A stretch of 64,000 nucleotides of DNA from Vermamoeba vermiformis (lineage: Eukaryota). The stretch covers positions 310,001 through 374,000 of the forward strand of contig JBEWZL010000236.1 in NCBI GenBank assembly GCA_045837725.1, read 5' to 3'. The position numbers and the translations under genes are program-made. Below are positions 1 through 64,000 of the stretch, one piece after another (within the stretch, counting starts at the first letter, position 1; every line of letters starts with the position of its first letter). The notes below the pieces were generated by a model. The model was not told the origin of the DNA and made no database searches. It worked only from the letters and a program-made list of their open reading frames with translations.

Positions 1-3000
1 AGCAAAGCTGAGCGAACTGTTGGCCGCATCCAAGCAGCTCAATTGGGTCTCTCTGACGGACTTTTGGAAAGAGTGTTTACCTCCGAAGAATATTTTACCC
101 AATACCGTATCATCTGTTGCTTTTAAATGTAAGTCTTATTGGCAATCACTGTCACATCTGATCTGACATCCGTACGGAATTATAATTTAATTTTATTAGC
201 GTGGACGGAATATCAAGCCCTCAAAGAATTATTTCCAAATATTAAAGAGCTGAAAGTGGCGCGAGCAGGCGTATTGAAAAGCCTCGAACACCTTTGCCAT
301 CCGAACCTCAGAATTTTGCACACCGTGGTTCAATCTCAAGGCGAAGCAATTGACTTAATTACTCGTATTAGATCGGTGGCACCAAATATAGAGGTAATAA
401 TATATTATGAGCGAATGTCGTTATTCAAATGATACTTTATGATATCTTTTACCGGGATCTGTCAATCGTTTAATTTCTATATATACGATAATATTAATTT
501 TGTTCGTAATATTGAGAGTCATATTAACGGCGAATATATTTTAGACTTTTGTGCATTGTTAATTGTTTGTGTTTTTTTTTTTTTTTTTAATTACTAAGAT
601 TTGTTTCGCTCAGACCTTGCATTTACAACGCCAAGAGGGGGGAAGGTTCCAAAGAAAGCGCAAAGAAGGTACCCTTCCGACAATGCCTTTAGAGCAAGAC
701 GAACAGTTGGAAAAACTAGCCGCCGAGATGAACATCAAACTTTATTGCCGCAACTTGTACGAGTTGATTCCCTACCCGAATTTGTTCATCGAATCGTTCG
801 TGAAACAAGGGCTGCCTTACTCTTATTATATGAAGGTGCAGGATAAGAAGGTACGTCTGTTATAATCAAATGCAACGCAAAGCAATCTAGATCTAGATCT
901 CGATCCAAATATGGATCCATAATTCGTAGTTTGTCGTACTAATAGTTACGTATTGTTTTAATAGACCTTGTTGAAAGAGGCGTGTCACAATTTGGCTTTA
1001 CCAATTGTGAAATTTTTGCTTGAAAACGGTCACACGACGATAGACCGCGAATACAAAGTCAATCCACCAAATATCTTCAATCGGGTCCTTGAACCTGCCA
1101 GCGGAGCAAAGAAGAAATCTTCCTCAGTGAACTCATTGTTCTCGTATGGTTGGCAGTTGGACGACAAATCCGAAGCAATGATTGACTACTTGTTGGCGAA
1201 GGGCTTTGACGTTAATAGATCGGTACGTTAAATGCAAAAATAACGAAATTTCGCTCATACGATTGAGAATTGACCAAAATTTTTCTACAATAATTTAACG
1301 TGGTCATTAATAATTATCGCTATATTTGTTAGGTCAATGGCGAAACCATATTTGGAAATGTTGAACAGGACGTCCTAGTGTACGTTTTACAACGCACTCA
1401 AGTTGATTACAAACGTAAAATTGATAGCGAAGGCAATACAGGTAAAATCTTTCTTCAGGCAATCAAACGCCATTAACGGGTTTATTTCCAAATATAGTAA
1501 TCCACTGCTTGATGCGTGATAGTTTGCTTCTCGGTTTGGAAATTGCGAAGAAACAATTGTCCAAGTCGGAATTAATCGAGGTATTTTCCATCAAAAACGA
1601 CGACGGAGACACTCCGCTGCTTATGGCAGGATTCGAGCAAGAAATTATTGAGTTTTTGATCGATTTGGATCTTGGATCTGTGTGGGACATACCTAACGCT
1701 TCGTAAGCGACCATATATTTTAAATGAATAAACTAACGTCGGTCAATTAACTTTTTTCCAGAAATGAAACGCCCCTTGTAAAATTCGTTAGTGAATGGAG
1801 AGGACAAGTGAACGCATCATTAATGAACTTAAACAGTAAGTAGCTAATCATATTAAATCATTAATAGACTTTTTTCATGAAAATCAATAGTGACACTTTT
1901 CATAAATCAGTTTGAACCGGGAGCAAATTAATCTTTGCAACAATTTTTTTTAAATGTAAAAGCAATGATGATGTGATAATTACGTGCATAATGTTCACAA
2001 TCGAGCACAAGCGATTAACAAAAATACTTTTGCAGTGTTATTGCCTGTCGTGCCGTCAGTTCCGCCAGGCTTAGTTTCAGAGCTTTTTTCAAACGGAGGA
2101 AATGCCACACCCTATGTGTTAATTGAAACGTTGCAACTGCTCGCTGAACGCGGTGCAAATCTCAACGAAGTTATTGATGGCACGCCCGCGATTACACAAT
2201 TTCATAGTATCGTGCCAGTAATGCGCGTAAGAATTAATAATTTTACTTTTTTGTCCTTACCGTGCCTACAATATTAAAAATCGATGGAATTTCTTAGGCC
2301 GCAAAAATTATTACCAAAATTGTAAATTCACGTCTTGAAGTTGTCTTTGTGAATACAGGTGGCACAATAATTTTTCTCCAAATGACCAAAAATTAAGAAA
2401 ATTGATCATAAATCGGAATAATAAGTAATACTATAATTGTTATATTATAGGCACTAGCGGAGTTGGGTGTTGACTTCAATGTGGCGGATGTGAAGGGTGA
2501 AACACTGTTGTTCAAGTTGGCGCAACGCCAAGACGATACTTTCAGTCAAGTCGCAGAACTATTGGTCAAAGAATTTGGCTTGGATGTCAATCACGTGGAC
2601 AAATCAGGAAACACGCCGTTGATCTCCGCATTGTACAATTCACGAAGTGAACGGGACATTGCAAAATTACTCGAATTGGGGGCTAGACGTACGTATATAT
2701 TATAATAACGTCTCTTAATATTATCCCTTAAATGGTTGGCTAGTCAACGCGATCCGAAAAATTAATTTTTTTAAAATTGGAAAATTTGCCAAGGATTTAA
2801 CTTTGTGTTTAGCTAATGTTATTTTTTAGCCTAATTATTACTCTGGCAAAAGTTCACCGTTATATTTGGTATCGCACTATTCCGATGTTCCTATCGTTGA
2901 AGTGCTGTTGAAAGCCGGAGCAGATCCGAACATGAAGCTGTACAACGAGACTAAAACTGAAGTTGTTATGCCTATGGTGACCATATTGAACGACTCTGCT

Positions 3001-4498
3001 GAAGAATCAACTGATTTGCTCGAGTTGTTCGTGAACTATGGTAAGATTTTTTATTCTTTTTTCCTTTTTTGGAATTGGGGCTAAAATATTACTTTTTTAG
3101 GCGCGGATTTGACTATGAAGGATGATGCAGGCAATACTCTGTTGCACTTGTTGACAAACGATGCGCACATTGAATATTTGCTGAAATTTCTCGACGTTCA
3201 TGAAACAAATATCTACGGCCAAACACCACTGTGGAGTACGAAAAAAAAATTATTCGAAAATCCATTATAATATTCACTAATTTACCTAATTTGGTAATTA
3301 TCAGACTCTTCCTTGTCATTAAACGCACTGAAAATGATGGTCGAGGTAGACCCAAATATAGTAAATCACGTGGCCGCAGATGGCTCGACTGTGTTGCACT
3401 TTCGACTGCCCTTACCTACGGCAAAATATTTGCTTTCACTGAAAAACATAGGTGCGTACTGGATCTAAAGACATAACGAAAAAAATTCCGGATCTTGTTT
3501 ATTTTTTAAAACGTTGTCGAATTGCACGAATTTCATTTGCAGATTTAATTTGTTGGCTAATTAAAATCGTTTGCAGATATTTCCGTGGTGAATAAACGAG
3601 GACAATCGATCCTGCACAACACTCTCCCGCACAACGTCATGCAATCAGTGTTCGAACGGTTATTCAAGGTCTATTTACGTGCCTCCGATGAAATGAAAGC
3701 GAAAATTCGACGCGCGTTTAATAACGTGGACTTGATTAATGGCTGTACCGCACTGCACTTTATTTGCGCGACGGCACAGAATGCGACAGTAGTGCAACAA
3801 ATGGTGGAAGGGTTTGAATTAAACGTCAATCCTAATGTCCGGGAACTTAACTTAAGCTTGCAGTAAGTCAGAAAATCCATTTTTTGCTTGGATTTTGGAT
3901 CCAGATCCAAAATTTTTATTACTAAAACGGATGTTGTCAGCATAGTAATACGATCTAATTCTTACACTATAGGTGGACAAATGAAGTGATTTTATATTTG
4001 CTGTCAATAGGCAGCGATCCTAACCGTCAATCATCAATTACTGGCAACACGTTTTTGCACCTTGTTTGCGGGTTCCCTAACAACGCGAATCTGACGCGCG
4101 CATTATTGAAGGTAGTATTATTAGATTATAGATGGCGGCTTTAATACTAACGACGAATTATAATAGCATGGAGCTTCAATTGACATAAAAAATTTGAATG
4201 GAATTTCACCCGCTGACCTGGATCCAACTTTGAGAACCGGATATCGTGAGTATTTGAAATATTTATTATGGCGCCATAAATTAACTAATTTTATTGCAGA
4301 ATTTGCCTCGTGGACTGCAGATTTTGGTATTGGAAAACCAAGACGGTTCGAAATTTCTACAATTTTTAATTTTAGATTACGTTCTCTAATTTTGATTTTA
4401 ATTATAGAAAAATGGGCAAAAAGGCCCCGAGAGTTGTAGTGGCCCGATCAGAATCATCATCAGATGGATTTTCGGATGAAGACGTCTTCGAGTTTTAA
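1..4498 (+). CDS. Multi-exon ankyrin-repeat protein (5'-truncated by the window edge)
   Basis: Ankyrin motifs in successive exons: DDGDTPLLMA, DVKGETLLFKLA, DKSGNTPLISAL, GCTALHFIC, TGNTFLHLVC. Exons are separated by GT-AG introns. Stop TAA at 4496-4498. Exon boundaries are approximate. Confidence 0.8.
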
Positions 4499-4538
4499 TT
4501 ACGATAATTTTTAAAAAAGTTTATTTCATACGCACACT

Positions 4539-7256
4539 CTACAATAATAAAGCAATAATTAAACCAACAAACGATACTTGTGCAATATTTGCAGATGAAA
4601 TTCCGTTCACTGAAGGAGATCCGTTGCCATTATTAGGCCCACCGGTACTAGGACCACCATTGTTAGACGGTGTTTCTTCGGGAGGACCAATGAGCTTATC
4701 ACCATCGAATACAAAGTTGGTCGTGCCTATATTGAATGACCATTCTCCGTTGGAGCCTTGTTGGACATCCGGAACATTTCCGGTGCAATCCGGATCTATC
4801 AACACAACGAACGAAGCAGTCGTAGAATTCGAAGTAAACATGAACTGGCCGTGTGCTTGATTCGGCATTGCGATGAGTGCGTTGGCAGGGAACTGATCCG
4901 TTTGCCAGAAAGTGACATCCTTTGACGCGTGCAACATGTTCACGCAGGCTGAGACACCTTGTCTATTGCTTTGAATGACTGACGGCGAGACCTGTGTGAA
5001 GTTCTCGTAGGCGTGAATGTTCCATTCAAACTGGCGTGGCGACACAGCGTCAAATCTGTCGAAAATCAAGAACTGATTTGCTGCTCGCAAATAGACCAAT
5101 GAGCGAATGGCACGTGTCAAGCGCAGTTGAGAATCAGCAGCGAGACCTGCATTGTAGGCCAACAAAGCATCGCCGGTGACGTAATCATAATCCTCTGTTG
5201 TCGCGTACTGCGTGATATTTCCAGCAGCTTCCATGGTGTCGAAACCTTGGCCCATGCCACCATCCATGGTAATGGCACCAGACTGGGCACGCGTTGTCTT
5301 TCGCCAGTTTTTGTGATGCGGTGACATATAGTAGTCATAATAACCACTGGCAATGAACACTGGCTGCGCCTTGTGAACCATCGTGAAGCACAATTGATCG
5401 GCGTTGTTGTGGTTGAAACTGCCGTACTTGGACGCGCGGAAAAACAACGCAGTTCGGTTGTAATCCGACATCGAGCTGTGGAATGCAGCCCAGCCAGGGG
5501 TCTTCAGATGAATGGACTTGGGATAATCTTTTGTCAATGTCGGAACATTTTCAAAGTCCGCTGACCAAATGGTGTCGTCGTATCTGAAGTCCAAGCCGAT
5601 CTTGTACCGCGGCATCTGTGAACAGTAATTGTTGTACAGCTCGGCCTCGTACAGATCCGGATGGGCTTGCACGACACGACTGTGAAAAAAATGCAAATAT
5701 TAGCATTTGGATTCCGTTCTTGATGTCCAAATTTGGAATAAAAAATAAAAAAGATAACAGATCTTGGTACCTGAACAAATTGTTGCAGACTACGGGCAAA
5801 GCTCCGCTAAGCATTTCCTTCTCGCCGTCGTCGCCAAAACCAAGACCACCAAGTGTCGCAGCATAAGGACCAAAATAGACGAATTGGCTGGGAAACTGAA
5901 TGACATTCTGTTTGTTGACCAAATTCACGCCAGTAGCCCAGTATAAAAAATCGAATCTAGGGCCATCATAACCCTCCCAGTAAGCATAGCCGAATCCATT
6001 TGAAAATCCACCGTCTTCTCCGCTCCACGTGCTGTACAAGTTGAAGTTCATGGGGATTGCCACAGCCCATAAATCTGCTTGCGGAACATCTCCGAGCATG
6101 CCAGCTGCCACCATTGCCATGAAGCCGAGCGTGTTAGCGCCGTGAGAATCGTGCGGGTAATACATCAGACCCGTCAACTGACCGTACGCGTTGTAGATCT
6201 GGGTGCCGCGATTGACGATCACGGAGAGCAACGTGGCCTTGTCTGACGCACTGAACGAGGTGCCGATGAGGTCGTAAGCTTCAGTCAAGGCCAAGAAAAT
6301 CGCTCTGTTGGCTTGATCTTGACCCACTTGACTCGTCGTACCATTAGGATTGGCACTCGCCAACAGATTCACACGGCGCTGTAGCTCGGTGAGAACAGTC
6401 GTGTTCGTTGGATCGTACCAAGCTGCGTACATTAACCCGCTAATGGACGCTACGAGTGGCTTGACAAAGTTTCTGTAGTCATTCATAACAGCCGTGTCAC
6501 GTGCGGTGCCAGCTGGGTAATCAGTTAACAACAGTGTAGGGGCTGCAGGCAACGAAGCGCCAAAGAAACTCTCGATCCAAGGCTTGATGATGTTTTGCAT
6601 GCGGGTCTTGAAGCTCGTGCCGATCGATGAAGCAAGCCACGTGTCACGCTGTTGGCCTTTCATGAACAGGCGTGGATGCGCTGTTTTCTTCGTGTCTTCA
6701 ATGACGGTGTCTGGCACGACGAACGGAAGAGCAGTAGGTGTCAAGTAAAACGAGCGGACTGCGCTGGGAGTTGACACGCTGGTTGACAGGGTGACACGTG
6801 TCACTTGCCACAGATACGAGGTGGCTACGGGCAGCGTGAAAGGAATGTTCAAGTACGAATTCTTTGGTGTTGAAAGTCCATTGCGGAGCCACGCCCTCAA
6901 CGGAGCTAACATTGGCCCAAAGAGAAAAGGTGAAGTTAGTGTCGGGACCAACGAATATATAGCCAGACCACCAGAACGAAGGAGGATTCTGTTCGACAAC
7001 GCTCTCGTGACTAGGTACTATACGTCTATTGACAGCAGGTACGGATGAAATCCAATCGACCGGATCTGGTGCCGAAATTGCTGGCAAAAAAAGAAATTAA
7101 ACTTAGTAACAAACTTCTGCGGTATGTAACGAGCACACTATAATTACTAATATGCACGTTGCATTCTGATTATTATTGCAGATGCTTACCTGCTTGGGCA
7201 ACCAAAATGAGGCCGGCTAGAATTGCGATCTTGGAAACGATGCCAGTAGAAATCAT
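4539..7256 (-). CDS. Heparinase II/III-like (DUF4962-type) polysaccharide lyase with signal peptide and GPI-anchor signal; apparent frameshift near 6862
   Basis: ATG at 7256 (MISTGIVSKIAILAGLILVAQA). Introns at 7189-7081 and 5770-5680. Motifs QNPPSFWW, AHPRLF, DGGFSNGFGYA, GFGDDG, HNNADQLCF, SGYYDYY.SPHHKNW, FEWNIHA. C-terminal P/S/G/N linker followed by hydrophobic tail VSFVGLIIALLL*. Confidence 0.8.
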
Positions 7257-7784
7257 TTCGAGGAGATTAGAATTGACTTCTATATCTAGCCTCGTGTTAC
7301 TCTTTACAACGTTAATCGATTGATTGATTGAATTTAACTGCCCGCAGTATCTTTCAAAATGTGTCGAAAACTACTGTTCTGGCTCGAAAATGAGACTCTT
7401 GCCATGTCCCCCACAGATTTTTGTGAATTTTCTATTCAGTATCGCGAGGTAGTTATTTCATTCTGAAGGCTTGCAAATAGCATTGAGTGACCGTTGACAA
7501 AAAGATCTAATATGGCATCCAGCTAAAACAAAATTGTAAATTAATTCTACTGATTGTGTAAGTACGTGCGTCGATATCAATCCTTTAATGTGATTTATTA
7601 TTGGCCATTAATAAAAAAAGATTTTGAGACTTGATCGTTGCTTCCCAGCTCGATCAAAATATTGCGCGACACAATTACCATAATTGGCGTCAAGTAATAT
7701 TACATACACATTGCTTGCAAATAATACTCGCAAAGAAACTGTTGTGCTCCTCAGATGCGCGTTAATAAATAAATGTTTTTTCTT

Positions 7785-9523
7785 TTACTGGATTGTATCG
7801 TAGAACTGCGGCTGCTTTCGTTTCAATTTGTACAATAAGACAATGGCAACAATAACAAGTACGCCTAGGACAATACTTAATACAACAACCACGGGCATCA
7901 GATCCGTTGGTTCCTTATCTGCTTCTGGAACTTGAATAGGAGATTCTACAGGAGATTCTACGGGAGATTGCACGGGAGATTCAATTGGAGCATTAATTGG
8001 AGTATCGTCGACTGGTGGTTGCACGGGTACGTTGATTGGAGCTTCGACGGAAGGAATGTGGATCTGGGCTAAGATCTTGCCTCGTGAACGAGTGTCAACA
8101 CTCGCATGAAGCTCGCGGCCACGTGCCCAAATAGTAGTCACCGCCTGTAAGATTGGCCAATAGATAAGTAGTCAAATTGGTTGATATGTCCACGTGTACA
8201 ATGGGTGAAATAGCCGTGCACAGATCAGATCCGCTAACAGCAAAGTCGTAGCCTTTAGCGAAGAATTGATTCGAAATTGTGATCTCTTGACCTTCTTCCA
8301 TATTAATGTAGTAAGGAGTCATATCTTGATGCTCATCGATCAATAATACTGCTTCCTGACATTAATATGGAAGAAGGTCAAGAGATCACGTTGCAAATCT
8401 GGTTTGAGGTATTCGCAAGGCGATGCTCTTCGAATAACTTGGACACGTTCATTGATTGTCTTAATGTTAGCGGATTCAATGAGGCAATTGACAGGTAGTT
8501 CATCGAGAGTTGCTGATATTCGGCGAAGACGGATCTGTCAATAAATAATTTTGCATGTACGTCAGCCATAGACGGTCCAGTATATTTATTAGCGAAGCCT
8601 TCATCTGAGCAATTGAATAGCCTAATAATTTGAACTAAGTAATGGCGTAAAACCGTTCGGTGCTCTAGTTAATACGTGATTGTGACCGCCAATTAGTAGG
8701 GAAAAAAAAATTATCCAAAAAATAAAGTTGTATTTTATTATAAATTCTCGTGCACAAACACTATATTGATAGTAAATTTTAATATAAAAAGATGTGAACT
8801 GCAGCCAAGACCCGAAAAAAAGTATATTTATATATATAGTCAAAATATAATGAATAATTTTTTGTATCCGCCAATACCTCCAACAACACGCATTCAAAAA
8901 AATGCCCGGAATGTGACCATATCAACATAGCACCGACAAGCCGAACCCGCACCATCCACCCCCGCGACAGCGATAGAGAAAGATGACGGCGAAGAGCGCC
9001 CGAGAGGGAAGAGAGGGCCAGTGTGAGGGTGGGAGGAGGTGAAGTGGAGCAGGAGTATTGCCGTTTCTCGTTTTTGACGAGTCGATAAGAATGGAAAAAA
9101 TAAGAGGAAACGAATAAGCGGGAATGAAAAAGGGAAGATAAGTTAGAATTAATAAAATATTTGAAATTTCCCGTACCATTTTAGCGGTCACACGTGATCG
9201 AGCCAAGAATTTTTAATTCTAAATAATTAATTTTCACGTGCTACTTACTTTCCATAATATTCTACGTGCGATTCAATCAACGATTTCAACATGGTATTAT
9301 TAGCAAAATAGTTTGTGACATTGTTACCGTTGCGATCGAGTGCTCTGCCATCAAAATAAGGTGCAATGGATTCCGTTGCTGAGAACATAGTGAAACTAAG
9401 TTCTACAAAGCGTTTCATTATCTCTTTTTGAGATCCAGCCTGTAACAATTCGTCACAGATCGAATCTGCACTCCCGTTTGACACGACTGCCAATAAAATA
9501 CAAATTATAACCACCCTTTGCAT
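7785..9523 (-). CDS. Secreted type-I membrane protein with truncated-globin-like domain, Pro-rich stalk and C-terminal TM helix (possibly decaying)
   Basis: ATG at 9523 with signal peptide. Intron 9248-8622 joins YYGK|LFNCSDEGFANKYTGPSMADVHAKLFIDRSVF in frame. PVESP stalk and TM VVVVLSIVLGVLVIVAIVLLY. Needs removal of 8389-8356 and a frameshift near 8100-8140. Confidence 0.55.
8279..8389. repeat. Perfect 31-bp inverted repeat with 49-bp spacer
   Basis: 8279-8309 (gtgatctcttgaccttcttccatattaatgt) is the exact reverse complement of 8359-8389. Confidence 0.95.
8681..9192. mobile_element. 512-bp solo-LTR-like insertion (TG...CA) with 6-bp target-site duplication, inside an intron
   Basis: Ends TGTGACCGC...GCGGTCACA form a 9-bp perfect inverted repeat. 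CGTGAT flanks both sides (8675-8680, 9193-9198). Removing it shrinks the 627-nt intron to 109 nt, a typical size here. Confidence 0.75.
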
Positions 9524-9668
9524 TGTTGCAATTTGTAATATAAACAGACAGAATAACGATGTTTGGGTCCCCTTGTGAGTCATTAAGATTTTTGACACTC
9601 AAACTGATGACCACAACCAGCAATCGCCATATTTAATTATTGTATATTTTAGTTTCATAAGAGTTGTC

Positions 9669-10857
9669 ATGGCAGATAATATTCAAGACTTTATCATACC
9701 TCTTAGTCGTGAGGAAAGACAAAATAAAATTATTAGCGAAGATACTATGCAAAGGATAATTCGATTAATAGATACGCACGGATTAATAATTATAGAGGAT
9801 GCTTTAGACGAAGAATTTTGCGAGAAAATGTCAGAGCGCATCCGTCAGGATTCAGATTTGTTGCTAAATAAAGGCAAACAACTTCAAGTCAATTTTGAAG
9901 AAGGCAATATACAACAAGAATTACCTCCAGATGGTACAACAGTAAAAGAGCTTATTTTGAATCCTTACACGATGCAAGTAGCCACCCGAATTCTTGGACG
10001 CGGTAAGATCTTCCTATTTTATTCAATCTCGGTTCTAATTGTACTATCGATAGGGCATTCATGCACATTATACAGTGGAAATTTAAATTTGCCCAACAGC
10101 AAAATTCAACCAGTCCATTCAGACACCGCTCCGTTGTGGCCAGTACGCGACATAATTTATACCTATCATTGCATATTTTATTGATAAATTAGATTTAGGT
10201 ACAAACTAACCCGCACCCAGCAGCACGTCTTATAGTTAATTATACATTTATTGACGTTACAGGTAAGAATAATAAGCCCAAAGATAACCTCTCACAACGC
10301 TAATTTTTCTCAGAATCTAATGGCAGCATGGAAGTGTTTCCAACGACTCATCGTAGAATAAGTATATAGTAGTAATATTTTATTATAAATAATAAGCTAA
10401 TTGTTGCAGATTTTAAGTACGATGAAGAAGTTCGAATTGATCCCCAAGATCTGCGCGATTTGCCACCAAGCGTTCGTGCGAATATGAAAAAGGGCTCAGT
10501 ATTGATCCGAGATGATAGATTGTGGCATAGGTAAGCGGATAGCTATCGAGCAGTAGACCATTTTCGACGGATTTAAAAAAGACTTACTTTTCGACATAAC
10601 TTGCAGAGGCATGACGAATCCTTCATCAAATCCCCGATTTATGGCAGCATTAATTTATGCTATTAGCTGGCGAAAAGATGAAGTACTCCAAGTACGTAAA
10701 TAATTTAAACTTTTGGATCGAGTCTAACAATTGCACCGATTAGCTTCAATCTGATGCTAAAGAAGTGCTCGTACAAAGCAACAGTGATTTAGATTGGAGC
10801 AATATTGAGTTCAAAGACCACGTTAATTACTTGAACATGGTCGGATTTGACGAGTAA
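9669..10857 (+). CDS. Phytanoyl-CoA dioxygenase (PhyH)-family Fe(II)/2-oxoglutarate dioxygenase
   Basis: THGLIIIEDAL, QPVHSD (HxD), NGSMEVFP.TH, KGSVLIRDDRLWHRG, PRFM across spliced exons. Stop at 10855-10857. Confidence 0.85.
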
Positions 10858-11674
10858 AAGGTGGATCTGGCTACTGCGTCGTGGTCTGTTGAAGTAAAGC
10901 AATTGTAGAATATAGTTATGTATAGTTGGTGCTATAAATAGGTACGTTTCAAGTTTTAACGATAGTTGGATTGAAATTGAATTTTCAAGACCTGATCCCG
11001 ATAATGTGATTTAGCAAATCTAATTGTCCGATAGACATCGTAAACAATTCTATGGGATTGCGGCAGTAGCTTTAAAAATTCGCTTATAATAATAACATAA
11101 ATATTGATTTAGAATAATTTATTGTGGGCGTTGATTTCCCTCGTACCCGAATTATTTACAAAGAAATTAATATTCAACAATATGCACCACAATATATATT
11201 AATTATATCTTGGCATATGGCGCTTCAAATACCTGAAATGAGCTGGTAACGGGATGTGGTTGTCGATGCACAACTGAAGGACTTCTTGACCCCTAATTGG
11301 ACGTGTTTCTTTTGTGCCATCAGTATAATAGAGTGTACCAGCATCGTGTACGCAAGGATAAGACCTTTTGCAAATATTATCCACCGAGATCCAGATGAGC
11401 TTTTTAGTCGCCGGCCTTATGCGCGGGAAAAAACTATAAAACAGCGCTAATAGCAACAAAACATATTGCCTTGCATATATAAACATTTTCTATATAGAGT
11501 TGTGGTGCTACAAAGCGAGAACTAAAAATAAATAATCGCAGCTGGTCTTTTTTATTTTTTATTTTTTACTCCCCGAATAATCACGGTGGATCTATTCAAA
11601 TTTAATCTTAGCATTAATAGGAATTTTACTAATAATATTTACACACGAGATAGACGAGATACAAGTATTCAGTT

Positions 11675-14600
11675 TTAACGCTTCTCTTCCATGTACCGAT
11701 CCAATATATCGCATACTTGTTCGATTGTTGGCCGTTTTTCAGGGTCCATTTGCCAGCATTGGTTCATGATCTCTTTCAGCACTGGATCACACTCTGATGG
11801 CACTGCTGGAGTTGCTCCACGATCACGGATCTCGAGACCAATAGCCATTTGATCTGCTTCTGAGTGGGGCTCTTTGCGAGAAACAATTTCAAACATGACA
11901 ATGCCGAACATCCATATATCAGATCTGTACAAATTAATCGTTAGATTTAATATTTGCGATCAAATACCTACTTTGTACTGTAGACCATTTGCTTCAAAGA
12001 CTCGGGTGCCTATTGACGAATCATTAAAAAATGAGAGGTCATACGATGAACTTCATACCATCCAGCGAATAGGACCGACATTTGACTTTGTTGTTCCTTT
12101 CTTTTGGTCACCGACTTGACGAGACAGGCCAAAATCTGATATCTTTGGCTCATTTCGACTTAGCTATGAAGTGTGTTAAGATTAGCAAATCACGTGGTCG
12201 GTATCACGAGCACAACTCACCAAGATATTTCTCGCGGCAAGATCACGATGCACGATCTGATTCTTGTGCAAGTGATAAAGTCCTTTTGCAATACCCAGTA
12301 CAATCTCTAGTTGTTGTTGCGGCGTGATCACTTCGTTCATGTTGAACAGTTTGTCATCGAGACTGCCGCCATCGCAGAACTCAAGGATCATCACGGGATA
12401 CGGTCCATCTGAGGACACTCCTAGCATTTGAACCACGTTGGGATGCGGTCGAAGTTCACTGTTTAAAAGAGAGGGTGAATTGTTGACACGTGTCATAATG
12501 AGACCGATGCACTTACACCATGAGTCTCGCTTCACGTGCAAAGTCCTCACCAGTTGCGGATGTGTTGATCTTCAATGCAACCTTTGTACGTTGCCACTCT
12601 GATAGATGTGTTACAACGCTGGTTAATTTAAATCATTATCATGATCTTACCGCCAATGAAAACCTTGCCGTAGGCACCAGCACCGATCTCTTTCTTGAAA
12701 GTAATCTCAGCGTAAGGCACGCGAAGGCGGTTGGTACTGGTCTTGTTTTCAGTTGCGGGTGCGAGTGATGTAATGGCACCGTATTTGTTGCTTGATACTT
12801 CGGGAACAGTCGTGTAAGTTGACGATTGGTTTGTTCGCGGTTCAGCCGTGGGTGTATTGAGCTGTGTCGTGCTTGAAGTGTCATTCAATTCTACTGAAGC
12901 ACTCATACGACGTCCATGTTTTTTGTTCGCTGACTTCTCGCTCATTCGTTGCTCGTTGGCTAGTGCTTTCTCTCTCATTTGCAGTTCCTTGTCCTGCATT
13001 CGCTTTTCCTTGGCAAGCGCTTTCTCTTTCATTCGCTGTTCCTTAGCCAACGCTTTATTGTTCATTTCTTGATCGTTATTCAAAGCCTTTTCGACCATTC
13101 GTTGCTTCTTCTTTTTGCGCGCGAAGTACACTGCGAGGAAGATTGCTGCACCGACGCCGAGAGGAACGAGAATAATGGCTGCAATGTAATCGTTTGACCA
13201 ACCGCCATTGGCTTTCTTTTCTGGAGTATTGACTGCTGTTGTCAATGGGCTGGGAGATCGGGTCTCCACCGGACGGCTGCACATCGGTTGGTGTTTGGCT
13301 CACTGGACTGGGGATTGGAGATAATGGGACCGTGTCTGTAGACCACGTGATCGTAGGGACTATGTCTAAAATTAGGTCTTATAAATGCAAATCACGAAAA
13401 GTACTGACATGGATCTGTATCAGCGATTACGCCTTCACCGACTTCGTCTGCAGAAAGAATTAGAAAACAGTAGTGGTCTAATAGGGACGTACTTGGCAGT
13501 GGCATGATGCGAATGCGTTGTACTTCAGCAAGTAGATCGGAGACGCTTGTTCTGGTTCATGAACAATGTTTGAACGGCGTCTTTTGCCGCAACGTCGTTA
13601 ACGGTGTCGTAGATAATATCGGCTCTAAAATACGCTCCCAACTGTCTTTTTTTGCTTTGTTGTGTTCTTAGAAGCACTGCGTCATTTGAAATGTTCATTA
13701 ATTGCGCTAAGGTGTTGCCTAAAACGTTCGCGAAAATGTCTGACGATGAAGTCAAATTCGTTTCAACCAGCAGCGATAAAGCTTTAAAAAGTTAGTTCGT
13801 AATCACAAAAAAATATATCGCGCTTACTCTCTGGACATAATAACAACGAATTCGACACTTCAAATGTCACAACTGTTCCGTCAAGCTGCCATAATCCTAC
13901 TTTAGTTCCTGGCGCAAAATCAACCTGAGATTGATTATTAGTTCAGTATTTAACAATTGCTAGTACTTACGACAAAGGCTGAAAAGGGATAATACAAACT
14001 TCGACCCAATTCAAATTCACCAATAGGAGTGCCCTGTGGCGCCACAACATTGTTCGACGTAGCTGGCAGAATGGTTGCAGTGTGATTTGATCGGTATGAG
14101 AAGTGCCCTCGTCGAAATCCGAATCCACGTTCTTCAATGCATTGAAGTATTGGTGCAACACGATACCCGACACAGGCTCCAATTTGCAAGTCGCAATAGC
14201 TTGCTTCAGGTGTACAACTACCGCAACCGGCGAACGAAGTGTCGCTAGCACAGCCATTGCTTAGTGGAGATGTTGGTATGTACCCGATATCGCATTGACA
14301 TCTCATGTTGCAGAACTCTCCGCCGTCGCATTGTTCTGTAGTCCCTGACACAATGCCGTCACCGCACACATCACCGAAGAACTAATTGAAAAGGTACTTA
14401 GTAGTGAATGAATATTTCAAGGTGACGAGATTACCATTATATTGTTCTGGGTTTTGTTGGCTAGTTTATCCACGTCAGTCATTACCGCAATGTATCCATT
14501 GCCGTACAAGTCGTTGTAATACCGTGCCGTAGCGGCCTCTCTCAATTGACGATTGTCTGCTGTCCATGTTGTCCTAACTTCTAGTGGCACTATTGTACGG

Positions 14601-15745
14601 TTATTTGCAAACGCTGAATATTCAATCCATGACCCCGTTGTTTTCAACTTTGACGGGAACACGAGGAAACCTAATTAACAAACTGTAAGTCTATCATCTA
14701 TACGTCATGAATATTACCGTCATTAGTTGAAGAAGGGTATCTGATTGTGTAATCATCGCCAGAGGTGTCGTTGAATTGATCGTAAGTTACTTCGGTAAGC
14801 TCGAATATGGTCAGTTGCAAGACGTGCATTTTCATTGTAGTGTCCGTAATAGCAATGATCAGGTGTTCTCCTGCCACCGATATGGATGGAGTGTTGGTAC
14901 TAGGCAGTTTAGTAGTGTTATAGTACGCCTGTGGGGTCGTCCAATCGGAAGATTGAAATCTCATCACGGATGTAGTACCGGTGTTGGATTGAACCAGAAC
15001 ATAGAGAAACGCGCCATCACACGCCATATTGATTTTCTTTCCATATTGAAAAGTCATGTTGTAGACCGAGTTTAATGAGTTGTCCAGAATGGTCAGCCGA
15101 GGCACATCCGTTGAGAAACTTTGACCGACCGCCATGTAGTTGTTACTAACTCGGCAACCTGGCTGTTCAGTATTTCCAAAGCCGTTGCAGCTGAATACAT
15201 TGTACAACACCATTTGGCCTACGTTTTAATTGAATATTATTTTTTTTTTCGTAATAACAGATCTTACCTTGCTGGTCTATTTTGAGCGCAATCTGACAAC
15301 CCGCGTAAAGGCCGGTGGTAAGAGAAGTAATAACAACGACCATTTTATCCGGCGAGCTTAATGCCAAAAATTCTCCTACAGAAGTTCCTAGCAAAGGTTT
15401 CTCGTACGTAGTGGATTGCGTCCAATTAGATGAGAATATTGATACTTTGAAGTAATCAATAGACGCACTCGCCTCCATATTAATTACGGCGTATACATCG
15501 AGATCTAATTGAACTATTTGAGCCTGGAAAATGGATTTGTTTGCCGCAAGCAGATCGGTCGCTGTTACATCAAAAGAAAATTGTCTTCTTAATGGTGGGC
15601 CAGGTGATGACCAGGCATCTAAAAAAACGAATAATTAAATATTACTGTTTAAACGGGTTCAAATAATAAGTAACGGTCGTATCGTACCTGGAGCAAAGAG
15701 AACCAAGAGAGTTGTTAAAAATAATATTACCCTAATAGTATTCAT
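11675..15745 (-). CDS. Receptor-type tyrosine-kinase-like protein with Cys-rich ectodomain
   Basis: Signal peptide from ATG 15745 (MNTIRVILFLTTLLVLFAP). CGDGIVSGTTEQCDGG Cys-rich repeat. TM IAAIILVPLGVGAAIFLAVYF. Kinase motifs GAGAYG, VALK, HRDLAARN, SDFG, GPIRWMAPE, SDIWMFG. Confidence 0.9.
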
Positions 15746-16359
15746 TAATACTCCTCTCTTGTGTTTTTCTAATGATTTAATTTCAATAAGACTGTATCAA
15801 AAAGCCGATTTAAATTTTAAAAAAAAATAGTTGCAACGAATCCAAAAAAGGAAAGTAAGAATCGATCGCGCGATTGCCTCGCGATCATCTATTATTCTCG
15901 TAGAAACGACGAGGCACCTCTATAAGCGGTGAATTATGTACTACCTCGCATCGCTTTGAGCCCACGTTCTGAAAGCAAAATTAAGATTTACAAGCTCAAT
16001 AAGACTCTTCTATTCTCGCCACTTAACCGAGGTTAATCACGATTGGTCGCGACCAAGGCGCTTCGTGAGTCAGGGTATCGCTGTTGAGATGAGCGATAGA
16101 AAGCAGGGCTCTAAGTCCTCGAGGATCTTGATTATCTCACGTTGGCTACATCAGCATCTCTAAAGTTCTACAGCTAACAAGATGGTAACAATTTACTTAA
16201 AATCGCTTTTTGACCAATCGTAGTATTACAACGTCGTTAACTTCCAGATCCGGCATAACTTTTCAATAAACCAAAAAATTTGCTTCAGATGTCCAATTTA
16301 AGTTCTCTCAGTAGATGAGTAGATGAGATGAAAGTTCCAATGATTTGATTATCATGATA

Positions 16360-17112
16360 CTAATATTCGGCAGTTATAACGTAACAAAATCTGCCTTTCT
16401 GCGCAATCCAGATGCGATTACGTTGATACTTGCCGTATCTGAAACTGATAACTCTATCAGGACCATCAGCGTGATTAACGACCGTATGAATATCGTGGTG
16501 AGAGCCATTAGTTACTTCAACCCACAAATCGTTCCATGTGCGGATGTGAGGCAGCTCCTCGGGATCTTGCTGCATCTCGCTAAGCTGCATAACAAATTTC
16601 GGTCCAAAATTGATAGAATATACGGATATGAACAGAAAAACTACCTAAATATTGCGAAATTAATGAATTCTAGTACATGGAATGGATTCGTCATATTTGG
16701 ATTTGCCAAAATAAGAACTTACAAATTTGTTATCCTCAGTCCCCATTAGGTCATATATATTTGTACATCTAGCGCCATTCCAGTTCCAACCTTTTTGCTG
16801 AACAGATTCGGAAGTTTCTTTCCAGATAGGATCACGCAGCACCTTTCTATTCTGATTGTTCATCGGATTTGTAACAAATTCCAGTTCACCTAACTCAAGG
16901 TTTGGTTCAGTAACGGTAAGTGTACCTTGGGTAACCAGTTCAAGCCAGATCGAGCGCCAAAAAGCGGATGGAATCTCGTGGATGAATGCCAGGTTCTGTA
17001 ATTCAGTGCTCGTGGTTAAAGACCCTTTGAATTCATCTTCGTCCTCAGCGCGTTCGAGGACTGGCTTCGAGCCAAAGTAATAGTCGGCTTTATTGTCTTG
17101 TTTATTTTCCAT
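16360..17112 (-). CDS. Uncharacterised protein, local family X copy 1
   Basis: ORFs 16660-17112 and 16360-16590 align end to end with the paralog at 22943-23724 (shared YYFGSKPVLERAEDE.EF.GSLTTSTELQNLAFIHEIPS and SFRYG). Confidence 0.7.
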
Positions 17113-17463
17113 TTTGACGATCTAGACTACAAAATTAATTAAAATTCAGCTAACATGCGCCGTCGCCAAAAATAATAAAATAAACACTTAAAAGTTTTTT
17201 GACTACTTCCAAAATAATCATGGAACTGAAATTGAATTTCACCGCGGATTTGATCTTCAACCAGAAGGATTATTACGCGTTGTGTGGTCGAGTATTGGCG
17301 TATGAGATATTAACATTAACATTGCATTATCTTACCAAGGCTGCGAGGTGTGGTCGCTCCGATTTAGAAGATTAAAATTAAAAGACTTTTTGTCCACGCA
17401 CTCCTCACCGTTAACAGCATATAAATAAGAAGTAATCGACCAGAATACTATTTTTAAACATTT

Positions 17464-19038
17464 TTATTCAGTTTGCATCGGAATAACTAAGTATTGTTGC
17501 GGATCGGTCATTACGTCCGTTAACAACTCGCCAAATTGAATTGTTATTCCTGGTAATTTAATATTATCAAAAATGAGCTTCCATACCTCGAGTGGAAATA
17601 TGGACAAGAACGCTTCAGGTCTAATTGCGATCATTTTGATCGCTGAAAATGTCTTTTGCTTCAGATCGTGCTGCAACTTGTTATTCCGCTTCAGCCAACG
17701 ATTAATATCATGCTTTGTATCCAATCCAAATAATTCTAGTATCCTAATCGCTTTGTTGGACTTCAATGTCTCTGCAATAAGTTTTCCATCGGTATTTTGT
17801 GGCGGCTTGTCCGTGCGTAGATTGAGCTCTGTGAGGGTCGTATTATATTTTAAACTGCTTAAAAATTCCTGGAAATAAATTCGATTTTTGTCGTGTCTGA
17901 GTGGAACTCCCATGTGCAAGATCCGTATCGACTGATTGATTTCCAAAACTTGTCCAATATTCAACATGCCATCTATTCTAATAGGCCCAACTATATGTAG
18001 CTCCGTAAGTGATGAATTGAGGACCAACGCGTCGCTAAAGTCTTCGAACGTCGGATCGATCTCGCAACAATTATCCAAATTCAAGTACTTCAACGACTTG
18101 TTAATCTGCAATACCTCGCTTATATTATTCGTGCTGATAGGGTTCTCGTTCAATGCCAAATGTGTGAGACTCGTGTTGACTTTCAGAGCTTCAGTAATGA
18201 AGCAGCACTCTTCGTCTTCAATGCTGCAGTCTACGACTTCCAATATCTTGAGTGTAGTGTTGACTTTAAGCATGTCTCCTAATGCGCTACAACATTGACT
18301 GTCAAGTTTGCAACGCCGTAACTTTAGCGAGGTAAGTGAAGTGTTCGAAATCAAGCTTTCAAAAAACGAGATCCAGCCTTCAGAATCGTCGAGTAAGCAG
18401 TAAAACAACTCCAAATCTATCAACTGTTGGGGTTTTCTAGCGAAAGCTGTCAAGTGGTCCGCGTAACGGTCAGCAGTGAGATTGCTCAGGGACAACTTTT
18501 GCACCTTGCTGTTCTCTTGCAAGGCTTCAAACAAGGTCGCAAAGCCTTGATCAACATGGGGCATATCGAGCTCAAGTTCTGTGATGCCGCTGTTCTCTAA
18601 CAACATTTCGGCTAACAGCTCCACTTTGTCGTCATTCAGGTCTCCCTCTACAATGCTCAATCGCGTGACAGTGTTGTTGTGTTTCAGTCCGTCGCACAGT
18701 GCTGAAATCATATCAAGTGAAAACTTCGTGTGTGAAATAATAATCGTTTGTAATGTCGTGTTGTCCTTCAGCATGTTATACAGAGACGCGACACAAAATG
18801 TTTGATACACGGCATCACTGGCATAAAATTCCAATGTCTTCACTGAAGTGTTGACCGCTAATGCTTTAAAAATTTGACGCGTAAATTTTAAAGTGTAGTA
18901 GCGGTAGTCAAAAGAAATTGTTTCGAGTGTTCGTGCTGATCGGATGGCATCTGTCAAAAGTTTGAGGCCTCGCTCTGCTTCTCCACTACAATTTAATGAC
19001 TTCATGCCATCGAGAGAGAATGGAATATTTTTAGACAT
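17464..19038 (-). CDS. Ribonuclease-inhibitor-like leucine-rich repeat protein
   Basis: 524-aa ORF with repeated LxxNxxLxxLxL units (ALKVNTSLTHLAL, LKYNTTLTELNL). A splice acceptor near 19081 suggests a further upstream exon. Confidence 0.85.
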   Translation of the reverse strand: MSKNIPFSLDGMKSLNCSGEAERGLKLLTDAIRSARTLETISFDYRYYTLKFTRQIFKALAVNTSVKTLEFYASDAVYQTFCVASLYNMLKDNTTLQTIIISHTKFSLDMISALCDGLKHNNTVTRLSIVEGDLNDDKVELLAEMLLENSGITELELDMPHVDQGFATLFEALQENSKVQKLSLSNLTADRYADHLTAFARKPQQLIDLELFYCLLDDSEGWISFFESLISNTSLTSLKLRRCKLDSQCCSALGDMLKVNTTLKILEVVDCSIEDEECCFITEALKVNTSLTHLALNENPISTNNISEVLQINKSLKYLNLDNCCEIDPTFEDFSDALVLNSSLTELHIVGPIRIDGMLNIGQVLEINQSIRILHMGVPLRHDKNRIYFQEFLSSLKYNTTLTELNLRTDKPPQNTDGKLIAETLKSNKAIRILELFGLDTKHDINRWLKRNNKLQHDLKQKTFSAIKMIAIRPEAFLSIFPLEVWKLIFDNIKLPGITIQFGELLTDVMTDPQQYLVIPMQTE

Positions 19039-19534
19039 GAATCTACGGATGTCGCTTTCTTGAAACGCTATCGGTTTTTTCTAACAGGAAAAATGTCAGA
19101 ATTTTTTTTATTAATAATTAATTATAATTTTGATCGTGTAGTATTTAATTCAAAATATTTTGCGCTTTGCTAAATATTTATTTAAAATTATGACATCCGA
19201 TTTACCTCTGAATTTTGCTCCATGACTCTTTTGGTATCGGCAAGTTATACACGAATTGCGGACTATAAAATATAAATATATGTGTTGGTTTAGTCCCATT
19301 CGCACGGGAATTATGGTGGCTGGTTGAGATGTGTTCAAATAAACAACTTCCTCATTTTGTAATTTAGGTTGCTCCACGTGCAAAACTTAACAGATTTTTA
19401 TCTCCAAGCAGCTGACCGGTCAGCAAACGGCAGTATTGTCAGTGTCACGTCTGTAGATTTTGATTTGAGTAGATCACCCCTTGTAATTAGAAAATAGATA
19501 ATTTACTGTACATCAAGAGTTACTAGGCAGCTAA

Positions 19535-21459
19535 TTATACTACGCTAGTCGTGGTAGCAGGAGCGCTTTCGTTGGTAGATTGCACGTTCTGTGTTAATGC
19601 AGCAACGCTAGGTTGACGAGACATTGACGTGGCTATATGCGACGAGCTCTTCTTATTCTTAGTATTAACATCAAATAAGAAAATGCGCGCAAATGAATCA
19701 AAGAAGATCGTGGCCGTGAGTAACGTAACGCCAATAAATTGAGGGACTGGCCGGGAATTGACGTCTCTAAACACAAATACTATGCCCATAACAACCATGC
19801 TAGTCTTCGAAACTCCGTTTAAAATCATTTTCTGCATCATCTGTTGGAAAAATGGTTAGTTTCCTTTTTGGAAATTAATTTATCTTGTCGCAATCTCGTA
19901 CGCTCGACAATCGGCGGAACCTGCGACCGCCACTTCGAATTCCTTCAGTCCGTTGTAACCTCTTCGTAATCTTTCCAATCGTAACGAAGTAAAATATGAT
20001 AAAGCCAGCGGAGATCAGCACGTAAATGATAGTCAAGGCAGAACTTTCAGTGCCAAAGTAAAAGCCTGTCAAACTGACGATCAAATCTGCGGCGATGAGG
20101 GCAAGCATAATAATAAAGAACGGAACCTTCAGCTTGGCCAAGAACGGATAAATACGAATGGAAGTATCGTACAGCGCTTCATGCCTATTTCGGATCTGCA
20201 TGTTAGCGACACTAATACGATGAGTAGTGTTATATTTTACCAGTAGAACGTGATCAACACGAATGTAGCCGTCGAGTAGGGTAAGCTGATAGTATCCAAG
20301 AAGCTGTCTAATGCTCCTCCGAAGATGAAAAAGCAGCCAAAGGGATCTACCACAACGAACAAAATTCTCCCTTGAAAAGTCGAATTAATACAAAATGCTA
20401 CTATAAATAAGGTATATATAGACGCTTACAAGCATTAGCGATGAATTCTAATGCAAGACAGACTTGCGGCACGTTGAAGTGACTACCTTGAACGCGAATG
20501 AACTGCACTAATTTGTACAGCGAGTAAATCATCAGTCCAACGCTGCACGCGCCAAAAATTACTCGAAAAACAACGATTGTCGCGACGCTATTGACTATGA
20601 CATCCGTCCATTCATTGCCTAATATCGGAAAAATTCGCTAATATTAGCCTCAAGTAAAAAGAATAGCATTTAATCACTTCAATAATAGTTTTAATACTAA
20701 CTCCGTAATTATGCTTACCTTCTGAGGTTAATGTAACGAAGATCTGCTCGCCGTTATTTAGAACTTTTGTTACTGGCGTGAACTCGTCACGCGACACTTC
20801 AACGATCGATATGTTGAATGTCGATAAGTCTTCGTACGTCCATATACAGAAATATTGACCGGGGACAACTGTAAAAACGTCAGGACGCATCCGGAATCAC
20901 ATGACTTTTTGTGTCTCACAAAATTAAGTCCTAATAACTTAGTATGATTTTCAGGAATATAGTCCGAAATTTAGCAAATTCTACGATCCAAAAGCAATTA
21001 AAGAATTGTTAAATAACGAATCAAATCTTTGCTAAAAATGCAACTTTTTTGGTTAGACTAATAGCATTAAAGAACTTACGTGTATCAGTAATATAAACAA
21101 TTGCTTTTGCGCCTCGAGAATATAAGGAGAGAAATCCAGGCCAAATTTGGACGCTCGGGACTGCATCCATAATTGCGATCTGTCCTGCAATATCGCTGCT
21201 ATTGCCAAAGACTAAATATCCTTCTATATTATCGAAGAAAGATCGAAAATCATCGCCTAAATTGCCAAAAGTTTTGTAATCAGTAAAGAACAAGCGAGAT
21301 CAAGACTTAAAAAATCTTACCTTTTTTATAAAATTGGGCGGATCTGATTGTCGTGCCATTTAATGAACTCGATCGAATTATTACTTCGCCGGTTGATTGC
21401 GGAATTATAGCTAGTAACAAAAATAGACAAGCAACCGCTGGTAAACATCGTATAAGCAT
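19535..21459 (-). CDS. Multi-pass membrane protein: signal peptide, PA-like ectodomain and THH1/TOM1-like TM region
   Basis: ATG at 21459 (MLIRCLPAVACLFLLLAII). SRGAKAIVYI resembles a PA domain. VVDPFGCF and TISLPYSTATFVLITFYW|HEAL plus several hydrophobic helices. The family assignment is by motif recall. Confidence 0.6.
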
Positions 21460-22009
21460 CTCTATTTAGATAATTGGGCTTAATAGCTTGTTGATTTGTT
21501 TCTTAACGTTAAAAAAAAAAAATTGCAAAAAATAACCTCTGACGCGTTGCGATGAATTTCGATTTTGACACGCGTGTCAATTTTTTAACTTGTGTAAGCT
21601 GCAACTGCTAAACGCTTTATATATGATGCCAATAATTTGCTTTAAGTAGTTATTTGACTGATAATATTACAAGGTATTCCGTTTCAACTTACGGATCCAC
21701 CGGCAAAGTTTCAGTGAAACCAAAAATACGTATTTTTCGCAGATTTTTTGGTTGGCCCGTATCTTGAAGCTTATAACCATTTCAGGACCACCAATGTGCT
21801 CAAATACTAACTATTGTGTCGAAGTTACCGGAAGATGCCGGAGCATACCCGGACGCGTATAATAACAATGAATAATCCTCCTATAGGCTAATAATATTAT
21901 AATAATTATATAGCCTTTAATCAAAAAGAATACCCTCGCACAGTACCCTCTTATAATAAACAACACACTCTGTGTAACAGTTATTTATTTGTTACATATT
22001 GTATGAATA

Positions 22010-22575
22010 TCATGATAGAAGCATTTGCTGCCTTCCCACAAATCTTTCCAGGGTTGGATGTGATGTGTGCCGATCCGCGGGATCTTGCTTAGTCTCATTA
22101 AGTAGTATTATGAAGCTCCAGCATTCAAAATAAGCTAAAGCATAACGATCATACGCACAGTGACACTCCCTAATAATAGCGAAAATTAATACGCGTATCG
22201 GACAGATTGAAAGGAGGACAATTCGTCCGGTCCCGAAAAATTTATCCAAATTAAGCAATATACTTACGGTTCGCAGATCCTCAAAGCCCAGTAGCTCATA
22301 TTCAGTCATATATCGAGCATACAGTCTAGTTCCATCCTATATTTAGCGGATTCCGAGTTTCTAACATCATTGTTCAGCGGAGACATCCACCCCCAAAGCG
22401 GTACTGATGTGTTGACGCGACTAAATCAAGCCAGACCTCGCCAAAAAGCGGATGGATGAATGCCAAGTTCCGTAATTCAGCGCTCGTTGTTAAGGAACAT
22501 TCAGAATTCATTCATATCTTCTGCTCGCTCGGACCAAAATAGTAGCTTTGAACCAAAGAAATAGCGGGCTGCCAT
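22010..22575 (-). pseudogene. Degenerate copy of family X
   Basis: MAARYFFGSKLLFWSERAEDMNEF* followed by LTTSAELRNLAFI and a QDP-like segment, with stops and frameshifts. Confidence 0.7.
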
Positions 22576-22942
22576 TGTTTTTCTATTGCGATATCGCAGA
22601 TCTAGGCTACAAAATTCATTAAAATTCGAACCATACAAAATATCGAGCGAATAATGTATTGTAATAAAGTGGTATAATTTAAATACGTCAAATAAATTAA
22701 TAGAACTCAAATTGAATTTTGGTTCAGATTCGATCACGCAGAGTACGGTTTCAGAGTCATTGCGTCAGTGTATATTAGACACGTATTCACTTTGGTCAAA
22801 CATTCTTCATCGAAACCGGTGTTGTCTCGCACGCAAAAAAAAAATAACAAATACCGAAACGAGCCTGGTTTCTTTAAAGGTCTTTATAATACTTATTTAT
22901 TATTTAATAATATTACATAACTACGTCACTCAACCAAGAGCA

Positions 22943-23724
22943 TTAATATTCGCCGTACAATACGACGTACCAATGATGCAATTTCTCTCGCTTCGCGAAC
23001 CACACCCTGCTCATGTTCCGATAACCATATCTGAATGAGAACACTTTTTCGGGGCCATTAGACGGCGCAATGGTAGCGTCAATGTCGTGGTACTGCCCAT
23101 TCGTTGCTTCGTCCCATAACTGCTTCCACGTGTGGATGTGATCCAAATGCACCAGGTCTTGTGTCATGACGTTGAGCTGGATGTTCATTGTAAGGCCTAA
23201 GCGTTGCGCCTCCACCATAAATATTGCTACCAACTACTCATAAGATTAATACTAGGAAAATAAGGGACTACCTTAACCTCGGATGTACTAACCGAAATTC
23301 AAAAAGGTTAGTACTTTATATATCCACTTACTTCTTGCAAATCTTCAATACCAATAATCTCCCATACCGATACGTATCTATCCCCAGTCCAGTTCCAACC
23401 CTTGTACTGAGCAGCCTCCGTACCCATTTTCCAGATTGGGTCACCACGAAAGAGTCTCGGGTTAGTGTTGTAGATCTCTTTGCTTGAAGTGAATTGCAGT
23501 TCGCCCGTTTCAAAATTTTCTTCAGTCACTTTGAAGGTACCTTTGTTTAATACGTCGAGCAAGATCGCGCGCCAACAAGTGGATGGAATTTCGTGGATGA
23601 ACGCCAAGTTCTGTAATTCAGTGCTCGTTGTCAAAGAGCCTTCGAATTCATTTTCGTCTTCTGCTCGCTCGAGTACTGGTTTGGAGCCAAAGTAGTAGTC
23701 GCCTTTATTGTCTTTTTTTTCCAT
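22943..23724 (-). CDS. Uncharacterised protein, local family X copy 2
   Basis: ORFs 23308-23724 and 22943-23233 are collinear and similar to 16360-17112. Confidence 0.7.
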
Positions 23725-24338
23725 TATAAAATTAGCTGAAAAAATAAGTTAAAAATAGCCCTGCTACGCACTGAATTTTATAATAAATATGCAACCGCAA
23801 TCACTCGATTTCCAGTGCTGTTGAAATTTAAAAAATTATTCAACGAATGTGAATTTCTTCTTAATAGTCTATAAACGTGTACCTTAAGCTGGTTCACGAG
23901 GTTTTTTGTTCAAAAAAAAAGCGTCTTGTGTGTTGTTTTTCGGTCGTTTTTCAAAGAAACAACGACTAAAATTGATACTTTTTGACCGTTAGTCTTGTTT
24001 TATTGTTTTTTGACTCAGAACCAACAGAACCCACGGACTCCGGTGCCCTAAAATTTAGAGTCATAAATTACGTTTATTCACTTCATTTTAAACTGCGTGA
24101 GTTACGTTAAACGATGGAAGCAAAGATTGTTGGCGGTCCAGATCGAATCTTATTAAATTCAAATATTAAAAAAAAAAATTTAAAAAATAAAATATTCAAA
24201 TATTTAATAGGAGCGCTTATCGTAATTAATTCAAAAATTATTCTTATTTTTTTAAAGACCAATTTGCGCGCGAAACGAGTCAGCAATTAATTTACAAATT
24301 GGCGGTGCTAATTTTATTTTATATTAATATTTTAAATA

Positions 24339-27071
24339 TTATTGCTCGAGATTTTTGATTAACGTAACAACTTCAGCCATTGTTGGCCTTAACTCTGGAT
24401 CGATGTTCCAGCAACGATGCATAATGTCTGCTACCTCAGTGGGTATGTCTGGTGATAACTGTGGTGTATATCCGTTGTTTCTAATCTTAATTCCTACTTC
24501 AAGTGGATCTTCGTTCGCATGCGGCTCGCTTCTCGCAAAAACTTCGTACATTAATACACCAAACATCCAAACGTCGCTTTGAGGCGAATAAGACTGATCT
24601 CTTAACGACTCAGGCGCCATCCATCGCACTGGGCCTGTATCAGCTTTGGTCGTGCCTCGTTTTTTGCCTCCATCCAGTTGCCTCGACATTCCAAAGTCAG
24701 AAAGCTTAGGCACACCATTGGCTAGCAATATATTTCGTGCTGCAATGTCTCTATGAACGATACCATTGGCATGCAAGTGGTTCAAGCCAAGTGCAATGCC
24801 CTTGATCAGATCGAGTTTCTGCGCGACTGAAAGATCTGTGTTTGTGTCGAAGAGCTGGACATCAAGACTACCGCCGTTGCAAAACTCCATAATCAGAATC
24901 ATATTGAGGTTATCTGGATGGATACTATAGCCAAGAAGTTGAACGATGTTTGGATGTGGTCTAAAAAGCCAGTACGTTAGGTAATTGTTATCGAACAAAT
25001 CTACGCAGACTATGCTTTCTTATTAAAAGTGCATCGTAGGAATATATTTTAACAATTAATTGTTGAATACTTAGTTTTTTCAACTGCGTTCCGGGATCTT
25101 TTCTAACTTACCGCATGTCAGAGACTAGTTTGATTTCTTCGATGAAGGCATCGCTAACTTGGCTCAAACTGATCTTCAAAGCGACTTGCGACTTCTGCCA
25201 CTCACCAGCGAAGACTTGACCGAAAGATCCGACGCCAAGTAAGTTCTTCACTGTGATTTGTTCGTACGGCGTGAATAGCTTTTGCGGCAATTTCATGATT
25301 TCCTTTTCGAGCAATTCGAAGTTTGGATTGGTCGTTTTCTTCGTCTTGAGCCACTCAGGCAATTCGCTCTTGCTTCTATTCACGGCCTTTTTCTTCTTAT
25401 TCTTGTTGCGGCGCACGAAAAATACGATCAAAAACACTGCTAAACCCACCACGACGACCGGAATAACTACTGCAATGGCTATAATTGCTTCTTGGGATAA
25501 TCCGTCGCTGGATCCAGATCCATTTGGTGTAATTATACTGCCATCAGGCGCTACGCCGGGTGTAATAACAACTGGGTTGCCTAATATAGATAGTGTAAGT
25601 AGTGAATTGAATTCATTACTAAATTAGGAAATCGAGCTTACAATTAGTGGGATTGCCTGACATAGTGCAAATAGCCGCAGGCTTGCAATCCGAACAAAGC
25701 AATGTATTTTTGATTGAACAAGTTGTGAGCGCGTTGGTTGATATTTCAAAACAGTTCTTAACATTGACGTTGTTGATGTCGCTAATTATTCTGGTTAGAT
25801 CCAGAAGGAAAATAATTTTTGCTACGTACATGATCCGAAGCCTTAATAGATTGGTCATATTAGGCATTAATCCCGTTATATATCTGAGGCCTGAAAGATA
25901 CCTGATCGTGTTATTAGTTACTTAAATTTAAACTGCGATCCGCTTTCGAGTCACTCACAATTCTTCGATATTTGGAATACCATCGAACGAAGGGATGGTG
26001 CCGTTTATCTGATTGAGTGTATTTAGAGTCCTAATTGTTATATCAGTTAAATTTGCGAATGTTAGAGGCGATCGATCCGCTTACAAGGACTTCAGGTTCG
26101 GCATGTTCATCGGTGGAATAGTTCCGGTTATATAGGGCGAATTTGCTATGTTCCTATTCAATATGAGATTAATACTTCGGAATCATGCGAGCAAAACTTA
26201 CAAGAAACCGATTGACGACAGCTGGAAGAGAGACGGTGGGATCGTGCCAGTTAAATTTCTGTTGAGGTTAATAGCCAGCGCTTCTAAGCCCTCTGAAAAC
26301 TCTGGTATAGTGCCAACCATTGAATTATTGCCTAAAAACCTGGTAGAAAACCTTATTTAAACTCGATCCTAATTTGCCTAATTTGGAAAATTCTTTAAAA
26401 GACAATTTTCTACGAAGAGTGTCGTGCTAAGTACTTACAGCTGCTTGATACTAGGTAACGCAGTGAATCGACTTAAATTGGTGGATAATTGATTAGATTC
26501 GAGCACGCTAAAAACAACGATCAGATGTGAATTCACATAAACCAGACACGTACACGTATTGGAGCTGCGGAAGATGAAAAAACTCGTCCGGGAGAGCCCC
26601 TGTAAGTCCTATTCCCGACAATGCTCTGTAGATATTAAAAAGGAATCAGATCGAATCCCAATCTCGAAAAAAAAATCAACCTACATGTATTGAATATTCG
26701 TTAAATTGCCTATTGTAGGCGACAGATATCCACCAATACTTGGAATATTATTTTGAGACCTAGATAATACTCTGACACCTTGTTAATTAATTTCTGAAAT
26801 CCAACCGGTTGTTTTTTTAACATCGTTACGAGACTTACAGCTGTATAATCGTGTTATTATCTCCGTTGCATGTTATTCCCTGCCAATTGCAAGCATTTGA
26901 AGCGTTGGTTGCGTCCCAATTTAATGGCACTGAATTAAATGTTTGCACGAGATCGAGCAGTGCTTCTTGTTCTGCGGCAGGGAGTTGTCCTTTAACAGGC
27001 AAAAATATATTTAAAAATACAATACTAAATGTTAATCCGATCCAGAAACGACAAGGATTAGGAATTGACAT
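24339..27071 (-). CDS. LRR receptor-like tyrosine-kinase-like protein
   Basis: ATG at 27071 with signal peptide. LRR N-cap AEQEALLDL...W...CNWQGITC, plant-type LRRs (LTGTIPP), TM helix, kinase motifs GVGSFG, HRDIAARN, SDFG, GPVRWMAPE. Confidence 0.9.
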
Positions 27072-27745
27072 TTGCAAAGTATACGCAATTATAAATACTT
27101 TGCCTTGCCTGGATCTGCACGTAATTAATGAAAAAACAATCGAGTCTATCAACGCAGGTATCTGCCTCTTTTCTGACAATAATTTTTTGCTGTCAAGTGT
27201 GATCCGATCCACAAAAATTCTAAACTTCTTCGCAGAACTGTCTGAGTTCATTATCAGTCCATTTGAATAGCCATAATATTATAGATATTTTATCACGTGA
27301 AAGGTAAATTCATTTCGGTAAATCATTCGTAATGTGGTTGTGGGTACGTTTCGTATTCCGAGCTTCGCGATTATCGATTGTATTACCCACGATTACATTT
27401 GATAATTTCAATGTGCAGCAATTGAGTCGGATATCATCCGTCCTTGTTTTCACATAAACAATTTTATTTGAATTTTTGCTTGTGCAACTCGATTCGATTG
27501 GTTATTTAAACACAAAAATGCATTTTCTAATTGCGTTGCAGGAAAGTAGTTTCAACGACGTGATCTACCATCTCCGTAATGATTAAAAATGGTATTTTTG
27601 GGTTCGTAACAACTAAATTCCGTAACAATAGCTTCCGGAGGTACAATATTCCTTTTATTACGAAGGTTGAGACTACATAAAAGCTGAAAATGTAGATTTT
27701 GTCATTTAATAGCGGTTGTTGATAGTACTAAGTGAAAGTCGAAGA

Positions 27746-28691
27746 ATGGATTCGGATCAAAAGCAAAGGATTCTGGCTGTCGCCGCAGAAGCTATGCAGG
27801 AATGGGACCAAAAATTAGCGGCAACAGATTGGAAGGTAGAAAAGGATAGTGTAAGTCAATTTGTACGGATTTGAATTGTTTTTTGAACTAATTTTCTTTA
27901 TCAGCACGGCATAATAATAGCCAAATCCAAAATTTTTACGGATAAAAAGCGACCGTTGTGTTGGAAAACCGAATTTACTGTTGAAGAGGAGATCGAGCGA
28001 GTTACGAGGTTTTTCAAAGGTTAGTGCAGATTCAGATCGAACCAACTTTATCTCTTTGATATCAAATTAGCGTCTATCCTTGACAAATACTTTTGCATAA
28101 GGATTTTCTAAAGTTGACGCTTTTCAGACCCCGCGATCCGCAAGAAATGGGACAAAGCGACGGATGAGTTTGTTATCTTAGAGACCATCTCTGATGAAGT
28201 ATTCCTCACGCATGCAAAGACAAGTAGCGTTGGCGTAATTAGTGCACGAGATTTTATTGAAGCCAGGTAAGTTCAGTTTCAGCAACATCCGCTTTAAAAA
28301 TAGATGCTGACCAAAAAATACTTCCGTAGAAACTTCGTGCTTAAAAAACAAGGCGATCATATTACCCAATTTATAATGGTCGGTACTAGCATTCAACTAG
28401 ACAAATACCCGCCAAAGAAGGTAAATTATTTTCGGATGCGTTATGTACTCTTATTAATTTCCGTTTGCGCCTTAGAAAGTCGTTCGAGGAATGGCCTATT
28501 CTAGTGGTGTGCAATTAGACCGCGCTCAAGTCGATGGAAAGTCGGTTACTAAGGTCACATTCTTAAATCAAGTCGACATCAACGGTTGGATCCCTGAAGC
28601 TGCTGTCAACGCTGCTATGACGAGCCAAATGTGTCAAATGGCTCAAACTGTACAGAAGAAAGCTAAGGATGACGATATATTCTCAGAATAA
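27746..28691 (+). CDS. START-domain lipid-binding protein
   Basis: ATG at 27746. DWKVEK, RKKWDK, VISARDF, KVTFLNQVDINGWIP across spliced exons. Confidence 0.8.
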
Positions 28692-28877
28692 TATCGACAA
28701 TGCGTTGAAAAATTTTGACCAGATCTTGTCACAACTTTTCTCCTTTATAATGTGTATTTTATGAATCTCTACCTTAGTATTGTATTTCTTAGTCGAATAA
28801 ATAATGCTTCTTCCGCCGGTTTTGCCTAAAAAGGAATTGACAGGGGCGTAAATTATATTATTTTGTCAGCCGTTTGG

Positions 28878-30241
28878 ATGGAGCACACAAGTGGCGATAT
28901 TCAACTGATATTCTTCAAACATAATTCAATTCACCAAAAAAATGAAACGAAGGTCAAGCCGAACTTAAAAGAAGTCGTTAAACGAAGTTTTGAGGATGTA
29001 GATCGGTTGGATTTGACGCAATTCAGCACAGAAAGGCCGTTGAATATTATTTTACAAACTCTAAGCCTTGAATTTTTCGATTCGTTGGCGTTATTTTATT
29101 TCTTTGGCTTCTTGAAGGATTACGCGACATCTGACTTTTATTATTCCAATTTGCACTTTTACACGTAAGTTTGACGACGAAAAATTTTGCATAATATTTG
29201 GAGTTAATTATCGATCATTTTGTAGGATTAAAGTTGGCAAGTTAACTGGATCGGACCTGAAAAAAATTATAGAAAATTTACGCCTGGATTTTAAGTCCAA
29301 AACAGCATTAAAAACGATTCCTATTTCTAAGAAGTAAGTATTAGAATTAATATTAACGAAATTTCGATTATTCATAACGAGATCAAGATCTGATTATAAT
29401 TTATTTTTATTTGCAGTGACTTGCTATCATTAAAAAAGCTTAAAGAAGACGATAATATGGATATAGACGATAATTCTAGCATAAATAAGAACATTTCGCT
29501 GATAGATCCAGCAACACTTGAAAACACAAAATATCTTTTGCTCGAATTGCGCGCAGATCCACTTAAAGAAAAATTAGAGGCAGTCACTTATTGGTAAATA
29601 CATTATACTATCTATTATTACCGTTTATATTAACTATTGCGAAGGTCTCGGCTTATTAACGAAGAACTTTATTGGCGATGTCGTTACGAATATGAAAATG
29701 CCGTTTGCAACACATTAGGCGGTGCCTATGCCACGTTAAAACGCGTAAGCACTCATATATATTTTATAATTCCTATCGAACAAAATACGTCACTTTCAAT
29801 CGCAGATCTGGAGGCTCGTTTTTTGCTCCACGGATTCGTTCTTTTATTCGATGCAAATCGATCATTTACTTATTATACTTATTTTGTTAATAATATTTAT
29901 TGCTTTATGTAGTTATGGAAGTCTAAAGACTTTGCAGCACGACAATTATTTTTAGCGAAGAAAGTTGGCGATGAAAGATTGGCCGTTAAATCGCGCATAT
30001 TCATTTGCTTGTATTATATCAGCGCAGAAGAGTTTAAGATAGCACATGATGAGCTAAATGCTATTGAAAAAGACGCGAAAGCCATGGGCGATGAACAGGT
30101 AAATTTTGACCCGAGATCCATTTTCCAAATTAGGAACTTTTGTTGACGATTTTTTTGCTTTAGCTTGTTGGATTAGTTGATTATGCACGAGTTAAATTAG
30201 AAGAACGAAAGCAAGAAGTCGCTAAAAATCTAGGAAATTAA
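28878..30241 (+). CDS. Uncharacterised helical protein, DUF4807-like
   Basis: Spliced ORF with CNTLGGAYATL (STLGG-like motif) followed by QLFLAKKVGDERL. Stop at 30239-30241. Confidence 0.55.
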
Positions 30242-30290
30242 TTGCTGCCGATCATATTGTACATAAAATTTACTTATTTTAGTAATTATT

Positions 30291-31487
30291 CTACAACTTC
30301 ATTCTAGCTCTTATATCATTCCACATATTCTCGCAAGCATTGCAAACAGGATTATTATATTTGAACGAACATTTGGATCTGTCCCATTCGTATCCGTTTT
30401 CCAAAGTGTATTGCAAAATGTCTGCAAAATGAGGTGCGCAATGTACAATACCATAGCCAATGCCTTCTTCCCATTTCCAACCATGTTCGCGCATTAATTT
30501 GAGCATATCCATTCGTCCTTTAGTCGCGGCATTTGTAAGGGCATATTGTGGTTGCTGACAACCATTTTCGATCAATAATTTCAAGCAATCGTAGCTGCCA
30601 TATGATATTGCACCACTCGCTGCGGTATCTGACATTTTTACTCCCAACTTGAGGAAGTATTTAATTTTTTCTAAGCTGCCTTGTTCGGATGCGTAATTGT
30701 AAACTACTGGTGTCCATTCAGCTCCATTATTTGTAGCAAATTCTATTAATTCCATTGATCCGCATGTTACTAAGTTCGATAGAGCATTAGTAGTCCAAGT
30801 TTTGCCAGCTTGTTCAAAAACAAATTTCAGCATCTCGATCGACCGAGACAAAGCGGCATTTCTAAAAGCGCTAGGAGTCATTGATGCGCCATTATTCAAA
30901 GCGAATTGCAAGCACTTCATTGATCCACGTAAAATAGCATTTTCTACCACGGCCATCTTATTCCATCCAATATTTTTCTGGATTAAGTACTCCAAACATT
31001 CCACACTATCATTCTCGCATGCTGCAATAGCTGCTTGTGGTTTAGCGACTACTTTATGGCTCATTGCGTATTTTAAGCAATTTAAATGACCTCCTGCAGC
31101 CGCGTTATCGCAGACAGTGTGGCGCATCGGACATTTAATTGCAAAACAGTATTCCAAGATATTTAAATGTCCGTGTCTAGCTGCATGATTTGCCACGTCA
31201 AAAGATACTTCGAATCCTTTGCATTCTTTGAAATATTTGAGCAGATCGAGGGATCCTATATCGGCAAGTTCATTCATGACGTAAAATCGAACTTCCCATA
31301 ATTTGCCTTTATCTTCATTAATAAACATCTTCTTAACAAGTTTGTGGAATTGTTTTGAGACTAGGCCAATGTTATATAAAGTTATTCTGCTCATTGCTGT
31401 GTAAGCCGGATGTGATGCTTTTCTATCAATCGCAAAATTTCCAATAATACAATTCCACATATCCGTTGGTAATTCTGTACCTTCCAT
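30291..31487 (-). CDS. Intronless ankyrin-repeat protein with N-terminal F-box-like motif
   Basis: ELPTDMWNCII...LVSKQFHKL, then AARHGHLNILEY, AAAGGHLNCLKYA, AATKGRMDMLKLMREHGWKW. Confidence 0.85.
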   Translation of the reverse strand: MEGTELPTDMWNCIIGNFAIDRKASHPAYTAMSRITLYNIGLVSKQFHKLVKKMFINEDKGKLWEVRFYVMNELADIGSLDLLKYFKECKGFEVSFDVANHAARHGHLNILEYCFAIKCPMRHTVCDNAAAGGHLNCLKYAMSHKVVAKPQAAIAACENDSVECLEYLIQKNIGWNKMAVVENAILRGSMKCLQFALNNGASMTPSAFRNAALSRSIEMLKFVFEQAGKTWTTNALSNLVTCGSMELIEFATNNGAEWTPVVYNYASEQGSLEKIKYFLKLGVKMSDTAASGAISYGSYDCLKLLIENGCQQPQYALTNAATKGRMDMLKLMREHGWKWEEGIGYGIVHCAPHFADILQYTLENGYEWDRSKCSFKYNNPVCNACENMWNDIRARMKL

Positions 31488-32107
31488 GTTTAATTCAACC
31501 TATAATATTAGTATTAATTAAATATTTAATTAAAATTATTCCCTTTTGGATGCGAAGTTAATTTAACCAATTCAGTTACTTACATTTTGCTCGCTATGAA
31601 TAATTTTCGTTTTGTACTTGTTGTACTAAACCTCTGAGCTTTGCACGGAGAGCCATAACGACTGTGTTAACTCCGAATCGTGAAATTGTAATGAAAAACC
31701 TTTTTGCTTGGGAATATCAGTACTGAATTATACCCAATTTTAATCAGACGATTGAAATAGTCCGCGTCCCAGTCAAAGAAGGTCACCTAATGACTTGACT
31801 TCGATTTTACGTAAAATCTTCTTAAAAAAAATCAAGTCTTGTTTCAACAGTTATTTTATGCTGTTCAGCTCCACAATGAAACAAACGGTAAGAATAATTA
31901 GCAATTATACGATGTATCATAAATACTTATTATTCATTAACGCCATAAATATGACGTCTACGCTGTTTTCAATTGAGATCGAATTTCAAATCAGAAGACT
32001 TACGGTTTTGCCACTTAAGAAATTTGCTAGTGAATTTTTTACGCGAAATATGCTTAGAATTAGGAATACACGAATTTTGGGATTTTAATAACGATTTTAA
32101 TTTTTAG

Positions 32108-33521
32108 GTGACAGATGCGTGGCAGTTAGGAAACGTTCTGAACAAAAAACAACCGTTTAAGTTCGCTAAATATGGCTGCTCAGTTCATGAACTAGAATTT
32201 CCTCGAATGATCCAATCAAAAGCACTTCTATCAGCGCTCAAAAAATCTCCGTGCCCGATCAAGCGAATAGTTTTCATCAACGAAGCAGCCGCAGCTAGAC
32301 AAGAAAAAAATGAAGAAATTAATCGAAGTTATGCTTATTAATAAGTCAATAAGATCTATTCGGTTGATGGAAATGGGTAAGGCAGATCCGACCAAAACTA
32401 AATTGGATGCGTTCTTCTCGCACATGCTAGCACTTATTAAGGCAATGAAGAATATTAAAACGATCGAATTATCATATTTCAACGAAGATCCAGCTATTAC
32501 ACGATTTTTTGAATCGTTAAAGGAGATCAACCACATCCGCCTCAAAATCCAACTTTGCAACTTCTCGCTTCAAACGCTGTTGGCATACTTAACAAGCGCA
32601 AAATATCAGCCGATATTAAAATTGACTAATATGGAACAAGATTTTATTACTGAAGTGTTGCAAAATCAAGCTAAAAATGGAATATTGAAGGATCTCGTCT
32701 TGACGGACATGGAATTGACAGTAGAACAATGGAAAATATTATTAAGCCTATCAAATGTGAATAGCATCAGTTTATTAAGATGCGCGATGAGTCTCTCAAC
32801 TTGGAAGCAGATCTCGGTTTTGGTCTTGGAAAACAAATTCATCAAAACCTTAGATTTCGTTGATCGGACATTGACATTAGACCATTTTTCAGATTTGCTG
32901 TCAAAGAGTAAATATTTGCAAAGATTCGGCAAAAAAACGAAAGAAGACTCAGAGTCAATCGAAGACAAAGCAACTTTAACTGGCTTAGCACAAGCCTTGA
33001 AAAATAATTCAACATTGACTTATTTGGATATTAGAGGATCAAAGTGCCATTTTAAACCAGTAGCTGAGATATTGACACAAAATGCAACCTTAAGAACTTT
33101 ATGCGTGGATCTGGATGTGGCATGTTGTGACAGCAAAGCAAAAGGATTCTGGAAGTTTATCGATGCCTTAAAAAATAACACCACATTAACGGCATTAAAA
33201 TTCGATCACATTTATTATCGCAAATATAGAACTATGGGAGACGCCGAGAAAGATCCGTTCAAAGTGGATCCGCTTCAAGCATTTGCGGAAGTACTGAAAG
33301 TCAACAGAACGCTTATATACATCTCGAGATTAGAGGCAAATGAAGATTTGATTCGTAATCGCAAAGAACATGATCGTGTCAAGTGGAATTGTATTTGGTT
33401 CGTTCACATGATCAAACGAAATGCAGATCTGTTCCGGCAACTGCCAATTGAAGTGTGGCTCAATATCATTGGTCAGTTTGGCGTGCCTGGATTGGAAAAG
33501 ATTTTGTTACGGGCAGAATAA
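32108..33521 (+). CDS. RI-like LRR protein; probable upstream exon and an A-run frameshift near 32305
   Basis: ALKNNSTLTYLDI, ALKNNTTLTALKF, and C-terminal LPIEVW similar to the gene at 17464-19038. ORFs 32108-32341 and 32310-33521 overlap at an A7 run. Confidence 0.75.
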
Positions 33522-33669
33522 ATCCGTTATTGGCTTCTAATCAAAAATCAATCAGTTTTTTTGTGCAGAGCTATTTACCAATACGTTATTTTATACTAAT
33601 AATTACATATGTACAATTATATTACAATAATTTTCATATTATATACATTTAGTACTTATTATTGTGCCA

Positions 33670-36600
33670 TTATTCATCGCTGTCGCTGCTACTCGAGTGA
33701 GATTCTTCGATCGAGATTGACTGTTGTTTTTCAATTTTTTTCGGAGTCGGCGGAACAACTACCACTTCGGGAATTTCATGAACCGTCTTCATCGAGCTAG
33801 CCGGTGTCGGAACATTAGTGCTTTTTTCCGTGGTTGAGTAATTTGACTTTGCAGAACTTCTTCTCGATTTCTTCTTGTCGCTATTTCTGCGCTGTTCTTT
33901 GTTAATTTTTTTCTCCTTTTTCTTCGCTTTGTCTTTCTTATTCCCCGCTGTGACAGCCTCTAAAATCAATGACAATTTTTCTTCCAAATTCGAGATCCGC
34001 TCTGCTTGTGAACTCAATTCGTTCTTAATGCCATTGACAATCATATTCACTTCTTCAACGTTGAATTCACTGTCGGTTTCTTGCGTCCTCGGTGAGTACA
34101 AATCAGATCTGTGGAACTTTCTCTTGGATTTGCTTTGACTATTGGCCTCCTGTACTGGATCATACGTGACACCTTCAAAAAAACAATTAAACATTGCTAT
34201 AATAGTCATACCGAATACATACCAGGCATTTCTGCGAGATATTCGTTTAGATCTGATTTGCGACACACGACGAAAAATCTGTCTTGTTCTTGCAGCACGG
34301 TGTTGTGTGACGGACACGTGTGCACATAGCCTTCTGTGGCACCTGAAATTATTGCAAAGATTAATCATAAGGCAAGTTCGAGTTCGTTCAGTGAACGAAA
34401 TTTTCATGAAGGGAATATTTGAGGAAATTTCACCTACCGTGAGTTCCAGCGCATCGATACAGTCCTAGTGGCAGCAAAACTTTCTTCCGCACTGCCCAGC
34501 GGAAAAAATCTTTGAAAGTTCTTTGTCTCTTCTTCAATTTCGCCTGCAAACAAACATTCAGCAAAAATATTTCCTTATTTGGTATAACCTGAACTTACAA
34601 TGAACTCTTGTGGCATCGGAATTTGAATGACACATGAAGGCGTTGATTTTTCATAGCTGAGCATCAACTTCAAGGCAATGATAATGTCCGTATTAAAGAA
34701 CAACTTGGCCGTCAAACTTTCAAAAGTAGATCCGAGCACCACACGACCAGATCCGAACGGGGCTGATAACAACGAGTACTTTCCTTGCGTAAATTTCGTC
34801 TCCAATTCCGACAGTAGTTTGCTGCCCTGGCCTTTTTCGTGGAAAAATCGAACACTTTCTTCGTTGCCCAGCTCAACAATGACACGTGCCTTTTGCAACA
34901 ACAGCTCGCGAATTGCATTCTGTTCGGTGACAGTAAAGTACGACAGAATGGCATCGCTGTCACTCGTGAATCGATCGACTACATTGCTGTCCTCCGTCGC
35001 ACTCGTCTTGTCTTCACCGCTCTTCAGAATCAAAATCTGCAAATTGCCTCGTTAAAATCTATTGCCATATATAGATAAAATAATCGTGTGTACCTTGTCT
35101 GCCTTGCTAATTCCAGCGTGTTTGAGATCAAGCTGAATCATCGGTGAACCCTAAAAAGGAAATTAAATTTAGACTTTGTTAATTGCGTTCATGAATCAAA
35201 TTTACCTCGATGACGTAGACTTCAGGGAAAATTCCAATTTGGACCCAATGTGCCAAGTAATCAGCGGGCAATTCGGGGATTAAAATAACGATTTGTTGGA
35301 TCTTCGGCAATCGCTTGAATCTCAACGGACCAATCAGATAAAACAAGCCTTCTAATGTTGACGCACAAATAATTAAATGGCGCTCAATACTCTCTTCGAA
35401 TTCAACGCTGAATCTGTACGCCGAATTGAAATTTCGCTAAAAAAACAGAACCAGTTAGCCAGTAAGAATAAAATTTCAACATTTTTCGCGGCTTACGGGA
35501 GCAGGCGACAAATGAAACGCGTTTTGAAAAGATTCAGCTTTGTTGAGTGCCTGTGCTTGCGCAGCTGTTTCAGCTTTGAGTTCACTCTGGGACAGTCTTC
35601 TACGCAATGGGCCATTGCTGTCCACCAACGGCTCTTTGAGAAGCGAATTCCTCTCCTTAACGCCCTCTAAATTACCCGAGGCTGTCAACGTCGCTGAGGC
35701 CGTAATCCTGAACATCAAAATGACATCAATACCAAATATGGAAATCTGTGAACATCAGGGTGACTTACACTTTAATGTCCGAGGCGGTGGGAGCAGTCAA
35801 AGAATCCATTTCCACGGCTTTCATTGTCGTAGGAGCTACGCTCAACAACGCCGTAGCTTTTCTTCGCACCAAAGTTCTGGGCGTAGATTTGTCCAATTGT
35901 TCGCCCGTTCTATCCAAGACAATCGACAACGCTCTCTTCCAATCAGCTGAGGTTGATTTTTTCACGGAATCAGGGTACGCGTCTTCGTAATCGTGCGTGA
36001 GTCGCTTCACTTCGCCAATGTCTATTTCGGGGAATGTTTGACACTCGGCAATGTTGTCTGCTGCATTGTACGAGTCGAGAATAATGAACACGGAGTCTGT
36101 GCTCACTAATGTCGTGGAATACGGGAACAGCTCCATAATGTCATTTTCACGACGAATAGCAAACATGATCGCATTGTACTCGTAGTATATTGCCTTAAAT
36201 GGTGTCAAAATCAAGAGTGCCTATATTAATAACGAATTATCACTTACTTCAGCTGCCTCATCAAATCTCTTGCCAACAAAACATTCGGGCAATCGCATTC
36301 TAAATATTCCGTGCTCTTTGCTCTTGGCTACAATGACCGAAGTTAAACCGTATTATTCCGCACGAGAATGCATAATACGTACTGTAATCCTCTTGCCATC
36401 TGCCCTGGTAGTTCTTTTGTTGCAGCTTTGCAAGTGAGATCAAATCGTTCAAAAATGTGCTCATGCCAGGGAACAAAACATTGGCACCGATCAAACTCTG
36501 TAGATACATTTCGTTAAATAACCTTATTCTCGGGATTATAGAATCGTTAACTTACAAAATTGAGCTCTTTCATGCACACAATGTTCGTGATACCCTCACG

Positions 36601-38704
36601 GCGTAATTGGACCTAAGTCAAAAAATTAGTTTTGGGTAAGCGATCTCGTGGGCAATTTTCCCGCACGTACTTTACTCTCAGGGTTGATAATTTGCACGAA
36701 TATCTCGAGTGACGAGCTGAACCTCTTGGCAGCAATGGCTTGCAAAATAACTGACTTGTCTTCTTCCGCACTGTTCGCGTACTTGTTGCAGAACACGAAC
36801 ACTGCATGAGCCTTATGCGCCGCTGCTCGAATCAAATCTTCTTCGACCTAACACGATCAGTAAAATTAGTATATTTAATACATTTTGAATAACAGTTTGT
36901 AATTTCTCAGCCAGATCCAGTCCCGGCAAAAAAGAAAAGATGTGAAATTTGGTGTTCTTACGAGAGGATTTCCACGCAAATAAGTGACGCGCTTGCCCTC
37001 AGGTACAGCGTTACGAATCAACGATTTCATGGCCGGTGAAGGCTTGTCAGGGCCTAGAATGACCAAGTCGATCGCTGCTTTGACCCACGTCTCTGAGAAC
37101 AATTCGTTCAAGAACTGTCGTAACTTTGACTCCGTTACGAATCCCGTTACTATCAAATGAATTGCATCGTTTGGCTTGTAAGATCCGTCGTAGACTGGAA
37201 ATTAATTCGATTGTTAACACACTGGCTATTACCGAATTAGGAAAAATAATTAATACCTGATATTTGCGAGAGAAGTCCCAGTAGTGATGAAGTTTGAATA
37301 GGGATCAAAATGAAAGTCCTAACATGAAAGAATGAGATCAGATCTGTGTACATAAAGTGCCCTATATTGACTTACACAATGATCAATAGCATGAGCAATA
37401 CTCGCCCTAATTCAGTCACTGGTGAAACGTCTCCATATCCCACGGTGGCTACAGTCTAATCAATAGCGGTCAAAGAAAATTGCCTGTCTGCAACGAAGGT
37501 AATTTTTAATTCTAAATATGGAAATGCGTGTTAAAAAGGATACGACCACGACCATGTATAATGCATTTTGCCATTGCTGTATAGTGTCATTGTACTCGAC
37601 TGTTATAAAAAACGTAGGTAAGCATTGGAACACCCGGGGAATAGTTTTTACGGTACTTACGCTCCACTTCGTATAGAAGGCCAGTTGCTACAAACACTAT
37701 ACATAATACTGAAAAGCCTATCGTAAGAATCTTCTGTTTGATTTCTAAGTACAAGTTGTTAGAAGATGCGGATTTGGTAAACTTGCATCTATTATACCTG
37801 AGATGGGAAACTTCAACGCTCGGTATAACCTGAATATTCGGAATGTAGCAAGACCTGTGCAGGCAGCAAAATTAAATCGGATTTAAAATTTAGGTGTTGC
37901 GTACCAGCAAGAAATCGAAATCCCAAGTTGCTATCTAAAACTTTCGCATCCGGTGGTACAAAAGTTGGAATAATAGTGATATAATCAATCCATGATGACC
38001 ATGCTATGAGGTAGCGCCCTCTAAAGTCATCAATAAGCAAAATTAGAAAAAGTAAACAAATCCGAATTTAGATGTGGCAATGATTAGTCTGTAGTCTGAT
38101 AGTCATAAAGTATATCATGATTACGTACCGTTTTTCCGCTAAGAATAGATCAAAAAAGAAGTATAACGTCAAAATTGAAGCAAAGGAAATGTCGATATAA
38201 AACAGGATGAAACGGATACTCAAGTCGTCTTCGAAATACGTTCCAATCACCCAACTGACAATAAATAAGAAACTAATAATAACTTGCACGATGGCCTATG
38301 AACAAAAATTAGTTAAGAGGTTGCCAACGCTAAATTCAGATTCGAATTTTAATTAAAATTTTAAAAATCGTATTTTATCATCTTACCAAGTATAGATTAG
38401 TTTTCGACACTAATAGTCCAAGCCTAACTCGCTTTCGAAGTGATTGGTTTTTCCTCGTCGGATTTATTTTTTCCGGTAGTACATCCTGCGCGCTTGAGCT
38501 TCTTGGGGAATGAATACCGGCCATTCTGGCAACGGATCTCTTAATACCCTCACCAGCATTACGTCCCCATAAATAATCATCTTCTAAGGAATGAACTTCT
38601 AACGAATTATTATTGCCTCCTCTGGATGAAGCCTCTTGCTGTCGCGCTTCTTCTCTTCGTTCTGCCGCAGCGAGATGTGTCCCGAGCGATAGACGCGCTG
38701 ACAT
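33670..38704 (-). CDS. Calcium-activated BK/Slo-family potassium channel alpha subunit
   Basis: TM exons, selectivity filter TVGYGD near 37430-37450, RCK segments (YLRGNP, AVFVFCNKY, PGMSTFLNDL, APFGSGRV), charged C-terminal tail. Confidence 0.9.
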
Positions 38705-39682
38705 TTAAGCGAGTCCAATGTGAGTCAGCTGTGGTCTGCTCCAGATAAAAGCGAATTGATTTGAGCGGATGGCGGTAAAAATTTTGAAGCATTACAAGTG
38801 CTTCATTTTCTAGCAAGTCATCGGATTTCGGACAGATAATATTACAAGTTTTGAAGAACGCAGAATTATTCGAAAAAGAGCTTCGAATTATTTTCAACGA
38901 ACTTCGGATGTGCTCCAAAAATAGTCAATTTTATTCATAAATTTTGCACTATCGCAAATGTTTACAATTCCATCACCTGTCAAAATGGGCTAATTTCAAA
39001 TGGTTCCCGAACTCATTTCACGCCACACCGTAATTATTACAACAAATTTTGACTTCCTCTTGATGAATAATTATTTTCGCTTCGTGCACTATTTAATATA
39101 CTATTGTTCTCGCATTCTTCATACAACTCGATTTTGGGAAAACAACAAATGTTGCGCACTCTCCCGACCCCCTAGGCACGCATCATATCAACCCCAAGGC
39201 AAGAATGCTGGGGATGGCCCGGAGTATTAGGAAAGTCCCACGTGACAGGGGCGCGGACGAGCGCCGACATTTTAGTTGTAGCGGAAAAAATTGGGTTGTA
39301 TGAATTTGAATGCGCAGAACAATAGTTCTAATGTGTGGACTGTTGTGTCCACTTGCTGTACAAAAATCAAGTTTGTGTGCGTGCACGAGTTTGTACAAGA
39401 CGGGACCAAAAGCACGCACACAAGAGGTCCCGCGACTGAACATCATTTTTGGTTATTTTTCAGCTCAAACAACAGCAGCACTAGCGTAACAATTTTGTTC
39501 GTAAGTATTTAAGAGGATCTTAGCTGCGACATTTCGGATTTAGTGAAACGTAATTTCTAAAATTTTACGAATATTCATTTTAAACGAGATTCAAAACGCC
39601 TAAATATTCTTTATCATAATTTTTAAAGATTTAACCACCTCTATCCAAGCTAATCCACTAAATCCGCACAGTTAATTTAACG

Positions 39683-42418
39683 ATGGGCCAAAGCGAGACG
39701 AAACCCATCTCCACGGAAGCTCTAATGGATATGCTTCCTAACGAGGCTATTCTAGAAGTCTTGAAGCATCTCAGCATCAGCGATCTCAAGTGTACGTTAC
39801 TCATAATTTATTTTCGAATTTATCGCTAATATTTTGATTTATTACAGTAAATATCGCCCGCGTATCAAAAAGATTTTTCAAAATTAGCAAAGAAAAATTA
39901 TTGCGCCAAAGCTGCATGGATGTAATTTGCAAGTCGGGTAACATTGACAGAAATGAAGCCTTGGCCTTCTCTGAAATCTACAATGTGTACGTCCTATATT
40001 CTTGATCAATTTTTTATTAATTAGTATCATAGGGACTTCCATAAAGTCAAATTTATGAAGGACAAAGTGGAGGCAGAGTTGGAACGCAAACGAGTTTTTG
40101 ATTCCTTATTCTCCAAATTAGGAAAGATTAAGCAACCTTATATTAACCTCGTCCATGGAATCAAAATTGAGGAATTAAACAAAGCTTTGAGCGATGAGAA
40201 AGGTAATCACTAAATAAAATTAATATTGTGGATCTGACATTTAATTGTCCTTATTTAGACATTGAATTGTTCAAAAACAATTTCGGGTGCCATTACCTCA
40301 CCGTAGCCTACTGCAAGGCAAGATTTAAAGAAGATCAAAAGCTGTTATTAGAACTGATGCACAAAGTCAAGCCGCGCGATCAACTCGAGCTGATGGGAGT
40401 CATTACACCGCTCATGCGCGACGTTGAAAATCCAAGCGTAGAAGTGCGCGTTAAAGCTATTCAAACATTCGTTGTATTTTTCCAACCTCTCAGCGCCGTC
40501 ATCATCAAACTTGGTTTGATCCCGAAGTTGATGGATCTGTTCACCACGAAGCAACCCGCCGCACTGAAGGGTGCCGTAGGTTCATTAATGGCCAAGCTTT
40601 CAGGCAGTAAGTAGCGGGCTCCTTATAATATCTTGGTTTGCATCGTAACTGATCAGTGATCTTTTTGTAGGTGCTACTCAGGAGTTCTTGGAACAAAGAG
40701 GTCTTGAAAGATTAAGAACGTGCTTTGAGGAGCGCTTGGAGGCCTCTGTCGAATCTGACAAGAGCTACGCAGAGATCATTTTCAACTGCCACGAAGCAGG
40801 TACTTTACGCGTCTCAATGTCAACTCTTCTGCGTTTTTTGGCGATAATTTGATTTTATACGGCCCGCAGACGCTCTTTATTGTCATACTATAGATAACTA
40901 ATGTCATATATAGTGCTCAAGGACGAGGCAAATTGGCCCAAGTATGACACGTTCCTTCAGAAGTCATTGGCCCGTGACGCGTTCTGCGTGTACACCTCAT
41001 GGGCTTTGGTATATATGGAATATCTCAAGGGCGAGCCTAGTGAAGCGACAGTACGTCACAGTGCCTCACAGGTGCGCGGACCTGGCGAGCATGCCTCGAA
41101 ACGTACGTCACGCAGTACTATTTACTCAATTTTAATTCGTAATATCAAAAGACCTCAAGCACACATTCGAAGCGATGCTGTCGAAGTTTGATCACCCCGA
41201 GAACGAGCTCATTATGCCTGCTAAGAAGACATTCGCCAAGATGATGTCCATGTTCGAAAGCACACGTAAGTTTTATCTTCCTCTTGCCTAGTGTTTAAAA
41301 CCGTTACTTAACTGTCATCCGTGTGACCCATAGACATGAGCTCATTGCGCCCTTTGTTGCGTGGAGAGTTGACGCGTGACATTTTCTTGCAAGTAGTCGA
41401 CATGTTGGGACAAGCCGTGACCAAGGGTATGACTTAGTCTGCAGTCTCACGTCCAAGTGCACATTACTAACAACGTGTAGATGGTGTCGACGCTACCGAG
41501 CTGGGCAATGTGTGCGCCTTGTTGGCTGAAGCGCGTGCCACATTCAATGACAAACAATGTGCCTTCTGGTTCAACTGGTTGCTCGAGAAGATCAACACCG
41601 GAGGTAACAAGCGCATTACATAATCTATTCATAGTAACATACTAACTGTTAGATAGATGTAAAACAACGAGCCTTCAGTGTGGATCCGAACTTGATGTTC
41701 TACGAGCAAGAAGTCGCTTTTGGCAATCACTCGCCATTCGACGGAAGAATCATGACGCACGCTTATATTACTTCGGGCAAGTGGTACTTTGAAGTTAAAG
41801 TCTTGGGTGCTCCCAACAAGGTCACTGTGGGCTGGGCCAAGTAAGCAATTACGACACTTTGGATCACGTATGCACAAAGCTAACTCTCATTTAGTATTGA
41901 GCTCAACCCTCCCATTACCTATTCTATGACTTGCCCTCTTAAAGAAGCTGACCACGAAATCGTTATTGGCTGCTTCATTGACATGGAGAAGCGAGAAATT
42001 TCTTACGCGATCGACGGCGAAAAGCAAGACCAGAAGTACCAAATGGATATTATTAACGTCAAATACGCACCTTATATTAGACTCGGACCTGGTGGCGAAT
42101 GCCAGGTAATACATCTTGACCGTTCCTTTTTTTAGGTCGGATTCTTACTTAACTTCTTCTCATTAGGTTAACTTTGGCCGAGATGCCTTCGTTCATCCTC
42201 AAGCAGACATGCGCGCCTTCAATCAAAACGTCATTACCTTCGAGAAGTTGCTGTACAAGAAGATCGAATCCATCGCCGCCGAGATGCAGCAGTTGCGAGT
42301 TGACTTGGAGGCTTCAATTGACGGTGTCGAAGAGCGGTTGGCTAGCAAAATATCAAAGGTCTCAGACCGCGTTAGCGACTTGTCTCGCCGCGTGGACAGC
42401 ATTCCTAGGCAGCAATAA
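39683..42418 (+). CDS. F-box + ARM/HEAT-like + SPRY + coiled-coil protein
   Basis: MGQSET start. LPNEAILEVLKHLSISDLK..ARVSKRF (F-box), GLIPKLMDL (ARM-like), GKWYFEVK and VIGCFIDMEKREISYAIDG..VNFG (SPRY). 5'-UTR intron donor at 39501. Confidence 0.75.
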
Positions 42419-43219
42419 ATTTTTAATTTAAGCACCGATCCCAACAACACCTTTGTAGTTTCGTGCTAGTCTTATAATCAACCCCTGTGCATTGATTATA
42501 AACGTCAATTGGTTCGCAGCGTCAAAGGTTTGCGTTGTGGTAAGACTAAGATCGAACCGTTTGTTTAAATTTTATTTTTGTAATCCATTAGGGTAGCTTG
42601 TATCTTGACAATTATGGCAAAAAATTGCTTCAATATAATTTCACTTTTAAAATTAATTTGCTTCGGAGGACCTTTTTTCATGTTTTACCCGAATTTCAGA
42701 GAGGCGCGCACGGGAACTGGATCGTCTTCTGAAATGCTTCAAAGACTAACTACATGAATTAGTATGCTGACAGAACCGTCTAAACCAGCTTGCATGGAGT
42801 AGACATTGCACAATGGAGCAATCCGTTCGAGTCAAAAGATCCGGAGGTGCGCACACGTCGGAACGTAGATTACCGCGAGTGGATATATGGCCGTTACAGA
42901 GCCTAAATTACTAACTATGTGCTAATGTAACGTTACCGAAGCGAATGGAATCGATTGATCTAGTAAGACTAAGCTAGTCGCATGGTATCTGTTGCAGCCA
43001 GAGAACGAGTGGTGTTTGGACAAAATAGGAATTGGCTCAAATTCGCGTAAATTATGAAAACAAATTACCGAACCACGAGTACAATTCACGACGCACCGTT
43101 CACCAAGACTCGCGAAATTTCACCCCACGTGGTTTCGAAGATAAATAGCCCACGCTGCGTGCTTTTCTTTCAATCAACAAAACAACACCACAACACAAGC
43201 TACTTAATACTAATCAAAT

Positions 43220-44470
<1,251 letters not shown>

Positions 44471-44824
44471 ACGGCCAATCAGCACCGACCTCTTGTTCAT
44501 AGCTTTTGTTCATAGTTTGTAGTTAGTTTTATCCCGTAGAATTTTATAGCTATGTAGTTATTTGTGAATAAAGATAGTTTATGCCCAATACAATTTCCCG
44601 TGGTGAGCGCCCAGCCTATTATCGTATAGAAACCGACCGAACGCAGAATCTTTTCTACAAGAACAACGTCCAGAATACTCATAATGATTAAATCGCTCCT
44701 TGTGACTTTATTGCTATTTAATACATCGTTGCTAGTACTGCTCTGGTGACGCGAATGAAGGCATCTGAGGAGTGAATTAGTAAGGTGTCGATGAGTGTGG
44801 CAATGGTAGTAAGAAAATACGAAT

Positions 44825-44921
44825 GATCTGTATCAGTGAACAAGCGTTTAAATCTGTCATTAATGATCAGACGATGTCAGCTCTTCCAAAACTGCGCTTA
44901 TTACGGTCATCAAAACAGATC
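44825..44921 (-). ncRNA. C/D-box snoRNA guiding LSU rRNA 2'-O-methylation
   Basis: 7-bp terminal stem GATCTGT/ACAGATC. C box TGATGA (44912-44907), D' CTGA (44870-44867), C'-like ATGACA, D CTGA (44836-44833). The 16-nt element 44887-44872 is complementary, with one G-U pair, to the conserved LSU sequence CGAUGUCGGCUCUUCC. Confidence 0.75.
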
Positions 44922-45269
44922 CAGAAAACAAAAACATTTGAACGTGGTTCAGAATTACCTTCATGGTGCTGCCTCTTCAAAAGAGTATGGATTGCTTCAT
45001 TATGATAATTAACGTGCCACCGATCGTTATTTATTATCACTTGTAATGAAATTTCGGAAGATTCACATTGCCGCTGCGCACGGGTCAGGCCTTTCCGAAC
45101 ATATTCGCAACTACAACGTACACACGCGCTTGTTACGCTTCCTAATGCTTTACTTTTGTTCTGGGGTCTTTCCTCGAATCCAAATAGAAAAATATTGCTG
45201 ATGTCAATAATCTTTTATTCATACATACATTGAGACAGGATGCGCCTCCACTACCGAAGTATTATTGTT

Positions 45270-46365
45270 TTAAATCTTATCCTCTTCCTTAGGACCATAT
45301 AGAACAAATTCTACGAGCTGTTCTCTCGATATTTTCGTTTCTTTGAGCTCTGATTGTCTCTTAGTGTACTGCCAAATACGACTGATATGCATGTGATTTA
45401 GAAAAAGATTATTTTTGCTGTCGTATTTATCCTGAGACAAGTATAGAATGGCTGGTACCAATGACTCTTCGGTGATCAATGATACGAAGTTCGAATAAAA
45501 TAGTGTTTTTGCAACCACATACATTCTAGTCATACGTTTTTTTCGTAGTTCATTGTCGCGGCACATTTTTGATATTTCGGGATAAAAATGGTATCTCGAA
45601 TCAGCCCATTCCCACGAACAATTCATATCTTCGATCATCGGGTTTTGTTGGATCCATCGTTCAATGAACCGTTGAGTCTCTAAATCTTCATAAACATCGA
45701 AATTATCTCGAACGTTAATTTTTTTCAACATTAATCTTGGAGCGTTTTGCCAAGCCATAAGTAGTGCTTTGAAACCATCGACTGTCATCTTATTACCCTC
45801 CAAATTAATAGATTTTAGTCTAATTTTGCTACCCTGACTCCAAGCCTCGGATAATTTAAGTATTTTTGCGTCATCTAGTCCCGCGTAATAGAGTCTCAAT
45901 TCGACCAATCGCTCGTTCTCTTTTAAACCTTCAACCAGATTGACCATATGATCCATAGTGAGACGCGCGTCTCTAATTCGACTGGTCGTCATATCAATCG
46001 TCAAATGAGTCAAACTAGTAATGTTGGCCAAAAAAGTGATGCTTTTCGGGATCGATCCGACAATCGGCAATTTTGATAGAATATTTGCATGCGCGGTAGC
46101 CTCGAATACAGCCTGTATTAAATCAATCGATTTGTCTGACTTGATGGTAATGGATTTAATCGTCTTATTGTTCCGCAGTGCTTTTGCCAGATGTGGGATC
46201 GCATCCCGATCGAACTTTCCGTCCTCGATTTGAAGCTCATATAAATCAGTGCTATTCGATAGATATTCCATAAGAGCCTTCGAGGTGTCTTTATGCGCGG
46301 AGATGCTGCGTATACCGAGTTGACGTCCGTAGTCCAATCTAGTCGCATAAATATTTCGCAGTCGA
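45270..46365 (-). CDS. RI-like LRR protein (5' exons unresolved)
   Basis: ALRNNKTIKSITI, LKENERLVELRL, LKSINLEGNKMTVDG. Acceptor near 46366. Confidence 0.8.
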
Positions 46366-46947
46366 CTGTAACAATAAAATTACGTTTTTCAACATAGAAC
46401 GACCACACTTATATCTTAAAGTTATATTTCTGTACAAAGTGGTCCCTGAATTGACGGCAATTGATGCGAAGTGCCGTAACTTTTGGTTGGTAAGCCAGAT
46501 GCTGGATTTGTTTTTTCTGATCTTCGCATCACAACAAAATTAACGACTAATTCCATCGCGATAAATCATAATATTAATAATAGAGTGCCTCGTAAGCAAT
46601 TACAAGCACTTTTGAATTATTTTGAATTATTTTTTAAAATTAACGCCTCCGATCTGTTCGGCCATTGTGCTGCAACTATTCGGGTCGTACTTTCGATTTG
46701 TAACACTCTTATTAATACAATCTTATTGATAGGTGTGCGACTTCATATTGAGAAGATTTTGTACAGGCGATTTAGGGGACCCGGACTCTATTGTTTGAGT
46801 TTTTTCTGCCATCTTTGTAAACAAATTCCAGTAAATTTCGCACAATAGTGGTGAGTTATTATCACTTTATACATGGCTAATGATTACTCAGTTTATTTTT
46901 GATGTGTTAGATCCGAACCACACGCGACCTCGAAAAGTGCCTCGGCA

Positions 46948-49885
46948 ATGGCCAAAGTAGTAAACCTTGGTGCCACATGCTACATTAGCAGTTCTTTACA
47001 GCTATTATTTAGTATTGAAGCTTTCCGTGAGCTTGTTATATCATCAAAACCTACACACAAACTTGCGATTGAATTTCGACAGATTATCACACTTATGAAG
47101 AGTAATAAAACAATTCATATCGAACCATTAACAAGGCTATTGAAAATATCAAAAGCAAGCTACCAAAAAGAACACCGTGATTTACAAGAGTTTCTGCTCA
47201 ATTTATTGGACAAGTTAACTGAAGACTCTGAGTTCAAGCGAATTATAAAGCAAGTTTTTGGTGGTGCCTTACAACGTAATGGTTCAGAATTAATGGAGCC
47301 TTTTATAGGTACAAATGACTGCTGCAACTCGACTTAATTTCAATTGACTTTATAATTTAGATATTTCAATTCCAGTTGCCCCCGGCAATGTTGTGGACAG
47401 TTTAGTTCAACTTTTCAGCAGTGTACATAACATTTGCATAAGACTTGGATTTTAACTTATTCAATGATAAGGACTGGGGTTCACACAAATTTTTGACATT
47501 CCCCACTGCATTAGTCCTCCACCTTAAGCGTTTTGATAATCTGGGCAACAAGAATGAAGCGAAGTTTCACTTCAAGTCAACTCTAGTTATTCCAGCAAAG
47601 CTCAGTTGTAGTGGTCATGCAGAGACCTACCAACTCAAATCAATAATAGTGCACCAAGGAACTGCTAAACAGGGTCACTACGTAACCTACAGCCTTGCGA
47701 ACAACCAATGGCTTGAACTCAATGATGCAGTCGTCTCAAAGGTAGTCAAAGTATGCCATTTTGCAGGTTCTAACCTCAATGTAGGCTCCCAAAGACTTCA
47801 TGCAGAGGTTATTTGAGGGAATTGCAAGTGCTTATATCTTAGTGTACTGCACACAGCGTATTTCATCCCCAACCAAGTCCAGACCCACACGAATTATTGG
47901 AAATGAATCACAGCAATTTAATGATTTTATGGAATGGGACTCAACATCATGTCAAAGTGATCCAATAGAGATATCAGATAGTGAATATGAAGCAAACGAA
48001 AGTGATGATATGAGTGAATCAATTGAAGAAGATAATGAAGAGACATCAGAAGTCGCAAGTCCTGCAGCAGTGAAAGAAGGTATTGATTTCTCATTCATTA
48101 ATCATTTTGATAACCATTACTGGCAGCTAAACTTCAAGCAAAACTGTCTGGGTGGAAAAACGATGGGAGTAAATTCAAGCCCAAAACTTCTCAACCATTG
48201 ACAAACCCAGGACCAAAGCACCAGCTCATCTTAACAAAAATTAATGCAATACGTCATCAACTGGGAAAGCCAAAACTGTCTTCAACACTACGTGTCACAG
48301 AGCTTGACTGTTACTTACTTATGATGAATGACATAATTGAACATATTGAAAAAACAACAGATGCAAATCTGCACATCAAAGCAGTCGATTTGCGCGCTTA
48401 TCTTGGTGTTAGAATTGCACAACAATTATCGCCAGGTCATTCTGTTGATGACTCTTGGGCCTCCTTTTTGCATTCACGCGCCATGTGGGGCAACAGGTGG
48501 ATTGCTAAAACAATGCTAAAAGATGAATTCAAGTTTATACACCGGAACAAAAAGTAAGTTCGTTGTTCACTCACTGTAATGGTTCTTACCTTTGGTCTTA
48601 GGTATGATGTGTACTTTGTTTGGGCAGCTCTGAATCAAACCTACTCAGAAATATGGGTGCCATTCAGCCACCTTGCTTTAGATGATAAAGCAAATGCTTG
48701 GAAAGGAAGGTCAATTTACAAGATTTACAGATTACGCAAGCCATTCCCTTGGGCAATGTTAGAATATGTCATTATTGATGAAAGTGGATGGATGTCTGGC
48801 TTCATTCCTCGATATGGACTGTTTGCTACCATAACAGACAAGTTCAAGAAATGGCGAGAGTTATATCACGCCTTCAAAACAGGTCAACTTTCGCAAAGAC
48901 CTCTACCATTTAAAACAATGTTTCCACGAGCATCAAAGACAAATTTCGATTTGGAAAAAGCCGTCAGTTTTTTATTGTCAAGACTCCCTGACAAACAAAG
49001 GCACGTTTATGACTTTATTAGAGAACCCACAAATTATGAAGAATGGAACAATCTGACAACTCGAAACTTATCACACTATCATGTATTTTGTGACAGAGAG
49101 TTTTCCTCACTATGGCAGCACCTGCAAAAGCACAATATTGGATACACTGTTGGCATTATTGGAACATCACACCCTAACCTGTTTCAAAACAACCTTGCTC
49201 ATTGTTTACAGCCAGGACAATGGCGCAGCTTAACAAACGACTCAGATATCATCATGTCATTCTATGACCCTCAAGGCAAGACCTGTCACTGGGCTAGTAA
49301 TCGAGGAACAGCAGCCTCAATTTCTGAAAAAGTAATTGATGGAAACAAAAAGAAAAAGCTTGCATACTCTGCTCCCCACTTGGTGCAACAATATCGGACA
49401 TACTTCAGTTCTGTGGATAAGCATAACTCCAAAGCCAAGAAGTTTAAGTGGCCCTACCGGATTCGAAAAGTAACAGAGCGCTTAGTATTTGCAGATTGGG
49501 AGCGCTCTGCTCAAGTTCAGGCAGAAACACTCTTCAAAAGACTCACCAACAGTGATATTCCTGCCAAGAAATTTCTTGCCAATTTAGCGCGCTCCCTGGT
49601 AGAGGAATTCCAATCAAAAAGGAAACGAAACTACACAATAGAAGCGTTAGATCTTGTGCGCGCCAGTGGAAAGCATAATCCATACACCCACACCTGTGCG
49701 TACGAATTTGGCAACTCCAAGCGTTGTTTCTTTTGTCAAACTCAAAAGATATCTTCTTCTACACTGTAAGTATGTGTAGGTGTACTTTTGTCAAACTAAT
49801 TAATTGCCTTAGCTACAAGTGCATTCAGTGCAAAGTTGCCTTACACAAGAAGTGCTGGAAGAAATTCAAAGGTGTAAATCTTTAA
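46948..49885 (+). mobile_element. Ubiquitin-specific protease (C19) fused to piggyBac-type DDD transposase
   Basis: USP motifs: NLGATCYISSSLQLL, HRDLQEFL, LHLKRF, HQGTAKQGHY, WLELNDAVVS, AYILVY. Transposase motifs: LALDD..AWKGR..Y...KP, VFCDREFSS, YFSSVDKHN, C-terminal CFFC...CIQC..LH..C. Short GT-AG introns, including 48080-48126, 48554-48601 and 49766-49812, keep one frame. Confidence 0.85.
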
Positions 49886-49923
49886 GTTTTGTACAAGGAG
49901 TTATCAGTTAACTATTGTGTGAA

Positions 49924-50191
49924 TAGCATGTAACACGTTGTGGTGTAGCATGAGCACGAAAGTGCCTGAGGCGGCTTTGACGCAAAAAACCTCGTGTGTA
50001 GGCACTGAGAGTTTGGGGATAGTCAGCTTGCTTCAGATTTATTCACATAATCACCTGCTAGGCTAACTGTTAGTAGCATGTAACACGTTGTGGTGTAGCA
50101 TGAGCACGAAAGTGCCTGAGGCAGCTTTGACGCAAAAAACCTCGTGTGTAGGCACTGAGAGTTTGGGGATAGTCAGTTTGCTTCAGATTTA
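49924..50191 (+). repeat. Two-copy 118-bp direct repeat (150-bp period)
   Basis: 49924-50041 and 50074-50191 differ at two positions. Confidence 0.95.
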
Positions 50192-50230
50192 CTCAACAGA
50201 CGATAGCCTGGGCTACTATTGAGCTTATTT

Positions 50231-51033
50231 ATGAGAAATGGGAGCAGCCATGTCCAAATTCTGGTACGTCTACCGTGTAGACTTCCAGTTGGTTAAGGAA
50301 TATTGTAAGTCAGTTTGAAAATTCGAAGAATCGGATCTCTGATTTAATTGCCCACAGAAAAAGCCCAAGAAGCGCAAAGTTCAAAAATCTAAATCAGAAG
50401 CAGATGTAGTGGCAGCGATATTAAATGACCCAAAAATGAAAGAAATGTTGCCGAACGGCGAAGAAGATTTTATCGTCTCGAAAACACTTGACGCGATTTA
50501 CTGCAACATCTGCGACACGAAGATCAATCTGGGCTATCCAGGTACGCTCACAGCTCTGGCGTAAGATAATAACAGACATTAATATTGATATTAGGCACGG
50601 TGACCAAGTTCCGTGATCACATCACCGGACAAAACAACGCGACGACTTCAAAGCACCGTAGGAATTTGGAGAAGCTGAAGAACAAAGAAAAGTAATTATA
50701 TCACCGGTCATAATAGTCCGCAAATTGGAGATATTAATGTGTTGTAGGGATGACCAATCAGAGGAAGGACGATCGAAAGGCAATTTGAAAGTTGTGCTGG
50801 AGAATGCACGAGCACGCATGAGCAATGAAAAGGGCCTGACAATGTGTTATTGTCTGCAGCCAGCAGCGAAGATGTACAACGAACAGTTTGATCGCGCGTA
50901 CTGGCGGTGTGCCACTGTGGGCTCGGATGGATTTCCCGTGTGCAACTTCAAAATGCTCGCAACGGACAATGAAATCGACAGTAGTTCGAGCGACAAGGCA
51001 GCGATTACTAGCCTATTGGATGGTACTGTGTAA
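50231..51033 (+). CDS. Small nuclear zinc-finger protein (NLS, C2H2/matrin-like finger, GRF-like finger)
   Basis: Spliced model MRNGSSHVQIL|KKPKKRKV...CNICDTKINLGYP|GTVTKFRDH...KH...|...CYC...RAYWRCA...CNF. The start codon is uncertain. Confidence 0.6.
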
Positions 51034-51097
51034 TATAAAAGTGATCAAAAACGAAATAAAAATGTAAAATAGTGTACAGAAAAATCAACTTAATGAT

Positions 51098-52693
51098 TTA
51101 TTTCTCTTTCTTTTCCTCTGAAGGTGAAGCACTAGCAGCACTAGTATTGGTATTGTTATTGTTAGCTGTGTTAGTATTAGTGTTATTATTGTTAGCTGCG
51201 TTAATGTTATTGCTATTGTTGGCCGCAGGGTTAGTCGCAGCAGGTTTGTTGGGCTGGTCCTTTCTGAAATCATTCAAGAAGCCACACGCACCGCAAATAA
51301 ATTCTGTTAATAGCAACGTGAGTTGGCACGTGCAATAAAAATATCATCGTGCACTTACGGATCGAGTCCATTTCTTCAATCGGTGCCAATCCGTTGTGTG
51401 CCTTGCACTTCTTGCAGATTAGAGCAAAGCTCTTGCTCGGCGAATCTCCGACGAAGAAATCGAGCAATTTGTCCATCAAACCGCGATCTAACATGTCCGT
51501 GTCAATGACGTGTCACAGTTAATTGTTCACCAATAACACCGTTGACACTTACCTTTGTCCTCTTCGGCGCTGCTACTGCTGATTTGATTCGGTGTGAACA
51601 CAGTGCCAACAGGTACTTTAGGGCCCGTGATTGGTGCTGGCACGTGAGGGCCTGGTGCGGGATTGACAGGTGCGGGTGAAGTGCCAGGGATTTGAGGACG
51701 AATCTGCGGCACTTGTGGCTGCTGAGGCTGAGGTTGTTGAGGCTGTTGCATGGGATTGACGGGCATGTGAGGCTGTGGTGTTTGAGAATTGGGACCCGGG
51801 CCTCGTGTCGGAGTGTTGGGTCCGGGACCAGGTCTGTAATAGCATTAGGACCGTTACATAATATAGATATTGTAGTACCTGGTGGGCGTGCCAAGATTGG
51901 GTGGAGGATTGGGCAACAAACTCTTTCTGCGGTCAAATCGGTTGATGACATTCTCCACATGCGAGAAGTTGATTTTCGCTTTGTACTCTTCCAGCTGATG
52001 ACGAAATTAGCTCAATATCGCTGCTATTATAATGACTACTAACCTTTTCTTCTTGCTTCTTTTGTAGCTCCTCTAACTTCAAAGCTAAAAATGTATTTTA
52101 GTACACGTCAACAGATCTGATCGAGCAGCAAAAAATTGAAAAATAAAGAGGCATTATACTTACTATCATTGGTGCTTCTATATGCGTAGTATTGATTGAT
52201 TACACGTTTAAATACATAGGCTCTAAATAAAAGAAAAAATTAATTAAAAAATCGAAAAAAAGCGCATAGTATATCAACGTAATTCGTGTGGTTAATATTT
52301 TTGCGTTGTTCCTCGTTAAATAAAAATTTTTGTATTGATGGATAAAAATTTTGGCGCACTTACAATAATAAGGCTAAAAACAAAGGAGAGGCCCAGAGAT
52401 AGTTCTCTAGTGGAGTAGTGACGTGTAAAAAGAACTTCCAATATACAAGATAGCTTATTTCGAATATTAGTGTCACTATAAGTAATCTGATCACGTTCGT
52501 CCTATGATTGACTTGATATTGCTTCAATCGAACTTGAATCTTCTGTATTTGTTGGTCTATTTGTTCGAGTACTTTTTCATAATTTTCTTCCTATTTAAAT
52601 CGTCTATTAGACATTGAAAGAAAGTTCGATCCAGATTGCAATCTTTATGCGTATTCCAAGTACCTTCTTGAATAAGGAGAATACGAATCCCAT
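51098..52693 (-). CDS. LNPK: Lunapark ER junction protein
   Basis: MG start at 52693, two TM segments, Pro/Gln-rich region, DKLLDFFVGDSP..FALICKKCKAHNGLA...FICGACGFLN zinc ribbon. Confidence 0.9.
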
Positions 52694-52807
52694 GGTGTGG
52701 TATTATAATATATTTAGACTTGTGCTGTGGTGCTGCAAGTCCTTGATCGGTGACGAAAATGAAATTTGGCGACGTCAGAGAAGTCAATCAAAGTTCAGCG
52801 CCTAATT

Positions 52808-53848
52808 ATGACACAACGATATACGAGGGAGCAGTTGTTCGAGAGGAGCAACGTGCTGGCAAATAAACGAGAAGAGGAGCGCGAGAAGGAAGAGATCGAA
52901 AGGAAAATCAAGAAGTTGAAAGACAATGAAGAAGATTTGTTAATTGCATTGAAAAAATTCGACGATGATATGGCTATGCAAATTAATCGTCAAAAGCGAG
53001 AAATTGAACGCGTTAAAGAACGGATTCAGGATTTAAAACAAGAGGTACGGTTTAAAAATCTACTATTTAATACAAAATAATTCTATCGCTACAAGATCAA
53101 TGTAATTATCCTGTTACATTGGGTTATTGTATAATAATGATTTTTTATGCAGCTCAATTTCAACCGCAGTATTGATACGCAAGTTAAATCGCATCAATCA
53201 GAACGAAAGAATTTTATCAGCGCTAAATACAGTCCAAACTATTATTATAGCGATAAGCGAGCTAAAAATACTTCGAGCGACGAGTCAAAAGATTATTTTG
53301 AGAAGCAACGCGAACGAAAAATTAAGACGGTAGAAGCGGAGTTAAAAGCACTAGAAGAACGATTGAATGAGACACAACGCGATTACGACAGCGATAGAAA
53401 ACGAAAATTAGAGGAATTGAAAGACCTGCAGCATCAGACACGCGTGCAGGCGAGTGAGATCCGACAAGAATATGAAGACAAGAAACGAGAACGGCGTCAA
53501 GCTGAGCGCGATGAACAAGATAAACAAAGGTAAGCTCTAGATCCAAGTACCAAAGAGATTTTTGGGAATAAATATCGTGATCGAGAGAATCTTTTGCTGA
53601 TTATTGCTTGAAATTTCAGGCGACACAAAGAAATCGAACGACAAGTGGATCGTGACGTGGAAGCTGAACGGACATCAGCCCTGCGTGCATCACTCAGCAC
53701 ACGAGGATCGAGCACTAAGACCTCATCATATTCGAGGACATTAGAGAAGACACAAGACGAGGACGAAGAAGACACAGCGAGTGCACGTGACAAGTACAAA
53801 ATTGATCGTGTGTTGCCGCCAATGAGGAGGAAGAAATATTATTACTAA
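52808..53848 (+). CDS. Charged coiled-coil protein of unknown function
   Basis: Three E/K/R-rich ORFs joined by GT-AG introns (donors near 53045 and 53530). Confidence 0.65.
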
Positions 53849-54007
53849 ATACGGCATTATAATGTAGTTTAATAGTACAGTACTTCTTGTAGAATAAAAT
53901 TGTGCTCTGTATTGGTTGAATCGCGAACTTATTTACATGATATTGAATATATGTACACTTGTTTGGTTTTCGTTGTTTTTCGCTATTATTTACAGGTTAT
54001 TGTTATT

Positions 54008-55518
54008 TCACCTAGCACTGCACGGCAAATGTCGGTCAACAAACTCGTCAAACTTTTGATGGAATTCTTCCGCGCCATACAGATCAAAACCTTGCAAATG
54101 CGACTCTGAAGGAATTTCCCACAGGTACTTCGGGTGCTCTAGATAAGGCCCGTTAATTTTGTTCTTAAAAGGCAAGGAGTTCGTATTGGACTTACGAGCT
54201 AATTTGTATAGATTCTTCGAGTGAATGCTTGGTACAGTAGGATCATGACTGCCAACGATGAATAAAATCGGCTTATTTACTTTATTAATAGTCTCTCGGG
54301 GAGGAGGTGTTCGTTTAAACATGCCTGGAGTGTTGATTAGATCTGATCCAAAGCGGAAGCTTTAAATAATGTGCTTACCTTCGATTCTCATCCTCGTGAT
54401 GCGCATGATTAAATTAGTCATCCAGCGAGGTGTCAAGAACGGCGTGACAAATGTTTGAATTTGACTCCACACGCCCTTGTCAAGGCTTTGTAATCCTGCC
54501 TGTGTTCCTTTCACCGCCCGTTCGATGTGATACATCCAGATATCTACGGATTAAACGGGTTAATATCTGTTTAAACAGAGGTTTGTATTTAATTTTATTT
54601 ACCTTCGGGGGCCGAAAATCCATTTTCTGCAATAACGAGATCGACATTTGTATGATTAACCCCAACAGCCGCTATTAATGAAAGTTAGAAATTACGAACG
54701 ATTAATTACTGTTAATAATAATGACGTACTTAAAACAGAAGCAGCTCCCATGGACATGCCGATCAGGATTACTTTCGAAGATCCTTTTTCAAATCGTGCG
54801 TAATGAACAGCTGACAGAACGTCTTCGTGCTCTCTAATGCCATAGCCAAATCCATAACCTAAGAGATACTATGAGTCAATACAAGTCGGATTGATGTGAG
54901 TGTCGTTTCGCGAAGTTAACTTGTGAACCAGATTCAATTTCGAAAATAAAGCTCGTCTGCAATCTCCGGGTTAAAATCTTACCAAACGAATCGCTAGTGC
55001 CTCCTACAGCCTCTCTGCAATCAAAAAGCAATACATTGTAGCCGCTGTTGTGCCACATCTGAGCGTGGCGTAAATATTCTCTTCTATTCATTCCAAGGCC
55101 GTGAACAGCGACAATCGTTCTCGAACAGTGATGGGAGCCTATTAATTAAAGTCAATATTATTTTCAAAATAAAGTATTGAAATTTCTTGCGTTATTAGTA
55201 AGCAACGGGGAAAAGAGGATGATCCGCTCCATATTTCGTCGCTAAATCATTATTTAGCTTTTAAAAAAATTTCTTACCGTCTTTGGGCCCTTCAATCCAC
55301 CAGCCTCTGAGTGTTTGAGTCTTGGGATCGTTTCCAAGCGAAGGAAACTCGATCTCTTCAAAACTTAAGTTAAAGTGGCCAGGGTGATTCAAATCGATAT
55401 ATTCTTGAAGTGGAGGGTGCAGAAACATGTTGCTTACAACGTATGAAACTATCATCGGTAAGATCGCACCCATAGAGCAGGCCGTAACGGCACAGATTGC
55501 AAACTTTTGCACTGGCAT
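54008..55518 (-). CDS. Alpha/beta-hydrolase with N-terminal TM anchor
   Basis: LRGWWI, VAVHGLG, GYNVLLFD, GMSMG nucleophile elbow, PILFIVGSHDPTVP, C-terminal His. Confidence 0.85.
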
Positions 55519-55870
55519 TTTGATTCCTTGTTGTTAACGTTATGCCAATCGTGGTTTTCTCTTGTTATTTACTATTAAAATGATATATCGCAGCATATTT
55601 TTTTTCTGGCCTAAAAGCTTAAAAAGTTCGAAATTTCCAAAGGCGTTGATCTGAATTTCAGGCATAGTTCGCTGACTTTGCAAATTTTTGCTGTCTTTTC
55701 ATGCCACATCGCGACTGAGCCCTGGTCTTTCCTGTCGATTCGAGGGGTATTATGAATTGACAAGCTTTTTCCGTTAATGCAAACAGATTTATTTTCAAAT
55801 GAATAACCAATGTTGCCGACACGAGGGGTGGCCGCAAATGAATGATTGTATAGCAGATTTAATCTATTCA

Positions 55871-57570
55871 TTACTTGGCTTTAGCATCTTTCTTTTTCTT
55901 AGGTGCTCCGAGCGCCATGACTTTTCCGTAGGCCACGGTGGAATCTGTAATTAACGCACGTTAGTTGTTGAGGGATGACTGTCATCAGTGCTCTTGACTT
56001 ACCTTGATTTCGCAACAAGACGCGACCCAGCTGTGGGGTGTTGGCAAAGGTCTCAATGCAGATCTGCTTCGCGATCTTGATGTGCGCGAAGATCACGCTG
56101 TGTTTCTTGACAATAGAGGGCACCTTCTCCAGCACAGCATCAGTTTTGGGGTCGATACGCGCCATGATGACTTCGAGGGTGCATTCAACAGTCGCAACAT
56201 TGCAGTGTAGCTTGGCGCGCAAATTGTTGGTCAACACGTCGCTCAGCACGAACAACTTGGCCACAAATTCATTGTGCACAGGCACGGGGCTGGAAATAGG
56301 GCAGAGTACTTGACCAGGATAGATCTGCTCTTCTGTCAACTGATTGGACTTGATCGTCACGCACACTTGGTCTCCTGCGACTGCACGCACTTTGTTCGCT
56401 GCGTCGGCTAGGATCTTGACAGCTTGAACGGGGACTTTGCCTGGCATGAGAACGAGATTGTCGTTCAGATTAAGAGTGCCAGTTTCTATCTTGCCCACGA
56501 CGTGCAGACCTTGTTCGCGATAACGGTCCATCACTGGTATGCGAAGTGGAGCATTCAGATCGCGTGTCACAGCAGGAAGAACATCTAGGACTTCAAAGAG
56601 CGAGGGACCATTGTACCACGAGCACACCTTGGAGTCAACACGATCCTTGATGTTGGCGCCGGTGAAGCCAGACACAGGGACGAAGTAGATGCTGGGATCG
56701 TTAAATCCAAGCAGCTTGAGCTTCGGACGCAAGGTCTGCTCAATGCCTCTGAAGCGCTCTTCTTTCCACTGCACCGTGACTTCATCCATCTTGTTCACGA
56801 CGACAACCAAGCGCTGCACGCCAAGAGCACGCGCGAGTGCCAAGTGTTGCTTCGTGGGTGAATTGGTTCCGTCCCAACCGTCTTCAAATTCACCGCGCCG
56901 AGCAGAGATGACGAGAATGCCGACATCAGCGAGCATCGCACCGAGCATCATGTTCGTGAGGTACGAGATGTGACCTGGCGTGTCAAGAATGGTGAATCTT
57001 CTGCTGGCAGTCATGAAGCGAGCGACACCAAGCTCCACGGTCTTGCCCTATGCACAACGATTAGTACTACCATTCGGAATAACCTGCCATTAATAAGGCT
57101 ATTACTTACCCTCTCACGCTCTTCTTTGTTTATGTCCATGATGTAAGCCCACAACCAGCTGTCCATTCCTTTCTCTGCAGCTTCCTTCGCGTACTTTTGG
57201 ATGTCACGCTCGGAGACCGCTCCAGACTGGAACAGAATATTTCCGCATATCGTAGATTTGCCCGCATCTATACGTGGAGATTAGTGCGAGTTCTCAGTGA
57301 ATTAAAGATCTAGAGCTTACCAACGTGACCAAAGAACGTCACATTTACGTGCTCACGCTTATCTTCTTCAGCGATAAGCGCCATCGTCTCTGCAATGACA
57401 GACTCTTCAGCGGAGTGTTCACCGCTGTCAGAGTCCTCAGTCTTGGGAAGAGGATCGGATGTAGGAGTATCTTCCCAAGACTCACGTCCAACCGAGAGTC
57501 AATCGAGTTGTCTTGCCGTTTCCTCGACACGCTCTTCTTGAGCGGACATTACTTGAGCATTAGTGCCCAT
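55871..57570 (-). CDS. eRF3 (GSPT/Sup35)-like translational GTPase, divergent
   Basis: REHVNVTFFGHVDAGKST, SWLWAYIMDINKEERERGKTVELG, DTPGH, LVISARRGEFE, NKMD, CSWYNGPSL. The last exon ends with TAA at 55871. Confidence 0.85.
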
Positions 57571-58685
57571 CGGCTTTAAAAATTTAATTAATATTAATTT
57601 CTAACCGTGTTGTAAAGGGCAATATTGTTGCCGTGATATTTAATTTGTATTTTATTAAGTAATGAGCTCCAAGTTTAATTAGACTTACGATAGGCACAAA
57701 CTCGGGCGCATCGACCCGTAATTTCAATCGTTTGGTTTCCGACATTGTTGTAACTTGTAAGTTGTTAGCTAGCTAGTAACCGGTTACTTCGTTTCAATTA
57801 ATAAAATAAAAAAAATTGTGGCTTTGTTGTCGCCGATCGTTTGGTTTTTTGTTTCTGATAAAGTTCTCAGCTGTGCAGAGACACACCAGGGTTTCTGTGC
57901 GTTTGTTATTCTGAGAGTCAGACGCCGCGAGACCTAGATCAGAGATCGTGTAGAGCTTAAGTTGGCAAGTAAACTTTCTACCGGTGGCTATCGTCAGATG
58001 CACAAGAAATTTTTTAATATGACCCTATTATATTTTAATATCAAATAGTTGTTTTAAATTGGTTTGGGACAACCTTTTGAAGGTCCCAAAAGGTTAGGTG
58101 TGGGAGGAAAAGAGCCCGAGTTTATTTCACGTAAATCATGACACGTTCTTATGAGATTTCATTAAACGGCTAGTTTTTTGGGCGGGAGCAATATTGTCAC
58201 TCGACCTATTCTCCCCCAAAACATCACCACAGAGGTTCCTGAGGTGTTTTTTGAGTAAATGAAACATATATTGTAATACACCGTTGTCGCCTGCGTTGGG
58301 CACTTCCACCAAAACAAGAACAGAATGAGCACGACACGATGTGGATGTTCTGCATCTGCCCGTGCCAACAGTCGCAATTTCGTGTAATTTACAACACAAT
58401 AGTATCGTATATATTGTAGTATGTGTAAGATAATTGATGCTTTGATACACTGAAATTATTTTTTGATCAAAATTCAAAAAAAATGGAAAAAAGACCGCCG
58501 ATATGTATGGTGGTCTTGAGTGACGATATATCGGCCTCCGACAATATACACCACACTGGTAGTAGTGTGAACGAGGACCATTCTCTATCAACGCATTATT
58601 CTGAGGGACCTCTTCTGAAGGCGACGTCATCCAAAACATTTATCTTTTGATTGGGTATTTTTGTGCCAAACTCAGCCACGATACA

Positions 58686-61181
58686 ATGAAAGGTTGGCTT
58701 CATTTAGCGGTTGTCGCTGTTACGTTTTTCGTATTGGTGGTTCCGGCATTGAGCAGCACTGCTGGCTGGTTTCCCCACCACCAAGGATGGTACCCGAAGA
58801 TCGGCCCTTTCACTCCCATCGATACAAACAAGGTCGTAAAAAATTGGAAGCCTCAAAATCACGAGACGTGTGGTCAAGCAAATCCAGGCTGGAATGATTG
58901 GAAAGAAGGTAAAACCGAAAATTATTTCAATTTAAATAATAATTTAGAAAATTTGATCGTCGCGCTTTTACTTGATAGAAACTTAGTCCACTAATTATGC
59001 ACTGTTTTCTTAATTTTTATAACGCAGATAGCGATCCTTCAACTATTGTCATAGTCGCTAAAAAACCCGGCACCTCAGTGAACATTGATGTTAAATATAT
59101 TGACGAATCTTATGTTATGGACGAGGCTTTTAGAGGCTCTACTGGTGAGGTACGTGGTTGAATCGTTTTTGACATCCGATCGCCTCAACTTATCCTTGTG
59201 ATAGATGATGGTTGTTTTGCCATTTAAACCTATTCGCTGGGCATTATTTAGAGATATTAAAGGAGAAGCGTTGATTTGCCGGTTCAGAGGTATTAAATGT
59301 TACGCTCAGGTCAAGTTTGATTAATTTCTTTTTATCGCAGGCAGCCATCAATCTGACGCGGGTTACTCATCGGACTCGTGTGCGGGCCCGTGCAGAGACA
59401 TTACGTTTGATGTGCCGACCGAGATCGGTATCAATGCTTCATCAATCGTGTTTTCAAAGCTGCCGCGAAAGTTGGTCAAGCCGATCCATGAATTCTTTTT
59501 GACTGCTGAAGAGAAGCCCGTGAGTATAACAATATTATGGTAGACTCGAAGGAGTAGCTAATCGAGACTAGGTTGGTGATGATGTTACCATGACGACGAT
59601 GTGCACGATCGATCGTATGGTGCGCATCAAACAGATGGCCGAGCTCTATCGAGGACCCATTTCAGCTGCCATTTACATTCAATCCAACTACGAGAGCGAG
59701 GTCGCGGAGGTGTTGAGCAATTGGTTCACTTCTGATGCGATGAGGCGTCATGTCGACATTCATTTGGTCGTAGAAGACAATGTAAGCAGATATTTTATTC
59801 GCGTACTCGTGTATCATATTAATGCGTGGCTGTCAGATCCCTCTCATGCAAACAGGTGATCGGCCATTCCCTGTAAACATTTTGCGTAACATTGGAGTCA
59901 AGTAAGATTGTTGCACTTGTTAATAGGAGACACTGACCAACTGCTTTAGATTCGCTCGAACTACGAATGTGTTCTACGTCGAGGCCGATTTTGTTCCCAA
60001 TCGAATGATGCGTCACTCCAAATCGTTCTCGGAGATTAAGTAATAACATTCATTTAACCGAGTGACCTGTCTAACCATCTGCAGAAAACGACTTAAAGAA
60101 CAGCCTAAGGCGGTGTACATTGTGCCTGGTTTGATCACGTGGAACAAAGAAATCTCGCATCCAAATTACGATCTTGAGACTAAGTTCCCGAAGGACAAGG
60201 AAGAGTTGTGGAAGATTTACAACGAAGATCCTCGTGACGAGACTGGCATTCAGCCACTGAGCGTCAAGTTCGATTCTCACCGCGCATTCCCATACGCGCA
60301 ATGGTGCGTTTGAAACTCCCGAGAGGCGCAATTATTCTAACTTTCCACGCAGGAAAACTGCCACCGAAATCTTTGAAGTCTCGAATGGCCACGCTGGCGG
60401 CTTTGAGCCTTACTACATCTCAACTCGCGACTATCCATTGTATGTTGATTTGTGTTGTCTGTTCGTTGACATCGTTCTCACACGCTGCCCACAGGTTCGA
60501 AGAAGTATTCGTTGGCTGTGGTCAAGACAAGATCGTTCACTTCACCGAATTAATGCGCGCTGGTTACAGGTCAGTTGATTGTCTTTGGTGGTTGTTAACT
60601 AATGCGCGGATAGGGTTTATGGTGTGCCCGATTCGTTCATTGTTCACTTGGATTCGACCGGTATGGGTACCTCGTGGTGCAAGAGCACTTATTCGGTGAG
60701 TACTTACAGAGGATGGTGAGCTCAAAACTGACACGTAGCAGCGTTTTCCGAAATCCGAAGCGTTCAACCGCCGTTTGGACGACGATTACAATTCACACTT
60801 GTCGTACACCAGTCGCATTGCTTGGTGGGACGAGGGCGACTTGCGTGTCGCTGCTGCTGTCAAAAGTGACGATAAAAATGATGATAGCAAAGAGAAGGAG
60901 CTCTACGATAAGGTACACACGTGTCTCAATCGACAGAGGTAACTCATTTGTTTTAGACGTTGAAGCTGCAAGCGCAACTCGACACTGAGCAGTTCAAACG
61001 CAAGCGGATGGAAAAGGACCTTGAAGTTGCTGAAGAGAAGCTGAAGAAGGCCAAGGAAGAAGCCAGCTCTGCAACCACTAGAATGGTTGCTACATTAATT
61101 GTTTCTATTTTGATCATATCGGGCATGAGTCTTATCGGTTATATGCAATTTAAGAAACAAAAGAAGCACCATCCATTGTAA
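58686..61181 (+). CDS. GT49-family (LARGE/B4GAT1-like) glycosyltransferase with C-terminal coiled coil and TM helix
   Basis: DDVTMTT...YRGPISAAIY, FPVNILRNIG, VFYVEADF, FEPYY, FEEVFVGCGQDK. N-terminal hydrophobic signal and C-terminal TM LIVSILIISGMSLIGYM. Confidence 0.8.
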
Positions 61182-61415
61182 ATAATTAAATAAACTCACC
61201 CAAAGAAAATTGCTAGTTAGGGTTCATTAAAAACGAAAAATACGAATGAAACAAACCAAATGGCTATGCTATTACGGTTTTATTTTCAGCAAACAGTACT
61301 TTAACGATGTCGATATGAGCTCCTAGGAACAGTTGCGTTGTGGTGCTAAGCGCTGGCATAGTGCTGTTTAAGTTCGAACAAAAAACTATTTTTGTTTCAT
61401 GAAACGAATAATGCG

Positions 61416-61806
61416 GTAAATCGGTCTTAACTTGCTTTGTACTGCTCTTGTTGACAATTGACAAGCAACAATGTGGTGGTCGCGATGTGTTCCAGCGGGT
61501 CAATTGTTGGTTGGTAAAACTGAAGCGAAAACGAAGCTCTTTGTGCTCCTATTCGCCGTTGGTTGGTGCTTAGCGATGCACAGCCGCAAATACCATCGAA
61601 TTCCGTGCAATTTGTTGTCGCAGATGCGTTAAGAAAAAGAACAAAGCGTTTTGATCTGGTTTGAGCTTGAGCTATTTTGGTTTCGGGTACGTTTTCAACG
61701 AAAAAACCCATTTTCGCCGAAACCGCTTTACTCACCGTTGAACAACTCGTAGTAGGCGTTGTAAGCTATCGTGGTAATGTACGTTGGTGATATAATAGCG
61801 TGCTTG
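61416..61806. repeat. ~391-bp dispersed direct repeat, copy 1
   Basis: Collinear, high-identity match to 63473-63863. Confidence 0.9.
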
Positions 61807-62011
61807 TATTTGGCTCTACTAAAACATTGTCTTTTGCAAGGATCAGTTTTATTACGGGATCTGCACTACTGTACACCGTTGCCATTTAAACAGTTTCGGC
61901 CAAGGTGTTATTAAAATATTTGATATATTGCTGCCATCAGCGAGTTTATTGAAAGCATTGTTATTCACTGCTTTAATGGAATTATTTTTGACGTACGCTT
62001 CAGCAGCGCTC

Positions 62012-62332
62012 ACGTGCTCGGCTCCTTGAGTTCGAGCTTAGCATGAGTACTGCGAGGGATTTCGATGACGATGTTGATAATACCCTTCTCTTTTCATCCG
62101 CCCAGAGGCAGATCGTGCACCAAGGAGACTGGAACTCCGTCTAAACGCAGATGAAAATTAAAGAAGGGCTCAAACAATGAGCATTGTTATTAAGAACCGA
62201 TTAAAATATTTTTTTACGATTTTTTAATATTATTTATGCGTTCGGCATCTGTTGCAGGTTTTTACTCACCTTAGTGGTAGAGTTGATAGTCCAAAGGTGC
62301 CGAATGCACCGATTTGCTTAGCGGAGTGACAT
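62012..62332 (-). pseudogene. 5' fragment pseudogene of a family I inorganic pyrophosphatase
   Basis: Exon 1 SAKQIGAFGT/LDYQLY (frameshifted), intron 62269-62141, exon 2 [37 protein letters not shown]. This matches the yeast Ipp1-type N-terminus as recalled. Confidence 0.8.
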
Positions 62333-63043
62333 TATCTGTAGCGTGTTTCTCATGGTTGCTATTACTACTGGAAATACTAGGGAGGTGCCTATGGAAATAC
62401 TTCAAACGAAGTTGGTCAAAATAAGCACGCGCTCGATTTCTTTTTCATCTTGTCTGCCTGGTCGCAAGTCAACAAGATTAGCAATTAAAGCCACGACCAC
62501 ATTTGTAGAAAATAATCGAGGCTAATACAAATACGACTCCCGCCGATGACAAACCCACGCAATACCAATCCGGACCAACAGTGAATCCGGACCAAAAATA
62601 ACTGTAGAACGTAAGAAAATATAAACCATATACACCTATTCATTTCCTTAGTTTCGCTAGTGTAATTGTGACGACTTAATCGATCCCATCGAAAGTGGTA
62701 CCTTTCAAAATCGATTTTTAGCTTAAAAAATTATATTACCATCAAATTTATCACATTAAAGATAATATACGACCTCGAGTTACAGTAACACTAAAAAATT
62801 TTTTTTTCTAATTATTTTATTGACAGATCCGTGGCCGAAATTTGGTGAACCAGACAGCAAGCCTATTGTCTGGCAGTTTGGGCCCTAACGGTGGTATATT
62901 GACCTCGTTTAATTTATTTGCCACGAGGTTCGATCAAGTCATGGATGGACTTCGTTGAGAATCGAGCGCCAAGTTAAGTACGATCTTCCTGGATGCACGT
63001 TCTTTCCGTTACTGATCCTTATTATTAGATTATTTTCATCGCT

Positions 63044-63318
63044 ATGGTCATTGAAGTGTTCAATTGGTCGCATCGGGCACCATTATCACCAAAGCATTCC
63101 GGCCAATACCCCACAGTTTTCATCTTCGTGGTCGACACCGCGCTTGTCCAATCCCGCCACGTTTATGTCGAACATGCCCTATGCTTGCAGTATATTTACG
63201 AGACCAAGCTGCCGTGTTCAACAATTGCGATGTAGTGCCGCACGACTTTGCACCGTGTGAAGAAGCAGCGTGCAGGCAAGAGCTAAATGGCGCAATTCAT
63301 GCAGTCGATCGGGTCTGA
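63044..63318 (+). pseudogene. Possible degraded ankyrin-repeat fragment
   Basis: HALCLQYIYETKLPC and PCEEAACRQEL in different frames resemble the repeats in 30291-31487. Confidence 0.35.
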
Positions 63319-63472
63319 TACTGAATAGTTCTACGAGTTGAGTACTGTCGGTATGTCTGCGACTGGTGCGGGCAGGAAGCAAGCAAGGCGACTAAAGGAT
63401 TCGAACGAACAAAAAATGGTGGTTTGGTTCATGAAAAGGTACCGCTAGCGAGATTTCCCAAATTCAGAAAAC

Positions 63473-63863
63473 GTAAATCGGTCTTGACTCACTTTGTAAT
63501 GCTCTTATTGACAATAGGCATTCGCTAATGTGGTGGTCGCGATGTGTTCCATCGGGTGCAATTGTTGGTTGGTAAAACTGAAGCGAAAACGAAGCTCTTT
63601 GTGCTCCTATTCGCCGTTGGTTGGCGCTCAGCGATGCACAGCGGCAAATACAATCGAATTCCGTGCAATTTGTTGTCACAGAAGCATTTAGAAAAAGCAC
63701 AAAGCGTTTTGATCTGGTTTGAGCTTGAGCTATTTTGGTTTCGGGTACGTTTTCAACGAAAAAACCCATTTTCGCCGAAACTCTTTACTCACCGTTGAAC
63801 AACTCGTAGTAGGCGTTGTAAGCTATCGTGGTAATGTACGTTGGTGATATAATAGCGTGCTTG
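63473..63863. repeat. ~391-bp dispersed direct repeat, copy 2
   Basis: Collinear match to 61416-61806. Confidence 0.9.
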
Positions 63864-64000
63864 CAATAGCGGCTCAACAGCTTCAACCGCCAAGATCGAA
63901 GCACGTTCTGTACGTAAACAGATTCCTCTCATACTTCATCTGCTAATATTCCGATATAGTAAGCAAGAGAACCGATGGAAGCGAGTAAGTGCAACAATAA

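What the first reader, a model, noticed from the sequence alone, without database searches (positions are those of the whole stretch)
46948..49885. Deubiquitinase-piggyBac transposase fusion with both active sites apparently intact
Seen in sequence: six short GT-AG introns join a compact USP/peptidase C19 domain, an acidic linker, a piggyBac-type core and a Cys-rich tail into one open frame. The USP has Cys box NLGATCY, His box GHY and WLELND. The core has LALDD, CDREFSS and SVDKHN. The key junction is VKE|AKLQ across intron 48080-48126. Established: these three Asp motifs correspond to the piggyBac catalytic triad, and Ulp1 or OTU proteases are known passengers of other DNA transposon groups such as Mutator, Ginger and Helitron. 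I do not recall a USP-family protease fused to a piggyBac transposase. Inference: either a transposon that removes ubiquitin from itself or from chromatin to resist degradation or silencing, or a domesticated chimeric gene.
Basis: partly seen in the sequence, partly recalled or inferred. Interest (0 to 1): 0.9.

Follow-up and report, generated by a model that had tools for sequence, protein, structure and literature searches.

The report
Conserved deubiquitinase-piggyBac transposase fusion gene
A spliced eukaryotic gene joins a ubiquitin-removing protease to a complete piggyBac-type transposase with both active sites intact, and a related organism keeps the same gene, so it looks like a tamed transposase put to host use with an unusual partner.

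Summary
Seven exons (46948-49885, + strand) joined by six GT-AG introns of 43-52 nt give one 883-codon frame. It reads: USP/UCH domain, acidic linker, piggyBac N-terminal region, DDD core, Cys-rich tail. The three Asp align exactly with the piggyBat active site.

Spliced contigs of one public run confirm 3 of the 6 coding introns and show two further 5'UTR introns. No contig covers the key intron 48080-48126.

A metagenome contig, L001, carries the same gene: 887 codons, all six introns at the same positions and phases, 58% amino-acid identity. Synonymous sites are saturated (pS about 0.8), while pN is 0.16-0.35 in every domain.

The transposase half has no start codon of its own. Its stand-alone, intronless relatives carry an acidic N-terminus directly before the same motif. 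I found no terminal inverted repeats and no TTAA-bounded ends.

Best reading: a vertically kept, expressed host-transposase fusion, not an active transposon. Copy number could not be tested because no genome is held. None of my six literature searches found this domain pairing. A conserved pair of structured RNA-like elements follows the stop codon in both species.

The parts
46404..46489 (+). 5'UTR exon. At least 86 nt are seen; the true start is unknown. It contains a short upstream ORF.
   Evidence: The loose end of X1 contig 1 maps to 46459-46488. The donor GT is at 46490.
46490..46732 (+). 5'UTR intron, 243 nt, GT-AG.
46733..46850 (+). Second 5'UTR exon. It holds the in-frame stop upstream of the ATG.
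   Evidence: X1 contig 1 lies on 46732-46850.
46851..46910 (+). 5'UTR intron, 60 nt, GT-AG.
   Evidence: A 14-nt loose end behind 46850 maps uniquely to 46911.
46948..47859 (+). USP (peptidase C19/UCH) domain, residues 1-~256, spread over exons 1-4. Introns lie at 47309-47360, 47423-47471 and 47742-47784. Catalytic codons: Cys11 at 46978-46980, His210 at 47676-47678, Asp226 at 47724-47726.
   Evidence: Pfam UCH 1.3e-15 and 8.8e-18. PDB matches to USP34 (7.3e-10) and Ubp8 (3.7e-07). Introns 2 and 3 are removed in X1 contigs.
47860..48079 (+). Acidic Ser/Asp/Glu-rich linker, residues ~257-329. It lies in the same exon (exon 4) as the end of the USP domain.
   Evidence: The frame is open up to the donor in both the window and L001. 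The exon-4 lengths differ by 9 nt. Selection is near neutral, pN/pS 0.82. Stand-alone relatives have an acidic N-terminus at the same place.
48080..48126 (+). Intron 4, the key junction: 47 nt, GT-AG, phase 1.
   Evidence: The splice model is. L001 has an intron at the same position and phase (1660-1702). No RNA contig covers it.
48127..48553 (+). Exon 5: the piggyBac N-terminal region (GW..G..F.P .. GPK..IL..IN). There is no Met before residue 394.
   Evidence: It aligns with the N-termini of stand-alone relatives. Identity to L001 is 58%. Pfam DDE_Tnp_1_7 scores 0.016. The X1 contig on 48269-48553 is joined to 48602.
48554..48601 (+). Intron 5, 48 nt, GT-AG.
   Evidence: Removed in X1 contig 4.
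48602..49586 (+). piggyBac catalytic core. D499 is at 48681-48683, D636 at 49092-49094 and D744 at 49416-49418.
   Evidence: Pfam 3.8e-11. The alignment to piggyBat 9c0f is, and the active-site numbering. These Asp are invariant in 8 of 8 aligned relatives. The top three Foldseek hits are piggyBac or piggyBat.
49668..49885 (+). Cys/His-rich C-terminal domain, split by intron 6 (49766-49812). The TAA stop is at 49883-49885.
   Evidence: This is the most conserved part, 76% identity to L001. It gives no Pfam zf-Tnp_2 hit.
49918..50195 (+). Two tandem copies, 150 nt apart, of a conserved structured RNA-like element just after the stop codon. It may be the 3'UTR or a separate RNA.
   Evidence: No Rfam family matches.
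50265..50303 (+). Short conserved block: a small hairpin followed by ..GTTGG TTAA GGAATAT. This is where similarity to L001 ends.
   Evidence: blastn gives 90% identity over 39 nt. The sequences were read.

Best explanation
This is a host-resident, expressed fusion gene. A complete piggyBac-type transposase keeps its own acidic disordered N-terminus, N-terminal region, DDD RNase-H-like core and Cys-rich DNA-binding tail. It has acquired a compact USP deubiquitinase at its N-terminus. The whole reads as one 883-residue protein that has been kept by selection in at least two diverged organisms.

The join between the USP and the transposase-derived part lies inside exon 4, and intron 4 interrupts the transposase part. 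The element no longer looks mobile.

Inferred mechanism: the transposase part brings the protein to DNA or chromatin through its Cys-rich tail and core, and probably still cuts DNA, because the DDD triad is conserved. The tethered USP removes ubiquitin in cis. It acts either on the protein itself, stabilising it, or on chromatin proteins such as ubiquitinated histones at the bound sites.

What is shown: the domain content, the intact catalytic motifs, partial splicing evidence, and conservation with purifying selection in a second organism. What is inferred: translation as a single polypeptide, immobility, and both enzymatic activities and their targets.
For: 1. Both Pfam families match above their cut-offs.
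2. D499, D636 and D744 align with piggyBat chain residues 243, 315 and 419. These are D237, D309 and D413 once the 6-residue offset that I infer between chain and paper numbering is taken off, and the paper names those three as the active site.
3. The Cys box, the QEFL motif, the His box and the ND motif of the USP are conserved in the window and in L001.
4. L001 carries the same seven-exon gene. All 6 of 6 introns sit at the same position and phase.
5. Between the two genes pS is 0.79-0.92 in the four domains, which is saturated. pN is 0.35 (USP), 0.29 (N-terminal region), 0.23 (core) and 0.16 (Cys-rich tail). The linker is near neutral, with pS 0.54 and pN 0.45.
6. Exon 4 stays open exactly to the donor in both genes, with a length difference of 9 nt. 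Exon 5 begins coding at the acceptor, and its first Met comes about 65 residues in, inside conserved sequence.
7. The stand-alone relatives P0005, P0007, P0009 and P0043 are uninterrupted ORFs. In P0005 and P0043 an acidic N-terminus directly precedes the motif that starts exon 5. None of the 16 relatives scanned has UCH.
8. Spliced X1 contigs cover both halves at similar depth (3.5 and 7) and show two 5'UTR introns. The leader therefore reaches more than 540 nt upstream of the ATG.
9. No TIR was found, and no inverted copy of the downstream repeat lies upstream. There is no DNA similarity to L001 upstream of the ATG, while 420 nt downstream are conserved.
10. The family is rare: 37 hits at E<=0.001 among 1.84 billion representatives, and there is one copy in the 64-kb window.
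11. GC3 is alike in the two halves, 0.376 and 0.393.
Against: 1. No RNA contig spans 47912-48268, so the junction that links the halves is unconfirmed at the RNA level. An isoform that retains intron 4 would give a USP-only protein: the stop comes after 40 codons in the window and after 3 in L001.
2. No genome is held, so copy number and insertion polymorphism are untested.
3. Flank conservation with L001 reaches only about 420 nt past the stop, and L001 has only 522 nt upstream. Synteny with neighbouring genes is therefore not shown.
4. An intact DDD triad and Cys-rich tail are also what an active transposase would show.
5. The conserved downstream block contains a TTAA (50293-50296). It could be a relic, or a live right end.
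6. No full-length protein of this architecture is in the protein collections searched.
7. The structure model is of low confidence, pLDDT 54.7.
Confidence: 0.6

Rival explanations
1. It is still an autonomous piggyBac-like transposon whose transposase carries a USP passenger domain. The window and L001 hold copies of one long-lived element family, and the conserved tandem repeats and TTAA block downstream form its right end.
For: The DDD triad and the Cys-rich tail are intact and are the best conserved parts. The 3' flank is conserved, with tandem repeats and a conserved TTAA at 50293-50296. UCH, OTU and Ulp1 domains are reported as captured domains in Helitron-like elements (passage read in PMC11417382). 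The stand-alone relatives look like ordinary intronless transposase ORFs.
Against: No TIR was found and there is no left-end counterpart of the right-side block: 18 matches at up to 3 mismatches against 20.5 expected, with the only exact match being the block itself. The 31-nt repeat core occurs only twice, on the + strand and downstream, in both loci. There is no similarity at all upstream of the ATG. The transcript leader has two introns and starts more than 540 nt upstream. The gene has six coding introns where its relatives have none. Very few copies exist in very large collections. G-U pairs and compensatory changes mark the repeat as an RNA structure on the + strand rather than a protein-bound DNA end.
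Confidence: 0.15
2. The two halves are mostly made as separate products. A USP with an acidic tail would arise by intron-4 retention or early polyadenylation, and a transposase-derived protein would come from another start. The single 883-residue frame would then be a minor or unused isoform.
For: The only junction that matters has no RNA support. Retaining intron 4 gives a stop soon after in both genes. The RNA depth differs two-fold between the halves, 3.5 against 7. That comparison rests on 6 contigs.
Against: The transposase half has no ATG until well inside conserved coding sequence, in both genes. GT-AG and phase 1 are kept at intron 4 in both genes although synonymous sites are saturated. 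The frame of the rapidly changing linker is kept open to the donor, with indels in multiples of three. The ancestral order, acidic region then GW motif, is restored only by this splice.
Confidence: 0.15
3. It is a decaying relic, or a chance juxtaposition of a USP gene and a dead transposase, with no function as a unit.
For: None beyond the general frequency of dead transposon copies beside genes.
Against: Both genes have full-length open frames of 883 and 887 codons. pN is far below the saturated pS in all four domains. The catalytic residues are invariant. Spliced RNA is present.
Confidence: 0.03

Closest known systems
CSB-PGBD3 fusion protein of primates (as described in PMC5381638, passages read)
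   Same: A host N-terminal part is joined to an entire piggyBac transposase reading frame. The fusion is conserved for a long time and is expressed from the host promoter. The '3' exon trap' idea explains how piggyBac tolerates N-terminal fusions.
   Different: The partner there is the N-terminus of an ATPase, and the join is made by alternative splicing into an element that sits in an intron. According to the same paper, the DDD motif of PGBD3 is not strictly conserved. Here the partner is a whole USP catalytic domain, the join lies inside one exon, the DDD triad is intact, and three introns interrupt the transposase part.
PGBD1 (SCAN domain plus piggyBac-derived part; PMC5381638, passages read)
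   Same: It is an old N-terminal fusion of host exons to a piggyBac transposase, kept as a host gene without TIRs.
   Different: The host part there is a protein-interaction domain, not an enzyme. In the paper's Table 1 the catalytic motif is degenerate and the Cys-rich domain is absent. Here both are kept.
Domesticated ciliate piggyBac nucleases (PiggyMac and relatives; PMC6143343, search listing and abstract start only)
   Same: These are piggyBac-derived host genes thought to keep cutting DNA for a cellular purpose. They are the precedent for an intact DDD triad in a non-mobile gene.
   Different: No deubiquitinase domain is described there. This window uses the standard code with TAA as stop, and has 43-52 nt introns. 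I have no evidence of programmed DNA elimination in this organism.
Protease or deubiquitinase domains carried by other DNA transposons (UCH, OTU and Ulp1 in Helitron-like elements; PMC11417382, one passage read)
   Same: A ubiquitin-pathway protease domain is associated with a DNA-transposon protein.
   Different: The transposon class is different (rolling-circle RepHel), and the domains there are captured within mobile elements. Here the transposase is a cut-and-paste DDD enzyme, and the locus shows no transposon ends.
Stand-alone relatives of the transposase half (P0005, P0007, P0009, P0043; unnamed database proteins)
   Same: They share the same sub-family, at 24-31% identity. P0005, P0007 and P0009 share the same order: N-terminal region, GW..F.P motif, DDD core with invariant D, D(REF) and (V)D.H, then a Cys-rich end. 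P0043 was aligned only through the N-terminal region.
   Different: They have no USP domain and no introns. They are 588-723 residues long.

Membership tests
piggyBac superfamily transposase (Pfam DDE_Tnp_1_7, PF13843) | Profile match above the curated cut-off | tested here: met
   43.3 bits against a cut-off of 22.4, E 3.8e-11, on the exon-6 frame. The exon-5 frame is sub-threshold at 14.9 bits. The nearest ESM Atlas clusters all carry PF13843.
piggyBac superfamily transposase (Pfam DDE_Tnp_1_7, PF13843) | DDD catalytic triad | tested here: met
   D27, D164 and D272 of P0001 (D499, D636 and D744 of the model) align with chain residues 243, 315 and 419 of 9c0f_C. These are D237, D309 and D413, which the paper names as the active site; the 6-residue offset is my inference. 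The pairwise E-value is weak (0.12). The three Asp are invariant in 8 of 8 aligned relatives.
piggyBac superfamily transposase (Pfam DDE_Tnp_1_7, PF13843) | RNase-H-like core fold like the solved piggyBac structure | tested here: inconclusive
   The AlphaFold model has pLDDT 54.7. The top three Foldseek hits are 6x67_C, 9c0f_D and 9c0f_C (E 6.9e-06 to 2.8e-04), but the TM-scores are only 0.19-0.25.
piggyBac superfamily transposase (Pfam DDE_Tnp_1_7, PF13843) | C-terminal Cys-rich (cross-brace zinc finger) domain | tested here: inconclusive
   An H-x4-H-x-C-x9-C-x2-C-x12-C-x2-C-x4-H-x2-C pattern is visible in the spliced tail, and the tail is 76% identical to L001. There is no PF13842 hit, only weak RING/C1-like matches with E above 0.04.
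Autonomous piggyBac-like transposon | Terminal inverted repeats bounded by a TTAA duplication | tested here: not met
   Repeat searches of 43000-54000, and of both flanks of the window and L001, gave only short chance matches, none shared between the two loci. No TTAACC[CT] site occurs in 45000-52000. The conserved right-side TTAA block has no left partner.
Autonomous piggyBac-like transposon | Several dispersed copies in the genome | not testable with these tools
   No genome is held. There is one copy in the 64-kb window.
Domesticated piggyBac-derived host gene | Same gene structure kept in another species under purifying selection | tested here: met
   In L001 all 6 of 6 introns keep the same position and phase. 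pN is 0.16-0.35 against a saturated pS of about 0.8 in the four domains.
Domesticated piggyBac-derived host gene | Orthologous (syntenic) position | tested here: inconclusive
   Similarity runs from the ATG to about 420 nt past the stop and no further. L001 is too short to reach neighbouring genes.
Domesticated piggyBac-derived host gene | Expression as a spliced host-type mRNA | tested here: met
   X1 contigs lack introns 2, 3 and 5 and the two 5'UTR introns. The run type is only guessed to be RNA; the joints are what indicate RNA.
USP / peptidase C19 deubiquitinase | UCH profile match over the whole domain | tested here: met
   Model positions 3-129 (58.2 bits) and 142-239 (65.3 bits) of 254, against a cut-off of 23.9. 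The PDB matches are all USPs.
USP / peptidase C19 deubiquitinase | Catalytic Cys box, His box and Asp/Asn | tested here: met
   NLGATCY aligns with the Cys box of USP34. GHY and the ND motif align with Ubp8. All are conserved in L001. The assignment of Cys11, His210 and Asp226 as the catalytic residues rests on general knowledge of the family.
USP / peptidase C19 deubiquitinase | Ubiquitin-cleaving activity | not testable with these tools
   This needs a biochemical assay. By my reading of the sequence, the stretch between the FGG block and the KRF block is short and lacks the paired CxxC of many USPs, so ubiquitin grip or specificity may differ.
Host-transposase fusion read as one protein | Transcript joining both halves | tested here: inconclusive
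   No contig lies between 47912 and 48268. Three raw-read RNA runs laid no read at all. No longer spliced protein is in the collections.
Host-transposase fusion read as one protein | Phase-compatible, conserved splice sites and no independent start for the second half | tested here: met
   Intron 4 is GT-AG and phase 1 in both genes. The first Met of the second half is at residue 394, inside conserved sequence.

The most novel reading that the evidence does not exclude
The protein is a working DNA-cutting enzyme with a built-in deubiquitinase. It would couple DNA cleavage or rearrangement at defined sites to the removal of ubiquitin from chromatin or from itself, in a non-ciliate eukaryote. 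The conserved pair of structured RNA elements next to the stop codon would be part of the same system, either as a bound cofactor or as an autoregulatory target of the Cys-rich tail.
Probability: 0.12. Interest if true: 0.85.

Novelty: new variant of a known kind. Interest (0 to 1): 0.62.

Why it matters
Transposase capture is a known route to new genes, but the captured part is usually the DNA-binding domain and the partner usually a regulatory module. Here a whole transposase, with its catalytic triad under selection, is tied to a second enzyme of the ubiquitin system, and the pair has been kept in at least two diverged organisms.

If both activities are real, this is a natural case of a nuclease or recombinase with a tethered deubiquitinase. 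It bears on two questions: how cells or elements control transposase stability, and how DNA transactions are coupled to ubiquitin marks on chromatin. A compact, naturally self-deubiquitinating piggyBac relative could also interest people who engineer piggyBac tools.

The conserved structured RNA pair downstream is an independent, unclassified element worth naming.

Tried and rejected
- **RNA evidence for the key junction.** No RNA holder was listed by the look-up of sequencing runs. Three raw-read RNA runs with the same species label (X8-X10) laid 0 reads on 46500-50300, which is no test. X1 gave 6 laid contigs, none over 47912-48268.
- **Whole genome.** None is held, so there is no copy count.
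- **Fused or longer database proteins.** The 'longer' searches with the exon-6 product (679-2000 aa) and the exon-5 product (248-2000 aa) found none. The 'near' search found only P0002 and P0003. This is weak evidence, since those collections mostly hold exon-sized calls for eukaryotic contigs.
- **UCH in relatives.** 0 of 16 relatives scanned carry it. For P0003 and P0008, the closest after L001, the contigs could not be fetched, so their upstream exons are unknown.
- **TIR and TSD searches.** All negative.
- **Rfam for the downstream element.** Nothing near threshold.
- **Bacterial-type promoter and terminator scan of 49800-50400.** 0 sites, and the scan is not meaningful for a eukaryote.
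- **Structure.** The USP domain was not folded.
- **Earlier findings of the scan.** Nothing on this genome or this sequence. The word search returned one unrelated HD-USP note.
- **Literature.** Six searches found no USP-piggyBac fusion. The supplementary tables of PMC5381638 and of the bioRxiv preprint 10.1101/2020.05.07.082677, which list host domains, were not seen and might hold one. InterPro domain-architecture tables could not be queried.
- **Organism.** I did not identify it.
Full report
**Observation**

The region 46948-49885 on the + strand reads as seven exons: 46948-47308, 47361-47422, 47472-47741, 47785-48079, 48127-48553, 48602-49765 and 49813-49885. Six GT-AG introns of 52, 49, 43, 47, 48 and 47 nt separate them. 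The joined frame is 883 codons with no internal stop and ends at TAA 49883-49885.

Pfam confirms both domains on unspliced exon frames:
- UCH scores 1.3e-15 on exon 1 and 8.8e-18 on exon 3, covering model positions 3-239 of 254.
- DDE_Tnp_1_7 scores 3.8e-11 on exon 6 and 0.016 on exon 5.

**Active sites**

A phmmer alignment of the exon-6 product to the piggyBat chain 9c0f_C (E 0.12, so weak on its own) places LALD-D, CD-REF and SVD-KHN on chain residues 243, 315 and 419. The piggyBat paper gives the active site as D237, D309 and D413 (PMC11707139, passages read). That is the same three residues with a six-residue offset, which I infer from the constant difference. In the model they are D499, D636 and D744. 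They are invariant in all 8 sequences of alignment A1.

An AlphaFold model of the exon-6 product was poor (pLDDT 54.7). Even so, its three best PDB matches were piggyBac and piggyBat (E 6.9e-06 to 2.8e-04, TM only 0.19-0.25). I count that as weak support.

The USP half aligns with the Cys box of USP34 (7.3e-10) and with the His-box region of yeast Ubp8 (3.7e-07). By my reading, the stretch between the FGG and KRF blocks is short and lacks paired CxxC motifs. The ubiquitin-gripping part may therefore be reduced. This is inference and was not tested.

**RNA**

Only one lay of reads was allowed. Three raw-read RNA runs with the same species label gave 0 reads, which is no test.

Run X1 is held as contigs, with its kind only guessed as RNA. 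It gave 6 contigs at 99% or better identity. These show introns 47423-47471, 47742-47784 and 48554-48601 removed.

Loose ends of one contig map to 46459-46488 and 46911. They define two 5'UTR introns, 46490-46732 and 46851-46910. The spliced leader has a stop 22 codons before the ATG at 46948, so the protein starts with the USP Cys box at residue 6.

No contig lies between 47912 and 48268.

**A second organism**

The exon-6 product has only 37 relatives at E<=0.001 among 1.84 billion representatives. The best, at 66% identity, led to a 4379-nt metagenome contig, L001.

L001 encodes the whole architecture in the same order. All 6 of 6 introns are GT-AG at the same positions and phases, and the frame is 887 codons. 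Identity to the window gene is 58% overall:

| Region | Amino-acid identity |
|---|---|
| USP | 49% |
| Linker | 40% |
| N-terminal region | 58% |
| Core | 65% |
| Cys-rich tail | 76% |

All catalytic motifs of both enzymes are kept.

The proportion of synonymous differences is 0.79-0.92 in the four domains, which is saturated. The non-synonymous proportions are 0.35, 0.29, 0.23 and 0.16. The linker is near neutral, with pS 0.54 and pN 0.45. Both halves, the USP included, are therefore under purifying selection over a long divergence.

**Is it one protein?**

Four comparative points support it.
1. Intron 4 keeps GT-AG and phase 1 in both genes although silent sites are saturated.
2. Exon 4 encodes both the last USP strand and the acidic region. 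It stays open exactly to the donor in both genes, with a 9-nt length difference.
3. Exon 5 is conserved from a few residues after the acceptor. It has no Met for about 65 residues in either gene.
4. The stand-alone relatives P0005, P0007, P0009 and P0043 are uninterrupted ORFs of 588-723 residues. In P0005 and P0043 an acidic N-terminus directly precedes the same GW..F.P..GP(K/R) motif that opens exon 5.

The piggyBat paper describes such disordered N-termini with casein-kinase sites as typical of the superfamily. I therefore place the true fusion point inside exon 4. I read the 'linker' as the transposase's own N-terminus, and intron 4 as an intron within the transposase-derived part.

None of the 16 relatives scanned has a UCH domain.

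**Transposon or host gene?**

I found no terminal inverted repeats, no TTAACC[CT]-type end, and nothing shared between the flanks of the two loci. Similarity between the window and L001 starts at the ATG and ends about 420 nt after the stop. Upstream there is none.

The following points fit a long-resident host gene:
- The gene has eight introns where its relatives have none.
- Its leader starts more than 540 nt upstream of the ATG.
- Its two halves have the same base composition, GC3 0.376 and 0.393.
- It lies among ordinary genes: actin, an LRR protein, an ankyrin protein and an EF-Tu-type GTPase.

The following points are missing:
- A copy count, since no genome is held.
- Synteny with neighbouring genes, since L001 is too short.

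An intact DDD triad and the conserved TTAA-containing block at 50265-50303 keep the active-transposon reading alive, at perhaps 0.15.

**Mechanism (inferred)**

The Cys-rich tail and core bind DNA, and the conserved DDD triad suggests retained cutting. The tethered USP acts in cis, either on the protein itself or on ubiquitinated chromatin proteins nearby.

The precedents for N-terminal fusions to whole piggyBac transposases are PGBD1 and CSB-PGBD3, together with the '3' exon trap' idea (PMC5381638, passages read). A precedent for UCH domains in transposons exists in Helitron-like elements (PMC11417382, one passage read). A parallel I only recall, and checked in no call, is the viral replicases that carry their own deubiquitinase.

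**Novelty**

Six full-text searches turned up no USP-piggyBac fusion. Term look-ups in PMC5381638 (0 occurrences each of 'ubiquitin' and 'protease') and in the transposase-capture preprint (the only 'ubiquitin' hit was a promoter name) found none either. I did not see the supplementary tables of either paper, and I could not query domain-architecture databases.

I rate this a new variant of a known kind: a host-transposase fusion, or domesticated piggyBac, with a new and enzymatic partner.

**Side finding**

Directly after the stop codon, both loci carry two copies, exactly 150 nt apart, of an element of about 110 nt with a 31-nt invariant core. On four sequences the RNAalifold structure gives:
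- 120 of 120 cells paired;
- 8 of 30 pairs with compensatory changes, some of them between the two L001 copies;
- 0 of 500 shuffles reaching these values;
- slid controls with 24-52% of cells paired.

The structure was derived from the same alignment, so this is suggestive rather than proof. Many G-U pairs point to the + strand. No Rfam family matches.

Noticed in passing
window 49918-50195; L001 3494-3790: Two tandem copies, start to start exactly 150 nt in both organisms, of a conserved element of about 110 nt right after the stop codon. Its 31-nt core is invariant. The predicted four-helix RNA structure has 8 of 30 pairs compensated and all 120 cells paired. No Rfam family matches. It may be a 3'UTR element or a separate non-coding RNA pair.
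   Followed up: partly
window 50265-50303; L001 3813-3851: A 39-nt block is 90% identical between the two organisms, although silent sites in the gene are saturated. It holds a small hairpin whose stem shifts but is kept, followed by ..GTTGG TTAA GGAATAT. In the window it overlaps a short ORF that starts at 50251. The similarity between the two loci ends here.
   Followed up: partly
window 46459-46489: The 5' leader exon contains an ATG that opens a short upstream ORF of about 14 codons, running across the first UTR splice. This may be translational control of the fusion gene.
   Followed up: no
window 44144-44227: Rfam mir-3533 match of 63 bits, below the gathering score of 104, just after an actin ORF (43297-44100, Pfam Actin 2.3e-86). 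It is probably actin coding sequence rather than a microRNA.
   Followed up: no
window 4539-7017 (- strand): Two overlapping long frames match Heparinase II/III C-terminal (2.9e-16) and DUF4962 (2.5e-13). This is a polysaccharide-lyase-like gene of a type common in bacteria, here in a eukaryotic, intron-bearing window. It is possibly an acquired gene.
   Followed up: no
window 45270-46379 (- strand): A 369-codon open frame lies head to head with the fusion gene's leader, with about 25 nt between the frame's end and the first leader exon seen. It has leucine-rich-repeat-like sequence but no Pfam hit at E<=0.001. The two genes may share a promoter region.
   Followed up: no
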